Source: an uncultured Gammaproteobacteria bacterium (lineage in GTDB: Bacteria > Patescibacteriota > Microgenomatia > UBA10105 > UBA927). Taken from it: a stretch of DNA of 64,000 nt. A model generated the notes under the pieces. The model had not been told where the DNA came from. It saw only the letters and a program-made list of their open reading frames with translations, and did no database searches. Position 1 is the stretch's first letter. Each line of letters begins with the position of its first letter. Shown one piece after another: positions 1 to 64,000 of the stretch. A program made the position numbers and the translations under genes. The stretch lies in contig CAZKLT010000002.1 of NCBI GenBank assembly GCA_964553825.1, positions 2,068-66,067 on the forward strand. The letters are read 5' to 3'.

Positions 1-868
1 CCAGAAGGGCATCTGCCAGGCTGTTGCGCCCTGCCTCTGTGATGATTTCTTCCTCCGTGAATCGCCCGGTAATAGCCCGGCCCTGATTTCGCAGGTCGGT
101 GGCAATCACCGATTGAATCATCTGCGCTGGTGAACCGAAATCGCACAGCGCCTTCGCATTCGCCTGCGTGAGGTCATACTGGAATTCCACGTCCACATCG
201 TACGCCATCTTCACACCCGTGCCGCTGAGAATGGCATTAGTGATACTGGTCTCACACGCCGCAGACTGGCACGCAGGGTCCCCGGGATTAGGATTGGATT
301 CCAATACCGCGCGGTCAAGCGTGCGGTACCGTTGGGTTCCCGTGGGATACAGACGTGTCATATCCATCGGGAGCGCGTATACGCCGGGCTTGAGCAGGCG
401 GAATTCCTGATGGGCTTCATCGTAATTGCAATACAGACCCATGTAACCGCCTGGCACATTGGCGGCAACGTGCCCCTGTCCATCGGGACCCATATCCACG
501 AATTTCTGTGGAATGGTGCGATAGAGTCCCGGACCCAGAATTTCGTAGTCCGTCGAGCCATCGGCATTGTATTTCTTGACGAAAATGCCGATGCGGCCCG
601 CGGGGATGTTTGCCGCCGCCATCACCTCGATGGTGAAATTCTTGGTCTCATCCGCGTCATCGGCTTTCCACTGGGCAATGCTGTCACCCGCATATTTGTA
701 TTGCGAGTATTGTTGGGTGACGTCCATTGCCGCGGCGTCGTAGTTGGGATTCACGACACCGACGATTTGTCCGTTCGGAACGAAGTCCGGCGGCGCTTGA
801 GCACCGCATGACGTGACGAAAATCAACATCAGTAGAGCACCGAACACTTGCCAATTTCTTGTTTTCAT
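1..868 (-). CDS. SPFH/band-7-like lipoprotein, N-terminal part (gene continues beyond window start)
   Basis: ATG at 868-866 preceded by a GAGGT RBS. Signal peptide with lipobox (LIFVTSC). The reading frame stays open to position 1. Segment IQSVIATDLRNQGRAITGRFTEEEIITEAGRNSLADAL resembles the SPFH/band-7 core. This ORF is not in the supplied track because it runs off the window edge. Confidence 0.5.
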   Translation of the reverse strand, partial: MKTRNWQVFGALLMLIFVTSCGAQAPPDFVPNGQIVGVVNPNYDAAAMDVTQQYSQYKYAGDSIAQWKADDADETKNFTIEVMAAANIPAGRIGIFVKKYNADGSTDYEILGPGLYRTIPQKFVDMGPDGQGHVAANVPGGYMGLYCNYDEAHQEFRLLKPGVYALPMDMTRLYPTGTQRYRTLDRAVLESNPNPGDPACQSAACETSITNAILSGTGVKMAYDVDVEFQYDLTQANAKALCDFGSPAQMIQSVIATDLRNQGRAITGRFTEEEIITEAGRNSLADALL

Positions 869-1068
869 ACTATTTACCTCATCTTGGATTTCTTGTGTCA
901 CTGTTTCGGCTGACCGGGCCTACGTGTGGTGTGACGGTGGGTTGGGTTTTGTTGGTCTGGTATTTTCCTTTTCTCTTTTGGTTTTGAACTATTGGACTGC
1001 TGACAGGGCCAGAAAAAATAGCATTCTGTTCCTGTTTCGCAGCCCAAAACAACCGCCAACATTCCTTT

Positions 1069-1388
1069 CTCTTGAACTTGTTAACGTGCATCAGGAATGC
1101 ACGAACACACTCCCCGAGTATGGGAAGCGGTCATGCTCTCTTGATTCCTTTTTGTCTTTCTGCAAATTCGTCCTTTCGGACTCATCAGTACGGACACACA
1201 TCCGTAGTTTGCAGAGGAAAGGATACGGGTGGCTCAGGTGACGTCGGGTTCAATCGACATACATATACACTGAACGACCAGCATCCTCAGGGCCATACTG
1301 GCACCTGCATCGCCTGTCTCACGACGGCAATGTCCCCCGGAGGACCTTACGTGCATCCTCGAACTATTCACGTTCAAGAGTAGTTCCA
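1069..1388. repeat. 320-bp direct repeat, copy 1 (MITE-like or structured 3-prime-UTR element). Termini form a 9-bp inverted repeat: ctcttgaac ... gttcaagag.
   Basis: Base-for-base identical to 2853-3172, which I checked line by line. It begins 15 nt after the stop of the TPM gene on the minus strand. The terminal inverted repeats extend imperfectly to about 35 bp (ctcttgaac..ggaatgcacg / cgtgcatcc..gttcaagag). Confidence 0.9.
1158..1216 (-). ncRNA. hammerhead-ribozyme-like motif (type III topology), copy 1
   Basis: Minus-strand RNA: UCUGCAAA-C-UACGGA(UGUGUG)UCCGUA-CUGAUGA-GUCC(GAAA)GGAC-GAA-UUUGCAGA. All conserved core nucleotides CUGAUGA and GAA are present. Stem I is 6 bp, stem II is 4 bp with a GAAA tetraloop, and stem III is 8 bp. 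C17 sits at position 1207. Non-canonical: the 15.1-16.1 pair is U-A instead of A-U. Confidence 0.4.
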
Positions 1389-1402
1389 TAAAGCACAGGG
1401 GC

Positions 1403-2695
1403 TTATTTACGCGCGCGTTTGAAGAGGTTCACCGCTGGACGATCTTCGATTTTCGCGTCACGCAATTCGGCTAGCTGTGCCTTGAGGGTTTTGATGTCGG
1501 TGAGGATACCCGCTTCGGGACCGATATCATCGGCTTTGGTATACCGTAGTGTCACGGTCAGCGGTTTTCCTTCGAGCAGGCGGGATTGGGCTTGCAGATC
1601 GCGGACATCAGGATCCGTATCAGCCTCCGCCTGGGTGAAGCCCATCATCGGGTCGAGGAGTTCAGCAATTTCTGCCTCGGTCATTTCCAGCACGTTCTTG
1701 CTCGTGCCAATGAGTTTGAGGTAGATGACTTCCCACTGCTCTACTTTTTCCCGATAGGACAACGTGCGCACGCCTTCCTTCTCGTTGTCGAGGAGCATCT
1801 TCCTGTTGCCCATCACGAGTTCGATTTTGCGCATGGTTCTGCGGATCGCTTCGACAGCCGCCGTTTCGATGTCCGAATATTCCTGAAGACCGTTGGCCTT
1901 CATACGGCTGTAAAGGAGCGTTCCCTCAGGTTCGTCGCCGGCTAAGACCAAATTTGCCTGGCGGACGATTTCCCCGGTGCGGTCAGTGAGCACCTTGAGG
2001 TAGTTGAGTTCAGCGATGACTGGGACTCCGAATCGCAGGAACAGCCAACCTAAACCCACAAGGATTGCCAGCACGGCAAACCCGGCGAAGAAATTCCGTA
2101 CAGGCTTCATGTCCACGGGTGGACGCGGCGTTGCCGTAGGCTGGGATGTCGGCATGGCGAATTGCTGATTTGCGTTCGGATACGCCACGCGATATGCCTC
2201 GGCGAGCGCGATGACAATGCTCTCAGTAGCCTCATTGCTTGCCACGCCGTCGAGCACTAACTGCTTCACCGTCTCATCGGCAAGATGAATCGGCGTTGCT
2301 GAACCGAGCGTGCCGCCAACATCAAGCGTAACGGTCATTTCTCCGTCCACGATACCCACCGAGAGGAAGTAGCCGCTTTGGTGCAGCTCCATCTGCTCAA
2401 CGTTATCAATGGTCTGCGGAAACCGTGCCTGAGAGGCAATTTGCACCGCATCAATCCGGGCGTACCATTCATCCTCTGAGCTATATCGCTCATCGGATAG
2501 AAACAGGCCAACCTTGACCCCTTTGAGCGCAAGCGGCTTCATAGCCTCACACACTTGCTGCACATTGAGGGAATTGGTCTCATCCACGATGATGCCGTTA
2601 TCGCAACTGGCTTGCGCGTGAGCATTCGTGGGGACGACAGACGCTGTGATGACGAACATCAATACAAGCGTCAACAAACGACGAATAGCGTTCAT
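1403..2695 (-). CDS. membrane protein with an extracytoplasmic TPM-like (phosphatase-fold) domain, one TM helix and a cytoplasmic coiled domain
   Basis: 430 aa. AGGAGA RBS 8 nt upstream of the ATG at 2695. Signal peptide. Segment IIVDETNSLN...KVGLFLSDE...GYFLSVGIVDGEMTVTLDVGGTL fits the TPM pattern. TM helix FFAGFAVLAILVGLGWLFL. Confidence 0.5.
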   Translation of the reverse strand: MNAIRRLLTLVLMFVITASVVPTNAHAQASCDNGIIVDETNSLNVQQVCEAMKPLALKGVKVGLFLSDERYSSEDEWYARIDAVQIASQARFPQTIDNVEQMELHQSGYFLSVGIVDGEMTVTLDVGGTLGSATPIHLADETVKQLVLDGVASNEATESIVIALAEAYRVAYPNANQQFAMPTSQPTATPRPPVDMKPVRNFFAGFAVLAILVGLGWLFLRFGVPVIAELNYLKVLTDRTGEIVRQANLVLAGDEPEGTLLYSRMKANGLQEYSDIETAAVEAIRRTMRKIELVMGNRKMLLDNEKEGVRTLSYREKVEQWEVIYLKLIGTSKNVLEMTEAEIAELLDPMMGFTQAEADTDPDVRDLQAQSRLLEGKPLTVTLRYTKADDIGPEAGILTDIKTLKAQLAELRDAKIEDRPAVNLFKRARK

Positions 2696-2852
2696 GGGGA
2701 TTCATCTCCTGGGTAGTATTTTGGATAATTCCAGCGGTGGTCTCGGCATACCGAGTTTGCTCATCCCTCTTCTGACAAAATGGGACGATACGAAGATACA
2801 CAAGAAATGCTCTATCTTCATATCGTCCCACATCATCAGTCAATTATTTCTA

Positions 2853-3172
2853 CTCTTGAACTTGTTAACGTGCATCAGGAATGCACGAACACACTCCCCG
2901 AGTATGGGAAGCGGTCATGCTCTCTTGATTCCTTTTTGTCTTTCTGCAAATTCGTCCTTTCGGACTCATCAGTACGGACACACATCCGTAGTTTGCAGAG
3001 GAAAGGATACGGGTGGCTCAGGTGACGTCGGGTTCAATCGACATACATATACACTGAACGACCAGCATCCTCAGGGCCATACTGGCACCTGCATCGCCTG
3101 TCTCACGACGGCAATGTCCCCCGGAGGACCTTACGTGCATCCTCGAACTATTCACGTTCAAGAGTAGTTCCA
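2853..3172. repeat. 320-bp direct repeat, copy 2
   Basis: Identical to 1069-1388 with an offset of 1784 bp. It begins 15 nt after the pspA stop codon on the minus strand. It occupies the pspA-to-TPM intergenic region. Confidence 0.9.
2942..3000 (-). ncRNA. hammerhead-ribozyme-like motif, copy 2
   Basis: Identical sequence to copy 1 (offset 1784). The putative cleavage site C17 is at 2991. Confidence 0.4.
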
Positions 3173-3187
3173 ATGCAAATCTGCCTG

Positions 3188-3874
3188 CTATGCGCCCTTC
3201 TTGAGGGAGGCTTTCAGGGCGATGATATCGGCGCGCGCCTTTGCCACGGCATCGGTATTTCCCATGGCGTCGGAGATGGAGCCGACCACGCGCTTGTGGC
3301 GCTGATGTGCACGGCGATTCTTTTCCAGAATCTTCCCGCCGTAATCATCGAGCCCCTTGGTCTTACCAACCACTGCCTGAGCACCTTCCATGGCATCGGT
3401 GGACGCTTCGACCGCCTTGGTATCTTCCTTGGCTTCTTCGAGTTCCTTCACGCGCGCCACACCCTGCTCATACAGCATGGTGAGGAATTTGATGCATTCA
3501 TCATTGTCCGCGAACTCCGCTTCCTTGGCGGCGAGTCTCTCTTCGCGTTTCTTGATTTCTTCATCAAGTGCGTTGAATTGAACGCGGAGGAGCTCCGCAT
3601 CCTTGTCGTTGTTCTCGTCGTCGTCCAGCAGGAGAGCCTTCACATCACGGTCGAGCGCCGTTCTCTGCGGGCGGGCGGTCTTGAGGTATTTCCTCAGGTC
3701 GCCGATTGCAACGGTCACCGCATCCTGCACATTGTACATGCGCTCGCGCGCGCGATACAGGTCACGGACGCGCTGTTTGAGGACGGGGATGTCGAAAATT
3801 TCCATTAGAGCATCCATGCCCTCATTGAGGATGCCGAGCGAGAGCAGACGTGCCTTTTGGGCTGTTGTATCCAT
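3188..3874 (-). CDS. pspA: PspA/IM30 (Vipp1/LiaH) family membrane-stress protein
   Basis: 228 aa. Long charged coiled-coil. N-terminal MDALMEIFDIPVLKQRVRDLYRARERM and overall charge periodicity are typical of PspA. Confidence 0.6.
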   Translation of the reverse strand: MDTTAQKARLLSLGILNEGMDALMEIFDIPVLKQRVRDLYRARERMYNVQDAVTVAIGDLRKYLKTARPQRTALDRDVKALLLDDDENNDKDAELLRVQFNALDEEIKKREERLAAKEAEFADNDECIKFLTMLYEQGVARVKELEEAKEDTKAVEASTDAMEGAQAVVGKTKGLDDYGGKILEKNRRAHQRHKRVVGSISDAMGNTDAVAKARADIIALKASLKKGA

Positions 3875-4140
3875 ACGATTTTCTCACTTTCTACTAGTTG
3901 AATTGAAATTTTTTCGTGCTTTCGAACAAACTACGTACCTTGCCTTATTGGAACGGTTCACCTCCTGTGGTGTGAAAAAATGAAATTTTGAGACGCACAA
4001 ACGTAAGAGAAGAGCTCTCCTACCTCGCGTGCGTCCCAAACGCATGGAACCATACACTACTCTTGAGTTTTAAAGAGCGATGCTTCCAACGGAGTGAAAA
4101 TTATAGGGCGCAAATGCCCCGCACCTTCATACAGCGGAAA

Positions 4141-4190
4141 CTGGAGGATTGTAGCATTTTTTTAGGGAACAGTCAAAAACTATGGGGTAT
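4141..4190 (-). promoter_or_regulatory. sigma70-like promoter for pspA: TTGACT, 17-nt spacer, TACAAT, with a shared upstream motif TAATACCCCATAG
   Basis: The minus strand reads TTAATACCCCATAGTTTTTGACT gttccctaaaaaaatgc TACAAT. The leader to the pspA ATG is about 260 nt. Confidence 0.5.
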
Positions 4191-4198
4191 TAAAACGG

Positions 4199-4245
4199 TA
4201 CCAGACGGCGTAGCACGAAAACATAACATGTGACTACGCCATCTG
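4199..4245 (-). terminator. putative intrinsic terminator after the 4298-5089 gene
   Basis: 13-bp stem (ccagacggcgtag / ctacgccatctgg, one mismatch) with a 20-nt loop. On the minus strand it is followed by taccgtttta. Confidence 0.35.
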
Positions 4246-4297
4246 GATTTGGCGGATAATCTGCAGGATACCGTTTTTATTGGAGGGCGGGAGCGCA

Positions 4298-5089
4298 TCA
4301 CTCCATGTTGAATTCATTCTCCACGAACACCTCGTCCCAGAAATCCATGATGCCATCATTGACTTTCCAGGCGATGAATCCATACACGATGAGTACCAGA
4401 ATGGCGAGGAGAAAAATTCCCAGTTGCGCGAGAATCTTCACCCAATCACCGTCTCCCGAGGAGGAACTGGAGCGCGAACTGCGCCGGGTTGTGGACGATG
4501 TCCTGTTGCTTGACACGGGCATGGGAACGGGCATCGCCATCACGTTACTGGAGCGGGAACTTGCCTTGGCTTTGGATGATGAGCGGGTCGATGCGCGGTC
4601 CGACAACGACGGTTTTTGACCCGTCTGGAACGGATTCCAGCCCTGACCGTTGATGTTAATCAGGGTCGTGTTGGTCGGCCGCCTTGACCGCTCCTGAAAC
4701 TCATCCCAATGTTCATAATCCGGCCGGGCGCTCCCAAACTTGCGCTTGCTGTAGGTAACGAAAATCCCCCACACCACAATGGCTGACGCCACGTTGAAGC
4801 CGGGAACCCAGACCATCCACCAGCGGTAGGGACCAATAAATGCGTCTGCCATGTCGCGCATGCCGGGCAGAAATGCATCCAGCCCCAGAAGCGTTCCGAG
4901 TGTCAGGATCACCAGCGCTACCACCGTGTTGACATACTTGGTGGCTTGAACAAGGTAGTACATCACGGACGATCCGCCTTCGTCCTTGATGACTTCCGAC
5001 TCGGTCTGCACGGGGCCGTGCAGACTGTCGCTCAGCAGAATCAGTACGATTGCGCCGAGCACGGGGAAAAGATAACCATATTCCATTGT
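4298..5089 (-). CDS. hypothetical membrane protein with a Ser/Arg-rich low-complexity linker
   Basis: ATG (MEYGYLF) with an AGGAG RBS 8 nt upstream. Several TM segments. The long upstream extension in the ORF track lacks an RBS. Confidence 0.6.
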   Translation of the reverse strand, partial: TMEYGYLFPVLGAIVLILLSDSLHGPVQTESEVIKDEGGSSVMYYLVQATKYVNTVVALVILTLGTLLGLDAFLPGMRDMADAFIGPYRWWMVWVPGFNVASAIVVWGIFVTYSKRKFGSARPDYEHWDEFQERSRRPTNTTLININGQGWNPFQTGQKPSLSDRASTRSSSKAKASSRSSNVMAMPVPMPVSSNRTSSTTRRSSRSSSSSGDGDWVKILAQLGIFLLAILVLIVYGFIAWKVNDGIMDFWDEVFVENEFNME

Positions 5090-5254
5090 ATAACACTCCT
5101 TGAGTAGTATATTTTGACTGTCTTGAGGGCAGCCATCTGTTCGCGAATCGCGAAGCATATTGCCGCTCTCAAGAGATATCCTGCACATTATTAATGAGCA
5201 AATTACTTGTCTTACCATTGCAACTATCGGCCGCAATCAGTCGCGTGCATACGG

Positions 5255-5300
5255 CAAAAGAAGTCCCGGAATTATACTTTAAATGAGGCTGAGAGTCAAA
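5255..5300 (-). promoter_or_regulatory. sigma70-like promoter: TTGACT, 17-nt spacer, TATAAT, with the same upstream motif as the pspA promoter
   Basis: The minus strand reads ATAATACCCCATAGTTTTGACT ctcagcctcatttaaag TATAAT. It drives the 4298-5089 gene. Confidence 0.5.
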
Positions 5301-5319
5301 ACTATGGGGTATTATCCCG

Positions 5320-6600
5320 CTACTTTATGGCTGATACAATCCGCTCGATGGCTACTACAAACGCGGCAGTGCGCATGTCCGTCTTGTATCGCTTCGATGC
5401 ATCCCACACGTCGCTTGCTGCCTTGTTCATCTTTTCTTTGAGTCTGGCGTTCACATCATCTTTTGTCCACCGTTCCCCCTTGAGGTTTTGTTCCCACTCA
5501 AAGCAGGAGACCGTCACGCCACCGGAATTAGCAAGAATATCGGGTATCACCACGACACCCTTCTTATATAATGTAGCGTCAGCTTCAGGCGTCGTGGGGC
5601 CATTTGCCATTTCCAGGACGATTTTTGCCTGTATGCTCTTGGCGTTTTCCGCAGTCAGTACGTTTTCCAGGGCGGAGGGCACAAGAATATCGACAGGAAG
5701 CTCAAGAAGCGCTTCGTTTGATATTTGTCTCCCCTGCTTCACATCGCATACGGTGCCTGAGCAGTAGCATCCGGCAAGCATGCCCGTTTTCTTCTTGCAT
5801 TGGAGTGTCGTCACGGGATCCAAACCGTCAGGCACCAACACGCCACCACGGCTGTCTGAAACGGCTATTACTTTTACACCTGCTTCAACCAAAAATTTTG
5901 CCACATTAAATCCCACATTCCCGAACCCCTGAACGGCGGCGGTAAGACCGTCCTTTTTTCCTAACTTCGCCAAAATCGCCTGAAGCACAAACAATCCGCC
6001 TTTTCCTGTTGCTTCTTCGCGCCCCTCGCTCCCGCCATCTGTGAGTAGTTTCCCCGTAAACGTCGCCCTGAGCGTTTCGTCGGCCGGCATTCCCTTCTCC
6101 TTCTGAACAGCCATAAACTCATCGACCATCCATCCCATGATGGTGCCATTGGTATTTACGTCCGGCGCGGGCACATCTTTTTGCGGCCCGATATGGTCGG
6201 CAATCGCCCGGACATACCCTCGCGATAGTCGTTCAAGCTCACCCTCGGAAAGTGTTTTGGGATCCACAACAACGCCACCCTTCCCCCCGCCGAGCGGTAA
6301 ATCCGCAACGGCGCATTTCATCGCCATCCAGAAGGCAAGTGCCTTAACCTCATCCATGGATACCTGCTGGTGAAACCGGATGCCGCCTTTATACGGTCCC
6401 CGTGCATTATTGTATTGCACCCGGTATCCTTGAAATGTCTTGGTTGTCCCATCGTCCATGACGACGGGTATTTCCACATTGAGTATCCGCTGAGGCTCCT
6501 GCAGCTTAGCTACATCCGCCTGAATGGAAGGATCAGGCAGAAGTGCCGCTGCACGCTTGAGCTGGGTCAGTGCGCTTTCAAATGGATTTGCTGGTTGCAT
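5320..6600 (-). CDS. gdhA: NAD(P)-specific glutamate dehydrogenase
   Basis: 426 aa. KGGIRFH ... GGGKGG motifs. GGAGG RBS. Confidence 0.9.
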   Translation of the reverse strand: MQPANPFESALTQLKRAAALLPDPSIQADVAKLQEPQRILNVEIPVVMDDGTTKTFQGYRVQYNNARGPYKGGIRFHQQVSMDEVKALAFWMAMKCAVADLPLGGGKGGVVVDPKTLSEGELERLSRGYVRAIADHIGPQKDVPAPDVNTNGTIMGWMVDEFMAVQKEKGMPADETLRATFTGKLLTDGGSEGREEATGKGGLFVLQAILAKLGKKDGLTAAVQGFGNVGFNVAKFLVEAGVKVIAVSDSRGGVLVPDGLDPVTTLQCKKKTGMLAGCYCSGTVCDVKQGRQISNEALLELPVDILVPSALENVLTAENAKSIQAKIVLEMANGPTTPEADATLYKKGVVVIPDILANSGGVTVSCFEWEQNLKGERWTKDDVNARLKEKMNKAASDVWDASKRYKTDMRTAAFVVAIERIVSAIK

Positions 6601-6751
6601 AAACTGCCTCCTTTTTTGACTTATCTGAGCCTATCGTGCTTTCTCGTATCTTTGCTTGACAAAACGAGGACATAAAATCCCACACGCTGAAACTCGCGGT
6701 TTTCGCGTTCTTGATATAACACTAGTCGCACATACGGGGTAAAACCACGCG

Positions 6752-7477
6752 CTAGAAATACAGCTCTTTGTATATCTGTGCTTTCGGCACACCTGCGCCG
6801 GTAAGCTGTGCTTCCATATCCACGATCATCTGCTTGTTACCGCAGAGGTAATAATCACTGCCTGGTATGTTCTGCTCTTCCTGTATCACATGCTCCGTCA
6901 CCCGACCTCGCTTCCCATGCCATGTTTCTCCTGCACGGGAAAGCGTCAGGACATAGCGAAAATTTGGGTATTCCTGGGAAAGCGCCCGAAATTCTTCATC
7001 CCAATACACATCGTCTTCATGGCGCAGTCCCCAGTAAAGCGTTATATCGTCGGTCCCGCCGGACGTAAGATAATCGATGATCATAGGTCGGTATGGCGCG
7101 ATTCCTGTTCCCGTCGCCACGAGGACTTTTTTCCGGTGCGATTCCTTATCCAGAATAAATATCCCCAGGGGGGCCATAAACGTAGCCTGGTCGCCTTCTT
7201 TATGGGTAAGCGTCCATTGGGAGCCCGGACCCATGGGGCTCACATCGTGACACATAAGGATATGCGTGGTATCTGTCGGAAGCGACGCGATAGACATGCT
7301 GCGGTTTAGCCCTTCCCCAACATGAAGGGAGATCGTCTGTCCGGGAAGAAAAGTAATTGTCGGCGGCGCCGTTACACGGAAATTGACAAGGAAAATATGT
7401 TTCGTCAGCTGTTTTTTGGATTCGATAACTGCCGTGTATTTTTGCGGGCGTGGACGCTTGGAAAGATCAATAGCCAT
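6752..7477 (-). CDS. FAD/NAD(P)-binding oxidoreductase (ferredoxin-NADP reductase-like)
   Basis: GTGIAPYRPM NAD-binding motif. GGAGGAA RBS. The start ATG (7477-7475) lies 2 nt downstream of the trxB stop codon. Confidence 0.7.
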   Translation of the reverse strand: MAIDLSKRPRPQKYTAVIESKKQLTKHIFLVNFRVTAPPTITFLPGQTISLHVGEGLNRSMSIASLPTDTTHILMCHDVSPMGPGSQWTLTHKEGDQATFMAPLGIFILDKESHRKKVLVATGTGIAPYRPMIIDYLTSGGTDDITLYWGLRHEDDVYWDEEFRALSQEYPNFRYVLTLSRAGETWHGKRGRVTEHVIQEEQNIPGSDYYLCGNKQMIVDMEAQLTGAGVPKAQIYKELYF

Positions 7478-7479
7478 AG

Positions 7480-8430
7480 CTATGCGTGTTCCTCCAGGTA
7501 TTTTTGTGCGTCCATTGCGGCCATGCACCCTTGTCCCGCCGCTACAATCGCCTGGCGGTATCGCGGGTCAACACAATCGCCAGCAGCAAATATTCCGGGG
7601 ATCGATGTTTCTGTTTGTGATCCCGTTGCCGACGCCGAATGGTTGACGACAATGTACCCTTTTTCATCCAGTTTCAGAGTTCCTTTGAGAAAATCGGTAT
7701 TGGGTTTGTGTCCGATTGCCAGGAAAACTCCTTGAGTAGTTATAGTGCTCACTTCACCTGTTTGAGAGTCCTTCAATCGCACTCCCGTAACCGCCGTTTC
7801 TCCCATAATCTCCTCTACTATCTTGTTGGTGAGGAAGCGAATCTTCGGATCCTTACGGGCGCGCGCCAACATGATCGCCGATGCGCGGAATTCGTTTCTT
7901 CGGTGAATAATGGTAACGTTGGTGGCAAACTTCGTAAGAAATGTTGCCTCTTCCATCGCCGTATCCCCGCCGCCAACGACAACCACTTCTTTCCCGCGGA
8001 AGAAAAAGCCATCACATGTTGCACAAGCAGATACGCCTTTCCCCGCGAGCTTCGATTCCGAAAGAAGACCAAGATACATGGCCGATGCTCCCGTGGCGAT
8101 GATAACCGTCCTGGCGGTGTATTCTGCGTTTTGGGTTTTGAGCGTAAATTCTTTTTCTGATTTGGGCGTTATCTTCGTTACGATTTCCCCCTTTACCTCA
8201 GCGCCAAAGCGTTCCACTTGTGTCTTCATGTCAACCATTAACTGAGGCCCCAAAATACCTTTTGGAAAGCCAGGGAAATTATCAACCTCTGTCGTGGTCG
8301 TCAGCTGGCCGCCGGGTTGTATTCCCGAGAGCACCAAGGTCTTGAGAAATGCCCGGGCGTTGTAGAGGGCGGCAGTGTATCCCGCAGGTCCGCTGCCTAC
8401 GATGGCGACGTCATACATAGGAATATCCAT
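7480..8430 (-). CDS. trxB: thioredoxin-disulfide reductase
   Basis: 316 aa. GSGPAG and CATC redox-active motifs. Confidence 0.9.
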   Translation of the reverse strand: MDIPMYDVAIVGSGPAGYTAALYNARAFLKTLVLSGIQPGGQLTTTTEVDNFPGFPKGILGPQLMVDMKTQVERFGAEVKGEIVTKITPKSEKEFTLKTQNAEYTARTVIIATGASAMYLGLLSESKLAGKGVSACATCDGFFFRGKEVVVVGGGDTAMEEATFLTKFATNVTIIHRRNEFRASAIMLARARKDPKIRFLTNKIVEEIMGETAVTGVRLKDSQTGEVSTITTQGVFLAIGHKPNTDFLKGTLKLDEKGYIVVNHSASATGSQTETSIPGIFAAGDCVDPRYRQAIVAAGQGCMAAMDAQKYLEEHA

Positions 8431-8753
8431 CAGTTGATTAACTTGCTCAATTCAGACAGAAGCGCTTCTTTGCTCTGAACACCGATAAACTGCTTCACTA
8501 CGGTTCCATTCTTGAATATCATGATGGTGGGAATGCTCATGATGCCGTATTGCTGAGCCGCATTCGGATTTTCATCAACATTCATCTTGCCAATTTTTGC
8601 TTTTTCCCCGACGGCGGCTGCCACTTCTTCAACAATCGGCCCCTGAACTTGGCACGGACCGCACCAAACCGCCCAAAAATCCACTAAAACCGGCTTATCC
8701 GACTTTAATACCTCAGTCTCAAAGTTTGCATCAGTAATCGTTACATCTGCCAT
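8430..8753 (-). CDS. trxA: thioredoxin
   Basis: WCGPC motif. Its stop overlaps the trxB start (TGATG). Confidence 0.9.
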   Translation of the reverse strand: MADVTITDANFETEVLKSDKPVLVDFWAVWCGPCQVQGPIVEEVAAAVGEKAKIGKMNVDENPNAAQQYGIMSIPTIMIFKNGTVVKQFIGVQSKEALLSELSKLIN

Positions 8754-8815
8754 ATCGTTCCCCTTTCAAGGATTACTACTCTATCACCAGTATATCATCT
8801 ACACAAGAGCAGGTA

Positions 8816-10831
8816 TTATGCAGCATTCCGTACCGCGATAAGATGATCAGCTATTTCCACAAGAAGCCGTTGCTTCCTTTTAGAATTCAGTCGATTGAGC
8901 GCAACGGCAATCATGAAAGATTCATACGAGGGGTGATTCATGTCCTTCAGAAGCCGTTGTAATTTTCTGTCTTCCTTGTTGGAAAAAATCGGCCGAAGAT
9001 GTCGCGGCAGTCGCCGGGACGATGCATGAAGGAGATTCCGCCGTTCATACAGGAGTTTTATCGCGGTAACGCCTCGTCCCACCAACTCATTGGTAATCAC
9101 GCGATCTTTTGAACGGGTCGCCATCCGCTCGCTCGCCACCTTAGTTAAGAGTGCTTTTTGAATCGTCTCCCGGGCGAGATTTGTGGTTGCCCACGAAAGG
9201 GCTGCGGGCACAAAATTATCGCGCGAGGGCACTTCTACCATGAGAATCTTGTCGCCATCCTTTAATGGTGCTGAAAGCGGTAAACCGGCGTACCTATCTT
9301 CTCTTTTGACGTGAACCGTATGTACTAAACGCGCTACAGTGGTTCCAAAGTAACATGCAGCGTCAAAGAGTGTTGCTCCCCGGGGAAATATGGCAGGCTT
9401 TCCGTCGTTTCCATACACCCGCACGAGCGGCTTATGAAGGTGACCGATAATTTCACGGACAATCTTCCCAAGGTTGTGATTGGATCCGGAAGCCACATCT
9501 GCAGGCCAGATTGCGTGCAGCTGGACAAAATTTTCATGCAGCATGGAAAACTCCCGAAGTGCATTTGAATCCTGCATTTCCCTACGAAACGGGTTAACCA
9601 CGGGTGTTAAATCTCTTGCAAACTGCTCATACGTCGCAAAACGTACCATGACGACACGCCCACGGACCATGGTCGGAATTTCCCCTATCCCTCCTTCCCG
9701 AACCGCTGTTTTAAATTGCCCCCATGCTCCCGGCGGGAATCTGAAGCGTTTATGAAGCACATCCCACCACGGTCGAACGGCGGACAGCAGTCTGTTTTCA
9801 TTATGCTCAGAGGCGGCCATGGGAATGGCGATGTTCACCAGCGGCGGAACCGTCGATGTAGCGTCAACGTCTTCCAGTTTGCTTCCAAACTCGCGAAGCG
9901 CGTGCCACCAGGACGGAGTAAATGCATACACATCCGGCTTCTCACTATGCGGACTTTTGTCAAACTCCTGACCGATCTCATACTCGATGAGATCAAGCTC
10001 ACTGCGGGGATATAAATCCAAGGTGTTTGCCTCCAATATCGCGGCTTTCTTTTGCGCATACACCGATAGAGCCCTGCGGGTCAATTCTTCCCGAAGCCAG
10101 TGCATACGCAGGCGGTCTGCCAGAGGGACATAGAGCTCGAGGGTTTCAAACGCCTTCCTGCCCATACTTCCCTTTTTAATGCTTTCGTTCAGTGTCAGAA
10201 AATAATCCAACCGGTCAGCCAGTTTTGTGATAACAACACGATAGTTATCCAGTGCCTCAAAAAGACGGTAATGCGTCATGATCGGAAGATTTGCCTCAAT
10301 GATGCCCGACTCTTCCTCCTGCCCCTGGCCGTCGCCATTGACTTTTCTCAGATACCGGGATTTTGCCTTTGAAACCGACTGAACAGCCCGCGCCATTGGT
10401 GCGCCAAATTCCTGCGCTACAGCTTCTGCGGTTATCACTGGATGATTTGAAATCGTCCAATACTTGTCGTCTTTGGTGTCTTCAATAATGTCATGTAAAA
10501 GACCGTGCTGGATATTAAATACGTCTCCTCCAACGGCAGCGATAATAATGGCGACCCGCTTGAAATGGGTGCTCGTAGGGGTTATGCCGTCTTTTCGCAT
10601 GTGGCCATGCATGTTGGTTGTCGCATAGGTATTTGCATGGTCAATCTGGTCTATTTCTTCCGCGGTAAATTCTCGCTCGCGGCAAACCTGAAAAAGGAGG
10701 GCATCATACTCTTCAGGCGTCGTGAGGCCTTCCAAACGCTGGATAATTTCCGGTCCCCGCTGGGATCCGACCTCTCGGACATATTCGAGAATTGCTTCCA
10801 TAACCGCGCGCGTAGCTTTTTTTGACGACAA
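8816..10831 (-). CDS. RelA/SpoT homologue (RSH): HD hydrolase domain + degenerate synthetase region + TGS domain
   Basis: HD motif HGLLHDIIEDT. KLADRL motif. TGS-like AIFPRGATLFDAACYFG...DGDKILMVEV. I could not find the synthetase catalytic motifs. Confidence 0.7.
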   Translation of the reverse strand: MSSKKATRAVMEAILEYVREVGSQRGPEIIQRLEGLTTPEEYDALLFQVCREREFTAEEIDQIDHANTYATTNMHGHMRKDGITPTSTHFKRVAIIIAAVGGDVFNIQHGLLHDIIEDTKDDKYWTISNHPVITAEAVAQEFGAPMARAVQSVSKAKSRYLRKVNGDGQGQEEESGIIEANLPIMTHYRLFEALDNYRVVITKLADRLDYFLTLNESIKKGSMGRKAFETLELYVPLADRLRMHWLREELTRRALSVYAQKKAAILEANTLDLYPRSELDLIEYEIGQEFDKSPHSEKPDVYAFTPSWWHALREFGSKLEDVDATSTVPPLVNIAIPMAASEHNENRLLSAVRPWWDVLHKRFRFPPGAWGQFKTAVREGGIGEIPTMVRGRVVMVRFATYEQFARDLTPVVNPFRREMQDSNALREFSMLHENFVQLHAIWPADVASGSNHNLGKIVREIIGHLHKPLVRVYGNDGKPAIFPRGATLFDAACYFGTTVARLVHTVHVKREDRYAGLPLSAPLKDGDKILMVEVPSRDNFVPAALSWATTNLARETIQKALLTKVASERMATRSKDRVITNELVGRGVTAIKLLYERRNLLHASSRRLPRHLRPIFSNKEDRKLQRLLKDMNHPSYESFMIAVALNRLNSKRKQRLLVEIADHLIAVRNAA

Positions 10832-10918
10832 AAAAACCCAAGGCGTGCTTGGGAATTGTTGCCAGGATCGTTAATTGTAGCACTCAGACGGGCTCTTTTT
10901 CAACTATAGGATATAGCC

Positions 10919-11464
10919 CTACTCCATTGTCTGCTCGGGGCCATGATCTCGCCAGTAATCGATAAAGGTCTCTATGCGTTTGGCGTCAAATTCGTCGAAT
11001 TTATCAATTCGGTTCCACGCGGTGAGGGCTATTTTTGTATCCAAAAGCGGTCGAGGCACGACAAGAAGTTTCCACACTTTCTTCTCTGTGGCCAGATCGG
11101 AAAGCTGTTTTACTAGCGTTTTACAGGCTTCCGTATCATTTGTCGCGCTTGCGGTTGCCTCTTTTTCTTGAGCTCCCGCATTACAGTTATAATTAATATT
11201 CACATATCCATGCTCAAGAGCATGGATAAGCTCGCCTTCTTTTTGGGGTTCTTCATAGATCTCCGCTTTTACCCAGGTTTCTACATGGGGTCCGCTCGTG
11301 GGAGGATTGCTGTTGTATGTGGTTTTGGAGACCTCATCTGCGCTCACATGCTGCCTGCCCTGATCAGCAACCGCAATACCGGGAGGAGGAGTCGCAAGAT
11401 ATCGCACAAACCAGATACTGCCGACGAGAAAAACGATACCGAGGATGATTTTCCACCAACTCAT
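10919..11464 (-). CDS. DUF3105-like membrane-anchored protein
   Basis: N-terminal TM helix. PPTSGPH and LEHGYV motifs. Confidence 0.55.
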   Translation of the reverse strand: MSWWKIILGIVFLVGSIWFVRYLATPPPGIAVADQGRQHVSADEVSKTTYNSNPPTSGPHVETWVKAEIYEEPQKEGELIHALEHGYVNINYNCNAGAQEKEATASATNDTEACKTLVKQLSDLATEKKVWKLLVVPRPLLDTKIALTAWNRIDKFDEFDAKRIETFIDYWRDHGPEQTME

Positions 11465-11468
11465 GACT

Positions 11469-11675
11469 CTACGAAGATATCACACTGTACCCTGCTTTGG
11501 CTACCACGGTTTCTATCGTATCTTCCGCAACCGTCTTGGGGTCATATTCAACTTCAAGCGTTTCTTTTGCATAACTGCAGCGCGCCCGGACGCCCGCATC
11601 TTCCAGGTCGCCCTCAATAACAAGCGCACAGCTGGTACAGTGCATTCCTTTTATTTTGTACGTTTTTTTCGTCAT
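11469..11675 (-). CDS. copZ: copper chaperone CopZ (HMA domain)
   Basis: 68 aa. GMHCTSCA metal-binding motif. Confidence 0.85.
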   Translation of the reverse strand: MTKKTYKIKGMHCTSCALVIEGDLEDAGVRARCSYAKETLEVEYDPKTVAEDTIETVVAKAGYSVISS

Positions 11676-11677
11676 GA

Positions 11678-12691
11678 TTATGGAATCACATTGAATGAAC
11701 CGGTAAACATGCCCATGCTACAGGCAAATGCCAGCCTCCCCTCTTTCTTCGGGGTAAACTCAATAACCTCTTTGTCATTCTCTTGCAGAACTTTCGAAAT
11801 ATTTAAATCGGGTATGGTAAACGCGCGGGCGCATCCTTTTGCTCCGTTGGCCGCAAGTGTCAGGCGGACCGGAATGTTTCTTCTCAGTGTCGTTGCAGAC
11901 GCGGTATATCCCCGATCGGTAACGTCAATGGTTACTTCCTGCGTACCATTGGCATCTACAGCAGCCAGGTGTGCCTTTCCCGCTAATTGATCTGGATCTA
12001 ATGTGGCTGCTGCCACAAGATTATCCCAGGTATAAAACGAACCACGAAGCCCCATGCCACCGTTAATAGACAGAAGCGCAAATATGACAACGACGCTCGC
12101 GGCTACATAAGCGAAAACGCGGCGCTCAAGAAGCTTTACCAGCGAAGCCCCGAGAGCAAAAAATAATGGACTTGTTCCCAGCACGAAGGCGCCCATGATG
12201 GCCGCTCCCATGAGAGGGCTTCCCGACGCAACGGCCACGGCCATAGTGGCCTGTGTGACGCCACAGGGCATAAGGACGGTAAATAATCCAAGCAGTGCCG
12301 GCCCAAATAAGGACGCGTTTTTGCTTTGATTGCGCAGGAGTCTATACGCCCACCGTGGAGGCTGGATAACGGCATATCTGAAAATCGGGTGGAGATCCAG
12401 CAGGCGCGCAGCCGTTGCTAACATATAGAGCCCAACAGCAATCTGTAAACTCCCCAATATTTTTGGAGACAGCATGAGTGATGAGCCGAGCATCCCAAGA
12501 AGATATCCTAATAGGATATAGGCAAGAAGCTTTGCCGCCAAAAAGACGGCCACATACTGCCACCGCCCTGTCGTATCATCTTCTCCCCGGACGGAGGCGA
12601 TTGATGACGCAAGGAGTCCGCCCTGCACTGCAAGACACGAAATGCCGCCGGTGGTTAACCCTGTGAGAAATGCGACCCAGATGAGATTCAT
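11678..12691 (-). CDS. polytopic membrane protein with a C-terminal cupredoxin-like domain
   Basis: Multiple TM helices. The C-terminal beta-rich domain ends FACSMGMFTGSFNV. Start is ambiguous: TTG at 12709 or ATG at 12691. Confidence 0.5.
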   Translation of the reverse strand: MNLIWVAFLTGLTTGGISCLAVQGGLLASSIASVRGEDDTTGRWQYVAVFLAAKLLAYILLGYLLGMLGSSLMLSPKILGSLQIAVGLYMLATAARLLDLHPIFRYAVIQPPRWAYRLLRNQSKNASLFGPALLGLFTVLMPCGVTQATMAVAVASGSPLMGAAIMGAFVLGTSPLFFALGASLVKLLERRVFAYVAASVVVIFALLSINGGMGLRGSFYTWDNLVAAATLDPDQLAGKAHLAAVDANGTQEVTIDVTDRGYTASATTLRRNIPVRLTLAANGAKGCARAFTIPDLNISKVLQENDKEVIEFTPKKEGRLAFACSMGMFTGSFNVIP

Positions 12692-12713
12692 ACCTTGATA
12701 GTATACCAAACGC

Positions 12714-12770
12714 TTGACAGATCCAACGTATGGTTGTATTCTCTTTATATCCCCTATGGGGGGATTAAGT
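12714..12770 (+). promoter_or_regulatory. csoR promoter (TTGACA, 17-nt spacer, TATTCT) plus a GC-rich palindrome ATCCCCTATGGGGGGAT (candidate CsoR operator)
   Basis: TTGACA at 12714-12719, spacer, TATTCT at 12737-12742. The palindrome at about 12752-12768 lies between the -10 and the RBS (AAGAGGA). Confidence 0.4.
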
Positions 12771-12783
12771 CAAGAGGACGCAT

Positions 12784-13062
12784 ATGCCGAAAGGAATACC
12801 ACGAGATCAATCAACGAAACGCGCGGTACTCCACCGCCTGAAAATTGTCCGGGGACATCTGGACCGGGTGGTGGCGATGGTAGAATCCGGTGAGTACTGC
12901 GTGGATGTTATTCATCAGTCACTGGCTGTCCAGGCAGCTCTCAAGTCTATAGATGAAGCAATTCTCCAAAATCATATGGAAACCTGTGTTGCAGAGGAAA
13001 TCCGTAAAGGAAATACAAAGGAAGTAATAAAGGAAGTAATGAAAGTAATGAAGAAGAAATAA
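12784..13062 (+). CDS. csoR: CsoR/RcnR-family metal-sensing repressor
   Basis: 92 aa. GHLDRVVAMVESGEYCVDVIHQSLAVQAAL signature. Confidence 0.85.
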   Translation: MPKGIPRDQSTKRAVLHRLKIVRGHLDRVVAMVESGEYCVDVIHQSLAVQAALKSIDEAILQNHMETCVAEEIRKGNTKEVIKEVMKVMKKK

Positions 13063-13071
13063 GGAGGCTCT

Positions 13072-13635
13072 ATGAAACAACCGATCGTACTTACGTATTC
13101 ATTGCTCTGTATCGCGCTCATCATGGGAATGGCCGCAGGCTATGCCCTTTCCCCCGGCTATCCTGACCAAATGCTCCAAGAAAAATCCATGAGTTTGGGC
13201 CCTGTTGATCGTTGGTTTGATGCACGGTATATTGATGCGATGGCGGCTCATCACCGAGGCGCGATGCTTCTTGCCCAGCAGGCAAAAGGTCAAAGCACGC
13301 GCCACGAAATCCTGGGCCTGGCACAGGAAATCCTTACCAATGAGCCGAAGCTTATCGAGGAACTGTACGGCTGGAAACGCGCATGGTACAAAGACAACCG
13401 TCAAGCCAAGGATCCGATAGTCGCGAATCTTGCAACCTATGACGAAAAATTTGATCTTCGATTTCTTAATGCACTTATTGCCCATCACGAAGCGGGTATC
13501 GCCATGACGCAGGAAACCCGCATGAAATCATCAAACAAGGACGTACTTAACAATGCGGATGCGGTTGAAAATTTTCTCAGAACAACAATGGGTACGCTCA
13601 AAGAGTGGCGAAAAGCCTGGTATCAGGTGGAATAA
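13072..13635 (+). CDS. DUF305 family protein
   Basis: Two HH-containing helices (MAAHHRGAMLLAQ, LIAHHEAGIAMTQ). Confidence 0.7.
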   Translation: MKQPIVLTYSLLCIALIMGMAAGYALSPGYPDQMLQEKSMSLGPVDRWFDARYIDAMAAHHRGAMLLAQQAKGQSTRHEILGLAQEILTNEPKLIEELYGWKRAWYKDNRQAKDPIVANLATYDEKFDLRFLNALIAHHEAGIAMTQETRMKSSNKDVLNNADAVENFLRTTMGTLKEWRKAWYQVE

Positions 13636-13638
13636 CCT

Positions 13639-15930
13639 ATGACAGAAACAACACAAACCTTTACAGTTCGCGGCATGCACTGCGCAAGCTGCAGCACCCT
13701 GATCAAACGACGGCTGGGCAAACTCTCTGGCGTAACACATGCTGATGTTTCCTATGCGGCAGAAACGGCGTCCGTCACGTTTAATCCACAACACGTTGGC
13801 GTGGATGCTATGAATGCAGAAATCGGGAAATTAGGATACCATCTTACTTCCACAGCGCAGTCTCACCCGAAACAGATACCAACCCATGGGAATGATCATG
13901 CAGCGCATACCGGCATGACACAAACAGCAGACGAGAAGCAGGCCGAGCTTCAGCAACTCAAAGAGAAAACTGCGTTTATTTTTCCATTGGCACTGTTGAT
14001 TTTTGCGGTAATGATTTGGGATATCGCAGCCATGTTTTCCTGGCTTCCTCCGTTCCCTATTCCCATGGCGGTATTTAATCCTATTGCTTTTGCTATTGCC
14101 TCTGTTGCGTTGTTTTGGACCGGCAAACCATACATTGATGCGGTGGGCAGGTTTATCCGGTACCGCGCGGCAAATATGGACACGCTTGTTGGTATCGGGA
14201 CATTAACCGCCTACCTGTATAGCGCAGCGTTTCTCCTCTTCCCTCAGATACACCGTTTTCTCAGTGTCCCTGAGGGACTCTATTTTGATGTGACGATTGT
14301 GGTTATTGGGTTCATCACCCTCGGAAAATTCTTAGAAGCACGCTCAAAACTCCAGACCGGTGAAGCCATTGAAAAACTTATCCATTTATCTGCAAAAAGT
14401 GCACTCGTTCTGAGAAACGGGAAGGAAATGGAAATCCCCGTTGAGGAGGTTCTCGTTGGAGATATTCTTATTATTAAACCCGGGCAAAAGATTCCCGTAG
14501 ACGCCACGATCACACGGGGCACCACTGCAATCGACGAATCTATGATCACGGGTGAACCGCTTCCGGTTGATAAGAAACCCGGTGACACCATTATTGGTGC
14601 GACCATCAATTCCTATGGTTCGATCCAAGCGACGGCAATCAAGGTTGGCAGCGATACCATGCTCGCGCACATTATTCAGATGGTTCGCGATGCCCAGAGC
14701 TCCAAAGCGCCGATTGAACGATTGGCTGACACCGTTTCTTCCGTCTTTGTTCCGGTCATTCTCGTCTTATCCATCCTGACGCTTGTATTCTGGTTTTTCA
14801 TGGGAAATATTTCCCTGGGCATTCTCTCGTTTGTTGGAATCCTTGTTATCGCATGTCCGTGCGCCATGGGACTGGCAACCCCGACTGCGATCATCGTGGG
14901 AGTAGGAAAAGCCGCCGAGCAGGGCATCCTTATCAAGAACGCGGAAAGCCTGGAGAAACTCTCCTCCGTTTCAACCATCGTTCTGGATAAAACGGGAACA
15001 ATTACGGAAGGCAAACCGTCGGTTACAGACATTACGCCGGTTGCTGCAAGGGGGAAATCTCGCGTACTTTCGCTTCTGGCATCGCTTGAGAACCTCTCAG
15101 AACACCCGCTGGCGCATGCAATCGTGCATAAGGCAAAAGAGCAGAACCTTCCCCTCTCTCCCGTTTCACGCTTTACGGCGATAAGCGGGAAGGGCCTTGC
15201 GGGGGATATTCAGAGAAAGACCTATTATGCCGGCAACACCAAGCTTGCCTCCGATCTGGGTATTTCCTGGGACAAAGCGATTGTCGATGCGTTTGCCAGT
15301 GAAGGGAAAACACCCATACTTCTCATGAGCAAAACTGATCTATTGGCATATGTGGCGCTTGCTGACACCTTAAAAAAGAACGTAAAAGAAACCATGCAGG
15401 ACCTGCACCGTATGCATCTGACCGTCACGATGCTTACCGGTGACTCTGAAAAAACAGCGCGGGCGATCGCTAGACAGGCAGGCATCGATACGGTTATTGC
15501 TGAAGTACTTCCTGCCGACAAAGCCAGTGAAATCAAGAAGCTTCAGACGCAGGGGCAACGGGTCGTCATGGTAGGAGACGGTATCAATGATGCTCCTGCC
15601 CTCGCCACCGCCGATGTTGGCATTGCCATGGGGACAGGCACCGATGTAGCGATTGAATCGGCGGGCATAACACTGCTGGGCGGCACTATTACCAAACTTC
15701 CGCGCGCGGTTGCCCTCGCACGGCTTACGATGCGCACGATCAAACAAAATCTCTTTTGGGCGTTCTTCTACAACGTCGTGAGTATTCCTGTTGCTGCCGG
15801 AGTGCTGTATCCCATTTTAGGCATTATGCTTAATCCTGCCATTGCCGGTGCGGCCATGGCCCTTAGTTCCGTATCTGTCGTTGCCAATTCGCTTCGCCTT
15901 AAATCCGCCCGTATCACTAATCCCTATTGA
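13639..15930 (+). CDS. copA: copper-translocating P1B-type ATPase
   Basis: N-terminal HMA domain (GMHCASCS). CPC, DKTGTIT and GDGINDAPAL motifs. Confidence 0.95.
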   Translation: MTETTQTFTVRGMHCASCSTLIKRRLGKLSGVTHADVSYAAETASVTFNPQHVGVDAMNAEIGKLGYHLTSTAQSHPKQIPTHGNDHAAHTGMTQTADEKQAELQQLKEKTAFIFPLALLIFAVMIWDIAAMFSWLPPFPIPMAVFNPIAFAIASVALFWTGKPYIDAVGRFIRYRAANMDTLVGIGTLTAYLYSAAFLLFPQIHRFLSVPEGLYFDVTIVVIGFITLGKFLEARSKLQTGEAIEKLIHLSAKSALVLRNGKEMEIPVEEVLVGDILIIKPGQKIPVDATITRGTTAIDESMITGEPLPVDKKPGDTIIGATINSYGSIQATAIKVGSDTMLAHIIQMVRDAQSSKAPIERLADTVSSVFVPVILVLSILTLVFWFFMGNISLGILSFVGILVIACPCAMGLATPTAIIVGVGKAAEQGILIKNAESLEKLSSVSTIVLDKTGTITEGKPSVTDITPVAARGKSRVLSLLASLENLSEHPLAHAIVHKAKEQNLPLSPVSRFTAISGKGLAGDIQRKTYYAGNTKLASDLGISWDKAIVDAFASEGKTPILLMSKTDLLAYVALADTLKKNVKETMQDLHRMHLTVTMLTGDSEKTARAIARQAGIDTVIAEVLPADKASEIKKLQTQGQRVVMVGDGINDAPALATADVGIAMGTGTDVAIESAGITLLGGTITKLPRAVALARLTMRTIKQNLFWAFFYNVVSIPVAAGVLYPILGIMLNPAIAGAAMALSSVSVVANSLRLKSARITNPY

Positions 15931-15972
15931 TCTTGGCTTCCTAAGCGCGCACAATGACATTAAGGAGGGACT

Positions 15973-16383
15973 ATGGACAGCAAATCAATGCTATACGGCA
16001 TCATCGGACTGTTTGTTGGTGCGGGTATAACCATGTATCTCGCCAGCTGGGCGGTCAATTCCGGAAATACGGATATGATGAGTACGATGGGCATGCGTGG
16101 TATTCAGACACCATCAACACAACCGGCGCCGCACGGTAATATGGGAATGGGCTCAAGTATGGATGACATGATGAAATCTCTTGATGGAAAAACGGGAGAC
16201 GCGTTTGACAAAGCATTCCTGGATGCGATGATCGTGCACCACGAGGGCGCAATCGATATGGCGAAAATTGCTCAAAATGGCGCAGAGCACGCTGAAATCA
16301 AGACACTTGCCGGAGAGATTATCACTGCGCAAACGAAAGAAATCCAGATGATGCGCCAGTGGCAAACACAGTGGGGATACTAA
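15973..16383 (+). CDS. DUF305 family protein with a Met-rich N-terminal region
   Basis: MIVHHEGAIDMAK motif. Met-rich stretch MMSTMGMRG...MGMGSSMDDMM. Confidence 0.7.
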   Translation: MDSKSMLYGIIGLFVGAGITMYLASWAVNSGNTDMMSTMGMRGIQTPSTQPAPHGNMGMGSSMDDMMKSLDGKTGDAFDKAFLDAMIVHHEGAIDMAKIAQNGAEHAEIKTLAGEIITAQTKEIQMMRQWQTQWGY

Positions 16384-16389
16384 TCCCGA

Positions 16390-16836
16390 TTACTCTACGA
16401 TAAGCGTGCCCACCATACCGTTTGCACGGTGCTGACCCACGCTACAGTAGAATTCATACGTCCCCGCTTTGTCAGCGACGAACGTGAGCGTGTCGGTCTC
16501 CCCATTTTTAATCTGCTTTGTTGCCGCGTCAAATTCATCAACAACCCAGTCATGCGGCATTTTCCCGCTGTTTGTTAAATTGATAGTCACCGTGTCTCCC
16601 TCTTTTACGGTGATGGTTTTCTGATCATACCCGAACTCAAAACTATCAATCGTGAATTCTTTTCCTGCCTCGGGCACAGCCGCGTCTGAACCAACCATCA
16701 TTTCATTTCCCGTTGGCCCCTTGGTACCACCGGCGGGCATCGTACTCTCAAGAGAAGCCGGTGACTTTTGGGTCATGAAGTAATATGCGCCACCAACGAC
16801 TACCACAAGAAGAAAGACCATGAGTATTTTATTCAT
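16390..16836 (-). CDS. secreted cupredoxin (plastocyanin/azurin-like blue copper protein)
   Basis: Copper ligands H..C..H..M in PHDWVV ... YEFYCSVGQHRANGM. N-terminal TM/signal segment. Confidence 0.8.
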   Translation of the reverse strand: MNKILMVFLLVVVVGGAYYFMTQKSPASLESTMPAGGTKGPTGNEMMVGSDAAVPEAGKEFTIDSFEFGYDQKTITVKEGDTVTINLTNSGKMPHDWVVDEFDAATKQIKNGETDTLTFVADKAGTYEFYCSVGQHRANGMVGTLIVE

Positions 16837-16974
16837 ATACCGTTACCCTACTATATCGCTTCGTCTTTGTAAAGCGTATTACAAAATCTTATTCATAAAT
16901 TTACCACCTCTTGGTGTCCGGGAGCACTGATACCAAACGCGGAAGATGATTTGCTGGTAGAGTTACTATCTCCC

Positions 16975-17601
16975 ATGAAAACAACACCACTTGCCTCATC
17001 TCACCCGCATCCTGCATTTGCCCCGCGGGAAACAATACCCGAACCCTTGCGCGAGCATTCGTCCGGAAAAAAAAGTCACACACCGCTTTGGCAGGTCTTT
17101 CTTCTACTCGTGGCGCTGTTTTTTTTGGGAGCCAACACAATACTCTTTGCCTATCTGAATTGGAAAACAAAACTCCTTGTGGATGAGAAGAACGTACCCA
17201 CCATAACACCCACAGCATTTCGCACGCCAACCCCTACTTCAACCCCGTACCCCCTACCACAGGGAATACAATCATTCAACATCAATTACAGCACATCAGC
17301 GACAGGTCCAAAACTGGAAAAGGTTTTTGTCGATCCGTTTGACCCACAGCTCGATATGCACCAACGTATTACAATCGCCGCCTCTCATACTCACCCCATC
17401 GGTGCAGTCGCCCTCACGTTGTCATCCGATCACAAAGAAGCCACATATAGCATGGAGCGGATAAGCGGTACTGACACACAGGGTGTTTGGCAAACGACAA
17501 TTACTACCGACGATACGCACTTGTACCGCTACTACGTGTTTTTTAGCATTGAGAGCCAAACTGGTTCCTTCAACGGAGGACTCACGTTTCGCGCATACTA
17601 A
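16975..17601 (+). CDS. hypothetical membrane-anchored protein (Pro/Thr-rich linker)
   Basis: ORF with one TM segment. I recognise no domain. The start codon is uncertain. Confidence 0.4.
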   Translation: MKTTPLASSHPHPAFAPRETIPEPLREHSSGKKSHTPLWQVFLLLVALFFLGANTILFAYLNWKTKLLVDEKNVPTITPTAFRTPTPTSTPYPLPQGIQSFNINYSTSATGPKLEKVFVDPFDPQLDMHQRITIAASHTHPIGAVALTLSSDHKEATYSMERISGTDTQGVWQTTITTDDTHLYRYYVFFSIESQTGSFNGGLTFRAY

Positions 17602-17603
17602 CA

Positions 17604-18356
17604 ATGAAACATGTCTCAATTAGCTTAATCATCTGCGCATTTTTCCTAATATTCGCTGCACAAAAGCATCCGGCGTTCGCAGAAACCTGCTCCCCGCCTC
17701 AAGCCGGAAATCTTGAACTAACTGCCGATTGTTCATTTGCAGGCATTGTCAACGGCGTGGATTCGGGCACCGGTGATACAAACGATGCAATTCTTACCAT
17801 CAGTGCGGGCATTTTAACCATCATGCCAGGACAGACGATCGCCTTCGGTTCGCTTATCCTCAACGGCGGCGCTATCGCTATTCCAGCAAACAGTTCACTT
17901 CTCTTGCCGGGTGCTTCGCTCTGGATGACCGATTCGGATGCTGATGGATTCCCCGAAAGCACCGATCAAATTGCCGCCACAGAGAATCCGGGCCTCGGGA
18001 CTAGGCGCAGAGCAGGACTCAACGATATAAACACCGCAGATTGCTATGATGGAAATCCGGATGTCTTTGTGGGTCAAACGCTGTTTTTTTCCGTCGACCG
18101 CGGCGACGGGAGTTTTGACTACGACTGTGATGGCGACATCATCAAGCAGCGGGATATCTGCTCCTGTGGGTGCACCAATCTATGCCTTGCTATTCCGGAA
18201 TGTGTCGCCACCGATGTCACGGCAGAGGCAACGGATTGCGGAGCTACCGGAATAAATGCTGGACCCGTAGACTGCACGCGGTCAGACGATATCTACGGGA
18301 ATTGTGTTGCCTGTACAGGCTCGGGGACCACGGAAACCACTATGACATGCCGTTAA
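17604..18356 (+). CDS. secreted Cys-rich hypothetical protein
   Basis: Signal peptide. C-terminal region with 14 Cys (CSCGCTNLC..CVACTG). Its start is 2 nt after the upstream stop. Confidence 0.5.
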   Translation: MKHVSISLIICAFFLIFAAQKHPAFAETCSPPQAGNLELTADCSFAGIVNGVDSGTGDTNDAILTISAGILTIMPGQTIAFGSLILNGGAIAIPANSSLLLPGASLWMTDSDADGFPESTDQIAATENPGLGTRRRAGLNDINTADCYDGNPDVFVGQTLFFSVDRGDGSFDYDCDGDIIKQRDICSCGCTNLCLAIPECVATDVTAEATDCGATGINAGPVDCTRSDDIYGNCVACTGSGTTETTMTCR

Positions 18357-18990
18357 ATTGCGTCATGCCCTGCTCATCGACTTCCTTCTCAAGGGCGGAA
18401 AGATTCGGTATAACAATCATGCGTCTGCTGTATTCTATGAGTCTTTTTTTCTTGAGCGCCTCAATCTGAAGACTTGCGGTTTCTCGCGTTGTTCCAATCC
18501 ACGCGGCTATCTCTTTATGAGTCAGGGGCAAGGATAACTTTCCAGTCTGATTCTCACCGAAGTTCTTGGCGTAATACAAGAGCAAAAGGACAACCTTGTG
18601 GTACGCCGATTCAAAAACTAAGTGTTCCATGCGCATAAGCACCCCGCTTAAACCATGAAGAATACGGGAAAATACACGCTCAGTTTCTCCTGGATTTTGC
18701 TTCAGGAATCGTCGAACCTCTTCTCTGGGTGCGCGCAAAATTTCAACCGGCGTCAATGCCTCAAAATAATACCGATTCGGCGTGTCATTAATCACCCAGG
18801 TCATCGGGAAAAAACTTCCGGGTCGGTATACATGCACTACGAGCATGTCTCCGTTCTGCGCAATGAAACTTTGCCGCACAAATCCTTTCTTCAGATACAG
18901 AACTCCTGCCGGAGGGTCCCCTGCGCGAAGCACCACTTCGCCTTTAGCATAGGTAAGTTTGGTAAATTGGGAGAAAAAGACGTCAATCAT
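18340..18990 (-). CDS. Crp/Fnr-family transcriptional regulator
   Basis: cNMP-binding beta-barrel followed by a C-terminal HTH (TRETASLQIEALKKKRLI). Confidence 0.8.
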   Translation of the reverse strand: MIDVFFSQFTKLTYAKGEVVLRAGDPPAGVLYLKKGFVRQSFIAQNGDMLVVHVYRPGSFFPMTWVINDTPNRYYFEALTPVEILRAPREEVRRFLKQNPGETERVFSRILHGLSGVLMRMEHLVFESAYHKVVLLLLYYAKNFGENQTGKLSLPLTHKEIAAWIGTTRETASLQIEALKKKRLIEYSRRMIVIPNLSALEKEVDEQGMTQFNGMS

Positions 18991-19073
18991 GCCTTTACTA
19001 TACACCGTTTTTACGAAAACGGTGTAATCTATCGTACATATTCTTGATAGGGTACTTCAGGTACAATAGGACT

Positions 19074-19511
19074 ATGTCAAAATCAACTTCATTGAATCGC
19101 GCTATTTTCATTCTCTCTCTTTTGGGTATTATTATTGCCATATATGTCCTCCAGGGATTTATCCGCCAAGCACCGATTGTCTGCGTGAATACGGGCTGTG
19201 AACTCGTGCGAAAAAATCCGGCGAGTTATCTATTCGGCGTCGTCCCTGTCCCCGCAGTCGGACTTGTGGGATACACCATTCTTGCCATCTGCGCATTCCT
19301 GCGTACAACCCAGCTTACCCAAAAAACAGCGACACTCGTAACGCGCATCATGCTTGGCATGGGTGCTTTTGGCGTTGCGTTTGTGGCGTGGTTTACTTAT
19401 ACGGAGATATTCGTTATTCGGGGAATCTGCACCTGGTGTGCTATATCGGCCGTGAATATGGTTGTTGTTTTCGTCCTGACACTGAAGGGACTGAAGAAAG
19501 GAACGATATGA
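19074..19511 (+). CDS. vitamin K epoxide reductase (VKOR) family protein
   Basis: CVNTGC loop cysteines and CTWC active-site motif. 4-5 TM helices. Confidence 0.7.
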   Translation: MSKSTSLNRAIFILSLLGIIIAIYVLQGFIRQAPIVCVNTGCELVRKNPASYLFGVVPVPAVGLVGYTILAICAFLRTTQLTQKTATLVTRIMLGMGAFGVAFVAWFTYTEIFVIRGICTWCAISAVNMVVVFVLTLKGLKKGTI

Positions 19512-20143
19512 AACTCACAGACGAATCCAAAATTCTCCTGGGTATTCTGAGCGCAACCGTACTTCTCGTTGTCGGCGCAATTGTGTATTACTCCCGACCT
19601 ACTCCCCCAACGCCAGTGACTCCCATGGAGATCCTTGCCCCCGCAGACAGAAGTTATCGTGGTCCTGTAGATGCTCCGGTGGTGCTGGTCGAATTTTCGG
19701 ATTTCCAATGTCCTGCCTGTCTTGCGGCCAAACCGGTCGTCGATGCCATACTCCAAAAGTACCCCCAGGAAGTCCGATTCATCTACCGGCACTTCCCGCT
19801 TGACTCACATGTATATGGCAGGAAGGCTGCAGAGGCTGCAGAAGCGGCCAAGCAGCAGGGAAAATTCTGGGAAATGTACGACGGCTTGTTTGCCAATCAG
19901 GCATCGCTTTCTGACGAAACCGTCCGCAATCTTGCCCAATCCCTGGGTCTTCACATGGATACATTCAATCGCGACTGGAAAGACGCCACTATTGCAGCAT
20001 TCGTATCCGCGGATCGCGCAGACGGCGAAAAAGTTACCATCTTAGGGACGCCAACATTCTTTCTGAATGGGAAAAAACTTGCACCAGTCAGCTGGAGCGA
20101 CCTGATGGTTGAAGTGGAAAACGCTATCAATTCTGGTCGCTAG
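19508..20143 (+). CDS. DsbA-like thiol:disulfide oxidoreductase
   Basis: FSDFQCPAC (CPxC) motif. N-terminal TM anchor. Its start overlaps the VKOR stop (ATGA). Confidence 0.85.
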   Translation: MKLTDESKILLGILSATVLLVVGAIVYYSRPTPPTPVTPMEILAPADRSYRGPVDAPVVLVEFSDFQCPACLAAKPVVDAILQKYPQEVRFIYRHFPLDSHVYGRKAAEAAEAAKQQGKFWEMYDGLFANQASLSDETVRNLAQSLGLHMDTFNRDWKDATIAAFVSADRADGEKVTILGTPTFFLNGKKLAPVSWSDLMVEVENAINSGR

Positions 20144-20197
20144 TTCCCTCTCCCGCTCATTGACGGGCATAAAATTCAACGACTACAATCAAGAGGC

Positions 20198-21406
20198 ATG
20201 TTATATTTTGCCGAACTATCAGGGAAGCGGGTTACAGACGCGGGAGGAAAACACATCGGCAATGTAGCCGATCTGGCATTCCTGGCCTCCGGACAACCGC
20301 TTATTACGAAACTGACGATCCGCAACAACAGGGAATTTCTCAATGTCTCCCTGGCATCCGTTGCGTCTTTCAATGGCGGCATCCGACTGAAAGCAGGCTT
20401 TGAAGCGACCCAAGTCGACGAGAATGAACTTTCCATCCACACACACCTTCTGGACCAGCAAATCATCGATATCAAGGGAAACAAGGTCGTTCGCGTTAAT
20501 GACGTTGCGATACAGGAAAAACCCTATCTCGTGATTGCCGGAGTGGATGTGGGAATTTTGGGCATCGCTCGCTGGTTCCATTTGGAGCAATTTCTCAATC
20601 GTGGCCTTGCACGGTTTGGCAAAATCGTAACCAGCGACTTTCTTTCCTGGGAAAATATCCAGCCGGTTGAACTTTCGCGCGGAAAAGTTGTCCTGCGCCG
20701 CGAAGAAACCAAGCTCACGAAACTGCGACCTGAAGATTTGGCGGACCATCTGGAACGGCTTTCCCTCAAAAACCTCACAAAAATACTTGATCTGCTCCCG
20801 GATGAATATGAAGCAGACGTGGTCCAGAATCTCAATATCAGCCACCAACGAATGCTTTTCCGTTCAATTAAAGCGGAACACGCAGCGCAAATCCTCAGCC
20901 AAGCCGACCCCGACGAAGCAGTCGACATTCTGCTTACGCTTCCGCCCAAAAGACGGGAAGCAATCCTCGCCTATGTCCACGAAGAAGCCAAATCCCCTAT
21001 CAACCACCTCCTGGCCCTCTCAAAGACCGATATCGGTGAACTTGCTACCAGTGATTTCTTCACGGCAACTCCGCAGGAAAGTGCAGGAAATGTCAGACGT
21101 CGCATCAAGCATGATACGACAGCTGCCGATCCGCTGGTATACGTCTACGTTATAAATAAGAATAAGGAGCTCGTCGGCGTCTGCAATCTCCACGAACTTA
21201 TTCTGCAGGATGCGGAAGTGCCGATCTACAAATTCATGATTCCAAACGTTGTTCCCGTCTATCTGACGACGCCCCCCCAAATCGCGCTTACGAAAATGAC
21301 AAAATATAAAATTTACGCTCTACCGATTATTAATGACAAGCGGCATATTCTTGGCGTCGTCACGATGGAAGATATTTTAGAAACGCTGCAACATAAACTT
21401 ATATGA
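20198..21406 (+). CDS. soluble PRC-barrel + MgtE-N + CBS-pair protein (MgtE cytoplasmic region with no transmembrane transporter domain)
   Basis: AAGAGG RBS. Two PRC-like segments, an MgtE_N-like helical region, and two CBS motifs. No TM helices. Confidence 0.65.
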   Translation: MLYFAELSGKRVTDAGGKHIGNVADLAFLASGQPLITKLTIRNNREFLNVSLASVASFNGGIRLKAGFEATQVDENELSIHTHLLDQQIIDIKGNKVVRVNDVAIQEKPYLVIAGVDVGILGIARWFHLEQFLNRGLARFGKIVTSDFLSWENIQPVELSRGKVVLRREETKLTKLRPEDLADHLERLSLKNLTKILDLLPDEYEADVVQNLNISHQRMLFRSIKAEHAAQILSQADPDEAVDILLTLPPKRREAILAYVHEEAKSPINHLLALSKTDIGELATSDFFTATPQESAGNVRRRIKHDTTAADPLVYVYVINKNKELVGVCNLHELILQDAEVPIYKFMIPNVVPVYLTTPPQIALTKMTKYKIYALPIINDKRHILGVVTMEDILETLQHKLI

Positions 21407-22647
21407 TCGAGTGGATTCATCAACAGAAAAGAAGAATATTCGCAATGCTTGCCATCATCGGGCCTGGACTTATTACGGCATTTGCTGACAATGACGCTGC
21501 GGGCGTTTCCACCTATTCCGTCTCGGCGGCGGCATTCGGCTACGCAATACTCATCGTCACCATTCCCATGACCATACTGCTTGCCATCACACAGGAAATC
21601 GGCTCACGGATAGCCATTGTTTCCCAAAAAGGCCTTGCTGACCTCATCCGCGAACGCTACGGCGTGCGCGTCGCGCTTGGCATTTTTGGACTCATGTTTC
21701 TCGTAAATCTTGCCGTCGTCGTCATGAACATTAGCGGAATTAAATCCGCCCTCGCACTCTTTGGCTTGCCTGCTGCTGCGCTCATGCCTCTGATTGTCGC
21801 CGGACTGTATTTCTTTGTCGTACTGACAAAGTACAATACGATCGAACGGTTCTTTTTTATCCTTATCGGGTTTTATCTGACGTATGCGGTTTCCGCTTTT
21901 CTTTCCAAGCCTGACTGGGGTGCGGCAACACAGGCGCTTTTTATCCCCAACGGTGAACTGACGCCAAAATTTATTTACACCGCTATTGCCGTCATCGGGG
22001 CGACCATTACCCTTTGGGGGCAATTTTTCATCAATTCCTATGTCAAGGATAAACGGTTAACGGTCGAACATCTGAAATATAGCAGACTTGAAGTCTATCT
22101 GGGAGCCCTTTTAACGAACTTGTTTTCGTTTTTTATGATGGTTGCCGTCATTGCCACACTGTACGTCCGCAATATCCCGATAACCGATGCAGCAGGGGCA
22201 TCTATTGCCATCCGCCCATTTGCAGGTGAATTTGCGGGCATCCTGTTTGGCCTGGGTCTGTTTATTGCGGGGACACTTGGATGTATCATCGTCTCCCTTT
22301 CTACTGCGTATGCATTCTCAGAATTTTTCGGTTACTCAGGAAGTCTTGATGAAAATTTCCGCAAAAGCCGCCTTTTTTATACGATGCTACTGATCCAGCT
22401 TGTTTTAGGGACGCTCATTGTCATGTCTCCCAAAGTGTCGCTTTTTTCCATAACACTTATCGGCAACTTCATCAACGGCGGCGTTCTGCCGGTCGTTCTG
22501 TATTTTCTGTATCAGTTTGCGAATAACGAAAGGATCATGGGTGAATACACAAATACAAAAACACAGAATGTTATCCTCGCCGGATCTGCGGTCTTCATCT
22601 CAGCGGCCACGCTTTTTGGAATTGCGGGACAACTACTGGGCCTCTAA
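21403..22647 (+). CDS. NRAMP-family transporter homologue with non-canonical metal-site motifs
   Basis: GPGLITAFADNDAAG (TM1) and IGATITLWGQF (TM6) align to the NRAMP DPGN and MPH motifs but diverge from them. Its start overlaps the upstream stop (ATGA). Confidence 0.75.
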   Translation: MIEWIHQQKRRIFAMLAIIGPGLITAFADNDAAGVSTYSVSAAAFGYAILIVTIPMTILLAITQEIGSRIAIVSQKGLADLIRERYGVRVALGIFGLMFLVNLAVVVMNISGIKSALALFGLPAAALMPLIVAGLYFFVVLTKYNTIERFFFILIGFYLTYAVSAFLSKPDWGAATQALFIPNGELTPKFIYTAIAVIGATITLWGQFFINSYVKDKRLTVEHLKYSRLEVYLGALLTNLFSFFMMVAVIATLYVRNIPITDAAGASIAIRPFAGEFAGILFGLGLFIAGTLGCIIVSLSTAYAFSEFFGYSGSLDENFRKSRLFYTMLLIQLVLGTLIVMSPKVSLFSITLIGNFINGGVLPVVLYFLYQFANNERIMGEYTNTKTQNVILAGSAVFISAATLFGIAGQLLGL

Positions 22648-23324
22648 AGATAAAGCGCCACGGTCATATTCCAGAAGATATGAACCAGAATCGGGGCAAC
22701 GAGCGACCTGGTGGTTGCAAATAATATGCTATTGGCAAACGCCAAAATAAAATCGGTCACGAAGAACAGAATAAGGGTCGATCCCGTCAGTTTATTGATC
22801 GTCACGAGCATAGGAACATGAAGACAAAGGAATAAAACAGCGCCGATAAAGGCGGCCTTCATGAGGCTTCCCGTTTTTTCGTGGAGTCGGTTAAACACAA
22901 AGCCGCGGCTTAATAACTCTTCGGAAAATGCCGTTGCCAGAGAGACAATGATAAGAAAGAATCCATATTCCCGGAATGCGGCAATCGGATTAACGTCAAC
23001 ACTTCCGTATTTCAGCGCGTGTGCAAGGAGTCCCTCAATGGCAAATACCATGCCAAACCCAAGCCCAATGTAGATGCTCTTAAAAAAGTTTTCTCCGGTA
23101 AGACCGATCGAAGCCAAGCTTCTTCCCTCTTTCTTGAGGACATACCAAAGAACCGGCGCCACGAACACAAGCGGTTTGAACACAAATTCATCCGCCCACT
23201 CGGGAACACTCACAAAATACCGGTACAGACTCCACGCCAAAAGAATCCACGCCCACAGTCGGTAAATAGGCTCAGGTGAAGATGTCTCAGAAGCGGTAGA
23301 TTTCGTTCCCATTACTATTACCAT
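22644..23324 (-). CDS. CPBP-family intramembrane metalloprotease (CAAX protease-like)
   Basis: EELLSRG, FxxxH and HxxxN motifs. Confidence 0.75.
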   Translation of the reverse strand: MVIVMGTKSTASETSSPEPIYRLWAWILLAWSLYRYFVSVPEWADEFVFKPLVFVAPVLWYVLKKEGRSLASIGLTGENFFKSIYIGLGFGMVFAIEGLLAHALKYGSVDVNPIAAFREYGFFLIIVSLATAFSEELLSRGFVFNRLHEKTGSLMKAAFIGAVLFLCLHVPMLVTINKLTGSTLILFFVTDFILAFANSILFATTRSLVAPILVHIFWNMTVALYL

Positions 23325-23363
23325 ACCTTCTTCTCCCCGAAATGCGCAAGAGGCAGGCGTACC

Positions 23364-23861
23364 CTACTGCTGTTTTTCCCGGGGAGAAATATGCGCCTGA
23401 GTAACAGCCAGTTGCATCGCGTCAAGAATAAGCTGAATTGTTTCCTTGGCCCGGTCAAGTGTTAGGGCCCGATAGTTATGAGGAAAATAGTGAAACACCA
23501 GATTTCGACCGGTTTTCCACGCTTCCCAAAGGGCTTGAGCGAGGGGCTCTCCATATTTATCCTTCAGCTGGGCATAGGCGCTTCTTTGATGGAGCCGGGA
23601 AACAAGATGTGGTGAAAGCGCCTTACCGATGCGGAAACGGTCACTGACATACTGGCTTTTATCGATAATGCCCGTATCCAGAAAAAGTTGCTTGAGAAAT
23701 CCTTCATAAAGTTTTGCAAAAGGGAAAACAAGATATGAATAGTCCGTGGGCTCGCGGTCACGATGATGCGCGCTATCCTCCACCAAGAATGTTCCGTCTT
23801 CCAGGAGTGTTTGTTGGGTCGGTGAAAGATACCGCCAAAGCAATGAATTTTTCTCGATCAT
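23364..23861 (-). CDS. hypothetical protein (possible HEPN-like Rx4H motif)
   Basis: 165 aa. GRNLVFH near the C-terminus. No confident domain. Confidence 0.35.
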   Translation of the reverse strand: MIEKNSLLWRYLSPTQQTLLEDGTFLVEDSAHHRDREPTDYSYLVFPFAKLYEGFLKQLFLDTGIIDKSQYVSDRFRIGKALSPHLVSRLHQRSAYAQLKDKYGEPLAQALWEAWKTGRNLVFHYFPHNYRALTLDRAKETIQLILDAMQLAVTQAHISPREKQQ

Positions 23862-24340
23862 CGGACGAAAAGAAATGTCTCAACCAAAAACACAAACATA
23901 AACCCGATAAGCACCCACAGCTGTGTCTTTGGGCTTACGGGACCGGCAACCATCCGATACCAATCATCAAGATTCTTCTGAATCTGCCATTGTCCTACCT
24001 GCCAAAGCACCAGCGTAAGATACAGCGAAAGAACAAGGCCGGTTGCCAACGGTGAACCCGAGGACGTCACGACAAACATGCTCACCGGAACAAACGCTCC
24101 CAAAAAAACGATCGACCGGAACGGAGACGGCGTCAACGCAAAAAAAACCTCCGCGATATCCAAAAAATACACACCCAAAACGCCACCCAGCATAAACCAC
24201 GCTGTCGCCCACTGTGGATGAATGTTCCATTTGAAAAACGCCGCTATAACGAGATATATAAGCGATACGAAAAGAAAAAACGCAGGCTTCCGTCTGATAA
24301 TGGCTTTTATTTTTTCAACATCCATAGGGATAGCTCTCAA
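23858..24340 (-). CDS. hypothetical polytopic membrane protein
   Basis: 4-5 TM helices. Its stop overlaps the next gene's start. Confidence 0.5.
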   Translation of the reverse strand: MRAIPMDVEKIKAIIRRKPAFFLFVSLIYLVIAAFFKWNIHPQWATAWFMLGGVLGVYFLDIAEVFFALTPSPFRSIVFLGAFVPVSMFVVTSSGSPLATGLVLSLYLTLVLWQVGQWQIQKNLDDWYRMVAGPVSPKTQLWVLIGFMFVFLVETFLFVR

Positions 24341-24613
24341 TTAGTATAACACCTCAAATCTCAGGAATTCCCCGTTTCCCTCACCCCACTGAATATCAAG
24401 GTGCTCTACCCAAGCAACATCAGGCCCTTGGCGAACCTGATCAACAAACATCTTAAGCACCTCAGCAGATCCTTCCGCAACTATTGCGACGGTGCCGTTG
24501 TCTCTGTTTTGCACCCACCCGGTCAATGAGAGCGCCTTTGCCAGCCGCTTCGTCCATGCCCGAAATCCGACGCCCTGGACATCCCCGGAAACAATAAGGA
24601 AAACACGCTTCAT
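24341..24613 (-). CDS. acyP: acylphosphatase
   Basis: VSGDVQGVGFR motif. 90 aa. Confidence 0.9.
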   Translation of the reverse strand: MKRVFLIVSGDVQGVGFRAWTKRLAKALSLTGWVQNRDNGTVAIVAEGSAEVLKMFVDQVRQGPDVAWVEHLDIQWGEGNGEFLRFEVLY

Positions 24614-25815
24614 TCCACCTGCTCGACACTCAGGTCAAGCCTCCATACAGTCCCGGTCTTTTCGCTGTCGCGCAACCACTCTCGGTTATCGGGTTGCACG
24701 GGGTTTTGCTGGAGAAATTGGACAAGAGCGCGGATATCTGGATCTAGCCGCAATACCTCTAATTTACGCGCGATCGGCGATACATCATTGAGCGGATGCA
24801 CCGCATCAGTGACGACAATTCTGGTAATAAGCGGATGAGTCAAATGATCCATTGCCGTCAGCGTGCTATCCGTCACATTAGCAAATATTCCTTTTACGGC
24901 ACACACGGTGAGACTGTTGGCGCTTCCACTAAGCGCCTCTGCGATCTTGAACGTCGTGCCCGCCTCGCGCACTTCATCATCCATCATCACCACGTTGCAC
25001 TGGTTATCCCGGATATACGCAAGCACGGGTTGCGGAATTTCAATCGTGGGCATGCCATTTCCTGTTCTATTGCGTACTTTCACTGCAGAGCCCATGGGCG
25101 CACGAAGAACGGAAGCAAGGATACGAGCCTCGTCTTTGCGCCCCTTGTCCGGTCCCATGACAAAAACATTGGGAATTCCCTCCAGGCCCGCCTCTTTTGT
25201 CAAAAACTTAAATCCATCAAGCGGTAAAAGCGGGAATCCTTCCCGAAGGGCTAATTCTGTGGACCGCAGCGAATGCGGATGCGTAATAAATCCTGCGTCG
25301 ATGTATCCACGATCGGTCAAAATTTCAACCGAATCCTTCAGGGTGGTTACATGAGGAAGCGTGGTACCGTTTTGCGTAAATGTATGATCCTGTCGCTCAT
25401 GAGGAAGTGCTGTTAAAACGGTCACAATGGTTTCAACACCCATTTCCTTATAGGTACGCGCCAGCCCGCGAAGTCCGAAAAGATGATCCGCAAAGATGGT
25501 GCTTGCCACAAGAAATACGGTTTTTGGGATACGTCCGTACGTCGCGTTTAGATCGACAACAACAGGAATAAGCGACCCGTCCCCATAGCGCTTCACAGAC
25601 ATTTGACTATTTCCCTGGGGAGCGGCCCCGATACCCGTATAGACCAGTTCCGCGTCGGCAAAAAGCGCTTCTTTCCCCCGAAATTTATCTTCCCACAATC
25701 GTCGCGCCTGACCACCGAAACTCTCTTCCAGGGAAATTATCGGTTCATAGTTTGGGGGGGCAAAATTGTCAAGGTCTGAAGATTTGGTCTCGATTTCTCT
25801 GAGGTTACCTGTCAT
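24610..25815 (-). CDS. ribose-phosphate pyrophosphokinase-like protein (divergent PRPP synthetase)
   Basis: PRTase motif VVMMDDEVREAGTT. The N-terminal Prs-like domain includes HERQDH. It has an N-terminal extension. Confidence 0.55.
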   Translation of the reverse strand: MTGNLREIETKSSDLDNFAPPNYEPIISLEESFGGQARRLWEDKFRGKEALFADAELVYTGIGAAPQGNSQMSVKRYGDGSLIPVVVDLNATYGRIPKTVFLVASTIFADHLFGLRGLARTYKEMGVETIVTVLTALPHERQDHTFTQNGTTLPHVTTLKDSVEILTDRGYIDAGFITHPHSLRSTELALREGFPLLPLDGFKFLTKEAGLEGIPNVFVMGPDKGRKDEARILASVLRAPMGSAVKVRNRTGNGMPTIEIPQPVLAYIRDNQCNVVMMDDEVREAGTTFKIAEALSGSANSLTVCAVKGIFANVTDSTLTAMDHLTHPLITRIVVTDAVHPLNDVSPIARKLEVLRLDPDIRALVQFLQQNPVQPDNREWLRDSEKTGTVWRLDLSVEQVE

Positions 25816-25881
25816 AGTCGTTCATACGCGCTCTGATGAGGCGACTATAATCCTCTGCACTTACACAGTCAAGCGCTCCTA

Positions 25882-26151
25882 CTACTCTTCACCCTGCTTT
25901 AGCTTCCGCATTTTCCACATAAACAATCGTGCTTTGCTTTTGGCATTGGCATCTTTCACAAATGACAGGGCTTTTTCAAGAACAGCACGAGGTACCGTTT
26001 TGGCAAGTCGTATGTAGAGGGATTTGTGTTTATAATCGCCCAATGTCTCGGCCAGATAAATACCGTAGGACTGGAATTCACGGGAAATGTATTTATCTTC
26101 CAGGGGGTTAAACTTGGTAAGGATATCGCCGATGCGGGAAACGTTTCCCAT
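25882..26151 (-). CDS. hypothetical small basic protein
   Basis: 89 aa ORF between pth and the prs-like gene. Confidence 0.4.
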   Translation of the reverse strand: MGNVSRIGDILTKFNPLEDKYISREFQSYGIYLAETLGDYKHKSLYIRLAKTVPRAVLEKALSFVKDANAKSKARLFMWKMRKLKQGEE

Positions 26152-26153
26152 AC

Positions 26154-26744
26154 TTAATTAAAGCGATTCATCGCTTTATCTATACCGTCGGTAAGCAATA
26201 TTCGGGTAGCTTGAACACCATATTTGATGAGTTTTCTCAGTGATCCTGCCTCAGAGAGAGTAAATTTGGACAAAACAAACCGGATAACGGCAGCCTGCGG
26301 ACGTGTTCTGTCGGCCACAACACCCTTACGCGGCGCGTCACGACCAATCCCCAGTCGAATACGGACAAACGCATCACTTCCCATTTCCCGGATAAGGGAA
26401 TCAATGCCATGGTGTCCGGCAGACGCTCCCCCCGTACGTATCCGTATTTTTCCGAGCGGCAAATCCAGATCATCATGAACAACAACCACATCCGTTGGCT
26501 TCAACTTAAAAAAGGACACAAGGCTTTGGACGGCCAAACCGCTTGCATTCATAAGGGTCTGCGGCTTGACGAGAATGACATCACCGGTTTTAAGGATCTC
26601 CGCGTTATGCTTTTTTTCAAAGGACCAAACAGCGTCAGATGAGCCCAACTCATGCGCTAATTTCTCCAGCACCATAAAGCCGATATTATGTCGGGTGTCT
26701 TTGTACTGTCCGCCGGGGTTACCCAATCCTACGATAAGTTTCAT
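26154..26744 (-). CDS. pth: peptidyl-tRNA hydrolase
   Basis: MKLIVGLGNPG ... HNIGF motifs. Confidence 0.9.
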   Translation of the reverse strand: MKLIVGLGNPGGQYKDTRHNIGFMVLEKLAHELGSSDAVWSFEKKHNAEILKTGDVILVKPQTLMNASGLAVQSLVSFFKLKPTDVVVVHDDLDLPLGKIRIRTGGASAGHHGIDSLIREMGSDAFVRIRLGIGRDAPRKGVVADRTRPQAAVIRFVLSKFTLSEAGSLRKLIKYGVQATRILLTDGIDKAMNRFN

Positions 26745-27373
26745 AACGTTCTTCCAAGACATTCTACCACGTCTTCATCAGATACTTGCCGGAAATCCTC
26801 ATAGTACTGTCCTACCGACTCAAAATCACGAGGTGTTTCAAGCACAATACACTGTGCAACCTCTGGCACGAGATCACGCACGGCAGCCTCATGTGCCACC
26901 GGAAGCCCAACAGAGATCCGTTTGGCTTTTTTGGTGTTGCACCACTTGATCGCAGCTTGCATGGTGGCTCCTGTTGCTGCGCCGTCATCGACCAAAAGTA
27001 TCGACTTGCCTTGCACAACCAAGGGCTTTTTTCCCTTTCTATACATCTGCGTGCGCTTGGTAATCTGGTCATTTAAAGCAGTTATCTGACTTTGCATAAA
27101 AACTTCGTCTGCCCCCGATATTGCTGCCATTCTCCAATTAATGCGCCGTATTCCATTTGGCGCGAGTGCACCCAGGGCCAATTCCGGATTTCCCGGGGAA
27201 GGAATTTTTCGTACGACCAGCACGTCCAGGGGAAGCGCGAGTGCATGCGAGAGTGCACCCGCAACGATAACTCCCCCGCGCGCAAGCCCAATCACACAAT
27301 CAATAGTCCCCATCAGGGATGTACATTTTTCAGAGAGGAGGATGCCGGCGTTTACCCTATCCTTGAAAATCAC
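26741..27373 (-). CDS. type I phosphoribosyltransferase
   Basis: ILLVDDGAATGATM PRPP-binding motif. Confidence 0.75.
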   Translation of the reverse strand: MIFKDRVNAGILLSEKCTSLMGTIDCVIGLARGGVIVAGALSHALALPLDVLVVRKIPSPGNPELALGALAPNGIRRINWRMAAISGADEVFMQSQITALNDQITKRTQMYRKGKKPLVVQGKSILLVDDGAATGATMQAAIKWCNTKKAKRISVGLPVAHEAAVRDLVPEVAQCIVLETPRDFESVGQYYEDFRQVSDEDVVECLGRTL

Positions 27374-27445
27374 GTAATTAGCACCTACTCACACCGCGTC
27401 GGCGGTCAGGTGCTAATCATGCGTCTTTCACGGCGCACAATTTAC

Positions 27446-27784
27446 CTACTTCATCTTCGCAAGCTGCTTTTCTGCCATTTCTCCTACGTACGGAACTTTG
27501 TACATTTCACCTTGGAACGCTTTCCACATACACATAATCCACAAAACAAATGCGACGAAGGAAAGCAGTAATCCAGCGAGCCAACCAAGAATCGGGACGA
27601 ATCCAAGCGCCATGTTGATAACAAAGATGCCACCAAAAAGGAGCACGGATTGCATTGCATGGAACCGCACGAACTTGCTCTGCTTTTCGACGAGAAGAAG
27701 AATAACTCCTGTTATGAATCCCAACAGGTACGAAGCTGCACCCATGAGATTTTCATTGCCTTTCGGTTCTGCCATTTGTATCAC
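27446..27784 (-). CDS. DUF4870-like small membrane protein
   Basis: GAASYLLGFITG ... RFHAMQS pattern. 3 TM helices. Confidence 0.5.
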   Translation of the reverse strand: MIQMAEPKGNENLMGAASYLLGFITGVILLLVEKQSKFVRFHAMQSVLLFGGIFVINMALGFVPILGWLAGLLLSFVAFVLWIMCMWKAFQGEMYKVPYVGEMAEKQLAKMK

Positions 27785-27842
27785 CTCCTCTTCTATCTTC
27801 AGATTACCACGGCGCGATTTGACGAGTCAATATATAAAAACC

Positions 27843-29177
27843 CTAGAATATCGATAGTTGCTGTCGGTTTGCGTCGATGAGCGGTCGCTCCTCTCCGTCG
27901 CGCCAAAGCTTTACGACGCCGAAAACACCATCATACCCCGGATCAATGACGATATCCCCTGCCCGCACCTTCTCAATTCCCACTGCTACCCGTTCTCCCG
28001 CAATCTTGGCTATTTCTTCATGCGTCGATTCGAGAAGTACGCGAAACTCGCCGCCTAACGCATCCGTCAGTTGCTGATACGGTGTTTGCACTTTCGGACT
28101 CGTCACCGGTGAGCCTATACACTCGGCAATAATCTCCTGAAGCGGCACGAGGCTGACATATCCAGGCCGATCGGGGAAAAGATCGCTTTTGGTTACCCGA
28201 AGATTCACGGTCTTTGAAACCGGCATGGCGACATCATGCAACCGGAGGTCTTTCTGGGTAACGGATGCCAATTCAGAAACCCGCTGCTCTACTCCCTGCG
28301 TTAAAGGTTTTCCGCAAACCGGACAACTGTTGCCGTTTTTGGCCGTTTCCACGGGGCTCCAGCGGATATTACAGGCTCTGTGGCCACTCCAATGATATTT
28401 CCCCTCTTCAGGGAAAAATTCAACCGTGTAGACAATTCTTGATGATCCTTGCTGCTTTATGGCCTGCGAAATTGCACCATAACTCATATCAGCCAAATCA
28501 AAAACCGTAGCTTCACGCCCGAGTTTTGGGCCGCTATGAGCATCGGAGAATGAAACGATAGAGCGGGTTTGGAGTTCTTTAATGCGCCAGTTCATGGCAG
28601 GATTACTCGAAAGACCGGTTTCTACGGCATAGATGTGTTTCGCAAACGGGCCAAATGCTTCCGCAAGACTATCAAATCCGCTCATGGATCCGAACACGCT
28701 AAACCACGGTGTCCATGCGTGTGCCGGAATGATAAGGGCAGTGGGATCAATAGTAAGCACCAGGTCTGCCACCTGAATAGACGACAGTCCGATAATCGGT
28801 CTGCCGTCGCTCATGAGGTTGCACCCCTGGCGGGTCATCTCACGGCTTATTTTTGCAGCTGAATCTATGGACGATACCCAAATAAGCGTGTGAACCCGTC
28901 TCCCCTTTCCACCTTGGGAATAAATGCATGAAACTTCTGTGGCCAGAAGAAAAAGCGGATCATCAGGCATCCCGGACTTTAGCTTCAGAAGTCCGTTTCC
29001 TGTTTCTTCAAGCTCCTGTTGTATCTCCCGCATCCACAACGGATGCGTCCAGTCTCCCGTCGCTACAATCCCCATACCTTTGCGTCGCGTCCAAGCACAA
29101 ATCTGTGGCAGTACCATGTCTTTGGAAACAGCACGCGAAAATTTGGAATGAAGCTGCAGATCCGCGTAAACACGCAT
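27843..29177 (-). CDS. endonuclease Q-like PHP-domain nuclease with a C-terminal zinc finger
   Basis: DLQLHSKFSRAVSK, ATGD, PAHAWTPWF, SFSDAHS and CPVCGK align with archaeal EndoQ. The start is ATG at 29177 or an upstream alternative start at 29201. Confidence 0.75.
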   Translation of the reverse strand: MRVYADLQLHSKFSRAVSKDMVLPQICAWTRRKGMGIVATGDWTHPLWMREIQQELEETGNGLLKLKSGMPDDPLFLLATEVSCIYSQGGKGRRVHTLIWVSSIDSAAKISREMTRQGCNLMSDGRPIIGLSSIQVADLVLTIDPTALIIPAHAWTPWFSVFGSMSGFDSLAEAFGPFAKHIYAVETGLSSNPAMNWRIKELQTRSIVSFSDAHSGPKLGREATVFDLADMSYGAISQAIKQQGSSRIVYTVEFFPEEGKYHWSGHRACNIRWSPVETAKNGNSCPVCGKPLTQGVEQRVSELASVTQKDLRLHDVAMPVSKTVNLRVTKSDLFPDRPGYVSLVPLQEIIAECIGSPVTSPKVQTPYQQLTDALGGEFRVLLESTHEEIAKIAGERVAVGIEKVRAGDIVIDPGYDGVFGVVKLWRDGEERPLIDANRQQLSIF

Positions 29178-29179
29178 AG

Positions 29180-29431
29180 TTATCTTCGCTTTTTCCCCCA
29201 CCAGTAGACGAGAGCGTAAAAAACACCCAAAGAAAGATACGACAACCAGAAATTCACGGGGCCTTTTTCAATACCAGGAAAAAGAAAATCAAGATCCAGA
29301 ATATTCCAGACATTCATGATTTCATAATCCTGTCGACATATCGCATATCCCGCCAACAGCAGCAGATGAGCGGAAGCTCCGAAAACAAGCGTTCTTGCCG
29401 CTACGACGACTGCATACCGATACTTTTTCAT
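29180..29431 (-). CDS. small membrane protein
   Basis: 83 aa, 2-3 TM helices, tightly packed between GT2 and EndoQ. Confidence 0.4.
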   Translation of the reverse strand: MKKYRYAVVVAARTLVFGASAHLLLLAGYAICRQDYEIMNVWNILDLDFLFPGIEKGPVNFWLSYLSLGVFYALVYWWGKKRR

Positions 29432-29435
29432 AACT

Positions 29436-30239
29436 CTATTCTATCAACTCACGCCACAATATCCGTATCTGTTTATTCATTTTTGCAATCACTGACCGTT
29501 TCCCTTTTTGGTGATACACATGGCCACCCATCACATATCCCGGCATAAAGCGGAGCGGATGCTTTGTGACAACGGCTGCCAGCCCGGTTGCAACATACTT
29601 TTGAAGTACTGAGAGCGACCCTTCCTTGCGCAGGCGCCGAAGGGACCAAATACACAGCGTCTCACGCAATACGACGACACTATATTTCGCCCTCGAAAGC
29701 CGCATGCCGAAATCCAAATCTTCGCTAAATTCGTGAGAAACGTCATACCCAAGAATATCTTCAAACGCCACGCGCGATACGATCGTCAACGGTCCCGGGG
29801 TCAACGGTCGCCTGAAAACAAGTGAAAGCTCCATGGCGATATTGGCAAGTAACGTTATGAGTGCATCACCCGGCACTTCACTATCTGGACGAAACCACAC
29901 CGCCATGGCCCCTGGTTTACGGGTAGCAATACATTCCTTACACCGCTCAATAAAGTACGGGAGAAATACGCTGTCTGCGTCCACAAATACAAACCACTCT
30001 CCCCGTGCATGTTTGGCCCCCAGATTTCTCTGGTATGGCAAACTCGCCTTGGGCGAGCGCACGACGCTCAAGCGGGGCAATTTTGCTTTATACGTCTCCG
30101 CTTTCAGAATCGTTTTGTCTTTTGACCCGCCGTCTACCACGATTACCTCAAACCCTTGATCCGTTTGCACCCGCAGGGAATCAAGGAGAATAGGGAGAAA
30201 TCGTTCTTCATTGAGCGTAGGAATGATGATGCTAATCAT
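29436..30239 (-). CDS. family 2 glycosyltransferase
   Basis: IIIPTLNEE ... VVDGGSKD motifs. Confidence 0.85.
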   Translation of the reverse strand: MISIIIPTLNEERFLPILLDSLRVQTDQGFEVIVVDGGSKDKTILKAETYKAKLPRLSVVRSPKASLPYQRNLGAKHARGEWFVFVDADSVFLPYFIERCKECIATRKPGAMAVWFRPDSEVPGDALITLLANIAMELSLVFRRPLTPGPLTIVSRVAFEDILGYDVSHEFSEDLDFGMRLSRAKYSVVVLRETLCIWSLRRLRKEGSLSVLQKYVATGLAAVVTKHPLRFMPGYVMGGHVYHQKGKRSVIAKMNKQIRILWRELIE

Positions 30240-31069
30240 ACGGGTATAAATTCACGAATTATTTTTCTAATACTGCGCTCCAATGTTGAAATATGCCGTT
30301 TTTTCCTTCCGGGATGTATTTCATTTTCTTTGTAATGCAGTCCGCCGGAAACAAACCCGGGCATCACCTTGGGTCCCCGTTTGGTTTTCACCACCTGCAG
30401 CGCCGATTTCAAATTCCGCTCAAGCACCCGGAGCGTCCCCTCCCTGCGATACCGCCGCATTGAATAGACATACAATATTTCCCGTAATACCTGAAAGGGC
30501 ACCCCTCGTTCATGGATAACCATTGAGAGGTCATGGTCTTCTGCAAATGATGCAGCTTCATCGTATCCGCCGACCGACTCAAATACGTCACGCCTCACGA
30601 TGGTTAACGGGCCTGGTGCCCATGGCCGATCGATAAGAATAGCTGCCTCAACGCCGATGTTCCCCAAAAATCCAGCGATCGCCTCCGTCGGATCCTCGCC
30701 GTCTGCCTTAAACCATGTGGTGAAAAACTTTGGCTTCGCCCGATCAATATATGCCCCAATGCGCTCAAAAAAATTCGGCAGAAGCTCGCTGTCTGCGTCC
30801 ACAAACACAAGCCACTCCCCTTTTCCGACGCGGGCACCGTAATTTCGCTGAAGGGAAACTCCCGCTTTTGCGCTTGAAACGACCGTCAGTCCTGCAATCT
30901 TACGACGAAATGTTTTTGCGAGCATAACGGTACGATCTACAGACGCCCCGTCAACCACGGTCACGTCAAAATTCTTTACGGTTTGGGAGGCAAGAGATGC
31001 CAGAAGCCTGGGGAGGAATTTCTCCTCATTTAAAGTTGGAATAACCACTGAGAACCGTGGTGCTTTCAT
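30236..31069 (-). CDS. family 2 glycosyltransferase (tandem paralogue)
   Basis: VVIPTLNEE ... VVDGASVD motifs. Confidence 0.85.
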   Translation of the reverse strand: MKAPRFSVVIPTLNEEKFLPRLLASLASQTVKNFDVTVVDGASVDRTVMLAKTFRRKIAGLTVVSSAKAGVSLQRNYGARVGKGEWLVFVDADSELLPNFFERIGAYIDRAKPKFFTTWFKADGEDPTEAIAGFLGNIGVEAAILIDRPWAPGPLTIVRRDVFESVGGYDEAASFAEDHDLSMVIHERGVPFQVLREILYVYSMRRYRREGTLRVLERNLKSALQVVKTKRGPKVMPGFVSGGLHYKENEIHPGRKKRHISTLERSIRKIIREFIPV

Positions 31070-31135
31070 GAAGCTATTATATCAAGAAAGCCGAATCCAT
31101 GGGCCAGCTGCCCGGAAGACACGAAAACCGATACG

Positions 31136-32881
31136 CTATGCCTTACGAACGGACTGATTTGCGTACATCTGCAATACTTCCTTGACGGTCGTCGCTTGCG
31201 CGGGAGATTTATCTGTTCGGATGCGTACCAGGCGCGGAAAGCGCACCGCCACTCCCGCCCCGTGAGATGGAGATCTTGTCAGATCATCACCTGCAATTTC
31301 AACGACAATGTTTGGAGTCACCCACACGTCCGGCACAAAAAGCTTGTTCACCGCGTCATACTGCTTAGGCATCTCATCGGATTGTATGGCATGCAATTTT
31401 GCATGAAGATCTTTCCAAAGCTCATCTGAGACACCGGTTCCGATCTTGCTGAGCGTAACAAATCCATCACTATTGCGCACGCCGACCAGGAACATACCAA
31501 TACCAAATCCAGAACGCTTCCCCTGGCCCGACCAATACCCCATGATTACTGCGTCGATGGTGTCGGTGAGCTTTCCCGTGCGCCCTTCTTCTTCCTTAAA
31601 TTTTACCCATGTATATCCACGCCGACCCGGCTCATATCGTCCATCCCATTTTTTTACGACCACGCCCTCCAGACCTGCTTTCAGTTGATCGTCATGATAC
31701 ATCCGAAGCGTTTCAACGTCATCAGTAACGATATGCGGAGACACAACAAGTAAGTCACGAGGCTTCACCGTTTTTTCCAATACCTGCCGACGGCTTGAAA
31801 GCGGTTCCTCAAGCAAATCCGTCCCGTCCTTTGAGAGGATGTCAAATAAAACAAACTGAAGCGGAACACTGGCGCGAGCCTCATCGATGTTATGTTTTCG
31901 CTTCCGCGTCATTGTGTCCTGAAAGGACATGAATCGTCCGGTTTTCGGATCAACACCAATAGCCTCGCCATCCAAAATAACCTCATCTGCGGTCAATTCA
32001 TGGGCAATATCAGCAAGTTCTGGGAACATAGCGGTTGTATTCTCAAGATTTCGTGAAAACGTTTTAACCGGCCCTTCATACCCACGGAACCCTTTTTTCC
32101 GGTAATGAATTTGCACGCGGGATCCGTCATATTTCGGCTCCACACTGACTCTCCCCATTTTCTTGATCATGTCGTCTGCCGACGGAAGTCGTTGGGCCAA
32201 TGCCGCCAGGATCGGTGCGCCGATGGCGACGCGGACATGCGAAAGTCCGACAATCCCCTTTTCTTTTACCGTTTTTCCGATGTATCCCAAATCCGGTCGC
32301 ACATTGTAGGCTGCCTCAAGCTTCACGCGCAGCGACTTATCTCCCGTAACCATCCAGGACAAGCCATCCAGTATCGTCATATCGGAAAACCCAAGCCGTA
32401 GCTTGTCCAGGGGAATTCGTACAAGATATCTGGCGGAGAGAGGATCGCTTTTTATCAAAAGCTCAGCCAGAAGATGTATTTTTTTCTCCTGCGAGCCCAC
32501 GCCACCGGTCGTTGCCAGTTCATACAGCGTCTCAAAGACGGAGGCAACCGTTATAGTATGTCTCGGATGATTTCCTTTTCTCTGTTCCATCAGAAATTCT
32601 GCGGCTTTCCCCACGTCCCCCTGTCGCTTAAACTCTTTTGTGACACGCGGTTCATCCGTGTCGCAAGCCTGCGCTATGGCCCGGATGATAAACTTATCTG
32701 CAACACCGAATTCAATCGCTTCATAAAGCGGGACCACTCTCCCCTGCAGAAGATAGATGATTTTATCAATTTCCCCGGAAGACGCTTTGGCCAATAACTC
32801 AGCCAGAATCTCCGTTATGGCATTGCGGGATGCTGTGGCTTCAATTCGCTTGAAGTAATCCGCAAGTTGACGAAACTCCAT
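31136..32881 (-). CDS. lig: ATP-dependent DNA ligase
   Basis: KYDGSR motif I. Ligase adenylation and OB-fold motifs. Confidence 0.9.
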   Translation of the reverse strand: MEFRQLADYFKRIEATASRNAITEILAELLAKASSGEIDKIIYLLQGRVVPLYEAIEFGVADKFIIRAIAQACDTDEPRVTKEFKRQGDVGKAAEFLMEQRKGNHPRHTITVASVFETLYELATTGGVGSQEKKIHLLAELLIKSDPLSARYLVRIPLDKLRLGFSDMTILDGLSWMVTGDKSLRVKLEAAYNVRPDLGYIGKTVKEKGIVGLSHVRVAIGAPILAALAQRLPSADDMIKKMGRVSVEPKYDGSRVQIHYRKKGFRGYEGPVKTFSRNLENTTAMFPELADIAHELTADEVILDGEAIGVDPKTGRFMSFQDTMTRKRKHNIDEARASVPLQFVLFDILSKDGTDLLEEPLSSRRQVLEKTVKPRDLLVVSPHIVTDDVETLRMYHDDQLKAGLEGVVVKKWDGRYEPGRRGYTWVKFKEEEGRTGKLTDTIDAVIMGYWSGQGKRSGFGIGMFLVGVRNSDGFVTLSKIGTGVSDELWKDLHAKLHAIQSDEMPKQYDAVNKLFVPDVWVTPNIVVEIAGDDLTRSPSHGAGVAVRFPRLVRIRTDKSPAQATTVKEVLQMYANQSVRKA

Positions 32882-32882
32882 A

Positions 32883-33065
32883 TCAACGAATGAAAAAGTA
32901 GTAGCAGGAAACGATAAGAAGTATGAAAAAGACGCCAAATCCAATAGCTACGTACCCCTCTTTATCGTGCTTGGTAAGCTTCTCAATCCCCTGCAGCAGC
33001 ACAACCAGCGCAAACAGCGACGGGATGATAAGAAATGCGTAGATGATACCGGAGTCAGCATCCAT
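32883..33065 (-). CDS. small 2-TM membrane protein, translationally coupled to Fic
   Basis: Its ATG overlaps the Fic stop (TAATG). Two hydrophobic helices. Confidence 0.45.
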   Translation of the reverse strand: MDADSGIIYAFLIIPSLFALVVLLQGIEKLTKHDKEGYVAIGFGVFFILLIVSCYYFFIR

Positions 33066-34108
33066 TACGTTCGAAGGACATACCGAACACCTTTGGTCGT
33101 TCCTTCTTTTTTCACTATACCTTTTTTGATAAGGTCCTTCAATTCTCGAAGCACGGTATCCTCTGAGATCATGGGGAAAAGTTCAAAAAACGATTTATTT
33201 TGCAAAAATCCGTTTTCCTGTACAAATTCAACGATCTTGATTTGTCGCTCCGTAAGCGCCAGAGGCTGGCCTCCCAATGATTTCTTGAGTTTCAGATCCG
33301 TGGAAAGCGATTTAATCTTATCTTTAATGCGCGTTAACTCGATGGCAAGGCCCTGCGTAAAATACTCAAGCCATCCGGTAAGACTTCCCTCCAGTCTCCC
33401 CACGCTCTGAAGCGCTTCATAATACTGCAACGGCTCACGGTCATAGTGTTCTTCCAGAGAGAAGAATCGCTTGATATCGTATCCGGCTTTAAACAACACG
33501 AGCGTGGATATCGCGCGGGCGACTCTCCCGTTTCCGTCAAGGAAAGGATGAATCCGAACGATCTCATAATGCGCGATGCCCGCTTTGAGAACCGTATGGA
33601 CATCATCCGGACTCGTATCATTGAGCCACTGAAGAAATGAAGCAAGGAGAAATGGTACTTCAATCGGAGGTGGCGGCCTGAATGTTACCTCCCCCGTCTG
33701 ACTGTTTTTGACGACAACCTGCGTCTTACGATAATTCCCTACAGCATCCTCCGGGAGAATCCGGTGCACGGTCAGCTCGTGCATGTGCTTGAGTGTCTCT
33801 TCACTCACTTCCGGTTTCTGATACGACTCTATAAATTTGAGAACATTTCTATAATTGAGCACCTCCTGAATGTCCCGCTCCCGTCCGACGATTTTTGCTC
33901 CCGCCAGCAGTCGCTCCGCTTCCGTAAACGTCAATTCGTTGCCCTCAATATGCGTCCCGTGATGCACGGTACGAACCATGGCATCTTCACGGAATTTTGC
34001 TTCCCATGCAGGCACGAGGGGCGCGTTCTCAATGACTTCTTTGGCAGCCTCAATAATACCCATGGATTTGAGCATTTTATTGGTGATGAGGAAGTTGGGC
34101 GTAAACAT
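33065..34108 (-). CDS. Fic/Doc-family protein with a C-terminal wHTH
   Basis: HPFLDGNGRVAR Fic motif. The start is ambiguous: ATG at 34108 has no RBS, and an upstream alternative start at 34180 exists. Confidence 0.85.
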   Translation of the reverse strand: MFTPNFLITNKMLKSMGIIEAAKEVIENAPLVPAWEAKFREDAMVRTVHHGTHIEGNELTFTEAERLLAGAKIVGRERDIQEVLNYRNVLKFIESYQKPEVSEETLKHMHELTVHRILPEDAVGNYRKTQVVVKNSQTGEVTFRPPPPIEVPFLLASFLQWLNDTSPDDVHTVLKAGIAHYEIVRIHPFLDGNGRVARAISTLVLFKAGYDIKRFFSLEEHYDREPLQYYEALQSVGRLEGSLTGWLEYFTQGLAIELTRIKDKIKSLSTDLKLKKSLGGQPLALTERQIKIVEFVQENGFLQNKSFFELFPMISEDTVLRELKDLIKKGIVKKEGTTKGVRYVLRT

Positions 34109-34162
34109 GGCGAGACAACGGCGCGATTGAATTTTCCCGCGTAATACCCGTATAATACCCGT

Positions 34163-34438
34163 ATGGCTCGCGAAAAACAATCCTCAGATAAACCAAAAAA
34201 ACGACTTACCGTGCTTATGCTCAGACAAATGATCACGCTGGCAACCAGCGGTTTTGGCGTCGTTGCCGCCTTAGCATGGAATAGTGCCATCCAGGAATTT
34301 GTTACCAATTACATTAAGCCGTACCTGTCAGGCGCCAGCGGCCTTATATCACTGCTTATCTATGCCGTCTTCGTCACCGCGCTTGCGGTAGTGGTTACCT
34401 TTCAGCTGGGACGACTCATTGAAAAACTGGAACAATAA
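34163..34438 (+). CDS. small membrane protein
   Basis: 91 aa, 2 TM helices. A TATAAT lies 6 nt upstream of the ATG, so it may be leaderless. Confidence 0.4.
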   Translation: MAREKQSSDKPKKRLTVLMLRQMITLATSGFGVVAALAWNSAIQEFVTNYIKPYLSGASGLISLLIYAVFVTALAVVVTFQLGRLIEKLEQ

Positions 34439-35269
34439 CTACGCAAAAAGAAGTGCGTTCATTGTCTTGGGGATCTGTGCGGCCAGATCAGACGCATTGA
34501 AAAATGGCCCGACTGACCCATACAACTCATCTCCCGCCTTCTTGTTAATGTAACTTCCGGCCTCCATGGCGGTAAATGGATCATTCCTGCAGGCAAGTGC
34601 CGCGATAAGACCCGCCAGCACATCGCCCGTTCCCCCTTTGGTCATGCCCTCATTCCCACCCTTAATACGCTTTATTTGTCCGGCAGGTGAACACGCAATA
34701 TCAATACGTCCCTTAAGGAGCACAAAACACGAATACGTCCGGGAAAAAGCGCTCACTTTTTCCACGTCTTCACTATCCCCTTTTAATGACGGGGTATCCG
34801 ACCGCTGGCACAATGAGACAAACTCGCCGTGATGCGGCGTCAGTATTGACCCCTTGGGGATTCTCGAAAGATCAATCATCTGCAGCGCCCCCGCGTCGAT
34901 AACCCATTGTTTATCCGGATGTGCAGTCACCAGCGTATTGGTGAGATCAGCGGTTTGGGCATCCCTCGTCATTCCCGGACCGATCAGGATGCAGTCATCT
35001 TCCGCGATATACGCGTGTATGTCGCTTCGGGGGATTACAATCCCGTCGCGAAATTGTTTCTTGATTTCCTGTGCTATTGCATTGTTTTCAGGGGTAGATG
35101 CATAATGAACAAGATCAACGATACGCGATGCGACTTCAAGCGCCCACAGGCTCGCCGCATGGAAAAGCGCCGATCCCCCGATTATCAGCAGGCGTCCGTT
35201 CTGTCCCTTATGTGATCCCGGACCGGGCAAAACCAGACGCTGAATATGCTCATGCTTGATCATACGCAT
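34439..35269 (-). CDS. nnrD: ADP-dependent NAD(P)H-hydrate dehydratase (YjeF C-terminal domain)
   Basis: GGTGDVLAGLIAAL motif. Confidence 0.8.
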   Translation of the reverse strand: MRMIKHEHIQRLVLPGPGSHKGQNGRLLIIGGSALFHAASLWALEVASRIVDLVHYASTPENNAIAQEIKKQFRDGIVIPRSDIHAYIAEDDCILIGPGMTRDAQTADLTNTLVTAHPDKQWVIDAGALQMIDLSRIPKGSILTPHHGEFVSLCQRSDTPSLKGDSEDVEKVSAFSRTYSCFVLLKGRIDIACSPAGQIKRIKGGNEGMTKGGTGDVLAGLIAALACRNDPFTAMEAGSYINKKAGDELYGSVGPFFNASDLAAQIPKTMNALLFA

Positions 35270-35272
35270 ATT

Positions 35273-36316
35273 TTACGGCAATTCGATGATGCTCGCATCC
35301 TTTTGAAGTCCCTGCGATAGCTTTATGGGGTCAGCAGAGGTAATTATGGTCTGCTGCTTACCCACAACGTCCATTACGAGCGTCTTGTGTTCGAAATCCA
35401 ATTCAGAAAAAATATCATCAAGCAGAAGCATCGGCCGCTCACCTGTTTCCTTTTCTACGAAAGCAACTTCCGCAAGCTTCAGCCAGAGTATGGCTAACCG
35501 CTGCTCTCCCCGACTCCCGTACTTACTTAAGTCTCGGGGGACATCGCCATCCAGCGTAAACTGAAAATCATCCCGGTGCGGTCCGACGAGCGTTGCTCTC
35601 GCTGCTACCTCTTCATTGCGGTATTGTTCCAGGCGGGCTTCGGATATGACGCTTTTGTCATACACAAGCGCATATCTCGCATTGGGAACCTGATACGCAT
35701 TCACAAACGCGATATATGCTGCGCGTTTTTCCGTCAGATATGCGCCCGCTTTTATAAGAAGTTGATCCCAGAACAACAACTGAGACCGGGACGCCATCCC
35801 TTCCGCGATAAGATCCAGAAGCTTATTGCGTTGCCGCAAGCCCCGTTCATAAGACAGAAGGCTACGCCGATATTCACGATCCGTCTGTACTAGCACGCTA
35901 TCCAGATATCTCCGGCGTAGACTCGGACTGTCGGTCACCAAGTCAAGATGTTGCGGCCAAAACAACACCGCTCTCAGGTTGCCGACAAAGTCGATCATTC
36001 GTCTTGGGATACCGTTGACCAGATATTTTTTTAGCGGCGCCTTTTTTCCTGAAACCTCCCCCCGTGTGGCGACCAATTCAAGCGTCACATCCCCTACTGC
36101 TCCCTTCACTCGGGTAATTTCCTGCCCAAAACGGATAGCTTCCCGGTCCATATCTGCACGGAAACTCTTTCCGGTAGCCAGGAAGTACACCGCTTCCAGA
36201 ATATTTGTTTTCCCGGACGCATTGGGGGCAAGGATAAGCGTTATGCTTGAGGAAAAACTAAACGAACGTTTGGGATAACTGCGAAATTGCGCAAGAGTAA
36301 GCTCTGAAAGTATCAC
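35273..36316 (-). CDS. recF: DNA replication/repair protein RecF
   Basis: Walker A APNASGKTN. SMC-like signature. Confidence 0.85.
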   Translation of the reverse strand: MILSELTLAQFRSYPKRSFSFSSSITLILAPNASGKTNILEAVYFLATGKSFRADMDREAIRFGQEITRVKGAVGDVTLELVATRGEVSGKKAPLKKYLVNGIPRRMIDFVGNLRAVLFWPQHLDLVTDSPSLRRRYLDSVLVQTDREYRRSLLSYERGLRQRNKLLDLIAEGMASRSQLLFWDQLLIKAGAYLTEKRAAYIAFVNAYQVPNARYALVYDKSVISEARLEQYRNEEVAARATLVGPHRDDFQFTLDGDVPRDLSKYGSRGEQRLAILWLKLAEVAFVEKETGERPMLLLDDIFSELDFEHKTLVMDVVGKQQTIITSADPIKLSQGLQKDASIIELP

Positions 36317-36331
36317 GGGGCTATTGTAGCA

Positions 36332-37036
36332 TTAATTATGGATCGTCGTGCCGGTAAATTCTTTATTATCGAGGGCTTTTTCCAGGTTTTCAAGGTGCTT
36401 TCCGTTCAGAATTTTCACGGTCACATTGAGGTCTTGTGCGAGCCTGCTTGCAATGGGGTCAAAGGGGGCATTCATTCCGGGAGTCCACTTGTCTCCGATC
36501 ATGCGTCGATACTTCTCCCAGGTAATATCAACGAGAGGCTTGGCTTTGGGATTTTTTCGGGGATCTTCGCTGTAGACGTGGTCGATATTGGTGAGGTTGA
36601 TGGCGTGGGGAATATCATAATCCTGACAGAGGGTAACGGCGCAGTAATCCGTGCTCCAGCCCGGCTTCCATCCAGCAGCAATGGCAACCGGCTTATCAAT
36701 CTTAAGAATCACTTCGTAATGCTTGATCACCCGGGCGTCTGCAATATCACGAAAAATCGTTCTGACCAGTTGTGCGTTGAGACGCGTCGCGTGGAGACCG
36801 AGCCAATCAAGATCAGTATCATCAATTTCCTGATGACGGACCTGAAACGCAGCGTCCTGATAGTGGCGCGTGGTTCCTCCGCCGCCGACAGTGATAAAAA
36901 ATCTCCTCTTTTTTGAGGAGATTTGATGCCGGATAAATTGATTGAACTGATTAAGAAAATGAATATCAATCCCACCGTTGGGAACAACAAGGGAGCCGCC
37001 GAGAGAAAGAACAAATGTTTCGCCTTTATGGGTCAT
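36332..37036 (-). CDS. pyrH: UMP kinase, archaeal type
   Basis: LGGSLVVP ... ITVGGGGTTRHY and the C-terminal GTTI match archaeal PyrH. Confidence 0.7.
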   Translation of the reverse strand: MTHKGETFVLSLGGSLVVPNGGIDIHFLNQFNQFIRHQISSKKRRFFITVGGGGTTRHYQDAAFQVRHQEIDDTDLDWLGLHATRLNAQLVRTIFRDIADARVIKHYEVILKIDKPVAIAAGWKPGWSTDYCAVTLCQDYDIPHAINLTNIDHVYSEDPRKNPKAKPLVDITWEKYRRMIGDKWTPGMNAPFDPIASRLAQDLNVTVKILNGKHLENLEKALDNKEFTGTTIHN

Positions 37037-37159
37037 AAACCAGTCTAATGTACAAAAAAGCGCCAGATGACGCGGTGCACATATAGTAGAGAAAAGTCAG
37101 CTTTTTGTCAATTTTTGCTCATACTGGCAAAGAATCTGCGTTGGCCGTATACTTACTCC

Positions 37160-37723
37160 ATGCAACAAACCACCACAGTTCTCGTCTGCGGAGGATCCTG
37201 CTCGGGGAAGTCTGTTTTTGCCCAACGATTCGTGAACGCATTTGTGCTTGAAATGGATCATTTCTACGTGGCGAAAAAGGATATGAAACCTCAACCTGAT
37301 GGCAGTTTTGATTTTGATGCTCCGGAATCAGTGGCAATCAGCGAGTGTGCCAAGGCAGTCGAGGAACTCAAAACCGGTAAACCGGTTACCATCCCTGTCT
37401 ATGACATGAAAACAAGCGACCGCGTGGGCACTCAAACTATCCAGCTTGCACCGGAACATAAATTTATCGTCGTCCCGGGCATATTTTCTCTCTATTCCCC
37501 GCTGCGCGAACTGGGAGACCTAAAAATATTCATCGACACACCCCGGGAAATTCGCGTCGCCAGAAGAATGATTCGGGACGTGGCCAAAGGAAGAAATGAT
37601 ATCGATACGCTCACGTGGTCCATTACGGTCGAGAAGAATCATATGAAGTATATTGAACCGACACGGCAATACGCGGATCTGACCATCCCCTTCTCGTACA
37701 ATCCGGTTGAATTCTCCGAGTAA
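37160..37723 (+). CDS. udk: uridine kinase / PRK-family nucleoside kinase
   Basis: P-loop GGSCSGKS. Confidence 0.75.
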   Translation: MQQTTTVLVCGGSCSGKSVFAQRFVNAFVLEMDHFYVAKKDMKPQPDGSFDFDAPESVAISECAKAVEELKTGKPVTIPVYDMKTSDRVGTQTIQLAPEHKFIVVPGIFSLYSPLRELGDLKIFIDTPREIRVARRMIRDVAKGRNDIDTLTWSITVEKNHMKYIEPTRQYADLTIPFSYNPVEFSE

Positions 37724-37745
37724 AAACCCGGACATATCCGCTTTC

Positions 37746-39785
37746 CTAACTAAGCACGAGGGGTGGCTCAAATGGCGACTTTTCCAGGTGAGATTTGATC
37801 TGTTCCGGAAGCGGATTAATCGTTTTTGCATCACTAAGTTTACCCATTGAGTCGGGATAACCGGGATTCGGCAACATAGGATAGACATCCTGCAGCTGTG
37901 ACGGCGGAAATTTCTCCATATTCTGCCGCATAATATCCTGTTCTTCTGTATTTGTGATTCCCAAATCCGTGCAAATGCGTCTCCAGGCATCTGTAAAATT
38001 TTCTTCCATATGTGCTCTGTCTTCGTCACTATAGCGATACACTTCCCCTTTGGATGGTGTCCCGTCAGGTGTCATCTTAACGCGCATGTTTGCCCGAACA
38101 CGTTCAAACTCACGCTCCATTGCTCTATACCGTCGATGGAGTCTGGTAGCTAACTCGACTCCCGATGTTCCGTATTCCGCCTGCATGAGCTTTGCATATC
38201 CTGCTTCATATATTTTGTTGAATCCGGCACCACTTATCGCTTTCATGAACGTGGTAATTTCATCCTGAGGCACATTTGCCTTTACGAGCGCTTTCTTTGC
38301 AGCCATTCTCATGCGCTCATTTTGAATCTTATCAAACGCACCTAGTCCTTCCTCACCTTTTACGAGCTCCCGGTAGAGCTTCTGTGCCTGGAGCATATTG
38401 TAGAGGATAGTATTGCCGATAAATTCCATGAAAAGCGCATTCTGAGCAAATGGCGAATTGAGTAAAACCTTCACGTTTGATCGGTATTCATACATTGCAC
38501 GGCACCAGGTCGAAAGATCATAGTTCGGCAGTGGGGTCGGACTAAACGCAACGCTCATATCATCTTTTGGTGCGATGAGAACCCGAATGGTAGAGCGATA
38601 GACCTTTTCCTTGCGGATAACCGCATACTCACCAGGAATAATCATTTCCCATATGTCCGTCAAGTTAAAAAGCGAATCCCACGCGACCATGCGCTCCCGA
38701 TCGATGTCGACATCTCCCATAGACCACTGTCGCTCGGGGACTATCGCTTGCTCAATAAGATCCCAATGCGCCGATTCAAGGCTTCTGCCAAATCCAAATG
38801 TGCCAAACACATCCCCGTTTTCCCATTTCCCGGCGTTAACTTTCTGCTTCACAATCTCCTGCTGTTGCATGCGCAATATGCGATACCGATCAAGTCCGGA
38901 AAGAGAAAGTTGATCAACCGTACCTTTTTTATAGTGACCATACAGTATTTCATCGTCAAGTCCGGCTGCGTTTACTTTTCCTGTACCTGCAAGCCGGAAC
39001 TGGAAATCATCAAGCTGATCATGGACAGCTATACCCGCAGATAACACACGTACAAGCTCTTCTGTCAGCCGGTCGGACAGGTGCCCTGCCCGTTTGATAT
39101 AAGGTTTAAGTACATGGACGAGAAATGCCGCAGCTTCCTTGTGATCATCTTTCGGATCAAAATTTTTGAGCGTCGGGTCATCCGGGAACCGCTCTTTCTG
39201 CTGTTCCCACAAATTCTGCATAATATCATGGAAAATGGGTTTCATTGCCGCAGCAACCACCAAAGTGAGGGATGGATCCCGTTCATCGGCTCCCACAAGG
39301 ATCGCATTCATTTTCTGGATAGCCTCCACGGAACGCGTGTGATTGTCGGCATGCGGAAGCTCCTGATTGCGAAGTGCGACCCTGGCCCAGTTGCCAAACT
39401 CATCAGGGTCATCACTTTGGGCGTGGGTGAAATGAATAAGCGTCTCATTTGCAATGCGGGAACCAAAGTTAAGCGCTACCAATATTTCTAATGTATGAAT
39501 CTTCCGCTCGGTAATACCATCGGGTTGCATTCCGTTTTCGACAAGTTTCCCCTCGATCTCCTCCCACAGGTAGCTGTAGCGCTCATCCAGATCTATGCGT
39601 GCATTTGCCCAAAGCTCATTACTCTGATAGAGGTCGGTAAACGAATCGATTTCATCCGGAAGCCACTGTCCTTCCCGTGCCAATACAGGCTGTTTTCTAA
39701 AATCTAATCGTGGCTTTTCAGAGCGCATCCGGAAAAAAACGGATGTTTCCTGTACTGCCTTATCTGGGTCAACTTCTACGTTCAT
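37746..39785 (-). CDS. large acidic hypothetical protein (679 aa) with no recognisable domain
   Basis: Long uninterrupted ORF with protein-like composition. No motif I recognise. Confidence 0.6.
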   Translation of the reverse strand: MNVEVDPDKAVQETSVFFRMRSEKPRLDFRKQPVLAREGQWLPDEIDSFTDLYQSNELWANARIDLDERYSYLWEEIEGKLVENGMQPDGITERKIHTLEILVALNFGSRIANETLIHFTHAQSDDPDEFGNWARVALRNQELPHADNHTRSVEAIQKMNAILVGADERDPSLTLVVAAAMKPIFHDIMQNLWEQQKERFPDDPTLKNFDPKDDHKEAAAFLVHVLKPYIKRAGHLSDRLTEELVRVLSAGIAVHDQLDDFQFRLAGTGKVNAAGLDDEILYGHYKKGTVDQLSLSGLDRYRILRMQQQEIVKQKVNAGKWENGDVFGTFGFGRSLESAHWDLIEQAIVPERQWSMGDVDIDRERMVAWDSLFNLTDIWEMIIPGEYAVIRKEKVYRSTIRVLIAPKDDMSVAFSPTPLPNYDLSTWCRAMYEYRSNVKVLLNSPFAQNALFMEFIGNTILYNMLQAQKLYRELVKGEEGLGAFDKIQNERMRMAAKKALVKANVPQDEITTFMKAISGAGFNKIYEAGYAKLMQAEYGTSGVELATRLHRRYRAMEREFERVRANMRVKMTPDGTPSKGEVYRYSDEDRAHMEENFTDAWRRICTDLGITNTEEQDIMRQNMEKFPPSQLQDVYPMLPNPGYPDSMGKLSDAKTINPLPEQIKSHLEKSPFEPPLVLS

Positions 39786-39853
39786 AGGACTCTTTCATAC
39801 CTCTATTATGTGAAATATACTATCAGATTTTCTGTCGTATTTCCTGAAAAACG

Positions 39854-40639
39854 TCACCCTTCCATCCGGGCAAGCGCTCCCGTTTCCTGCGCTTTCCTAA
39901 ATTGCCAGAGGAGAAGCGCATACCCGCCCAAAAACCAGACCATGTTTACGAGAGTCCCCTGCCCAACCATCCACCAATCCATAACACCCGTTGCCATATG
40001 GGTACGGATCGCCTCAAAGATGTAGCCCGTAGGGAACAACAGCGGCAAGAATTGAATTTGTGGCGGCAATGTTGAGAGCGGATAGAAAACGCCCCCAAAA
40101 GGTTGAACGAGAAACACGAGTGCCCAAGACATGGACTGGACTTGCTGGCCATAGCGGAAAATGAGACTCAAGACAGCCATCCCGACTGCCCATCCAAAAA
40201 TAAGCAGTTCAATACTATAAAGGACAAGGCTCCACCCAAGCGGCATAAGCGTGAATCCGTAAATAAGCCATGCCACAAACAGGGTAACCGCAAATGAGAC
40301 GGCCGATTTCACGATTGATGAAAGCATCTGTCCGAAAAGAAACTCTGCAAGTGACAAGGGTGCGATAAACAAGCTGCTGAAGCTTCTTGACCAAATTTCC
40401 CACATGACACCCACCGTCACACCGTACTGGGCACCCCAGATAAAATTCCATAAGACAACTCCGATGAGCATTGCCGTAGCGAGAGCCTGCTGCCCCGAAT
40501 CAATCATCCCTTTGGCTATGAATGCAAAAAGAATAACCTGCAGTGTGGAATTCCAGAACATGTCCACCCAGGTTTCCATGCTGTGGAGAAAGTGGTACCA
40601 GGTATGTAACAAAACGGTTTTAATACGATTACTGCTCAT
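39854..40639 (-). CDS. ABC-2 type transporter permease
   Basis: 6 TM helices. AAAGGAAAT RBS before ATG 40639. Confidence 0.75.
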   Translation of the reverse strand: MSSNRIKTVLLHTWYHFLHSMETWVDMFWNSTLQVILFAFIAKGMIDSGQQALATAMLIGVVLWNFIWGAQYGVTVGVMWEIWSRSFSSLFIAPLSLAEFLFGQMLSSIVKSAVSFAVTLFVAWLIYGFTLMPLGWSLVLYSIELLIFGWAVGMAVLSLIFRYGQQVQSMSWALVFLVQPFGGVFYPLSTLPPQIQFLPLLFPTGYIFEAIRTHMATGVMDWWMVGQGTLVNMVWFLGGYALLLWQFRKAQETGALARMEG

Positions 40640-41555
40640 AATTTCCTTTCGCCACGGAGAGAAACACGTCTTCCAGGGTCGGTTTCTGAATATCAATATC
40701 CGTCAGCCACACGTTGCGCTCACTCAATCCAAAAAGCGTCTTGGGCACTTCGCGATCGGGCAGCGTTATGGATACAACATGTGCCCGGAGAAATTCAAAC
40801 GTATGCTTTTGGCTTTTCAGATACGAGGAGACGACGCTTTGCGGACCATCAAATGTCAGTGTAAGCGTCGTTGTTCCAATCTTTTTTGTGAACCCAAGCG
40901 GTGTATCGATCGCAACAATGTTCCCATGATCAAGAAACATAACCCGGTCACAGAGCTCTTCTACTTCTGCCATATCATGGCTCGTTATGAGGATCGTCGT
41001 TTTTTCTTTCTTTTGCAGTTCAAGAATCAATTCAAGAACCTTACGGGCAATGTCAGGATCCAGGCTTGCAGTCGGCTCATCCATAAGAAGCAGGCGTGGA
41101 CGGTTGAGAAGCGCCTTGGCAAGCACCACGCGTGTCTTCTGACCGCTTGAGAGCGTCCAGAACAGCGAATTCACCGTTTCTTCGATCTCCAGTGTTGCCA
41201 GAAGCTCCGCGATGCGTTTTTTCGCATCCGGGACCTCATAAAGGCCAGCAAAGATATGAAAATTCTCCATCACGGTCAACCGGCCTTGAATCTGGGAATA
41301 CGCGGAAGCAAAATTTATTCGTGAGAGTATATACTCACGATTTTTAAGAAATTCACGGCCAAAATAGCGGACACTCCCGCTTGTCGGTGTCGTTAACCCC
41401 AGAAGAATCTGCATCGTTGTTGTTTTTCCGGCGCCGTTGGGGCCCAATAATCCCACGATCTCCCCTTCTTTCACGGAAAAAGAAATTGCATTCACAGCCC
41501 GAAAGGGGCCATACATTTTTGTCAGATTGGTAACCTCCAACACTACATCTGCCAT
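40629..41555 (-). CDS. ABC transporter ATP-binding protein
   Basis: Walker A GPNGAGKTT, signature LSSGQK, Walker B LLLMDEP. Confidence 0.9.
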   Translation of the reverse strand: MADVVLEVTNLTKMYGPFRAVNAISFSVKEGEIVGLLGPNGAGKTTTMQILLGLTTPTSGSVRYFGREFLKNREYILSRINFASAYSQIQGRLTVMENFHIFAGLYEVPDAKKRIAELLATLEIEETVNSLFWTLSSGQKTRVVLAKALLNRPRLLLMDEPTASLDPDIARKVLELILELQKKEKTTILITSHDMAEVEELCDRVMFLDHGNIVAIDTPLGFTKKIGTTTLTLTFDGPQSVVSSYLKSQKHTFEFLRAHVVSITLPDREVPKTLFGLSERNVWLTDIDIQKPTLEDVFLSVAKGNYEQ

Positions 41556-41797
41556 GAGAGGATTATAGCAAGAAAGCGGACTCGTGGCCTGGTGGAGTCT
41601 ATTTGCCTGGAGATCGTTCCTCTGGCTGATGAAGAAAATACGTCCGATTGTTATCGAGTTCTCGTATTCGCACGGGTAAAGCATGGTTTACCGGTGGGCC
41701 CAACACTTCGGCTTCAACATTCCTTGTGAGGATCTGAAAATCGTCATCCTCATGCATACTGAGGTTTATCATCGTCCCCGCAGTAATAGTAATACGC

Positions 41798-42916
41798 TCA
41801 GGACCTGCCATGTCGCTTTTCCTTCCATTTCCCGTCTACAAACAAGGATATTTGTTTCTGAAATCGGTCTTTATTAAATTGCGCTGCATGCGCGACACAT
41901 ACCGTTGACCAATCTTTTTTGCTTTTCCCAAACCGTGAGAGCGCGTCTATAAGGCTTGCCGTTGTAGGCTCTGAGAAGAGTATACCTGTCTTTCCATCAA
42001 GCACCGTCTCAAGCGTTCCTCCCTGCCCCAGGGCGATAACAGGCACTCCATGCCCCATGGCCTCAACCGGAACGATACCAAAGTCCTCGTCCAGCGCACA
42101 AAAAATAAATCCCTTTGCCCCCGCATACAGGCGATCCAATTCTTCATCGGATACGCCTCCGACAAACTCAATCGTTGGTCCTGCAATGGAGCGTAAATAC
42201 TGTTCTTCTTTCCCTTTTCCAACAATTTTCAGGGGAACCTTCAAGGTGTTACACGCCTCAATGATCACATCCAGCCGTTTTGCATACGTTAATCGTCCAA
42301 CAGAAAGAAAATAGGCGCGATCACCCTTCCCTACGGCTTTTCCGGGTACATTAACCGGCGGGTAGATAACCGTAGCATCCCGACGATAGAACTTGGCAAC
42401 ACGACGGGCAGTTTCCTTTGAATTTGCTACAAAATAATCAACAGCCTGTGCTGTTGTAAAGTCATACTGCCGGAGAAAGAAATTGACTACCGCAGCATAC
42501 ATGCGTACGGGCCAGTATTTCTGGAGATCACTTCCCGTTGCGTATCCATAGAGATTTCTTGGCGGATGATGTATATAGCAAATATGCGTCGCCGATTTAG
42601 AGACCCGTACGCCACGGCACATGAACCACCCACTACTCGATATGACGACGTCGTACGATGAAAGGTCGAAACTTTCCCACACCTGGGGCGCCAGAAACCG
42701 AAGCGGCGAATGAAGCTTCTTAACAAGCCAATACTGCTGCATCCAACTGGGTCGGATGTCCCACCCTTTAAAACGCTGCGCGTGGACACCCATCGTTTTC
42801 CAGTCAACAAACGATGTGTAGACCGGTGCGTGCGGCCAGATTTCATGCATTGCCTCCACCACCCGCTCGGCGCCGCCGTACTCCCGTAAAAAATCATGAA
42901 CGATCGCAACTTTCAT
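41798..42916 (-). CDS. family 4 glycosyltransferase (GT-B)
   Basis: GT4 C-terminal motif region ... EDFGIVPVEAM. Confidence 0.85.
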   Translation of the reverse strand: MKVAIVHDFLREYGGAERVVEAMHEIWPHAPVYTSFVDWKTMGVHAQRFKGWDIRPSWMQQYWLVKKLHSPLRFLAPQVWESFDLSSYDVVISSSGWFMCRGVRVSKSATHICYIHHPPRNLYGYATGSDLQKYWPVRMYAAVVNFFLRQYDFTTAQAVDYFVANSKETARRVAKFYRRDATVIYPPVNVPGKAVGKGDRAYFLSVGRLTYAKRLDVIIEACNTLKVPLKIVGKGKEEQYLRSIAGPTIEFVGGVSDEELDRLYAGAKGFIFCALDEDFGIVPVEAMGHGVPVIALGQGGTLETVLDGKTGILFSEPTTASLIDALSRFGKSKKDWSTVCVAHAAQFNKDRFQKQISLFVDGKWKEKRHGRS

Positions 42917-42984
42917 ACGTTTTTTGTATTTGTCCTCCCTGATTCGAAAGATGCCTAAAAAATAATACCCGCTCCCCCACTATA

Positions 42985-43935
42985 TTAAAATAACTGTTGC
43001 TGTTCAGACGCAGTCTTTTTCTTTTCATTTGGTTTTTCGTGCGGCTTTTCCTCTCCGCCAATTTTTTTCAGAAGTGAGTGAAAATGGAGATTTCCCAAAA
43101 ACTCGCGGGCCGCAGGACTATCAAATGTGGCTGTCGCAACGAGATTACCCTCAATGGGCACATCCCGTCGTATGGCAGCCAGCGTATAAGAGAGCCTTGC
43201 GTCTTTCTCTCCGGATATCAGCTTCGTCAAAACTGCCCCTGTTGTGTGTATCTTTTTCTTTTGCACCGCATCGTAGATTCCCTGGAGCGAGCCGTATTGT
43301 GCCAGCAGCTGCACAGCCGTTTTGGGACCGATACCCGCCACGCCCGGATAATTATCGGAGGCATCCCCGGCCAATGCCTTAAAATCCACTATCGATCGCG
43401 GAGAGATGCCCATACGCTCTTTCACTTCTTTTTCACCGTAGAGCTTTCCTTCAGACAATCCTTTGGTGGGCATATACACGAGCACTTTTTCGCCTTCGAC
43501 AAGCTGGAGAATATCGCGATCACCGGTGACAATAATGACCTGATCGATTTTTTCGTCAACACGTTTCGATTTGAGCACACGGGTTGCAAGCGTACCGATA
43601 ACATCGTCCGCTTCGAAGCCATCCTTCTCAAAAATGGGAATCCCCAAAACCGCAACTAGCCTATGCACACGGTCAATTTGACCCGCAAGTTCATCGTCCA
43701 TCTTTGGCCGCTTTGCCTGATACCCCTCATATAGCGCCTTTCTGAATGTCGGCTTGGGCCGGTCAAATGCTACTGCCATATGCGACGGCTTCAAATTCTC
43801 AAATAACTTAAAAACGATCGTCGCAAAACCATACACAGCATTTACAAGACTTCCATCAGGAGCGGTAAGCGGAGGGAGTGCGTGGTACGCGCGATGAAGA
43901 ATGGCGTTGCCATCAATAAGCACGAGGCGGTTCAT
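42985..43935 (-). CDS. 5-prime-3-prime exonuclease (Pol I N-terminal / FEN-like)
   Basis: LIDGNAILHRAYHAL ... GFEADDVIGTLA motifs. Confidence 0.85.
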   Translation of the reverse strand: MNRLVLIDGNAILHRAYHALPPLTAPDGSLVNAVYGFATIVFKLFENLKPSHMAVAFDRPKPTFRKALYEGYQAKRPKMDDELAGQIDRVHRLVAVLGIPIFEKDGFEADDVIGTLATRVLKSKRVDEKIDQVIIVTGDRDILQLVEGEKVLVYMPTKGLSEGKLYGEKEVKERMGISPRSIVDFKALAGDASDNYPGVAGIGPKTAVQLLAQYGSLQGIYDAVQKKKIHTTGAVLTKLISGEKDARLSYTLAAIRRDVPIEGNLVATATFDSPAAREFLGNLHFHSLLKKIGGEEKPHEKPNEKKKTASEQQQLF

Positions 43936-43938
43936 GGA

Positions 43939-45843
43939 TTAATGAATTTTCTTTTTGGGCCCCCCCATCAGAGCCTCAAATTCTTCGCTTTCCAGGGTTT
44001 CTTTTTTCACGAGCTCAGCTGCGATGATATCCAGATGCTTTTTGTGTTTCTTGAGAAGGTCAACCGCCTTTTTATATCCCTCATCAAGAAATCGCTTTAC
44101 TTCCCGATCGATTGCTGACTGCATCTCCTGCGAAATAGCATTCTGCTCCATAAGACTCTTCCCCCACTCCGTTACATCCCGGTCCGGACCAAAGTTTATC
44201 GGACCCAAATCGCTCATCCCAAATTCCATAACCATATACCTGGCAATGCGCGTCGCCTGATCGATATCATTGGAAGCGCCGCTGGTCATTTCATTGAAAA
44301 TGAGCTGTTCCGCCGCTCGTCCACCCATAGTCATGGCTATCTCATCGATAAGCCGTGACTTGGTCTCATGGAGTCGGTCTTTTTCCGGCGGTGAGAGTGT
44401 ATATCCAAGCGCCATACCCCGAGAAACGATCGAAATTCGGTGAACAATATCCAGATTCGGGCTATAGTAGGACACGACTGCGTGTCCTGCCTCATGATAC
44501 GCAGTCATTTTCCGGTCAAGATCGCTTTGCAGGCGCTTCTTTTCGGGACCCAGCTTCACTTTCGTTGCCGCTTCTTCCAGATCTTTCATGTCGATTTCTT
44601 TCTTGTTTTCCCGAGCTGCATGGATGGCTGCCTCATTGAGCATATTTTCAAGATCAGCTCCGGAAAATCCCACGGTCCGCTTGGCTGCCTTATCCCAATC
44701 AACAGACGCCGTAAACGGTTTTCCCTTAGCATGAATCGAAAGAATCGCCTTACGCCCAGCCATGTCTGGCAGATCCAGAACAACGCGCCGGTCAAAACGT
44801 CCGGGCCGCAGAAGCGCCGGATCCAGGAGGTCTCCCCGATTGGTCGCTGCCACAATCAGTACTGCGGTATTTGGCTCAAAACCATCCATTTCTACCAGAA
44901 TCTGGTTCAGTGTCTGTTCGCGCTCATCATGTCCGCCCATAATTCCGACGCTGCGCATCCGTCCGATCGCGTCCACTTCGTCGATAAAGATAATTGCCGG
45001 TGCGTTTTTCTTGGCATTGGCAAAAAGATCCCGCACGCGTGCAGCCCCGACACCGACCAACATTTCCATAAATTCGCTTCCCGCAATCGAGTAAAACGCG
45101 GTTTTGGCCTCTCCCGCCATTGCCTTGGCAAGGAGGGTTTTTCCGGTTCCGCTGGGGCCAACGAGAATAACGCCTTTTGGCGTACGGGCACCCAACAGTT
45201 TATATTTGGTCGGATTCTTCAGAAAATCGACAATCTCTTCGAGCTCTTTTTTTGCTTCATCGACACCGGCAACGTCAGCGAAGGTAATCTTGGGGAGATT
45301 CTTACTGAAAATCCTGGCCTTACTTTGTCCGAAACTAAACAGGTTATCTTGCGCTCCCCTGGCTTGCCTGAAAAGAAACAGGAAGAAAAGCACCGTCAAC
45401 ACCAACGGAAGGACATTCGTAATAATCCCCAACCAAAGTTGTCCCATGCTTACATCGCGGACTTTGATTTCTGTCTTTGACGCATCAACGCCGGCAGCCT
45501 CTAGCATCTGATAGATCGATTCCTGTGATTCTTTATGCGCAACCGCTTTCGTTCCGTCCGAATAGGTAACAAGAAGCCGCCCCTCCTCTACTTCAATCGT
45601 TTGTACTTTGGCGTCTTTAACATCATTTATGACGGCCGAAACCGCCTTTTCTGGGTATGCTGCGCTCTGGTCAGACATGCTTCCAAGGAAGGAAAAAACA
45701 AGAAAAGCGAAAAATAGCCCAAGAATAATATTCTTGAGATTTACCTCAAAACGGAACTGAAATTTTCCATTCTTCTTACCCTGTTTGCCCGATGGATGGG
45801 CCGCGGTGTGTTTCTTAATAGATGATGCATGCTTCTCTGCCAT
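43939..45843 (-). CDS. ftsH: ATP-dependent zinc metalloprotease FtsH
   Basis: AAA Walker [14 protein letters not shown] zinc motif. Confidence 0.95.
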
Positions 45844-45893
45844 AGCGCTCGATCATGAGGACAACCGTTAACTGAAGCTCAAGTATACCACGA

Positions 45894-47753
45894 TTACCGA
45901 ATCTTTGCCCCTATAGGCATGTTTGCGGCAGTGATGAATTGTGGACGCCTATCAGCCCCGTCAACCGCAAGGATCATGCCCTGAGATTCTTCATCAAGCA
46001 TTCTTCTGGGTGCCAAATTGGTAATGAAAAAAAACTGTTTTCCGGAAAAATCTTCCGGCGTGTACCCAAAGGAGCGAACACCGGTGAAAATAATCCGATG
46101 CTTTTCTTCTCCGACATCAACAACCAGGCGAATCAGCTTTTCGCTGCCCTCTTTATTCCTTGCCTCCAGCACTTTGCCTACCGTCAAATCGAGCCGTGCG
46201 AAATCATCAATGGAAACAGTATTACCTACGATGGTTTTTTGGTATTGGAAAAAAGAATACGCCGTGGTTATCCCGATGGCTTCCCGTGCTGATGTCATCG
46301 TTTTTGCCGCGACTTCCATCGCCTTCTGCTGACCGGCTTTGAGTGTTTCTGTTACCTGCTCAGGGTGTGCCTTCAATTCCTCGTACGCTTTCCTTGCTGG
46401 GGCGAAATACCGCAAAAGCACCTCTATCAAATACTCCTTCACCGCCACATCTGACACCGCTCCTGCCCTGTATTGCTCTTTGAGCTTTGATACTTCCGCT
46501 GCGTCACCGAAAAAGTCTAGGTAGGCAAAAACCATGTTTCCTTCCACGTGTCCGGGATCAGTTGCGTGTTTACGCGTCGGATCGGTATATGTTCGCATCA
46601 CTTGTTTTCGTATCACGTCTTCTGATTCAAACAGAGCGATAAGATTGCCAAGGGACTTGCTCATTTTTCGCTTCCCGTCTGTGCCAAGGACGACCGCAAC
46701 CTCGTCAGGGATATAAGGATCAGGCAACGTAAAAACGTTTTTCTTATAAATCTTATTAAATCTTTCTGCGATATCCCGCGTAATTTCTATATGCTGTTTC
46801 TGATCCTTTCCGACCGGTACAAGCTGCGGCTGATATAGAAGAATGTCGGCCGCCATCAGCATGGGATAACTAAATAGCCCGACGTTAATATCATCTTCCA
46901 TCACATCTTTTTGCAATTTATCCTTGTAAGCATGTGCGCGCTTCAGCAGTCCCAGCGGGGTTATGTTATTGAGGATGGATTGACACTCAGTATGAAGCGG
47001 TACATCAGACTGCCGGAAAAAAATAATCTTTTCAAACTGTTGAGGCGTTAAAAATCCCTTCAGAAGCGCAAGCTCGTTGAGAATGAGTGTTTCAATATTG
47101 TGTTGTAGCTGTTTTTTATCCTGAATCGTCGTCAAGCCGTGCAAGTCCGCCACCATAAGATAGGTCTCGTTGGTTTTTGCCAGTTCGATAAACTGTCGTA
47201 CGGCACCCAGATAGTTGCCGATATGGAGAGACCCGTCACCACTGGGGGTAATACCGGAAAGAAACCGTTTTCCCGACGGTACGGTGCGCGTCTGCATATA
47301 CGCAAAATCAGCAACGGTACCTCCACTGACCGTTGGCAAATCATTCGCCTCCATAGCCATACCCACCGTTTTTTCTCCACCCGTTCCGTATACTTTTCCG
47401 ACTTCAAGCACTTTCTCGTCTATAAAATAGGCAACATCAAGCCCAAGGTAGGGCACGAGCCCAGGCACAACGCCCAACGACGCTAGATCCTCTTTGGAAG
47501 CGAACGTCAACTGGCGCACCTGAGCCGCTTTTTTTAGCCGCCGCTCGTCTATGTGCGTATCTGCGCGCTTGGTGGCTGCTATGATTCCGTTTTCCGTTTT
47601 GTACAGAATGGTTACCATCGCATTTGCCAGTTGTATTCCGTGAAACGCGGCATGCGAAGGAACGTCAGGAGCCAAATCTTCCGGTAACGGAATAAACGTA
47701 TACCCGACGTTTTTCTCTTTCAACAGTGTTTCGATGCGATCTTTCAGTTTCAT
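45894..47753 (-). CDS. trpS: tryptophan--tRNA ligase fused to an N-terminal YbaK/ProX-like deacylase domain and a C-terminal Myf/EMAPII-like tRNA-binding domain
   Basis: ITPSGDGSLHIGNY and KMSKS motifs. N-terminal 150 aa resemble YbaK. C-terminal LDLTVGKVLEARNKEGSEKLIRLVVDVGEE...ESQGMILAV matches the tRNA-binding OB fold. Confidence 0.8.
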   Translation of the reverse strand: MKLKDRIETLLKEKNVGYTFIPLPEDLAPDVPSHAAFHGIQLANAMVTILYKTENGIIAATKRADTHIDERRLKKAAQVRQLTFASKEDLASLGVVPGLVPYLGLDVAYFIDEKVLEVGKVYGTGGEKTVGMAMEANDLPTVSGGTVADFAYMQTRTVPSGKRFLSGITPSGDGSLHIGNYLGAVRQFIELAKTNETYLMVADLHGLTTIQDKKQLQHNIETLILNELALLKGFLTPQQFEKIIFFRQSDVPLHTECQSILNNITPLGLLKRAHAYKDKLQKDVMEDDINVGLFSYPMLMAADILLYQPQLVPVGKDQKQHIEITRDIAERFNKIYKKNVFTLPDPYIPDEVAVVLGTDGKRKMSKSLGNLIALFESEDVIRKQVMRTYTDPTRKHATDPGHVEGNMVFAYLDFFGDAAEVSKLKEQYRAGAVSDVAVKEYLIEVLLRYFAPARKAYEELKAHPEQVTETLKAGQQKAMEVAAKTMTSAREAIGITTAYSFFQYQKTIVGNTVSIDDFARLDLTVGKVLEARNKEGSEKLIRLVVDVGEEKHRIIFTGVRSFGYTPEDFSGKQFFFITNLAPRRMLDEESQGMILAVDGADRRPQFITAANMPIGAKIR

Positions 47754-48451
47754 AGAACCTCCTTATAATACTGCTTTAATACGCTTTCGGCGAGTATGGA
47801 TAAACTACTGTATACCGGAAGCCTGTACGAAGAAGGAAATACCAGTGGCAGCTCTGTGCATCCAAGCACAATGCCGGAAACGGCGTTTTTCTCAACATAC
47901 CGCTCGGTGAGTTTCACCAGTTTATGCATTAACATTTCTGTGTCGTTCCCCTCGAGCGTTCCCCGGATAATGTATTCCAGCTGGGGATAATCCCGTAATT
48001 GCGGCACAACATATCGAACGTTGTAGTGGGCTAAACGCACCTGATACAAGCCAAGACGAAGCGATGTTGGCGAAGCCAGGAGGAGCACAGTATGGTTATC
48101 GGCAGCAACGCGCCGGACCACCTCGTCTACGACGGAAACAAACGGCAGATGGGTTTGCCTCTGAAGCCGATGGGCAAGAAGGCATGCCGTGTTACATGCT
48201 ATAGTAACAGTGGTTGCACCAAACTGGGTGAGTCGGCGTACCCGGTCTTCCAGGATTCCCGCGGCGGTTTCCATAGACGCCGTGTCTGAGAGAAAATCTG
48301 GCACGGGAACACTGTCGATAACCACTTCCGGAAACTCGTTGTTGTTTTTTGCGCCATAGCGCTGCTTTGCTCCTTTTATAAGCAATCGATAGAATTCCAC
48401 TGAGGCTTGGGGCCCCATGCCTCCAATAACACCGATAATATCGGTTCTCAT
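47750..48451 (-). CDS. aspartate/glutamate racemase family protein
   Basis: IGVIGGMGPQAS ... TIACNTA motifs. Start is ambiguous (48451 or 48511). Confidence 0.75.
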   Translation of the reverse strand: MRTDIIGVIGGMGPQASVEFYRLLIKGAKQRYGAKNNNEFPEVVIDSVPVPDFLSDTASMETAAGILEDRVRRLTQFGATTVTIACNTACLLAHRLQRQTHLPFVSVVDEVVRRVAADNHTVLLLASPTSLRLGLYQVRLAHYNVRYVVPQLRDYPQLEYIIRGTLEGNDTEMLMHKLVKLTERYVEKNAVSGIVLGCTELPLVFPSSYRLPVYSSLSILAESVLKQYYKEVL

Positions 48452-48587
48452 AGGCGGGTGAGGCAGGCTTTGAACCTGCGTTCTTGGTTTTGGAGACCAA
48501 GGTCCTTCCAACTGAACGACTCACCCAAAAGGAAGAGAAGGATACGATGCAGTGTGAACCTGACGGCTCAAGTGATTCTCTCTTCCA

Positions 48588-48666
48588 TGGAGGCGGCGAG
48601 GTAGGACTTGAACCTACTCCCTCCGGCTTTGGGTACCGGCGCTCATCCTAATGAGCCATCTCGCCC
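48588..48666 (-). tRNA. tRNA-like gene, probable anticodon CCA (Trp), with irregular acceptor/T-stem register and C33
   Basis: Minus strand: GGCGAGA-UG-GCUC(AUUAGGAU)GAGC-G-CCGGU(ACCCAAA)GCCGG-AGGGA-GUAGG(UUCAAGU)CCUAC-CUCGCCGCCUCCA. Clear D, anticodon and T arms. The acceptor pairing is off by one. Confidence 0.5.
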
Positions 48667-48684
48667 TGTCCCCTTTTCTCTTGC

Positions 48685-49017
48685 TTACTCAGGTTCCTTG
48701 CCTGATCCTCCACATCTCGGACATGGATCTGCATCATATTCTGATGCCCACGCACCGCGTGCAGGTACAAAACCGGAGCCCAAACAGCGTTTGCAGCGGC
48801 CATGCCCAAACAGAGCGAATATACCGCTCACACTGACACCGACGATGATTAAAAATACCGGAAGAAGAACCACAAATCCTCCCGGTCCAAACCGATCAAG
48901 CACAAACGCCACCGCCGGCTGCGCATGGAATACGAAAACAAACGCACCGACAATGCCCAATACGGAAAAGATGTACCACACTCTTTTCCAAAACGGATTT
49001 TTTTTCTGACTTTTCAT
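48685..49017 (-). CDS. membrane protein with a C-terminal zinc ribbon
   Basis: AAGGAGAGA RBS before ATG 49017. Two TM helices. C-terminal CxRC...CPRCGG. Confidence 0.55.
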   Translation of the reverse strand: MKSQKKNPFWKRVWYIFSVLGIVGAFVFVFHAQPAVAFVLDRFGPGGFVVLLPVFLIIVGVSVSGIFALFGHGRCKRCLGSGFVPARGAWASEYDADPCPRCGGSGKEPE

Positions 49018-49456
49018 CACGTCTCTCCTTGTTTCAGGTTTCACCATTCATTTCCCCTCTTTCCAGCTCCGCAAAACGGAACTCGAGAGAGGGGAAATCG
49101 CATCCTTCTCTTGTTAATGTGCCGGCTTCTTGTGTTGACCCGCAAATAGGCCACCAAAAAGCCCCTGTACGCTTCCCAGACGTGGGAACCATACAGGGGC
49201 CTTCATCAGGCGGTACCACCCCGCACTATCTTCTCTTCGGTACTAAAAATCCCCTTCCGGGGAGTACGTTGTACCAACGAGAAAATCTCATTCGTGACAT
49301 ACTCCGCTTTCGCGACATATGTTGACAGACTTTTTACGGTTTCGCCTCCGTACCCGATTAAGGTCAGCGCCTAAAAGTTTGACATCTCTCTTAGGAAGTG
49401 GGCTCCATCCTCGCTCCACATCGCCAGTATTCACTTATCTATGAGTATACCATCCC

Positions 49457-50062
49457 ATGCACCATGGTTGCAAATCCGTCTGCTACAATGGATATATGCC
49501 TCAGGAAACACTCAGAAACATTCTGCTTCTGGAGCTTATCTATATAACGGGATTCTGGATCCTCACCACCAGCCCGAAGGGCAACCTCAAAGGTTTTTTC
49601 GCTGCAATAAAAGACAAACGCTCAGGCCTCCCGGTACTCGTGTTTGAGCTTCTCTGTTTTGTTCAGGTTCTGTTTTTTTCCAGCCCACAATTTTCCTTAG
49701 GGAGATTCGACTGGTTTATGGGGGTTGCCGGGCTATGTATCTCACTGTATGGCGCGGGGCTTGCTTCCTGGGCAAAATGGACCATGGGAACCAACTGGGG
49801 CAGACCAGCCCAGCACGACAGGAAAATTCAGAAACAGCTTGTCACCGACGGCCCGTTTGCGTTTTCCCGAAATCCTATTTATGTGGGCTTGTTGTTTCTC
49901 TTTATCGGCCTGGAATTTGCTCTTCAAAGTTATGGCTTTATTCTCGCTATTCCCCTCTTTCTGGCGATACGCAAAGCCGTTATGACGGAAGAAGCGCTCC
50001 TGCTCACCTACTTCGGAAAATCCTACGCCCGGTATAAAAAGCGGGTTCCCCGATTTTTCTAG
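49457..50062 (+). CDS. isoprenylcysteine carboxyl methyltransferase (ICMT/PEMT) family membrane methyltransferase
   Basis: RNPIYVG motif. 4-5 TM helices. Alternative start at 49496. Confidence 0.7.
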   Translation: MHHGCKSVCYNGYMPQETLRNILLLELIYITGFWILTTSPKGNLKGFFAAIKDKRSGLPVLVFELLCFVQVLFFSSPQFSLGRFDWFMGVAGLCISLYGAGLASWAKWTMGTNWGRPAQHDRKIQKQLVTDGPFAFSRNPIYVGLLFLFIGLEFALQSYGFILAIPLFLAIRKAVMTEEALLLTYFGKSYARYKKRVPRFF

Positions 50063-50124
50063 CTAGTAGGTTAGGATGTGTATCCGTGACTGGACGAGAT
50101 TAGTCGATACTTTCAACTGTGTTT

Positions 50125-50631
50125 TCATTTGCACCTGATAGAGCTTATTTCCTTTATCGAGCGCAATGGCCTTTGACGTAAGCAGGATTGGCCCGGAGGA
50201 GTCGGGGTGACCTCGGAAAACCATACCGGGTGCTTATCTGTGGCATTGTAGAGCCTCACCCATACCCTCTGGCTCCCCGCTGGCACCGTGACCGTGGCTT
50301 CAAATGTCGCCTGCTTCATGCGTCCGTATGACGCCGTGTCCACGTAGGCGCTTGCCCCTGCCACATCAACCCAGTCATCGGAGGCATTTGTTCCCGATCC
50401 GAGTGGTACATAATACTCTTTTGCCGACCCGCTCACTGTTTTCCCCGCTACCTGATTCATCTTTGCGATACATGCCGAGGGACATGCCTCACTTGTTGTC
50501 CCCAGCACGGAACCACCTGCAAAAAACTGATGAATGAGATAGAGGTCAACGACCACTGCATTGAGAACTAAAACACCGACAAGCCACGGAAGAGGCGTAA
50601 AAAAATGGCGAGTGGCATTACGAAACTTCAT
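50125..50631 (-). CDS. hypothetical secreted/membrane-anchored protein
   Basis: N-terminal TM/signal segment. No recognised domain. Confidence 0.45.
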   Translation of the reverse strand: MKFRNATRHFFTPLPWLVGVLVLNAVVVDLYLIHQFFAGGSVLGTTSEACPSACIAKMNQVAGKTVSGSAKEYYVPLGSGTNASDDWVDVAGASAYVDTASYGRMKQATFEATVTVPAGSQRVWVRLYNATDKHPVWFSEVTPTPPGQSCLRQRPLRSIKEISSIRCK

Positions 50632-50671
50632 ACTTTCTCCAGTGTAGAAACTACCCCACTGGAGGTCAACT

Positions 50672-50744
50672 TGGTTGCGGGGCCGGGAATCGCACCCGGT
50701 CTAGAAGATTATGAGCCTTCTGTGCGGCTTTACACTACCCCGCG
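50672..50744 (-). tRNA. tRNA with anticodon CAU and a C1-A72 mismatch (initiator-like), non-canonical D and T loops
   Basis: CGCGGGG-UA-GUGU(AAAGCC)GCAC-A-GAAGG(CUCAUAA)UCUUC-UAGA-CCGGG(UGCGAUU)CCCGG-CCCCGCA-A-CCA. 73 nt, CCA encoded. The D loop lacks GG. The T loop has UGCG instead of UUCG. Confidence 0.55.
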
Positions 50745-50847
50745 GTTCATAAAGAACGAATTTCATTATAGCGTGTTTGGCGCTCAAATCAAAGCTGCCC
50801 TTTGCTCTTCCTTCCAACTGGACTATACTTACTCAAGAACTTCTTGT

Positions 50848-52545
50848 ATGAAAAAGTACTGGCACCTTGTCATATTGGGCATTATCTTTTGTGTTGCCCT
50901 GTTTCTCCGACTTTGGCACCTTCCTCAAATTCCCGTCGGGCTCCATGGTGATGAAGCAAGTATCGGCTACAACGCATACTCACTGTTAAAAACCGGCCGT
51001 GATCAAAACGGTATCCGGTACCCTCTTGCTATTGACCAATTCGGCGACTTTCGACCTGCGGGATACCACTATCTTGATATTCCATTCGTAAAACTCTTCG
51101 GACTCAACGCGCTTGCGGTTCGACTTCCGTCTGCGATTCTTGGTGCCGCGTCTGTGGTGCTTTTTTACTTTCTCACCTCCGCGATCTTCGGCAAAAAACC
51201 GGTCGGTCTGATTGCGGCTTTTTTTCTGACCATTTCCCCGTGGCACATAAACATTTCCCGGGCCACCAGTGAGGGGGTTATCGCAGGCTTCTTCATTCTT
51301 TTGGGAATCCTTTTGGTGTTTCATGCACTGACCCGGCCAGGTCGAACGTCTCACCTGCTTATCGGAGGCTTCCTCTCGCTGTTTGTCAGCATCCTGTTCT
51401 ACCACAGTGCGCGTCTGTTCGTGCCTGTTTTTCTCATACCGTTTCTCGGAATCATGTTCCTGGCTTACAAACCGCCGGTGAAACGAAGCATCGGGGCCGT
51501 CATGCTTCTCGTTCTCTTCATCGCCGCACTCGCCGGAGTTATGAAGTCAAGCCAGGGAGCAGCGCGACCCAGCACGGTGAGCATCTTCAATATCCCGGGT
51601 GGTGATCGCGAAATTTTCCAGCAAATCGGTGAAGATGGAACACGGCCTGCCACCATAACACGAATACTGCATAACAAAGCACTCTTTTACGGCAGGTTAT
51701 TTCTTGCGTCGTATTTCTGGCATTTCAACGGTGAATTTCTTTTTAATTCAACGGGCATGCCCATACGATATAAGATCCCATGGAGCGCCAATATGTACCT
51801 CACAGACCTCCCGCTTTTGCTTCTGGGCGCTGCTGCACTTCTTCTGGACGGATTACGGAAACGGAAATACCTGCTCCTCATCCCGCTGGCGTGGCTGACG
51901 ATTGGCGCCCTTCCTGCGGGGCTGACATGGGAAGATCTCCCCAATGTGCAACGGGCTAGTCTTATGATTCCGGCGCTCCTGATGATTTCAGCGTATGGAC
52001 TGTTTGAGCTCCTTGCCGTATTTACCCAGAAAACGCTTCAGAAGCTGATCCTGCTGGGATATGGCGCATTTCTTACCTACGGATTTATTCTTTTTTACCA
52101 CAATTACTTCTACCATCTCCCCCGTCATGAACCGTGGCACAGAAGCGCCGCCGTGCCGCAACTACTCTCCCGGATAGCAGACCTTAAGAAAACGCACGGT
52201 AATGCTCCCGTTATCATGACCACCGAAAGCAACAATAACTTCATCTTCTACCTTTTCTATACGGCATTTGACCCGGCCACATTCCAGGCGATGGGATCAC
52301 CCACAGAGAAAGATAATATGCTTTTTGACGGCATCCAATACACGGTCAGACCATGTCCATTGGGAAACAATTCAGAAGCACCGGATGAAGAAGAAGACAA
52401 TATAGGCATCCTTTTCGTCAATAAAGCAACCTGCAAAACTCCGGTTAATGTTGATGTGTTGGAGACGATACGGTGGACCGATGGTGTCCCCGCCTTTCTT
52501 ATTGTGAAGGTAAACCCCCTGTGGGTAGCGCCGAAGACAAAATAA
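50848..52545 (+). CDS. GT39/GT83-like (ArnT/PMT family) membrane glycosyltransferase
   Basis: ATG 50848 (MKKYWHLVIL). More than 10 TM helices. Conserved HGDEA motif. The upstream part of the supplied ORF overlaps the tRNA and looks spurious. Confidence 0.65.
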   Translation: MKKYWHLVILGIIFCVALFLRLWHLPQIPVGLHGDEASIGYNAYSLLKTGRDQNGIRYPLAIDQFGDFRPAGYHYLDIPFVKLFGLNALAVRLPSAILGAASVVLFYFLTSAIFGKKPVGLIAAFFLTISPWHINISRATSEGVIAGFFILLGILLVFHALTRPGRTSHLLIGGFLSLFVSILFYHSARLFVPVFLIPFLGIMFLAYKPPVKRSIGAVMLLVLFIAALAGVMKSSQGAARPSTVSIFNIPGGDREIFQQIGEDGTRPATITRILHNKALFYGRLFLASYFWHFNGEFLFNSTGMPIRYKIPWSANMYLTDLPLLLLGAAALLLDGLRKRKYLLLIPLAWLTIGALPAGLTWEDLPNVQRASLMIPALLMISAYGLFELLAVFTQKTLQKLILLGYGAFLTYGFILFYHNYFYHLPRHEPWHRSAAVPQLLSRIADLKKTHGNAPVIMTTESNNNFIFYLFYTAFDPATFQAMGSPTEKDNMLFDGIQYTVRPCPLGNNSEAPDEEEDNIGILFVNKATCKTPVNVDVLETIRWTDGVPAFLIVKVNPLWVAPKTK

Positions 52546-52550
52546 GTGGG

Positions 52551-52623
52551 TGCCAGCGGCAGGGATCGAACCTGCGACCTATGCCTTATGAAGACACCGC
52601 TACTACCACTGAGCTACGCTGGC
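52551..52623 (-). tRNA. tRNA-Met (CAU), elongator-type
   Basis: GCCAGCG-UA-GCUC(AGUGGUAG)UAGC-G-GUGUC(UUCAUAA)GGCAU-AGGUC-GCAGG(UUCGAUC)CCUGC-CGCUGGC-A. Perfect 7-bp acceptor stem. G1-C72. Confidence 0.85.
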
Positions 52624-52667
52624 CTTCGGCCATTGTACGAAATTTAGCCTCATCTGGCAACCATTCC

Positions 52668-53021
52668 CTAGAAAAAAAGCTTCCACCACCGCTTCCAGTT
52701 GGAACTGTCTGACTCTCCTCCTGAGGCTGCCGGTCCTCCGATAGCTCCCGACGTGTCCACAAGGACGATCGTATCCTCCGGCCTGGCCAATCCGAGTTTC
52801 TCTCGTGCCTGTTTTTCGATAAATGCAGCACTGGTAGCCTCGGCAAGCTTCCCCAGAAGCTCCGCTTTGCGCTGTTCCTCGGCTTGAAGCACGCTTTCCT
52901 GCGTCTGGACGATATCCTGCTTCGTTAGATGTCCGATGATAGACCGGATAAGCCCAACGGAAACCACCAAGCTCAATAGGCCGAAAATCAGGCGTACCGA
53001 GGCTAATTTGTCAGATTTCAT
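52668..53021 (-). CDS. FtsB/DivIC-like septum formation initiator (single-TM coiled-coil protein)
   Basis: N-terminal TM helix followed by a coiled-coil. 117 aa. Confidence 0.45.
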   Translation of the reverse strand: MKSDKLASVRLIFGLLSLVVSVGLIRSIIGHLTKQDIVQTQESVLQAEEQRKAELLGKLAEATSAAFIEKQAREKLGLARPEDTIVLVDTSGAIGGPAASGGESDSSNWKRWWKLFF

Positions 53022-53132
53022 ACATCCACTTGCAAAATAGCTCCTTTAATGATATTATAGGTTATCTTTAGCTTCTTTTAGAGCTACAAAACACTCTAAA
53101 CCTGCCACGAGCTAACGAATCAAAATCATACT

Positions 53133-53990
53133 ATGACAACCCTAAAAGACGCCCATGTGCAATTTACGCAATACCTGGAGTCCAGGAAGCGAGCGCGCGC
53201 TACCATCGTAGCATACGGCAAAGACATCGAACAGCTTACTGGCTTCCTCACAAACATGGGGAAGAAAAACATCGAGGACGTCACTCGTGATGAGCTGGAT
53301 GCATTCCTGAAAAAACTGGCCGCAGACAGCTATACACCCAAGTCCATCTCAAGAAAAATTAACTCAATTAAGACCTTTTTCCGGTTTCTGAAAACAACGG
53401 GCATCGTCAGCGGAGATCCTGCCATCGAGATTGAACACCCGAAATATGAAGTCAAGCCGCCGCGCATTCTCTCAAAGATCGAATATCGCGCGCTGCGTGA
53501 CGCGTGCCGGGGCGATCTGCGCATATACGCAATCGTTGAACTTTTCCTTCAGACAGGCATCCGCATCGGAGAACTTGCAACACTGAAAATAGAGGATCTC
53601 AATGGCATAACACTCCATATAGCAGCCCAGGAAGGACACGAAGAGCGCACCATTCCGTTAAACAAAGCCGCAAAGGATGCCCTTGACCGGTACCTGACGA
53701 CCCGAAACCCCGAGGCATCAAGCAAATCCCTCTTTGTCACAAAAACAGGGCGTCCCCTTCTTATCCGCAACATTCGCACCGCCATTGACCGGTATTTCCG
53801 GATTGCGGGCATCGAGGGCGCAAAAGTGAACGATCTGCGCCATACGTTCATCGCTCACCATCTCATGGCAGGAACCGCAATTACGACCCTGTCCAAGCTC
53901 GTCGGTCACAAGCGACTTTCCACGACGGAACGCTATCTCGAACTCGTCAAAGATAAACAGGTTGAAAGCGTAAAACTTGAAGAATTGTAA
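53133..53990 (+). CDS. tyrosine recombinase XerC/XerD family
   Basis: R..H..R..Y catalytic residues (RHTFIAHHL ... TTERYLEL). 285 aa. Confidence 0.85.
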   Translation: MTTLKDAHVQFTQYLESRKRARATIVAYGKDIEQLTGFLTNMGKKNIEDVTRDELDAFLKKLAADSYTPKSISRKINSIKTFFRFLKTTGIVSGDPAIEIEHPKYEVKPPRILSKIEYRALRDACRGDLRIYAIVELFLQTGIRIGELATLKIEDLNGITLHIAAQEGHEERTIPLNKAAKDALDRYLTTRNPEASSKSLFVTKTGRPLLIRNIRTAIDRYFRIAGIEGAKVNDLRHTFIAHHLMAGTAITTLSKLVGHKRLSTTERYLELVKDKQVESVKLEEL

Positions 53991-54161
53991 CGCGTTTGCA
54001 ATAATAGGTGAAAAGCGACTGAGTTTGGCCAGTCACCAAACGAGCTATCTGCCGAACCGCAGTAAGCAGATCGGGTAAGCCCGTAACAGCACTCGAGAAG
54101 CAAATAAGGTGGTACCACGAACACCCGTTCGTCCTTATAATGAAGGAGAGCGGGATTTTTT

Positions 54162-56393
54162 ATGGAAAAAAACTACGATCCAAAGCAGGTAGAAGACCGC
54201 ATTTACGCCATGTGGCAACAGGGCGGCTATTTTGTGCCCACCGATAATCCGAAGGCAAAGCCCTTCACTATTATCATGCCTCCTCCCAACGCCAACGACC
54301 CGCTCCACATTGGTCATGCCATGTTTGTCGCCTTAGAAGACATTATGATCCGCTACCGGCGAATGGCAGGCTTCGCCAGCCTCTGGGTTCCGGGAACGGA
54401 CCACGCAGGTATAGAAACCCAGTTCGTGTTTGAAAAAAAGCTGAAAAAAGACGGAAAAAGCCGGTTTGATTTTGACCGGGAAACATTATTCGCCAATATC
54501 TGGCAGTACGTAAAACAAAACTCAGATATGGCCGTTTCACAACTGAAACGGATTGGGGCATCTGCCGATTGGAGCCGCTTTAAATTCACCCTTGATCCGG
54601 ATATCGTCGACGTCGTGTTAACCACATTTCGCAAACTGCATGAAGACGGACTTCTCTATCGGGACAACCGCCTCGTTAACTACTGCACCCGCTGCGGCAC
54701 GGGATACTCAGAGCTTGAGGCGAACCACGAGGTGAAAAGGGATCCATTTGTCACCATAAAATACGGCGACTTTACCATAGGCACGGTGCGCCCGGAAACC
54801 AAATTCCGGGATACCGCCCTTGCCGTAAACCCTAAGGACAAACGGTATAAAAAATTTATCGGCCAAAGCTTTGACATAATGGGACTCTTGGGGCCTATAA
54901 AGATGACGGTGATAGCAGATCCCGAGGTGGATCCGGCATTCGGCACCGGCATGATGAAAGTAACGCCCGCCCATGATTTTCATGATTTCGAGCTGGGTAA
55001 AAAACATAATCTTCCCGTCACTCCCATTATCGATCTCAAAGGAAAAATGGACTTTTCCTGGTATATACAGAGTCCTGACTTTGCAACCAAACCGCAAAAA
55101 TACCAGGATCGCGCAAAAACGTATCATGGCTTGCATGTGTCAAAAGCCCGGCCGCTTATGATAGACCATCTCAAAGCAGACGGATTGCTTGTGGATATCA
55201 ACGAAAATTACGAACACACGGTGGCCACCTGCTATCGCTGCGGCTCCACCCTTGAGCCGCTTCCACTCCCCCAGTTTTATATCAAGGTTGAAGCGCTGAC
55301 AAAACCGGTACTTCAAGCGCTCAAAACCAAAAAGGTGAAGATTCTCGGTCCCGGATACGACAAGATACTCAAAAACTGGCTTACCAACCTCAAAGACTGG
55401 AACATCAGCCGCCAGATCGTCTGGGGGATACGGATTCCCGTGTGGTATTCCCTGGAAGAAAACCCCAACCTGCAAATACGGTATGTGGACTCGCAGGGAC
55501 AGCAGATCGTGAGAAACGGGAACGATATTCTTGCGTCTGGTGATCTTGAGGAGGCAAAAAAGGGTCTTCAACAGCTGCAGGCGCCCATCGGCTCAACGTT
55601 TGTCATAAGCACTACTGCCCCTGGTCCCAACTATCTCCAGGAAACGGATACGTTTGACACCTGGTTTTCTTCAGCCCAATGGCCATTTGCCACGCTTAAA
55701 ACCGCAAAAAAGGGAGACTTTGACCGCTTCTACCCTACGCAGGTTATGGAGACGGCGTACGACATTCTTATCTTTTGGGTCATGCGCATGCTAATGATGG
55801 GTATATATGTCACGGGTAAACCGCCATTTGATACCGTCTACCTTCATGGCCTCGTGCGGGATGATAAGGGGCAAAAAATGAGCAAATCGAAGGGTAACGT
55901 TATTAACCCGATAGAAATAATTGACAAATATGGGGCAGATGCGCTGCGTATGGCGCTCGTTATGAGCACCACCGCAGGCCGTGATTCAAATACCAGCGAA
56001 GAAAAAATCCGCGGCATGCGTAACTTCACCAACAAAATCTGGAACGCCGCGCGGTTTATCCGCCTCAAGGAAAATCAAAATGCAAAAATAGGCGAGCTGG
56101 ACGAACCGTTTATCAAACACCTCCATGCCACATCAAAAACTATCACCAAGTATTTAACCGCCCAAAAAATCGGCCTTGCAGCCGAGTGTGTATATCAGGA
56201 ATTTTGGCATTGGTTTTGCGATGAAGCCATCGAACAAAACAAGGAAGGTAAAATCTCCGATGCGGCGCTCAACGAAGGATTCATAACGTTTTTAAAGCTC
56301 CTTCATCCATTTGTGCCATTTATCACTGAGGAAGTTTGGAGATCGATACATCCCGACAGGACGCCGCTAGTTGTCAGCCCATGGCCGTCATGA
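54162..56393 (+). CDS. valS: valine--tRNA ligase (compact form lacking the C-terminal coiled-coil)
   Basis: PPPNANDPLHIGHA and KMSKS motifs. 743 aa. Confidence 0.75.
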   Translation: MEKNYDPKQVEDRIYAMWQQGGYFVPTDNPKAKPFTIIMPPPNANDPLHIGHAMFVALEDIMIRYRRMAGFASLWVPGTDHAGIETQFVFEKKLKKDGKSRFDFDRETLFANIWQYVKQNSDMAVSQLKRIGASADWSRFKFTLDPDIVDVVLTTFRKLHEDGLLYRDNRLVNYCTRCGTGYSELEANHEVKRDPFVTIKYGDFTIGTVRPETKFRDTALAVNPKDKRYKKFIGQSFDIMGLLGPIKMTVIADPEVDPAFGTGMMKVTPAHDFHDFELGKKHNLPVTPIIDLKGKMDFSWYIQSPDFATKPQKYQDRAKTYHGLHVSKARPLMIDHLKADGLLVDINENYEHTVATCYRCGSTLEPLPLPQFYIKVEALTKPVLQALKTKKVKILGPGYDKILKNWLTNLKDWNISRQIVWGIRIPVWYSLEENPNLQIRYVDSQGQQIVRNGNDILASGDLEEAKKGLQQLQAPIGSTFVISTTAPGPNYLQETDTFDTWFSSAQWPFATLKTAKKGDFDRFYPTQVMETAYDILIFWVMRMLMMGIYVTGKPPFDTVYLHGLVRDDKGQKMSKSKGNVINPIEIIDKYGADALRMALVMSTTAGRDSNTSEEKIRGMRNFTNKIWNAARFIRLKENQNAKIGELDEPFIKHLHATSKTITKYLTAQKIGLAAECVYQEFWHWFCDEAIEQNKEGKISDAALNEGFITFLKLLHPFVPFITEEVWRSIHPDRTPLVVSPWPS

Positions 56394-56439
56394 GATAATA
56401 CGCATACCCAGCGAGGCTAATCCTGGGATTTTTCATTCT

Positions 56440-57003
56440 ATGTCAACGATAACCACCGCCGATTTTGCCAAAGGAATATTTATCGAATTTAAGAACGAAC
56501 CGCATCAGATTGTGGAGTTTCAATTCGTCAATCCGGGGAAAGGGTCAGCATTCGTCCGCACCCGCCTCAAGTCCCTCAAAACAGGAAAAGTCCAGGAATT
56601 TACGTACAAATCCGGAGAGTCTGTTGAGGAGATTCCGGTCGCTACCCGCGAGATGCAATTCCTCTACAAAGAAGCGGATAAATATATCTTTATGGACAAC
56701 TTTTCCTATGAACAATATGGCATCCCGGAGAGCATGTTGGGCACATACGTGAACTGGCTCAAGCCAAATGACACCTACCAAATCCTCGTAAACGACGATG
56801 AGGCTGTGGGCATACGGTTCCCCAAAAAAGTACGACTGAAGGTAACACAAGCGGAAGAAGGTGCGCGCGGCAATACCGTCGGCGGCGCATTGAAGTCAGT
56901 CACCGTGGAAACGGGCGCCACGGTCAGTGTTCCCCTCTTCATCAAGGAAGGCGAAACGATCGCCATCGATCCCGAGACTGGGACCTATCTTGAGCGCGGC
57001 TAA
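56440..57003 (+). CDS. efp: elongation factor P
   Basis: NPGKGSAF loop with the modifiable Lys. KOW-like and OB domains. Confidence 0.9.
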   Translation: MSTITTADFAKGIFIEFKNEPHQIVEFQFVNPGKGSAFVRTRLKSLKTGKVQEFTYKSGESVEEIPVATREMQFLYKEADKYIFMDNFSYEQYGIPESMLGTYVNWLKPNDTYQILVNDDEAVGIRFPKKVRLKVTQAEEGARGNTVGGALKSVTVETGATVSVPLFIKEGETIAIDPETGTYLERG

Positions 57004-57024
57004 AATAGCCGGTACACTGGGTAT

Positions 57025-58212
57025 ATGGCCGCCAAAACCCTCAAACGACCTTGGACCCACTGGGCGAGCGCGGCACTGGTTGGCAGTATCATCATCCTGA
57101 CCGTTTCTACATGGGCTGCAGATACCTGGACGACCCTTTCCCAAACTATCGTCGGGAAGTCGCAGGAAAATACGCAGCTCGCACGCCAAATTGCTTCAAT
57201 CTCAGCGGAGCTTTCGGCTCTCCAGAACGAGGATCAATTCATCCGCAACAAGAAACTTGAAGGCGACATCAAACAGATCGAATCCACATACAAGGGCGCG
57301 GTTGATGTGTATGAGGAATTGCTGGAACTTAAAACAGTCGCCAAGGATACCAAAAAGTTTGATGAGTCATTTGCAAAAATCCTCGACCTCCTATCCGGCA
57401 GGAACTATGCGTCAGCAGCGGCTTCGCTTGCAACGCTGCGGACTTCCATAAAAGCAGAACACGATAAAATCACTGCATCATTTGTCATCCCCGCCAATGT
57501 CTCGGCAAATAATTCCGCTCCCTCATCTGGGTATCAAAGACAACGTGTCGAACTGGATATTGGCGAATACCTGGTAGACATTGTCGCCGGCGACCTGTCT
57601 TCCACCCGCGTCATTGTTGATACAGCCTCAAGTGAGACGTGCAAAAACGATTGCCCCGTTCTTTCCCTTTCTGAATACGTATCGCGAAACGGCGCCTTTG
57701 CGGCGATTAACGGATCGTATTTTTGCCCCGCCAGCTACCCAAGCTGTGCCGGAAAGACCAACTCCTTTGATACACTGCTGATGAATAAAAACAAAGTATA
57801 TTTTAACTCCGATAACAACGTCTATAGCACTGTACCTGCGGTTATTTTCGCGTCAGGATCAGTCCGGTTTATCGGGCGCTCTCTTGATTGGGGTCGGGAT
57901 ACCGGGATAGACAGCATGATTGCCAATCAACCACTTATGGTGTCTGGCGGCAATGTGATTTTCGGAGGCGACGGCGATCCTAAAAAAGGAAGCATCGGCC
58001 CACGCAGCTTCGTTGCAAGCAGAGGAAACACGGTATACATCGGCGTTGTCCACAACGCGACCGTCGCTGAGGCCGCACGTGTGCTGAAAGGTTTGAACAT
58101 GGACCATGCGCTTAATTTGGACTCCGGCGGCTCAACTGCCCTTTGGAGCGGTGGATATAAAGTGGGTCCCGGCAGAAACATTCCAAACGCGATTTTGTTT
58201 GTCAGAAAGTGA
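57025..58212 (+). CDS. phosphodiester glycosidase family protein (DUF2233-like), membrane-anchored
   Basis: ALNLDSGGSTAL motif. N-terminal TM and coiled-coil. Confidence 0.6.
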   Translation: MAAKTLKRPWTHWASAALVGSIIILTVSTWAADTWTTLSQTIVGKSQENTQLARQIASISAELSALQNEDQFIRNKKLEGDIKQIESTYKGAVDVYEELLELKTVAKDTKKFDESFAKILDLLSGRNYASAAASLATLRTSIKAEHDKITASFVIPANVSANNSAPSSGYQRQRVELDIGEYLVDIVAGDLSSTRVIVDTASSETCKNDCPVLSLSEYVSRNGAFAAINGSYFCPASYPSCAGKTNSFDTLLMNKNKVYFNSDNNVYSTVPAVIFASGSVRFIGRSLDWGRDTGIDSMIANQPLMVSGGNVIFGGDGDPKKGSIGPRSFVASRGNTVYIGVVHNATVAEAARVLKGLNMDHALNLDSGGSTALWSGGYKVGPGRNIPNAILFVRK

Positions 58213-58258
58213 AGGCTCGTTGACAAACCAGCAAAAACAGTGAAACAATACCGCTAGT

Positions 58259-59179
58259 ATGGCCGATCCTATTACCACCGAAGACTTATACGGAAAATCA
58301 TCGGAACCAAAGCAGGAACCTCCTCCGATAACACCCGCACCAATCCAATATGAGGAAACGCCGGAGATACACCCGGTCGCCCCCGCTGCATCAACGGAAG
58401 GACACGACACGCATCCACCCGCTCCTAAAAAGGCAGGTTCTGTCTTGGGAACCATTCTGACGGGTGTCATATTTCTCGGTTTGTTTGCCGGAGGCATTTG
58501 GATCTCAAGCGTGATTCGTCAATTCCTTCCTGCAAGTCAGCAGGAAACGTCAAGACTCCCCACTCCCACCCCACTTCCGGGCGCCCTAAATTCCGTTCCG
58601 AACGCAACAAACTCAGCTGATGTCAATATGCAGTGGAAAACATATGACGTCATCAGCGGCGTCACGAAGCTTTCTTTTGCAGGCATCACCTTTAAACTCC
58701 CGACCAATGTTCTATCCCCTATTTGTGACGGAACTGGTTGTGCATCTCAGGGAACATACCTTCCCGGCGGAACACGCTTTACCGTTGCACCCCGTGGATC
58801 CGGTGAGGCGCTTGCGGATTTCCGCGGAAGCATTATCAGCGATGTGAACGGTATTTCATTTACCACAAAAAAAGTTACTGTGGGAGGTCGGCCTGCCACA
58901 GAATTCACCGGCTCATTTACCGGGCGGACGCTTGCAGGATATGCGTTTAGTAAAATGCGGGGCGTCATGATTGAAATTACCCCGAACACATCATTGGAAA
59001 TTAATCATTTCACGCCAAATGGCGTAACGGCAGATTTTGTTTCAGACGACACATTATTTGATTCTATCCTTACCACTGTTTCCATCCCCGCAGCACTGAC
59101 GCCGACGACCCTTACACCCACCTCAACCATACCAGTCGCCACCTCGACTCCCCGACCGGCAACAGGAAGCGGGTATTAA
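58259..59179 (+). CDS. hypothetical membrane-anchored protein with Pro/Thr-rich regions
   Basis: One TM helix. No recognised domain. Confidence 0.45.
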   Translation: MADPITTEDLYGKSSEPKQEPPPITPAPIQYEETPEIHPVAPAASTEGHDTHPPAPKKAGSVLGTILTGVIFLGLFAGGIWISSVIRQFLPASQQETSRLPTPTPLPGALNSVPNATNSADVNMQWKTYDVISGVTKLSFAGITFKLPTNVLSPICDGTGCASQGTYLPGGTRFTVAPRGSGEALADFRGSIISDVNGISFTTKKVTVGGRPATEFTGSFTGRTLAGYAFSKMRGVMIEITPNTSLEINHFTPNGVTADFVSDDTLFDSILTTVSIPAALTPTTLTPTSTIPVATSTPRPATGSGY

Positions 59180-59180
59180 C

Positions 59181-59870
59181 TTACCTCGCTCGTTTCCCAA
59201 ATAACGCTTCTCCCAGACGCACCTGTGTCGCACCCTCCTCTATTGCGACTTGATAGTCACCACTCGTCCCCATTGATAATGTGCTTCCAAACTGAGGCAC
59301 CTGTTCACGAATGGTATGCAAAAGCGCTCTCATAGACTGAAAGTACGGTCTATTTTTCCCGGCATTCTGCGTCAGAGGTGCCATAGTCATAAGCCCATCA
59401 AGTCGAATATGTGAAAGCGTTATTCCCTCTCGTATGACAGCAAGGAGGGCGCGTAATTTTGCTTCATCTGACTCCCACTGCACCATGGGAAACCCATATT
59501 TTCCTTTTTCGCCCGAAATGTTTACCTCCAAAAGCACAGGGAGTCGTTTTCCAATCACTGAAGCTTCTTTGTTAAGCCGCTGTAACAGCGACTGCGAATC
59601 AACGGAATCAACGGAATCAAACGCACTTACGACTGCACGCGCTTTTCTCGATTGCACATGACCAATCATATGCCAATGAATACCAGTAATTCCCTGTTTG
59701 CTCGTGTGCTCTATTTTATCTGCGGCTTCTTCTACCCTATTTTCCCCAATGTGCCGCAATCCCATGTGGTAAGCAGTTAGCACGGCATCCACGGGAAACG
59801 TCTTGGTCACGGCCACGATGGTGACATTGGGAGGAACTGATACCCAGGTTGTCACGACAGCGTTTTTCAT
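59181..59870 (-). CDS. yggS: YggS-family pyridoxal phosphate homeostasis protein
   Basis: VTKTFP ... GENRVEE ... HMIGHVQSRK motifs. Confidence 0.85.
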   Translation of the reverse strand: MKNAVVTTWVSVPPNVTIVAVTKTFPVDAVLTAYHMGLRHIGENRVEEAADKIEHTSKQGITGIHWHMIGHVQSRKARAVVSAFDSVDSVDSQSLLQRLNKEASVIGKRLPVLLEVNISGEKGKYGFPMVQWESDEAKLRALLAVIREGITLSHIRLDGLMTMAPLTQNAGKNRPYFQSMRALLHTIREQVPQFGSTLSMGTSGDYQVAIEEGATQVRLGEALFGKRAR

Positions 59871-60913
59871 ACCGAGGCAAAAAGATCTGTTGCCGGAAAA
59901 AAAAGTATGTCTGCAATATCAGGCACATCGGCAAAAAGCATGATAAGCCTATCCAACCCAACGGCTATTCCGCTACAGCTGGGGAGCCCCACGGCAAGTG
60001 CATCGATAAAATCATGGTCATATTCGTACGCCGTCTTCCCCAAGCGGGTAATTTCTACCAGTTCCCGCTCAAAACGATCCTTCTGTTCATCTGCATCCGT
60101 CAACTCGTCGTAACAATCCCCCAGCTCTAAGCCTGCAATATAAAATTCAAAACGCTGAGCAAACCGCGGATCATCTGGATTTTTCCGGGCAAGGGCGCCC
60201 ATGGGCGCCGGAAAATCATATAAAATGCTGGGCTTTTCTTGGCCGAGATGATTTTCGACTTCATTGAGAAATATCTGGTTATAAAGCTCTTCCCAGGTGG
60301 TTTCTTTTTCGACACGGTATCCTTTTTGACGTGCAATAGCCCAGGCTTCATCAGGATCAAAGAACCGCTCAAGATCCACGCCCGCCCACCGGTCGAACGC
60401 CTCCAAAACAGAAATTCGCTCCCAGGGCGCAGTTAGATCAATGGTTTTCCCTTGGTAGGTAAGCGTCTGTCTCTTTGCGTTTCCCAAACTTGCATACAGA
60501 AAGAGGATAAGCCGCTCGCAATCAGCCATTACATCCTTATAGGTCGCTCCCACCCTATACCACTCAAGAATGGAAAACTCCGGATTATGCAATTTCCCTT
60601 GGGTTTCCCTATTCCGGAAACTCTTGGAAATACTAAAACAGTTCCCGAGGCCCGCTACCATCAATTTTTTTAGAGGTACTTCGGGTGATGTGGAAAGGTA
60701 TGCTCGTTGCTTCTTCTTGTTCCTATCCAGCAGCGTTGTTTCAAAAACGTCTAAGTAGCTCTCCGCAGGAGGATGAGAAATAAGAAGAGGGGTTTCAATT
60801 TCGTGAAAATGCTCCTGGGAAAAAAACGAACGTACGCCTGCATATACCTTCTCACGGATGAAATACCGATTCCAAAGCTCAGGCTGTTTTCGAAGTGTAC
60901 GCCATGTGGACAT
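59867..60913 (-). CDS. epmA: EF-P lysine aminoacylase EpmA (PoxA/GenX), a LysRS catalytic-domain paralogue
   Basis: FHEIETP, SFRNRETQGKLHNPEFSILEWY (motif 2) and GIAVGLDRLIML (motif 3) align closely with E. coli EpmA. Confidence 0.8.
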   Translation of the reverse strand: MSTWRTLRKQPELWNRYFIREKVYAGVRSFFSQEHFHEIETPLLISHPPAESYLDVFETTLLDRNKKKQRAYLSTSPEVPLKKLMVAGLGNCFSISKSFRNRETQGKLHNPEFSILEWYRVGATYKDVMADCERLILFLYASLGNAKRQTLTYQGKTIDLTAPWERISVLEAFDRWAGVDLERFFDPDEAWAIARQKGYRVEKETTWEELYNQIFLNEVENHLGQEKPSILYDFPAPMGALARKNPDDPRFAQRFEFYIAGLELGDCYDELTDADEQKDRFERELVEITRLGKTAYEYDHDFIDALAVGLPSCSGIAVGLDRLIMLFADVPDIADILFFPATDLFASV

Positions 60914-60925
60914 GTTGCAGGATTT

Positions 60926-61183
60926 TTACGAGCGGCGATGTTTTTTTACGACCTTCTGGGAGCCGCTCAATACCTTCACGACGAAAAGCAGATACATAAT
61001 TTCTAAAATCCCGGCTGTATGAACGAGAAGAAAAAGGATAAACCATCCTTTTTGCCCTCTCGTGGCTGCGTGCCATAACGCCAATCCCGTCCAGACAGCA
61101 GACCAAAGAGCAACAACGGCAATCCCTGCGCCCGACCAATGATCCAGATTATTACTGTTTCCCAGATACCATGGCATACACAC
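60926..61183 (-). CDS. small membrane protein
   Basis: 85 aa, 2 TM helices. Confidence 0.4.
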   Translation of the reverse strand: MCMPWYLGNSNNLDHWSGAGIAVVALWSAVWTGLALWHAATRGQKGWFILFLLVHTAGILEIMYLLFVVKVLSGSQKVVKKHRRS

Positions 61184-61186
61184 TCC

Positions 61187-61867
61187 TTACGGAAGCAGCT
61201 TCGTCACTTTTGCGCTCCCTTTCAATTCAGCCAACCACGGTTGGATTTTCTCGCTTATCTTCTGAGATTTCAGCGCGGTTCGTGCTTCTTCGCGCTGCAA
61301 AGCGGCATCCGTTGCTACCAACGTGTCTTTATTTTCCTTCAAAAACGTGTCAACTTCTGTTTCCTCGATCGCTATATCCCGACTTAAAATCTTCTCTACA
61401 GTAATCTGAAGGCGAATCTGGTGTTCAAAATCGTCGCGGGTCATCCCCTGATAACGCAACAGTTCGTCCAGGTTCACGTTTTCACCCAGTCCCTTCACAA
61501 TTTCGTTAATTTTCGCCTCTACTTCCTGTGACGTAAGGTCAATTCCTTCTTTTTTCGCTGCGTCAGCGATAAGCTGTTCGGTAATCATTGACTCCAGCGT
61601 CTGCTGCCCAAAACGACTGACGAGAGCGCGATTCAGGTGCCATCGAAAAATTGGCTTGCCATTCACGGTCGCCGCCACGATATTGCCGCTGCGGTACAGC
61701 CAAATGGCTCCCAAAAGCAACAACACGGCCACCACAATTACCCGAACCGTTGATGATGGGAGTTTTCTTCGTGTCTGAGCAGATGCGCCCGGATGCGGTA
61801 TAACGTCATCCATATTTGTATCTAACATCTCATACGTTGAAGAGGCTTTTCGTCGATTTTTTGCCAT
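61187..61867 (-). CDS. SurA N-terminal-domain chaperone-like protein (no PPIase domain)
   Basis: TM anchor followed by a SurA_N-like helical domain (GKPIFRWHLNRAL ... LIADAAKKEGIDLT). Confidence 0.5.
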   Translation of the reverse strand: MAKNRRKASSTYEMLDTNMDDVIPHPGASAQTRRKLPSSTVRVIVVAVLLLLGAIWLYRSGNIVAATVNGKPIFRWHLNRALVSRFGQQTLESMITEQLIADAAKKEGIDLTSQEVEAKINEIVKGLGENVNLDELLRYQGMTRDDFEHQIRLQITVEKILSRDIAIEETEVDTFLKENKDTLVATDAALQREEARTALKSQKISEKIQPWLAELKGSAKVTKLLP

Positions 61868-61985
61868 AGATCCCCTTTCACAATGGGCAGTATTTAATGA
61901 TACCCAAGAATACCACACTGCCCAACTGGGGAGCAATGCCCTGAAACGATTGCTTTTCGCCCCAAAGCTTCATACAATAGCCGCA

Positions 61986-62396
61986 ATGAAAAAAGCTGCT
62001 TTTTTATTCCCGCATATTCCCCGATTATTCTCCGCACCGATTCGTTCCAGCCTTCTTGCCTGGAGCAAGCTCCTGATCGTGTGGGGCGTGGTAGGGCTTT
62101 TGATTGCGGCAAACCGCTTCTGGCCAACGCCACATGAGAAAAGACTGCCAAATCCGTCATCGCCGGTACTCGGTGCTACAGTGCAGCCAACAGTCACGCA
62201 GACACAACTGGATTATTGGAAACGGATGACGGAAGAAAAACCAGATTATCGGGATGCGTTCATCAAAGCAGCGGCAATCGCACTCGATCTCGGAAAAATG
62301 TCTGAGGCAAGAACATTTATTGATAAAGCTCTTCTACTGGATCCGAATTCTCCCACGGCCCTGGCAATATCAAAACTTCTTGAAAAGTCGGAATAA
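61986..62396 (+). CDS. hypothetical membrane-anchored protein with a TPR-like C-terminus
   Basis: One TM helix. The C-terminus has a TPR-like helical repeat. Confidence 0.4.
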   Translation: MKKAAFLFPHIPRLFSAPIRSSLLAWSKLLIVWGVVGLLIAANRFWPTPHEKRLPNPSSPVLGATVQPTVTQTQLDYWKRMTEEKPDYRDAFIKAAAIALDLGKMSEARTFIDKALLLDPNSPTALAISKLLEKSE

Positions 62397-62402
62397 TAAT
62401 GG

Positions 62403-63113
62403 TTATGCGGCTTTTTTCTCTTCAGATTTAGCTTCTGCGGATGTCTTTTCTTCTGTTTTGGCAGATGTCTCGACTGCCTGGCCTTCTGCGGGTGCTTCGC
62501 TTGAAGATGCTTCCGCAGCTGCCGCAGCCTCAGCTGCAGCCTGAGCCTCGGCTTCTTTTGTAACCAATGGGCCAACCTTTACAACAGTCAGGCCACCATC
62601 CGTGAGGACGGTCACCGCTCCGGACACGTGGACATCACCCACTTTAATTTCTTGATCGACTTCAGCTAATGAAGCTACATCGACCATGATTTTTTCCGGC
62701 AGGTCTGCCGGAAGTGCTTCTACTTCAATATCGTTGAGAACGGTCAACAAAACACCAAGCTTCTGCACGACTGCGGGAGCTTCACCCGTGAATTCGACAG
62801 GAACCTTTGCGTGTACTTTTTCCTTCAGATCTACCTGATGAAACTCGACATGAAGCGGTTCATGCGTTACCGGATCGATTTGCATGGTATGGACAAGAAC
62901 AGGTCGCGTATCATTATCGACGGAAAGCTCGATCAGACCTGTTTCTCCTGCGCTCTCATACAGCGAAACAAACTCATCCCGGGAAACGCTCACCGATACA
63001 CTTTTTACGGATTTTCCATATATTGTAGCTGGTAACTGCCCCTGGGCACGAAGCGTCTTTACCTTTTTTCCGACGAGTGATCGTAATGTGGCAGTTAATG
63101 TATATTTTTTCAT
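62403..63113 (-). CDS. rplY: 50S ribosomal protein L25 / general stress protein Ctc, with an Ala/Glu-rich tail
   Basis: N-terminal L25 domain (RAQGQLPATIYGK). Two beta-barrel domains. Low-complexity C-terminus. Confidence 0.9.
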   Translation of the reverse strand: MKKYTLTATLRSLVGKKVKTLRAQGQLPATIYGKSVKSVSVSVSRDEFVSLYESAGETGLIELSVDNDTRPVLVHTMQIDPVTHEPLHVEFHQVDLKEKVHAKVPVEFTGEAPAVVQKLGVLLTVLNDIEVEALPADLPEKIMVDVASLAEVDQEIKVGDVHVSGAVTVLTDGGLTVVKVGPLVTKEAEAQAAAEAAAAAEASSSEAPAEGQAVETSAKTEEKTSAEAKSEEKKAA

Positions 63114-64000
63114 TGTAGAAATCGCACCCGCACAAACTGGTCTGCGGACACCGTGTTATTGTACTCAAATTCGCCTTCCTTTGCAATAAGCGCGCCTGAA
63201 CGATCCGTTCCCAAAATTCTTGACTCATCTGACATATGCCAGCCTGCTGGATAATATACACGGGTAACCAGCGGCATACCGCTCACGCCTGGCTGCTTGG
63301 AATACATCACATCCAACACAGCCTCGGATCCCCTATTCAGAGTCATCGGAAACACGATTCCCCGTTTATACGTAATCTTCACCTGCCGGCTTGCCCCGGG
63401 CGCTATTTCTATTGCGGCTCCGAGACCAGTCATCTTTTCGGGTGCATCTACCCGTTCAATATAGGGAAACTCCGGTCGAGTCGTGTCTGTGGTCTTGCGC
63501 GACGGGACTGTCGCTCCGTCCAGCGTCACGTCCTGGATTGACGCATCACCCGGTACAAAAAAACGGATGTAGGTGAAGTAGCTTCCGCTTACCCCGCGCT
63601 CCTCCCCTGCCGCCTCATTACGAATATCTGCGGTTACCGTTTCCGTTATCTGACCATCCAACCCAATGACAATCTCCCGGAGAATGCTCCTCTTTACAAA
63701 ATAATTCACCTTACTTACAGAAACATTCGCTTCAGAAAAAATAAACGGATCAAATAAACAGATCTCTGCTTTTACCCCATGACATCCTTGTATCGGAAAA
63801 AGTCTACCCGCCCACTGGAAATGTTCGGCAAGCTCCTCCAGTTCCGGCTTTCTGAAGTAAAACATAATGTCCTTGCGCTCCAACGCGTACGAAAATGCCC
63901 GGAATAAATCTTCAGGTGGAATCGTTTTGTCTGTCGTCAGTCTGGTGATAAGTGTTCGCGCGAGGGCACCCAAGAAATCACTTTTCTGTGTTGATCCCGG
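63110..64000 (-). CDS. hypothetical protein, partial (N-terminus beyond window end)
   Basis: The ORF stays open past position 64000; the listed M is a TTG. No recognised domain. Confidence 0.5.
   Translation of the reverse strand, partial: PGSTQKSDFLGALARTLITRLTTDKTIPPEDLFRAFSYALERKDIMFYFRKPELEELAEHFQWAGRLFPIQGCHGVKAEICLFDPFIFSEANVSVSKVNYFVKRSILREIVIGLDGQITETVTADIRNEAAGEERGVSGSYFTYIRFFVPGDASIQDVTLDGATVPSRKTTDTTRPEFPYIERVDAPEKMTGLGAAIEIAPGASRQVKITYKRGIVFPMTLNRGSEAVLDVMYSKQPGVSGMPLVTRVYYPAGWHMSDESRILGTDRSGALIAKEGEFEYNNTVSADQFVRVRFLQ

Follow-up and report, generated by a model that had tools for sequence, protein, structure and literature searches.

Hammerhead ribozymes are abundant in bacteria and, to our knowledge, their roles in these organisms are mostly unknown. 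In synthetic ribozyme insulators (e.g. RiboJ), a self-cleaving ribozyme and a hairpin are placed before a gene and standardise the downstream 5' end. Where natural hammerheads border genes in polycistronic transcripts, they have been found to cleave both in vitro and in vivo (PMC3088659). On the protein side, operons uniting PspA, a TPM protein (YdjH) and a Band-7 protein have been described in the Psp envelope-stress family, namely those of the B. subtilis ydjFGHI type (PMC11237479). These operons provide the precedent for the original prediction on the locus studied here, which had drawn on associations of PspA with band-7/SPFH and TPM partners. A full-text literature search for 'hammerhead' together with 'PspA' returned nothing relevant on hammerhead cassettes in Psp systems. 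Here, we analyzed a three-gene locus in a 64-kb stretch of DNA (hereafter the window), the chief feature of which is a hammerhead-containing structured RNA element present in both intercistronic spacers.

Architecture of the operon

ORF-A, ORF-B and ORF-C form a trio of genes on the same strand (Table 1). Their placement and strand, as well as the promoter, the leader and the spacer repeats, were all located as originally predicted. The promoter scored 10/12 plus an extended -10 in our promoter scan, and its hexamers are kept in three relatives (L001, L004 and L008). Judging from its position, transcription is predicted to start near 4141, giving a leader of ~267 nt, in good agreement with the sigma70-like promoter and the leader of about 260 nt that had been proposed. 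The description of this leader as long and structured agrees with its folding z-score, and the leader is retained in four lineages. A conserved stem-loop close to the predicted start could serve as a 5' stabiliser or attenuator. The motif containing TTTTAATACCCCATAG directly upstream of the -35 hexamer has a second copy at 5300-5323, upstream of the promoter of ORF-U, and the two copies are a candidate site for a shared regulator. Conserved synteny in related genomes had been suggested as a check on the locus, and the gene order was indeed kept in every relative that we recovered; such relatives are extremely rare.

Table 1 Features of the operon and its flank in window coordinates.
Feature	Position	Strand	Details
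Syntenic membrane protein ORF-U, 262 aa from ATG	4298..5086	-	Own promoter 5299-5271
Conserved motif (..TTTTAATACCCCATAG..) directly upstream of -35	4177..4201	-	Repeat family and alignment
Promoter of ORF-A/B/C	4148..4176	-	-35 TTGACT, 17-nt spacer, TG-extended -10 TACAAT; promoter scan
5' leader, ~267 nt	3875..4141	-	Folding z = -2.8; kept in four lineages
Conserved leader stem-loop (GGUGCGGGGCAUUUGCGCC, then UAUAAUUUU)	4105..4125	-	15-35 nt past predicted start
Leader half-site, lone P1 3' strand (CGCUCUUUAAAACUCAAGAGUAG, equivalent to GCACNUUAACA..UUCAAGAGUAG)	4057..4079	-	Only the element's 3'-terminal motif
Long 5'-UTR hairpin of ORF-A (GGGACGCACGC...GUGCGUCUC)	3990..4037	-	Counterparts upstream of ORF-B and ORF-C
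ORF-A, 228 aa, all-helical	3188..3874	-	PspA/Vipp1-like (ESCRT-III-type) predicted fold
Structured RNA element, copy 1	2850..3172	-	P1 5' strand 3167-3156; P1 3' strand 2861-2850
Hammerhead type III core, copy 1	2944..2998	-	RF00008 42.7 bits, E = 5e-7; predicted cleavage 2991/2990
5'-UTR hairpin upstream of ORF-B	2772..2839	-	Inverted repeat; kept in L001, L002, L008
ORF-B, 430 aa	1403..2695	-	Signal peptide, alpha/beta ectodomain, P/T-rich linker, one TM segment, helical cytoplasmic domain
Structured RNA element, copy 2	1069..1388	-	P1 5' strand 1383-1372; P1 3' strand 1077-1069
Hammerhead type III core, copy 2	1160..1214	-	RF00008 match; predicted cleavage 1207/1206
5'-UTR hairpin upstream of ORF-C (GGGCUGCGAAACAGG...CUGUCAGCAGUCC)	994..1045	-	Also kept in L018, L019
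ORF-C, lipoprotein, 289 aa visible, ~390 expected	2..868	-	Divergent SPFH/Band_7-related family; runs off window

Remote similarities of the three proteins

None of the three window proteins matched a model in Pfam, in NCBIfam or in a Pfam search with isolated domains. The HMMs originally named as a check (PspA_IM30, TPM_phosphatase and Band_7) thus gave zero direct matches, and the PspA/TPM/SPFH interpretation is supported in part, by conserved synteny and by remote evidence for most labels, but not by direct HMM searches.

ORF-A and its homologues yielded no PspA_IM30 match at E <= 0.1-1 with the Pfam/PF04012 HMM, and a profile built from five ORF-A homologues failed to reach PspA or Vipp1 among PDB sequences. 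The ESCRT-III-type fold comprises an N-terminal helix, a long hairpin of alpha1 and alpha2-3, and the shorter alpha4 and alpha5. In the predicted model of ORF-A, short helices come after a helical hairpin (helices 3-26, 29-83, 87-164, 181-197 and 207-227; hairpin pLDDT 80-95). In a Foldseek search, 7 of the 10 best PDB matches were Vipp1 or PspA, at E-values of only ~1e-2 and in a search where coiled coils match promiscuously. Comparison with 4WHE gave a target-normalised TM-score of 0.74 and an r.m.s.d. of 2.0 Å. This remote evidence suggests a PspA-like ORF-A; the PspA/IM30 label agrees with the best predicted-fold match, although it lacks any HMM match.

For ORF-B, we recovered the predicted layout of signal peptide, TM segment and cytoplasmic domain, whereas neither the full-length protein nor the isolated domain matched the Pfam TPM_phosphatase HMM (PF04536). 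Its low-confidence model (pLDDT 46.8; element order beta-alpha-beta-alpha-beta-beta-alpha-alpha) gave weak Foldseek matches to the TPM structures 2KW7, 5ANP and 4OA3 (E 0.5-1.4), and the overall architecture resembles that of YdjH (PMC11237479). The ectodomain may be TPM-like.

ORF-C carries a lipobox at its N-terminus (MKTRNWQVFGALLMLIFVTSC). Neither the truncated window protein nor its close homologues matched Pfam Band_7 (PF01145), but ORF-C is homologous (E = 3e-46) to a small family of which 17 out of 28 members match Band_7 (best 3.9e-12). The best PDB matches of the family profile are stomatin and QmcA. Our data thus suggest that ORF-C is a member of a divergent SPFH/Band_7-related family, and the predicted SPFH lipoprotein is made plausible by its lipobox and its relatives rather than by an HMM match of its own.

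A hammerhead-containing element occupies both spacers

The intercistronic repeats had been regarded as an unusual RNA layer. They are real and far stronger than this wording implied; the hammerhead-bearing element itself had been overlooked. Both copies begin ~15 nt past the stop codon of the upstream gene and are identical at 320 of 320 positions (2853-3172 and 1069-1388). This identity derives from short-read MAGs and may partly be an assembly effect, which is made less likely by the differing flanks of the copies and by the recurrence of the identity in three independent genomes. No copies beyond these two were found within the 64-kb window.

The sense strand of the element has a folding z of -5.6. 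The element is closed by a helix of 12 bp (P1). The P1 5' strand is followed by a ~175-nt multi-hairpin 5' domain, which abuts stem III; a type III hammerhead, with its core at the centre of the element, and a 3' hairpin complete the fold, and the 3' part also contains an invariant single-stranded GCACNUUAACA motif. Outside the ribozyme lie ~265 of the 320 nt, and they are conserved with covariation.

The core of copy 1 reads CUGCAAA-C17/U-ACGGAUGUGUGUCCGU-A-CUGAUGA-GUCCGAAAGGAC-GAA-UUUGCAG, with the slash marking the predicted cleavage site. Both cores scored 42.7 bits and hence below the RF00008 gathering score of 48.5, and the Infernal alignment contains the three-helix junction, in which loops close stems I and II and stem III is open. 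CUGAUGA (C3-U4-G5-A6-N7-G8-A9) and GAA (G12-A13-A14) are invariant across all variants, while residue 17 at the cleavage site (H17, non-G) varies, with C in the window versus U or A in relatives. In place of the required A15.1-U16.1 pair, U15.1-A16.1 is present in the window, L001/L002, L008, L016 and L017; L004, L019 and L022 have the canonical pair. A natural U15.1-A16.1 hammerhead variant is active, though less efficient (PMC3088659), and the ribozyme of the window clade may therefore be slow or inactive.

RF00008-type hammerheads were also matched in L001, L002, L004, L008 and L016, and the distant loci L019 and L022 carry canonical hammerheads at the same position. We found the element in all A/B and B/C spacers recovered from relatives. 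Pattern scans of genomes, metagenomes and viruses gave true element matches solely at this operon, and a scan of GTDB species-representative genomes gave true copies only at the L008 locus. The similarity of viral hammerheads to the element is limited to the core.

In an alignment of ~9 variants from ~6 lineages, in which both the alignment and the tested structure are partly window-derived, 84.5% of the cells in the element fold were paired, compared to 37-46% in slid controls. Pairs with double changes numbered 27, compared to 6-14 in the controls, and the observed values were attained in 0 of 500 shuffles. The hammerhead helices (9-12) were paired in 96-100% of cells. When six divergent variants were folded by MFE without constraints, P1 and the three-way junction appeared in all six. 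Covariation is also seen at the 15.1-16.1 pair, which alternates between U-A and A-U among lineages, and the innermost P1 pair alternates between C:G and G:C, with the trailer and leader half-sites matching its state within each genome. Taken together, the element is a conserved structured RNA with a covarying fold.

Proposed processing of the operon transcript

A lone P1 strand is present in the leader and also in the operon trailer of relatives. Every cistron is thus bracketed by complementary ends that are able to pair.

We consider it probable that the locus is a divergent membrane operon of PspA-like, TPM-like and SPFH-like genes, similar to ydjFGHI of B. subtilis and driven by one sigma70 promoter, and that ribozyme cleavage of its transcript gives rise to three separately handled messages. 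For cleavage in vivo and its consequences, we infer the following scheme. The hammerheads would self-cleave after C17 in both copies (Table 1), and the tricistronic transcript would yield three mRNAs with structured ends. Upstream products would carry the folded 5' domain at their 3' end, together with a terminal 2',3'-cyclic phosphate, and downstream products would start with a 5'-OH, followed by the hammerhead stems and the UTR hairpin. Each protein would thereby gain an mRNA whose stability and translation are independent of those of the other two. The 7-bp stem III and the 12-bp P1 could hold the predicted cleavage products together, in which case cleavage need not separate the mRNAs.

Alternatively, the hammerhead of this clade could be catalytically dead or nearly so, and the element purely structural, serving as an insulating spacer, as a protein-binding scaffold or in a 5'-3' pairing through which translation or decay is controlled without cleavage. 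We regard this as unlikely. The remaining 11 core residues do not vary among lineages with 20-35% divergence over the rest of the element, a compensatory flip maintains the 15.1-16.1 pair, and distant relatives retain a canonical hammerhead at the equivalent place. The U15.1-A16.1 swap reduces activity, but the natural U-A variant does cleave (PMC3088659). What agrees with a structural role is the Rfam score below the gathering threshold, the conservation with covariation of the large part outside the ribozyme, and the P1 half-sites that occur in leader and trailer without a ribozyme.

It is rather improbable that the element acts as a two-part end-joining module producing end-paired mRNAs, or that its 5' domain gates cleavage. 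In the former case, the 3' end of a cistron (the 5' half of the element or the trailer half-site) would pair after cleavage with its own 5' end (the 3' half of the element or the leader half-site), giving a pseudo-circular mRNA. In the case of ORF-B, a complete though nicked hammerhead would form anew from the two halves and could religate to a covalently circular, translatable bacterial mRNA. In the latter case, the conserved ~175 nt 5' domain would be a sensor, and the envelope-stress operon would harbor a naturally allosteric hammerhead.

We judge it improbable that the hammerhead repeats release a retrozyme-like ORF-B unit of 1784 nt with 5'-OH and 2',3'-cyclic-phosphate ends, and that its halves reassemble via P1 and stem III and are joined to a circular mRNA by the ribozyme or by RtcB. 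Such circles were suggested for clustered bacterial hammerheads, but the authors did not detect them (PMC3088659). The two element halves are complementary in P1 and stem III, yet ORF-A and ORF-C have half-sites only, and L019 has a single element, before ORF-C. Direct repeats of 100% identity flank one gene in three genomes, while orthologous copies are just 77-79% identical; gene conversion can account for the identity of the repeats.

A selfish or mobile (MITE/REP-like) repeat, or a local duplication of recent origin, that plays no part in the operon would fit the perfect copy identity and the contigs of other samples that break within the repeat, but is very unlikely given two copies per locus with zero elsewhere in 64 kb and none dispersed at unrelated sites, an element confined to this locus in the representative genome L008, occupation of the same spacers in lineages with proteins just 26-33% identical, structural covariation of the helices, and the lack of both terminal inverted repeats and target-site duplications.

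We thus favor processing of the operon transcript by its ribozymes. It may be linked to pairing between the 5' and 3' ends, a hypothesis that is directly testable since the predicted cleavage coordinates are exact.

Comparison with known systems

Like ydjFGHI-type operons (PMC11237479), the locus appears to combine a PspA-like helical protein and an SPFH protein in one operon with a secreted/membrane TPM-like protein that continues into a TM segment and a helical/coiled-coil tail. What sets the locus apart is that all three proteins have diverged beyond the reach of Pfam models, that its SPFH-like protein is a lipoprotein and that a YdjG-like gene is absent. The PspA-TPM-SPFH theme would hereby extend to a lineage that is highly divergent and seldom sampled.

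As in RiboJ, a ribozyme with a neighbouring hairpin precedes a gene and follows a promoter or an upstream cistron; unlike RiboJ, the element is natural, far larger and would shape the upstream 3' end too. With retrozymes and viroid-like circular RNAs, the locus shares direct repeats of type III hammerheads flanking a unit that might be released with ligatable ends. In contrast to retrozymes, it is a bacterial chromosomal protein-coding operon, and the copies are not dispersed.

The closest counterparts are the clustered bacterial and prophage hammerheads (Perreault et al. 2011, PMC3088659), which likewise occupy intergenic positions on the coding strand, where cleavage would give gene-length mRNAs, and which include a natural, weakly active U15.1-A16.1 core variant; our locus provides a conserved natural clade of this type. 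Unlike those hammerheads, the ribozyme resides inside a much larger conserved scaffold of ~320 nt, closed by a 12-bp helix, that adds the ~175 nt 5' domain and an invariant 3' motif, and the element is a candidate new structured-RNA family. Its two copies evolve in concert, and single P1 strands are found at the operon leader and trailer, so that complementary half-sites mark all cistron ends. Finally, whereas the described hammerheads accompany variable prophage genes, the element keeps to a single chromosomal operon even among distant lineages, a rare context for a ribozyme.

Operon architecture and neighborhood

The start of the window carries three genes on the minus strand, encoding a PspA-like protein (ORF-A), a TPM-like protein (ORF-B) and an SPFH-like lipoprotein (ORF-C), and further upstream a syntenic membrane protein (ORF-U). 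The original prediction had placed three same-strand genes here behind a sigma70-like promoter with a leader of about 260 nt, had seen in the intercistronic repeats an additional RNA layer, and had named neighborhood conservation among relatives as a check. All of this was borne out: the genes lie where predicted, the position of the promoter implies a leader of ~267 nt, the repeats proved to be an identical pair containing a hammerhead, and the gene neighborhood recurs among relatives. The order U-A-B-C is found in L001/L002/L003, with proteins 74-78% identical to those of the window, and A-B-C in L008/L013, while L004, L016, L017 and L018 hold fragments of the same arrangement. A distant groundwater locus, L019, has the order B-A-C and an ORF-B of 1083 aa; its ORF-A and ORF-B are 26% (E = 7e-14) and 29% (E = 4e-42) identical to those of the window.

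Coordinates of features in the operon region of the window
Feature	Position	Strand	Details
ORF-U promoter	5299-5271	minus	11/12 consensus matches
Sigma70-type promoter	4176-4148	minus	TTGACT, 17 nt, TG-TACAAT (promoter scan)
ORF-A	3874-3188	minus	228 aa
ORF-B	2695-1403	minus	430 aa; signal peptide, ectodomain, P/T-rich linker, one TM segment, helical cytoplasmic half
ORF-C	868-2	minus	at least 289 aa, continues past window edge; lipoprotein signal ...LIFVTSC at start
Long 5'-UTR hairpin, ORF-A	4037-3990	minus	
Long 5'-UTR hairpin, ORF-B	2839-2772	minus	
Long 5'-UTR hairpin, ORF-C	1045-994	minus	
Spacer repeat, copy 1	2853-3172		320 nt, 100% identical to copy 2
Spacer repeat, copy 2	1069-1388		320 nt
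Hammerhead_3, copy 1	2998-2944	minus	Rfam, 42.7 bits, E = 5e-7, gathering score 48.5 not reached
Hammerhead_3, copy 2	1214-1160	minus	Rfam, 42.7 bits, E = 5e-7, gathering score 48.5 not reached
Predicted cleavage site, copy 1	2991/2990		
Predicted cleavage site, copy 2	1207/1206		

The hexamers of the ORF-A promoter are kept in three other lineages. A motif, ..ATAATACCCCATAG(T)TTTTGACT, precedes both the ORF-A and the ORF-U promoter (4177-4201 and 5300-5323, minus strand) and is also kept in L001 and L008, which suggests that one regulator serves both promoters, or that ORF-U is regulated together with the operon. The leader also contains an invariant Shine-Dalgarno-like block, CAGGAGGUGAACCGUUCCA (3949-3967, minus strand), ~75-95 nt 5' of the ORF-A start and followed by no usable start codon; similar GGAGGUGAAC blocks are present in L016 and L022, there in the 5' UTR of ORF-C. 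The block in the leader may act as a site of ribosome standby or pausing.

Several further features were seen around the operon. In relatives, a PhdYeFM antitoxin gene pair lies between the glutamate dehydrogenase gene and ORF-U (L001:8010-8551, L002:845-1123); the window is without this insert. In three lineages the operon sits a few kb upstream of a tRNA gene directly followed by a 23S rRNA gene (L008:5167-8000, L017:6362-7003, L019:11803-15590), and no intervening 16S gene was seen. The 23S gene of L019 has a group I intron-like insert, then a LAGLIDADG gene. On the minus strand of the window, 48453-48666 and 50672-52623 hold a pair of neighboring, non-identical tRNA-Trp(CCA) genes and a pair of tRNA-Met(CAT) genes.

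The spacer element contains a hammerhead and a conserved fold

Each repeat copy starts ~15 nt past the upstream stop codon, and no third copy occurs within the 64-kb window. The only Rfam family matched at E ≤ 1 over positions 1-5400 is the hammerhead, which accounts for ~55 of the 320 nt and reads CUGCAAA-C17|U-ACGGAU-GUGU-GUCCGU-A-CUGAUGA-GUCC-GAAA-GGAC-GAA-UUUGCAG. Folding of the complete element gave z = -5.6 for the sense strand and z = -2.9 for the antisense strand. A 51-aa ORF inside the element (1389-1234, 3173-3018) was rejected, its start codon being absent and its frame broken by indels in relatives. An intrinsic terminator was rejected as well, because no U-tract follows the 12-bp closing helix, P1.

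We examined the fold on nine variants, with a structure comprising P1, the 5'-domain hairpins, a long-range helix, the three hammerhead stems and a 3' hairpin. Pairing was found in 84.5% of cells, against 37-46% with slid partners, and 27 pairs had changes in both partners, where the slid controls had 6-14. This comparison favors the tested structure inasmuch as it was taken from the window copy; none of 500 shuffles reached the observed values. P1 and the hammerhead junction also appeared in the unconstrained MFE folds of all six elements folded (L002, L008, L016, L017, L019, L022). The motifs GAUGUGUG (loop I) and GCACNUUAACA are invariant. Stem I carries large insertions in L017 and in L019, the latter of which is also without the 3' hairpin. 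As a hypothesis, loop I (GUGUGU) may form a pseudoknot with AUGCAC, the changes in favor of this pairing being one-sided only.

The core departs from the canonical one solely at its 15.1-16.1 pair, with U-A where A-U is usual. It is unlikely that the element is purely structural, with a crippled ribozyme: an active U15.1-A16.1 hammerhead variant has precedent (PMC3088659), and the canonical A15.1-U16.1 is found in L004 and, in an element upstream of ORF-C, in the distant loci L019-L021 and L022/L023, so that the pair flips by compensatory change. The spacer-1 element of L001 (10860-10880) is short of ~24 nt, among them the cleavage site and the 5' strand of stem III, and the missing stretch is intact in the same species from another sample (L003:2870-2916). 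Either this is a natural allele with a dead ribozyme, or the assembly is wrong at this point.

Half-sites bracket every cistron

Single P1 strands were also found at the ends of the operon. The leader of the window holds only the 3'-terminal motif of the element (CGCUCUUUAAAACUCAAGAGUAG at 4079-4057), as do the leaders of L001, L004, L008 and L019. In the trailer after the last gene, L008, L016, L017, L018, L019 and L022 have the P1 5' strand alone (..ACUCUUGAAC/G..); the window stops inside ORF-C, so its own trailer lies outside it. Together with the elements, these half-sites give each cistron a P1 3' strand on its upstream side and the complementary P1 5' strand on its downstream side, and in all three 5' UTRs a long hairpin comes next. 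At its innermost pair, P1 has C:G in the window, L001/L002, L004, L008, L016 and L017 and G:C in L018, L019 and L022, and in every genome with readable trailer or leader half-sites these match the state of its own element. The 8-mers underlying the half-sites have no other occurrence in the 64-kb window. The half-site evidence consists of motif and covariation tables; in RNAduplex, full-length duplexes of whole leaders with element halves scored no better than shuffles. Circularization of the ORF-B unit, which lies between the two elements, appears improbable.

Distribution and concerted evolution of the element

The element is present in every A-B and B-C spacer recovered (L001-L004, L008, L013, L016-L018), and many short contigs break off within it, which is normal for repeated sequence. 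L077 (P0017), a more distantly related member of the family, has a 62-nt spacer without the element. A gapped pattern search of GTDB species-representative genomes returned L008 as the sole true match, with L006 and L007 by chance, and all four matches in metagenome contigs arose by chance. In viral contigs, the 5' motif of the element gave one chance match only (L005) and the stem I plus core pattern none. The generic hammerhead core is common there (53 loci); the scaffold is absent from all 53, and those viral hammerheads that share stem II resemble the element in the core only. That the repeats are a selfish repeat, as a pair of identical copies might suggest, is very unlikely given this confinement to one operon in the collections scanned.

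Within a genome the copies are identical in the window, L002 and L008, and orthologous copies of different genomes are only 77-79% identical; L001 and L003 share a haplotype with a differing 5' half in spacer 1. This pattern suggests gene conversion, or else selection that keeps the two halves matched. In L017 more small genes follow 3' of ORF-C (1754-3226), with spacers of 515-567 nt between them in which long perfect hairpins and the motif of the P1 5' strand occur and a hammerhead does not. These spacers may be ribozyme-less versions of the cassette.

Protein identities

The HMM check of the original prediction failed: PspA_IM30, TPM_phosphatase and Band_7 gave zero Pfam matches for the three window proteins, no informative NCBIfam model matched them either, and scans of isolated domains or of more distant homologs did not change this. 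The sole family-level match across Pfam, NCBIfam and PHROGs was that of ORF-C to phrog_200 'lipoprotein'. PADLOC returned nothing meaningful at the locus, which is thus not a known defense system. The families are very rare, with 3 clusters for ORF-A, 3 for ORF-B and 5 for ORF-C among 5.8 billion protein clusters searched.

The predicted labels fared unequally by other routes. For ORF-C, the SPFH label is supported through its family, which has 31 representatives in 1.84 billion proteins (exhaustive profile search) and includes the window protein (E = 3e-46); Band_7 matched 17 of the 28 members scanned (best 3.9e-12), and stomatin and QmcA were the best PDB matches of the family profile. For ORF-A, the PspA label is plausible from the fold. 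Its AlphaFold model shows an N-terminal helix, a long helical hairpin (29-83 and 87-164, pLDDT 80-95) and two short C-terminal helices, and superposes on E. coli PspA 1-144 (4WHE) at 2.0 Å with a target-normalized TM-score of 0.74. Vipp1 or PspA made up 7 of its 10 best PDB fold matches, with E only ~1e-2; the sequence profile did not reach PspA among PDB sequences and returned coiled-coil noise only. The TPM label for ORF-B is weak, its poor model having an ectodomain of the order β-α-β-α-β-β-α-α with the TPM-domain structures 2KW7, 5ANP and 4OA3 among weak fold matches. The PspA/TPM/SPFH reading is reasonable as a functional analogy, because an operon of PspA, a TPM-TM-coiled-coil protein (YdjH) and Band-7 is a described Psp architecture (PMC11237479).

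A model for processing and comparison with known systems

What the analysis shows is an RNA that is conserved, structured and specific to this operon, and whose hammerhead core is intact on the mRNA strand. We infer that the hammerheads cleave themselves and so divide the tricistronic transcript into three mRNAs. At their 3' ends these would have the folded 5' domain and a cyclic phosphate as a cap, and at their 5' ends a 5'-OH, ribozyme stems and a hairpin, so that decay and translation of the three mRNAs would be uncoupled. P1 would shield the ribozyme fold from the coding flanks and may re-pair within each mRNA once cleaved.

A full-text literature search for work tying hammerheads to PspA returned nothing relevant. 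Clustered hammerheads that process polycistronic RNAs have precedent (PMC3088659); intercistronic hammerheads are already known, as are PspA-TPM-Band-7 operons. What is new is that a large scaffold is conserved and fixed in a single chromosomal operon over deep divergence, that its two copies evolve in concert, and that covarying half-sites surround every cistron.

Follow-up and report, generated by a model that had tools for sequence, protein, structure and literature searches.

Hammerhead-containing RNA modules flanking a gene in a bacterial PspA-like/SPFH operon as putative intercistronic processing elements

Analysis of two 320-bp direct repeats in a 64-kb stretch of bacterial DNA (the window, to whose positions all coordinates refer) indicates that each repeat is probably, judging from its sequence, a ribozyme-based intercistronic processing module in an operon encoding a PspA-like protein, a membrane protein and an SPFH protein. 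Both copies carry a type III hammerhead motif on the coding (minus) strand (Rfam RF00008, 42.7 bits, E = 3e-7), and these two are the only RF00008 matches in the 64 kb. The first-pass annotation had proposed either a recently active MITE-like element with target preference or a structured intercistronic RNA module, and conservation together with covariation bears out the second proposal. The arrangement is a new variant of the known layout in which hammerheads flank genes.

The copies at 1069–1388 and 2853–3172 agree at 320/320 bases, and the sequence match ends at once on either side of both, as first described. The upstream module (2853..3172, minus strand) lies between the PspA-like gene and a gene for a 430-aa protein and has orthologous copies in L002, L001, L029 and L008, whereas the downstream module (1069..1388, minus strand) lies between the 430-aa and SPFH genes; the annotated placement in the intergenic gaps of three co-directional minus-strand ORFs is correct. 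The reported distance of 15 nt from the preceding stop codon applies, in sense orientation, to the 228-aa PspA-like gene but not to the 430-aa gene, where it is 14 nt. The repeat is GC-balanced (50.9%, against 49.6% for the window) and, again in agreement with the annotation, strongly structured: the sense-strand RNA folds at −124.7 kcal/mol with z = −5.6, compared with z = −2.9 for the RNA of the opposite strand. No 14-mer of the 320-nt element recurs in the 64-kb window beyond the two copies. Two other identities were considered and rejected. A plus-strand ORF of 103 aa runs through the repeat, but every frame is interrupted by stops in at least one of the two lineages, which moreover differ by indels of lengths not divisible by three; and an integron attC site is contradicted by ends that, judged by eye, do not fit RYYYAAC/GTTRRRY cores, by the wrong length and by the lack of an integrase among the ORFs scanned.

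The hammerhead, the key feature missed in the first reading of this DNA, occupies 2944..2998 in the upstream copy and 1160..1214 in the downstream copy, both on the minus strand. An E-value scan of positions 800–4300 and of the whole window found no other Rfam family in the repeat. Stem I (7 bp), stem II (4 bp) and stem III (7 bp) are 100% paired, stem III being open and stems I and II capped by loops. The core nucleotides C3-U4-G5-A6-U7-G8-A9 and G12-A13-A14 (CUGAUGA and GAA) are intact and do not vary in any lineage, the pairs G10.1-C11.1 and U1.1-A2.1 form in the window, and position 17 is not G, being C in the window, L002 and L029 and U in L008. Scission is predicted 3′ of C2991 (between 2991 and 2990) in the upstream copy and 3′ of C1207 (between 1207 and 1206) in the downstream copy, directly after CUGCAAAC in the window or CUGCAAUU in L008. 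The ribozyme-active fold is isoenergetic with the minimum-free-energy fold in the window (−124.5 versus −124.7 kcal/mol), and the two energies are identical in L002. The score of 42.7 bits lies below the Rfam gathering threshold for RF00008 (48.5 bits); sequences already accepted into its subfamily, which come from phage contigs and from a record of virusoid size, score 40–44.7 bits and likewise fall below it, so the threshold does not discriminate for this subfamily.

The core departs from the canonical form at one pair. The window, L002, L029 and L007 carry U15.1-A16.1, with the triplet AAC, in place of the A15.1-U16.1 found in L008 and L033. We regard this pair as a known rare core variant rather than as an exclusion from the hammerhead class. 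A natural U15.1-A16.1 hammerhead self-cleaves, albeit less efficiently; the variant loses the A15.1–G5 contact, and mutating these positions slows cleavage in vitro by 10-fold or more (PMC3088659). The poor cleavage to be expected of such a pair raises the alternative that the ribozyme is dead or vestigial and that the module is a structured RNA without self-cleavage, which could serve to bind proteins, to admit or block RNases, to attenuate transcription together with the hairpin downstream of it or to supply a small RNA. This alternative would also accommodate the large conserved 5′ domain and the hairpin P8 described below, neither of which hammerhead catalysis needs, the terminator-like hairpin after the upstream copy and the damaged stem III tolerated in the L001 strain. 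We nevertheless consider it unlikely: lineages with differences of 20–26% elsewhere show no change at the 55 ribozyme positions, all catalytic-core nucleotides are kept, the 15.1-16.1 pair covaries instead of decaying, the natural U15.1-A16.1 hammerhead is active (PMC3088659) and a canonical core stands at the equivalent site in L033.

Variation among the hammerheads follows the same pattern. Changes in other lineages are confined to the loops, apart from the compensatory flip from U15.1-A16.1 to A15.1-U16.1 in L008. An unrelated 3′-UTR hammerhead, L007, shares the core, with stems I and III that are different yet complementary, and the more distant relative L033 has a single ribozyme. In the strain variant L001, the upstream copy has lost 24 nt, among them part of stem III, and scores 30.8 bits, and this copy may be unable to cleave; L001 is a chimera whose breakpoint falls at the cleavage site.

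The processing-module reading draws further on the parts around the ribozyme. On the sense strand the module runs, 5′ to 3′, from a 174-nt multi-helix domain through the hammerhead and an A-rich linker to a hairpin and a 9-nt box. According to the predicted folds, the 5′ accessory domain (2999..3172 in the upstream copy and, on the same basis, 1215..1388 in the downstream copy, both minus strand) consists of hairpins P1 and P2 and a GGGGG/CCUCU-closed junction with arms P3, P4 and P5–P9. Cleavage would leave 2999..3172 at the 3′ end of the PspA-like mRNA and 1215..1388 at the 3′ end of the mRNA for the 430-aa protein. The alignment resolves the 3′ part of the upstream copy (2853..2943, minus strand) into the A-rich linker, hairpin P8, a conserved UGAUGCACGUUAAC and the box GUUCAAGAG; the 3′ part of the downstream copy (1069..1159, minus strand) has the same linker, P8 and box, the last at 1077..1069. 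Compensatory changes were found within P1, P2, P3, P5 and P9 of the 5′ domain, and P8 has two compensatory pairs. Across the alignment, 96.3% of cells are paired, compared with 34–45% when the partners are slid, and ten pairs have changed on both sides, compared with 0–3 in the slid controls. None of 500 shuffles reached the observed values, a statistic that is thin because it comes from five or six lineages and a shuffle control that ignores their relatedness.

In the related uncultured lineages L002 and L029, too, the module is present twice, at the same pair of sites. Within each genome the copies are identical (320/320 in the window, 317/317 in L002 and 316/316 in L029), whereas modules from different lineages share about 80% identity. 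When the window is compared with L002, the ribozyme matches at 55/55 positions, against 74–80% identity for the rest of the module, 76% for the neighbouring coding sequences and 72–75% for the spacers. The association of the ribozyme with the PspA-like/SPFH operon persists to about 33% protein identity. No relatives of the operon were found among 185,579 GTDB species representatives, and searches of GTDB genomes, IMG/VR and JGI contigs returned no copy of the element outside this operon family and one unrelated hammerhead, the latter in JGI contigs. The 16-mer GGARCTACTCTTGAAC gave 13 matches in IMG/VR, all without ribozyme or box, which look like chance. Contigs of other samples end inside the module.

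This distribution bears on the idea of a non-autonomous MITE-like DNA element inserted twice, or of a retrozyme-like retroelement with LTR-like repeats. The boundaries are sharp, the copy identity is perfect, a 9-nt inverted repeat lies at one end and close to the other, and, as in a retrozyme, a hammerhead is contained in direct repeats of about 320 bp. Recent activity with target preference, as first suggested, is nevertheless contradicted by occupation of the same two sites in lineages that have diverged by about 24% (flanking genes about 76% identical at the nucleotide level) and by the absence of a target-site duplication, which the annotation had rightly noted (sense flanks GCAU and UAGA around one copy, UUUA and AAAG around the other). 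Moreover, there are only two copies in 64 kb and none in the 185,579 GTDB species genomes or IMG/VR, the interior is an ordinary conserved protein gene, and no transposase, reverse transcriptase or integrase was detected among the 27 window ORFs scanned. A mobile element is therefore extremely improbable.

Gene conversion between the direct repeats, which are 1.8 kb apart, would be the best explanation for the perfect identity of the copies. Perfect repeats at this distance are good substrates for recombination, and their concerted evolution shows that they do recombine; they might thus act at the DNA level, as a copy-number switch that promotes deletion of the 430-aa gene, or its amplification in tandem, through RecA. 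Such a switch would leave the strand-specific RNA covariation, the invariant ribozyme and the orphan boxes described below unexplained, and the 430-aa gene is kept in all lineages seen. We judge it very improbable as the function of the repeats; recombination between them is more likely a side effect.

Upstream of the three genes, a sigma-70-like TTGACT-17-TACAAT with an extended −10 TG (4148..4176, minus strand), kept in L002, L008 and L029, is the sole promoter-like site; no promoters were found in the two intercistronic gaps. The leader of the 430-aa cistron contains a long conserved hairpin followed by AUUUUGU (2772..2839, minus strand), the sequence of which varies in the orthologues L003 and L004 with the stem kept, and which, from its predicted fold, may be an attenuator or a stabilizer.

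The names given to the three proteins in the first-pass annotation fared differently. The first cistron (3188..3874, minus strand) encodes a 228-aa divergent PspA/IM30-like protein. It has no direct match in Pfam (including PF04012), NCBIfam or PDB sequences, and its assignment is indirect, through distant full-length homologues, reached with a profile, in which PF04012 scores above threshold, and through best fold matches to Vipp1/PspA that are weak (E-values of about 0.01; model pLDDT 69). The 430-aa product of the second cistron (1403..2695, minus strand), located between the modules, has a signal peptide and one transmembrane helix. The name TPM was supported by no search, BLAST against the TPM-domain neighbour of a distant PspA giving nothing, and the structure model of the protein (pLDDT 47) is too poor to search with. 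The third cistron (1..868, minus strand), which runs off the window after the first 289 of its codons for 393 aa, was correctly named, as the full-length protein P0007 matches PF01145 (SPFH/Band 7).

Each cistron of this operon is bracketed by a pair of complementary sequences of 9–13 nt, a box that stands upstream of the cistron and an anti-box just after its stop codon. These sequences include the inverted repeat ctcttgaac/gttcaagag that had been described as MITE-like ends. Its 9-nt arms are perfectly complementary and one lies at the extreme end of the repeat (1069–1077), but the other (1372–1380) lies 8 nt inside the opposite end, and both belong to the box/anti-box system, members of which are also found outside the repeat. 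The anti-box of the upstream copy, ACUACUCUUGAAC (3156..3168, minus strand), comprises the 3′ half of the 5′ arm of P1 and the start of the P1 loop and complements both the box in the first 5′ UTR (11 nt) and the 3′ box of its own module (9–12 nt). The anti-box of the downstream copy (1372..1384, minus strand) is complementary without mismatch over 12 nt to the leader box of the 430-aa cistron, GUUCAAGAGUAG (2850..2861, minus strand), the last 3 nt of which lie outside the repeat. The 5′ UTR of the PspA-like gene contains an orphan box, UCAAGAGUAGU (4056..4066, minus strand), which is the best-conserved block of that UTR and retains 11–12 nt of complementarity to the anti-box in the window, L002, L008 and L029. 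Such orphan boxes occur in the first 5′ UTR of five lineages, and orphan anti-boxes follow the last stop codon in three. One box pair covaries, being GUUCAAGAG/CUCUUGAAC in L029 and GUUCGAGAG/CUCUCGAAC in L002 and L009.

From these sequence features we infer cleavage, the chemistry of the resulting ends, effects on stability and translation, and gene conversion, and we propose the following model. Transcription from the single promoter (4176..4148) would yield an RNA containing the PspA-like cistron, then that of the 430-aa membrane protein and then that of the SPFH protein, which cuts 3′ of C2991 and C1207 would convert into three single-gene RNAs. The upstream products would end in a 2′,3′-cyclic phosphate behind a 182-nt multi-helix domain, an end that should resist 3′ exonucleases. 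The downstream products would begin with a 5′-OH and the folded ribozyme, followed by the A-rich linker, P8, the 9–12-nt box, the long hairpin and the ribosome-binding site. Pairing of the box with an anti-box would either close the module, such that the ribozyme folds free of the flanking mRNA, or create a 5′–3′ panhandle of the processed mRNA, and possibly does both, one after the other; the same sequence data may fit the module-closing and the cistron-bridging role alike. The U15.1-A16.1 variant would make cleavage slow and partial and thereby set the ratio of full-length to processed RNA.

An extension of this model is that the two cuts free a 1,784-nt unit containing the 430-aa ORF, the ends of which are rejoined into a circular mRNA, or that joining takes place between the outer fragments, with the middle cistron spliced out. 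In the circular case, the 3′ trailer and 5′ leader of the unit would rebuild one whole module through stem III and the box helix with the ends in ligation geometry, and the 2′,3′-cyclic phosphate and 5′-OH would be joined by the reverse hammerhead reaction or by an RtcB-type ligase. Cofolding of trailer and leader indeed re-forms stems I–III and the box helix with 22 intermolecular pairs, and a half of one copy fits the opposite half of the other, the two copies being identical in three lineages; the need for this fit would drive the perfect identity of the copies, and the breakpoint of the L001 chimera would be a trace of RNA-level exchange. Circular products have been raised as a possibility for clustered bacterial hammerheads (PMC3088659), and the RNA of plant retrozymes is circularized in just such a way (PMC4918200). 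We consider the extension quite unlikely, as Perreault et al. sought circular and spliced products and found none (PMC3088659), the orphan boxes at the operon ends indicate that two ribozymes are not required for the pairing system, L033 has one ribozyme, and a Pfam scan of the 27 window ORFs revealed no ligase.

Hundreds of bacterial hammerheads are known, and their role has been described only as 'suggested mRNA processing' (PMC6765202). Most of the known bacterial examples lie in prophages with variable gene content, whereas this locus is chromosomal and outside a prophage, and its extra conserved parts, namely the large 3′-end domain, the structured leader and the complementary boxes, lead to testable predictions on why a cell cuts its own operon RNA. 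In addition, the locus shows cleanly how an RNA module evolves in concert, and it offers a candidate system in which bacterial mRNAs that are circular or paired at their ends might be sought. If the circular reading were true, it would provide a natural circular protein-coding bacterial mRNA, and joining of the outer fragments, if true, would amount to ribozyme-mediated 'cistron skipping'.

The closest known systems are prophages in which multiple hammerheads flank single genes and cleave in vitro (Perreault et al. 2011, PMC3088659). As in those clusters, several coding-strand hammerheads occupy the intergenic gaps around one gene, and the role proposed for both is to convert polycistronic RNA into single-gene mRNAs. 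Here, by contrast, the hammerheads are in a chromosomal housekeeping region, the ribozyme sits within a 320-nt conserved and covarying module whose copies are identical within each genome, boxes and anti-boxes surround every cistron, and the association with a PspA-like/SPFH operon persists to 33% protein identity. Type III hammerheads from phage intergenic regions and virusoids (L023–L028) have the same loop I (AUGUGUR), stem II (GUCC-RAAA-GGAC) and core. In phages, a stop codon, a stable hairpin, the ribozyme and the ribosome-binding site of the next gene follow one another, which is the same logic in minimal form; phage and virusoid hammerheads differ in their canonical GUC/A15.1, in a single short hairpin instead of the 174-nt domain and in lacking boxes. 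Two records of 366 and 377 nt that carry a hammerhead of this subfamily (L024 and L025) are, to judge by their size, presumably sobemovirus satellite RNAs.

Retrozymes of plants and animals (PMC4918200, PMC7229834) likewise have two direct repeats of about 300–400 bp, each with a hammerhead, and in both systems the RNA between the cuts has ends that could be ligated into a circle. Retrozymes alone, however, are non-coding, dispersed and multi-copy, with target-site duplications, a primer-binding site, a polypurine tract and dependence on a retrotransposon reverse transcriptase. We rejected a retrozyme identity for this locus, the interior of which is the conserved 430-aa gene and which has no 4-bp target-site duplication and is not dispersed; no tRNA-complementary site was found adjoining the repeat. 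With MITEs and REP-type repeats the element shares its short length, intergenic position and strong predicted structure, and its inverted repeat, one arm of which is 8 nt inside the end, resembles theirs, but it differs from them in having no target-site duplication, in being orthologously fixed instead of dispersed, and in containing, strand-specifically, a ribozyme with RNA covariation.

Synthetic ribozyme insulators such as RiboJ are engineered parts in which a hammerhead before a cistron removes the upstream RNA and leaves a defined structured 5′ end, making expression independent of the upstream context. The module described here would be their natural counterpart. Unlike RiboJ, it is evolutionarily maintained and, if our reading is true, also provides the upstream message with its 3′ end.

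The two copies of the 320-base element, at 2853–3172 (upstream) and 1069–1388 (downstream), are identical at 320/320 bases, with identity breaking off sharply at both edges, as the first-pass annotation had described, and no 14-mer of the element was found elsewhere in the 64-kb window. Both copies lie in the gaps separating three co-directional minus-strand ORFs, and each starts, in gene sense, 14–15 nt after a stop codon. The sense-strand RNA was predicted to fold at −124.7 kcal/mol (z = −5.6 vs shuffled controls; opposite strand, z = −2.9), which bears out the description of the repeat as highly structured. The same annotation had suggested a structured intercistronic RNA module; this idea was right but incomplete, as it missed a hammerhead ribozyme in each copy.

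The first cistron (3874..3188, minus strand; 228 aa) gave no direct family match. A profile search starting from it reached full-length homologues with PF04012 (PspA/IM30) above threshold, and a structure model of moderate quality found its best fold matches in Vipp1/PspA; on these grounds we call it a divergent PspA-like protein, and the earlier label pspA has indirect support. The middle cistron (2695..1403, minus strand) encodes a 430-aa protein with a signal peptide and one transmembrane helix, for which no recognisable family was found, and the third (868..<1, minus strand, running off the window) encodes an SPFH/Band 7 protein, as previously assigned. A single sigma-70-like promoter, TTGACT-17-TACAAT with an extended −10, precedes the first gene (4176..4148, minus strand) and is conserved in relatives; neither module gap contained a promoter-like site. 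The promoters of the PspA-like operon and of an upstream 312-aa membrane-protein gene have in common a nearly identical stretch, AATACCCCATAGTTTT(T)GACT, which adjoins and includes the −35 hexamer (4171–4195 and 5290–5315, minus strand). This stretch is kept in three related contigs (L001, L002 and L029); it could represent a common operator or a promoter duplication, in which case operon and gene would be co-regulated. About 20 nt past the predicted transcription start of the operon lies a GC-rich hairpin with a U-run (4105–4125, minus strand; conserved in L002 and L008) that could be a 5′-end stabiliser or an attenuator. The rest of the window holds ordinary chromosomal content (FtsH, aminoacyl-tRNA synthetases, a copper ATPase, Nramp, glutamate dehydrogenase and thioredoxin reductase), and none of the 27 window ORFs scanned was phage-like or encoded a reverse transcriptase, transposase or integrase. 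We also observed a T-box leader match at 54009–54139 (plus strand; 48.2 bits vs a 93-bit gathering score, E = 1.7e-7) directly 5′ of a class I aminoacyl-tRNA synthetase gene (54162–56393), and, at 48453–48666 and 50672–52623 (minus strand), a pair of tRNA-Trp(CCA) genes separated by 66 nt and a pair of tRNA-Met(CAT) genes separated by about 1.8 kb.

An Rfam E-value scan revealed one type III hammerhead ribozyme motif per copy on the coding strand, at 2998..2944 and 1214..1160 (minus strand; each 42.7 bits, E = 3e-7), and these were the only two in the window. The core segments CUGAUGA and GAA are both intact, with stem I formed by UACGGAU/GUCCGUA (loop GUGU), stem II by GUCC/GGAC (loop GAAA) and stem III by CUGCAAA/UUUGCAG; scission is predicted 3′ of C17 (...CUGCAAAC^UACGG), at 2991|2990 and 1207|1206. 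Two features formally count against hammerhead membership, both weakly. The score falls below the Rfam cut-off of 48.5 bits, a weak objection because canonical hammerheads of the same subfamily, which shares loop I AUGUGUR and stem II GUCC-RAAA-GGAC, themselves score only 40–44.7 bits (phage contigs and two virusoid-sized records). The pair adjoining the cleavage site is U15.1-A16.1, not A-U, again a weak objection because a natural U15.1-A16.1 hammerhead tested by Perreault et al. cleaves, with an efficiency below the usual (PMC3088659). Enforcing the hammerhead in the window module gave −124.5 kcal/mol vs −124.7 kcal/mol for the minimum free energy (MFE) fold, and the MFE fold of the L002 module already holds the complete hammerhead; in these models, adopting the ribozyme-active fold costs nothing. 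We consider a structured RNA with a dead ribozyme unlikely, and read the element as most probably a hammerhead-ribozyme processing module.

Among 5.8 billion clusters, each operon protein had only about three close relatives, whose contigs show that several uncultured lineages share this locus. Two identical 317-nt copies occupy the same two sites in MAG GCA_964478215.1 (L002), two copies identical over 316 nt are present in MAG GCA_964349125.1 (L029), and in L008 the module lies 3′ of the PspA-like gene and the contig then ends. Short-read contigs of other samples break within the module, as expected of a collapsed repeat. Identity between the window and L002 is 76% in the CDSs, 72–75% in spacers outside the module, 74% in the module 5′ domain, 80% in its 3′ part and 55/55 in the 55-nt hammerhead, the chance of the last at 76% background identity being about 3e-7 by our own arithmetic. 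Other lineages differ in the hammerhead only by substitutions in the loops and, in L008, by a single flip (16.1 to U, 15.1 to A) that restores the canonical pair. A mobile element, MITE or retrozyme, is essentially excluded: the orthologous positions are fixed, the coding interior is conserved, no dispersed copies were found in the window or in the genome, viral and metagenome collections scanned and, as had already been remarked, no target-site duplication was found at either copy. We judge the MITE proposal wrong.

In a JGI strain (L001:9553-9847) the two copies agree completely from the cleavage site on, but the 5′ domain of the upstream one shows just 63–71% identity to all other known versions, and 24 nt, among them part of stem III, are missing from it. 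That the breakpoint falls at the invariant ribozyme may have a simple reason, namely that no other stretch is similar enough for crossover. An unrelated AT-rich metagenome contig (L007:302-356, minus strand) carries a type III hammerhead in a 3′ UTR, where it comes right after a glycosyltransferase stop codon and is preceded by two hairpins. Its core and loops are those of the module, including the rare U15.1-A16.1/AAC variant, which therefore recurs beyond the operon family, and its stems I and III are wholly different in sequence with complementarity kept.

A 78-pair module structure was written out and counted on a five-lineage alignment. Its elements were hairpins P1, P2 and P8, the three stems of the hammerhead, a junction that GGRGG/CCUCU closes and that bears P3, P4 and the long-arm tip (P9), and a long-range helix joining the beginning of the P1 loop (CUCUUGAAC) to the final nine bases of the module (GUUCAAGAG). 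Standard pairs filled 96.3% of cells vs 34–45% with the 3′ partners slid by 1–3 columns, ten pairs had changed on both sides vs 0–3 in the slid controls, and 0/500 shuffles reached the observed values. With few lineages, this covariation is supportive of the structure, not conclusive.

The sequences previously read as a terminal inverted repeat form part of a wider box/anti-box pattern. The 3′-end sequence lengthens to GUUCAAGAGUAG at the upstream copy, and a related solitary box, UCAAGAGUAGU, is the best-conserved block of the first gene's 5′ UTR (4066..4056). Each of these boxes is a perfect complement, over 11–13 nt, of the ACUACUCUUGAAC past the next stop codon. Among lineages the 5′-UTR duplex shifts register by 1–2 bases at a constant length of 11–12 nt, which argues for selection on pairing, not on a protein-binding word. 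The last gene is followed by no ribozyme; 5–9 nt beyond its stop codon is an orphan anti-box, which is CUCUUGAAC in L029 (box GUUCAAGAG) and CUCUCGAAC in the contig L009 (box GUUCGAGAG), a compensatory change. That orphan boxes occur at the ends of the operon speaks for cistron bridging by at least part of the pairing. Downstream of the operon in L029 (14890–18965) and L009 (1924–2822) come a tRNA gene and then a 23S rRNA gene, which in L029 contains a group I intron (17976–18245) and precedes a 5S rRNA gene.

The box/module grammar is kept in a much more distant groundwater relative (L033:5798-6427 and 7920-8400), in which the SPFH protein is 33% identical and gene order differs. Its counterpart regions hold a leader box with a long hairpin, an anti-box past the PspA-like gene, a hammerhead-like motif, a box and an anti-box past the last gene; the internal anti-box can pair with the upstream or the downstream box with equal fit, which favours neither module closure nor cistron bridging. 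The motif has a canonical core and an approximately 40-nt insertion in stem I, and because of this large insertion Rfam gave no match at E<=1. A partial 5′-domain copy with an anti-box and without the ribozyme lies past the last gene. With still more distant PspA (L034/L035), the gene ends in an intrinsic terminator without a ribozyme.

We propose that cutting by the ribozymes would turn the tricistronic RNA into three separate messages. Upstream of each cut, 182 nt of module would remain as a structured and probably protective 3′ end bearing a cyclic phosphate; downstream, the other 138 nt would form a 5′-OH, ribozyme-capped leader containing an A-rich linker, hairpin P8 and the box, followed by a long hairpin ahead of the ribosome-binding site. 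Box/anti-box pairing could close the folding module or join the ends of each processed message, and the slow U15.1-A16.1 core would give partial processing. Copy identity within a genome would most simply reflect gene conversion between direct repeats. In the most interesting, though improbable, extension of this model, the 1,784-nt excised unit would be circularised, or the cistron spliced: when trailer and leader are cofolded, 22 intermolecular pairs restore the ribozyme, against which stands one published search in other systems that came out negative. As a processing module, the element is notable for its conserved chromosomal context, accessory domains, concerted evolution and cistron-bracketing boxes, and the mechanism suggested here would agree with the role proposed, not proven, for clustered bacterial hammerheads.

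Follow-up and report, generated by a model that had tools for sequence, protein, structure and literature searches.

Bacterial hammerhead ribozymes have been described in clusters that flank genes, where they cleave polycistronic RNAs both in vitro and in vivo, and where circular or spliced products were sought and none found (Perreault et al. 2011, PMC3088659). The most conserved pair of the hammerhead class is A15.1-U16.1, and its flip gave low activity; U15.1-A16.1 is already part of the published consensus as a rare tolerated core variant, with one sequence described, and a natural hammerhead of this kind self-cleaves, less efficiently than typical ones, which Perreault et al. attribute to the lost contact between A15.1 and G5 (PMC3088659). 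With regard to the cleavage site, NAH triplets are cleavable, and tertiary-stabilizing loops raise activity on a UAA site (PMC3923133). Plant retrozymes have LTRs of ~350 bp with a type III hammerhead, according to the part of a 2019 review that draws on Cervera et al. 2016 (PMC6765202); their defining features further include 4-bp target-site duplications, a PBS behind the 5' repeat, a polypurine tract ahead of the 3' repeat, a center that does not code for protein, dispersed mobile copies and circular RNA intermediates. The same review holds that more work is needed to define the purpose of bacterial hammerheads.

Here we describe a 64-kb stretch of DNA (hereafter the window), in which two identical 320-nt direct repeats each carry a hammerhead with the flipped pair, on the strand of three co-directional genes (Table 1). 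In both copies the minus-strand (mRNA) RNA reads UCUGCAAA-C-UACGGAUGUGUGUCCGUA-CUGAUGA-GUCCGAAAGGAC-GAA-UUUGCAGA, in which the conserved core (C3-U4-G5-A6-N7-G8-A9 and G12-A13-A14) is present as CUGAUGA and GAA, the G10.1-C11.1 pair closes stem II (GUCC/GGAC), and C17 falls at 1207 and 2991, a spacing of 1784 nt. The 15.1-16.1 pair is U-A in both copies instead of A-U, which keeps Watson-Crick pairing and is the sole core deviation, and neither copy offers a register that restores A15.1-U16.1. An earlier note on this DNA had proposed a type III hammerhead with C17, G10.1-C11.1 and a GAAA-capped stem II, one copy per repeat on the mRNA strand, with the swapped pair as the only core deviation and cleavage sites at 1207 and 2991; the RNA reads as it described, with C17 at the two positions it named as predicted cleavage sites, and the motif is one base narrower on each side than the spans it gave (1158-1216 and 2942-3000).

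Table 1. Features of the hammerhead locus, in window coordinates.
Feature	Position	Strand	Basis or remark
Structured intergenic module copy 1, exact 320-nt repeat	1069..1388	-	Repeat extent, fold z = -5.3
Structured intergenic module copy 2, at 100% identity with copy 1	2853..3172	-	
Module copy 1 closing helix, CUCUUGAAC with GUUCAAGAG	1380-1372 with 1077-1069	-	Present in MFE
Module copy 2 closing helix strands	3164-3156 and 2861-2853	-	
Hammerhead copy 1, type III, U15.1-A16.1	1159..1215	-	Sequence, Rfam, fold
Copy 1 stem III	1215-1208 with 1166-1159	-	8 bp
Copy 1 stem I hairpin	1206-1189	-	
Copy 1 core CUGAUGA	1188-1182	-	
Copy 1 stem II/GAAA	1181-1170	-	
Copy 1 core GAA	1169-1167	-	
Hammerhead copy 2, same sequence as copy 1	2943..2999	-	Sequence, Rfam, model R1
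Predicted scissile bond copy 1, 3' of C1207	1206..1207	-	Inferred from hammerhead numbering
Predicted scissile bond copy 2, 3' of C2991	2990..2991	-	Inferred; between 228-aa and 430-aa genes
First cistron, 228-aa all-helical coiled-coil protein	3188..3874	-	ORF
Middle cistron, 430-aa protein, between the two ribozymes	1403..2695	-	ORF
Third cistron, lipoprotein-like ORF (MKTRNWQVFGALLMLIFVTSC...)	1..868	-	Start 868, runs off window start
Sigma-70-like promoter candidate TTGACT-17-TACAAT with TG	4148..4176	-	Upstream of first cistron; consensus match only

The Rfam search that the note had called for matched both copies with Hammerhead_3 (RF00008) over model positions 1-54 of 54, at 42.7 bits (E = 6e-6 for the whole 64-kb window), below the curated gathering cut-off of 48.5, and copy 1 scores 79.1 bits with a custom covariance model (R1). 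The core descriptor CTGATGAG-N8-16-CGAA has two sites in the 64-kb window, both of them the hammerheads, with 0.07 expected by chance. For a 76-nt region the minimum-free-energy (MFE) fold is a three-way junction (z = -3.7), and in both this fold and the full-length Rfam alignment stems I and II are loop-closed and stem III is open. The hammerhead has the common bacterial/phage architecture, in which stem I measures 6-7 bp and ends in a UGUGUR-type loop, stem II (GUCC/GGAC) has 4 bp and an NAAA loop, and stem III spans 4-8 bp; among canonical type III hammerheads from viral contigs (n = 47), the 18-nt stem I hairpin is present in 36 and U16.1 in all 47, with loop 1 of the UGUGUG/UGAGUG type and an NAAA loop 2. 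Both sites are genuine, evolutionarily conserved type III hammerhead motifs.

Each hammerhead lies in the middle of its module, with four to five hairpins in the half on its 5' side and a long one on its 3' side, and the MFE fold of module copy 1 includes the long-range closing helix. The consensus fold across lineages reveals compensatory as well as G-U changes in the internal hairpins and the terminal helix, and the 320-nt repeat folds as a closed, covarying RNA domain. In the single-sequence MFE fold, the outer half of stem III competes with an upstream CGGGGG/CCUCUG pairing. The repeat ends carry exact 9-bp terminal inverted repeats (CTCTTGAAC...GTTCAAGAG). The module copies are identical inside each genome, an identity that is due to gene conversion or assembly, not to independent conservation. 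Two copies only, at one locus, are present in the window and likewise in the MAG L015; a genome scan with the 5' box of the module (TGGAACTACTCTTGAACG) recovered this one real genome and one chance match (L016), and metagenome assemblies break at the repeats. Other readings of the repeat were discarded. A sigma-54 promoter in the 5' box (TGGAAC-N5-TTGA) is out because the -12 GC is absent and because the box pairs in RNA helices that show compensatory changes. Integron attC sites are out by inspection, as the repeat ends do not fit RYYYAAC/GTTRRRY and the unit is 320 nt long and fixed at one locus. A small ORF in the repeat (1234-1389, 51 aa) is out, since lineage indels there are not multiples of three and the RNA covaries.

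The three cistrons lie in a housekeeping neighborhood (glutamate dehydrogenase, thioredoxin reductase, aminoacyl-tRNA synthetases, FtsH and similar). For the 228-aa protein AlphaFold2 gives a model with a pLDDT of 68.7, whose top Foldseek matches are Vipp1/PspA at E >= 0.01 (non-significant), so that a PspA/Vipp1-like hairpin is weakly suggested by the model. The 430-aa protein has a signal peptide, an extracytoplasmic alpha/beta domain, one transmembrane helix and a helical C-terminal region; its ORF is preceded by AGGAG (Shine-Dalgarno, SD) and is 74-79% identical between three lineages. Its homologues form only three clusters among 5.8 billion proteins, its exact sequence has no database record, and its AlphaFold2 model is of low confidence (pLDDT 46.8), with non-significant structural matches to 2kw7, 5anp and 4oa3, which we take to be TPM domains. 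The names 'pspA' and 'TPM protein', which had been given to these two genes earlier, find no backing in Pfam, where neither protein matches PspA_IM30 or TPM even at E <= 10, nor in a PDB sequence search, which returned nothing; what speaks for them are the weak, non-significant fold hints above. The ortholog of the lipoprotein-like ORF in L015 has 394 aa.

Identity of the hammerhead among the four related lineages is 92-98%, whereas the module around it reaches 60-73% in its 5' half and 72-80% in its 3' half. In lineage B, with 71-83% protein identity to the window, the hammerhead is the same at 57/57 nt (98.3% when one adjoining alignment-gap column is counted), and in lineage C it has two differences, i.e. 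a change from U-G to U-A in stem I beside loop 1 and a change in loop 2. Lineage D, which was found via the 228-aa protein and not via the ribozyme, and whose contig shows just this upstream gene, carries A15.1-U16.1 and U17 at the orthologous site; the U15.1-A16.1 flip is therefore compensatory, with the pair kept and nucleotide 17 still H. All 13 core nucleotides and H17 are invariant in the four lineages, including in orthologs found independently of the core search pattern. The changes in the orthologous hammerheads (A-U/U-A, C17 to U17, one loop 2 base, and U-G to U-A in stem I) are those that catalytic rules allow, and, judged by this pattern, the hammerhead is not a relic but is kept by selection. 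Apart from 15.1-16.1, the four orthologous lineages have no compensatory change in stems I-III, so support from covariation comes mainly from a wider family that was ascertained with U15.1 and stem II fixed. The locus holds the same position between the same neighbors in lineages A, B and C, all of which have their flanks assembled, and in lineage C the repeat-gene-repeat unit has 79% protein identity versus 41% and 33% for the flanks.

This wider family was collected with a metagenome scan that fixed only the core, stem II and U15.1, and that returned 31 loci with ~27 further distinct three-stem hammerheads carrying U15.1. A16.1 is present in 30/30 aligned members and position 17 is C in 28/30 and A in 2/30; the core CUGAUGA/GAA is invariant in these 30 members, in columns that the search pattern fixed. 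In stem I, 98% of cells are paired, with double changes in 6/7 pairs, and the three variable pairs of the inner stem III have 1/90 cells unpaired and three to four pair types each, giving a covariation score of 0.57 for the family, compared with 0.19 for shuffles and <=0.14 for slid controls. Though the search left both loops free, loop 1 (U-GUGU-R) and loop 2 (NAAA) stay conserved, and they match those of canonical phage hammerheads; a tertiary contact between the two loops, of the kind that supports fast cleavage, may form here. In L018, L027 and L028 the hammerheads have paralogous neighbors on the same contig that are canonical (type III) and share their architecture; together with phage hammerheads that have the same loop motifs, this indicates that the flip arises repeatedly within an active class. 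At least two same-strand hammerheads flanking genes of a co-directional block also occur in L018, L027, L028, L033 and L034, and most family members lie 9-110 nt from the flanking ORFs; no common gene partner emerged, as these ORFs are mostly without Pfam domains, mutually unrelated and not phage-like, with few PHROG matches. The exact flipped pattern has 0 matches in viral contigs, versus at least 120 for the canonical one, and a separate viral scan with AAAC-N16-20-CTGATGAG-N10-14-CGAATTT gave eight matches, all put down to chance because not one folds as a hammerhead. None of the >20 related metagenomic hammerheads reaches the Rfam cut-off, including the canonical A15.1-U16.1 one in L027, so the shortfall is not specific to the flip; with all members under the gathering cut-off, default Rfam annotation misses the whole U15.1-A16.1 group.

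Taken together, we consider it probable, at roughly 65%, that these are selected type III hammerheads with a flipped U-A pair that cut a tricistronic RNA into three mRNAs and thereby uncouple the cistrons. The ribozymes lie on the same strand as all three co-directional genes, there is one promoter candidate upstream, and no minus-strand promoter-like or terminator-like site was found inside the modules, from which we infer that the genes are probably co-transcribed. The ribozymes would then cut 3' of C2991 and C1207 in vivo, converting the tricistronic RNA into three monocistronic mRNAs. Upstream products would end in a 2',3'-cyclic phosphate behind a ~180-nt structured 3' tail, and downstream products would begin with a 5'-OH within the folded ribozyme, after which 295-338 nt of structured leader follow; upon the cut at C1207, for instance, the 430-aa mRNA would end in ...AAC>p and the lipoprotein mRNA would start with 5'-OH-UACGG. 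Such processing may uncouple the stability and translation of the three cistrons and in this way affect their expression. That the ribozymes would process the RNA, or at least uncouple pspA from the downstream cistrons, had been suggested before, and the present analysis supports a separation of the three cistrons as the likely effect, with cleavage as a prediction from sequence. That U15.1-A16.1 hammerheads should cleave, more slowly, is taken from the literature, to which the locus adds the motif, its conservation, the covariation and the compensatory flip. The "essential" A15.1-U16.1 pair thus tolerates a flip that selection maintains, as seen in ~30 natural sequences and in compensatory changes between orthologs and between paralogs, which suggests that the rate loss seen in vitro is tolerable in vivo. 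The locus is a clean case for the study of what bacterial hammerheads do, in a non-phage operon on a chromosome that is shared by at least four lineages, where the ribozyme is the best conserved intergenic segment and three separate mRNAs are the predicted consequence.

A hammerhead that is catalytically dead or very slow, and whose fold is kept as a non-catalytic part of the 320-nt RNA domain, is unlikely; in that role it might bind a protein, offer RNases an entry site or block them, or stabilize the mRNA, with host nucleases doing the processing, if any. It would account for the flip of the most conserved pair of the class, which gave low activity (PMC3088659), for the absence of stem covariation among the four orthologs, and for the position of the hammerhead inside a conserved structure far larger than itself, which covaries in its own right and whose closing helix spans the cleavage site. 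A purely structural three-way junction, however, needs neither the CUGAUGA/GAA core nor a non-G at 17, and yet the 13 core nucleotides and H17 are invariant in the four lineages and in the ~30 family members (selected by a pattern that included the core), whose stems vary freely; moreover, the only orthologous changes are those that the catalytic rules would allow, and a natural U-A variant cleaves (PMC3088659). The homologous copies, in which the earlier note had proposed to look for core conservation and compensatory changes, favor a functional ribozyme through the four lineages and the wider family, and its worry about an inactive relic is weakened by the occurrence of the flip in ~30 natural sequences with intact cores and by the cleavage of the natural U15.1-A16.1 hammerhead. 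A passenger role of the hammerhead in a DNA-level repeat, i.e. a 320-bp MITE-like or recombination-site element with 9-bp terminal inverted repeats, is extremely improbable. The exact inverted repeats, the identical copies within each genome, which suggest concerted evolution, and the discordance of cassette and flanks in lineage C would suit such an element, but each genome has two copies only, at orthologous sites and with no target-site duplication, the compensatory and G-U changes in internal hairpins and terminal helix are of the RNA type, and the hammerhead is the best-conserved segment, not a passenger.

The earlier note had also recognized the architecture of retrozymes, of which the ~320-nt hammerhead-bearing direct repeats stand, while target-site duplications (TSD), PBS, polypurine tract (PPT), a non-coding center and mobility do not. 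That the repeats excise a 1784-nt unit, which is circularized and possibly mobilized as a retrozyme- or viroid-like element, is very unlikely, and membership of the locus among retrozyme-like mobile elements is largely refuted. The resemblance of the repeats to the ~350 bp LTRs of plant retrozymes, as the cited part of PMC6765202 describes them, counts for this reading, as do the ability of the two ends of an excised RNA to re-form stem III and a 9-11 bp closing helix, the better conservation of the lineage C unit than of its flanks, and the breaking of metagenome assemblies at the repeats. Against it, the bases beyond the outer repeat ends differ, with no duplicated 4-mer; no PBS-like match to TGGTATCAGAGC with <=3 mismatches occurs in 900-3300; and the 14-nt interval from the stop codon of the 430-aa ORF (1403) to the 3' repeat (1388) has no purine run >=10, the nearest one upstream of the 3' repeat being at 1783, inside the 430-aa ORF. 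The center is a conserved, SD-preceded ORF and not non-coding, the site is syntenic in lineages A, B and C amid housekeeping genes, the one species-representative genome with the module has two copies of it, and clustered bacterial hammerheads gave no circular or spliced products (Perreault et al., PMC3088659). In a related proposal, which we regard as highly improbable as well, the 1784-nt RNA becomes a circular protein-coding mRNA, or the modules act as homology arms for cassette exchange between lineages. After both cuts, the middle RNA could carry the module 5' half at its 3' end and the ribozyme and 3' half at its 5' end, and stem III (8 bp) with the 9-11 bp closing helix could bring these ends together for ligation by hammerhead reversal or an RtcB-type ligase; if true, retrozyme and viroid circles would have a protein-coding equivalent in prokaryotes. 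Cassette exchange would explain the 79% versus 33-41% identities in lineage C.

Among described systems, the predicted processing ribozymes most directly recall the clusters of Perreault et al. (their Figure 3, PMC3088659), in which several ribozymes likewise surround single genes in a co-directional block, and the U15.1-A16.1 hammerhead of the same study (Figure 5/S6), which has the same core deviation in a natural sequence. Compared with that single sequence, the flip is found here in ~30 sequences, which may include the published one, and it is compensatory between orthologs (D versus A, B and C) and same-contig paralogs. Core, topology and architecture are those of bacterial and phage type III hammerheads (RF00008), from which the window differs in its U-A pair at 15.1-16.1 and in the placement of the ribozyme within a 320-nt structured module; unlike phage and prophage hammerheads, it has as its context a conserved chromosomal operon amid housekeeping genes. 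With plant retrozymes it shares two direct repeats of ~320-350 nt with a type III hammerhead around a unit of 1-2 kb, and the potential of the ends of an excised RNA to re-form the ribozyme, but it is without TSD, PBS and PPT, its center is protein-coding, and it is a single syntenic bacterial locus. RiboJ is a synthetic ribozyme insulator, a type III hammerhead plus hairpin upstream of a gene, which by cutting itself sheds the RNA context upstream and gives the downstream cistron a defined, structured leader with a 5'-OH. The element described here is like RiboJ in its predicted mode of action, and differs in being natural, in lying between the cistrons of an operon, and in having a long structured leader and tail.

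Each copy of an exact 320-nt direct repeat (offset 1784 nt) houses one hammerhead, and both read, on the minus strand, UCUGCAAA C UACGGAUGUGUGUCCGUA CUGAUGA GUCCGAAAGGAC GAA UUUGCAGA. The core departs from the consensus only at U15.1-A16.1, the flipped form of the usual A15.1-U16.1 pair. The Rfam model Hammerhead_3 (RF00008) aligned end to end with both copies at 42.7 bits (E-value 6e-6 for the whole window), below the gathering cut-off of 48.5 bits. A bare core descriptor found two sites in 64 kb, both of them these hammerheads (expected 0.07), and the three-way junction is the local minimum-free-energy (MFE) fold of the region (z = -3.7). Re-reading, the Rfam alignment and the fold confirmed what the earlier note had described, a hammerhead core on the minus strand in each repeat, with coordinates that were right to within one base. 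Judged by sequence, the pair are real hammerhead ribozymes, new members of the bacterial type III class that carry a known but rare core flip.

Features of the hammerhead locus in the window
Feature	Position	Strand	Description
Sigma-70-like promoter candidate	upstream of 228-aa gene		sequence match
228-aa helical protein	3874-3188	minus	first of three genes, followed by module copy 2
Module copy 2	2853-3172		exact 320-nt repeat
Hammerhead copy 2	2999-2943	minus	in module copy 2
430-aa signal-peptide/transmembrane protein	2695-1403	minus	between module copies 2 and 1
Module copy 1	1069-1388		exact 320-nt repeat
Hammerhead copy 1	1215-1159	minus	in module copy 1
Lipoprotein-like ORF	start 868, runs off window	minus	after module copy 1
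Stem III	both copies	minus	8 bp
C17	1207 and 2991	minus	hammerhead numbering
Stem I	both copies		closed; 6 bp + a U-G, GUGU loop
Core CUGAUGA	both copies	minus
Stem II	both copies		4 bp, closed by G10.1-C11.1, GAAA loop
G12-A13-A14	both copies	minus

Among 5.8 billion proteins, homologues of the 430-aa protein fall into only three clusters; the 228-aa protein likewise has three, and the contigs of these homologues define four lineages, with the window as lineage A. Lineage B (contigs L001 and L002) is syntenic with the window across seven genes (protein identity 71–83%), and its hammerheads are identical. Lineage C (L004-L006, and the MAG contig L015, recovered using the 5' box of the module) has both modules, and its hammerhead shows two differences: U-G has become U-A in stem I beside loop 1, and one position differs in loop 2. 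Lineage D (L048) was reached independently of the ribozyme, via a 59%-identical 228-aa protein; the orthologous module is present, the contig stopping inside stem III, and its hammerhead reads ...CUGCAAUU|UACGG...GAA AUUG, with A15.1-U16.1 and U17. A compensatory double substitution has therefore flipped the pair between orthologs, and position 17 remains within H (not G). The conservation that the earlier note had looked to as a test is present: besides this flip, between-lineage identity is 92–98% in the hammerhead, as against 60–73% in the 5' half and 72–80% in the 3' half of the module, which favours a functional ribozyme. In the 430-aa gene, lineages A, B and C resemble one another to about the same degree (74–79%), whereas the flanks of lineage C compared with A and B are only 39–41% (228-aa gene) and 33% (lipoprotein gene) identical; this discordance suggests exchange of the repeat-gene-repeat cassette between lineages, or flanks that evolve much faster. 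Between L015 278-4615 and window 1-3874, the 430-aa gene and two modules are 70–79% identical and the hammerhead itself 95%. In lineage B, identity to the window is uniform at 71–83%. Beyond the operon, L015 (5167-8000) has a tRNA gene and the first part of a 23S rRNA gene.

The flipped pair is found in a wider family. Scanning metagenomes with the pattern CTGATGAGTCCNNNNGGACGAAT, in which the core, the GUCC/GGAC stem II and U15.1 were the sole fixed elements, returned 31 loci, two of them chance matches and two secondary sites with a long loop 1 insertion; the remainder and the operon copies comprise 30 distinct three-stem type III hammerheads. Several features not imposed by the pattern recur, namely A16.1 (30/30), C (28) or A (2) and never G at position 17, an 18-nt stem I hairpin (28/30), a U-GUGU-R loop 1 and a loop 2 that is mostly AAAA. 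Stem I is 98% paired in the alignment, with double changes at six of its seven pairs, and in stem III the three inner pairs that vary have one unpaired cell in 90 and three to four pair types each. The covariation score was 0.57, versus 0.19 when columns were shuffled and no more than 0.14 when partners were slid, in a set whose ascertainment fixed stem II and 15.1 and with a shuffle control that is not a probability. R1, a covariance model built from the 30 sequences, located extra hammerheads in the same contigs: L018, L027 and L028 each have a canonical A15.1-U16.1 type III hammerhead 0.4–1.4 kb from the flipped one, clearly paralogous to it in L018 and L027. Because canonical and flipped paralogs share contigs, the flip is a recurrent event in an ordinary hammerhead lineage. 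L027 has a three-ribozyme cluster, in which a flipped and a canonical copy accompany a flipped-pair hammerhead (6577-6633) that also deviates at C7 and has a C10.1/A11.1 mismatch, and second hammerheads in L033 (4282-4375) and L034 (6999-7086) lie about 930 nt from the first, with a loop 1 insertion of about 32 nt and an ill-defined stem III. A scan of viral contigs yielded at least 120 loci for this pattern with A15.1 and none for it with U15.1; 47 clean canonical viral type III examples have loop motifs in common with the family, the 18-nt stem I hairpin in 36 and U16.1 in all. ORFs flanking the flipped family are mostly unannotated, mutually unrelated and not phage-like, and its contigs also bear tRNAs and a tmRNA. 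Flipped or canonical, hammerheads of this architecture (more than 20; L017-L044, 20 loci) all score below the Hammerhead_3 gathering cut-off, so default Rfam annotation would miss the group.

Alignment of the lineages and consensus folding place the ribozyme within a larger structure. The module contains a 5' hairpin (GAACUA/UAGUUC, with a compensatory A-U to G-C change in lineage D), three further hairpins with compensatory changes among lineages, the hammerhead and a long 3' hairpin. A long-range helix of 9–11 bp pairs the 5' box CUCUUGAAC with the 3' end GUUCAAGAG and encloses the whole unit across the ribozyme, with one U-A to U-G change among lineages. The single-sequence fold (-125 kcal/mol, z = -5.3) contains this closing helix in its MFE, and the entire 320-nt repeat is predicted to be a closed structured RNA domain; the hammerhead alone matched Rfam in the module. 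In the MFE an upstream CGGGGG/CCUCUG pairing competes with the outer half of stem III, and the centroid retains the hammerhead; such an alternative could modulate ribozyme folding. This pairing (window region 1216-1222 / 1330-1336, and the same in copy 2) joins an upstream G-rich segment to a partner that overlaps stem III and extends just 5' of it, and also appears in the consensus fold. The two copies are identical within each genome and 20–30% different between genomes, which points to concerted evolution, to which assembly could contribute. In one lineage B assembly, L001, the upstream copy has a strongly diverged 5' half and a one-base bulge in stem III, as if a gene-conversion tract had its boundary at the hammerhead's 5' edge. 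In that copy (L001 9540-9756) the diverged half keeps its hairpins via compensatory changes, stem III has a one-base deletion, and the sequence equals the other copy from the ribozyme onward. Independent metagenome assemblies (L003, L005 and L006, contigs of 1.5–1.7 kb, and the end of L001) break inside the module; such contigs of about one repeat unit are the assembly signature of a direct repeat in related genomes.

Nearby genes all lie on the minus strand, with glutamate dehydrogenase and thioredoxin reductase genes farther upstream of the operon, and a search of the minus strand within the modules found no promoter-like or terminator-like sites. The earlier note's names "pspA" and "TPM protein" lack Pfam support, even at E <= 10; the 228-aa structure model (pLDDT 68.7) has Vipp1/PspA as its best matches, none significant, and the 430-aa model is poor, with non-significant TPM-domain matches. 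The remainder of the window encodes aminoacyl-tRNA synthetases, FtsH, peptidyl-tRNA hydrolase, SMC, tRNAs and a T-box-like leader, and the window is bacterial chromosome, neither phage nor plasmid. The leader-like match (54009-54139, plus strand) scores 48.2 bits, far short of the 93-bit cut-off, and is closely followed by a 742-aa ORF (54162-56390). The window also contains a class I aminoacyl-tRNA synthetase domain, and four tRNA genes lie inside about 4 kb (48455-52623, minus strand).

The best-supported reading is self-cleavage of the operon transcript into three mRNAs. Co-transcriptional cleavage at the predicted sites, 3' of C2991 and C1207, would split a tricistronic RNA, leaving upstream products with a structured tail, about 180 nt long, that ends in a cyclic phosphate, and downstream products with a 5'-OH start inside the folded ribozyme, followed by a 295–338-nt leader. 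Both 5'-end-dependent and 3'-exonucleolytic decay would be expected to act differently on RNAs with these ends, and the three genes would therefore be uncoupled in their expression. The motif, its conservation and its covariation are observed; co-transcription, cleavage in vivo and the effect on expression are inferred.

A non-catalytic, structural role for the hammerhead fold is possible, though it leaves unexplained why the core bases and H17 are all fixed while the stems vary. A MITE-like DNA element is unlikely, given two copies per genome, both at orthologous sites, without target-site duplication (TSD) and with covariation of the RNA type. The earlier note's analogy with retrozymes (as defined in PMC6765202) fails, as there is no TSD and no PBS/PPT, the centre is coding, and there is no sign of mobility. 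An unlikely possibility is that the 1784-nt middle RNA circularises; stem III and the closing helix could hold its two ends side by side.

There are published precedents for the core variant, in a natural U15.1-A16.1 example, and for the arrangement, in gene-flanking clusters. Activity of the U-A variant is taken from the literature: Perreault et al. (PMC3088659), the only mention of U15.1 within the literature searched, reported a natural example that self-cleaves, less efficiently than typical hammerheads, and attributed this to loss of the A15.1-G5 contact. The NHH rule allows A at 16.1 if paired, and activity at a UAA site is rescued by tertiary-stabilising loops (summarised in PMC8495972, PMC3923133). 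New here are the locus itself, its non-phage operon context, the large module surrounding the ribozyme, and evidence that selection maintains the flip, itself a compensatory change. The locus supplies evidence from nature that inversion of the A15.1-U16.1 pair is possible, and, being conserved and outside phages, is a test case for what bacterial hammerheads do. It shares its gene-flanking arrangement with the bacterial clusters of Perreault et al. (PMC3088659), in which multiple hammerheads flank single genes or short gene blocks and cleave polycistronic RNAs of about 2 kb in vitro, and in one case in vivo, with circular or spliced products not detected.
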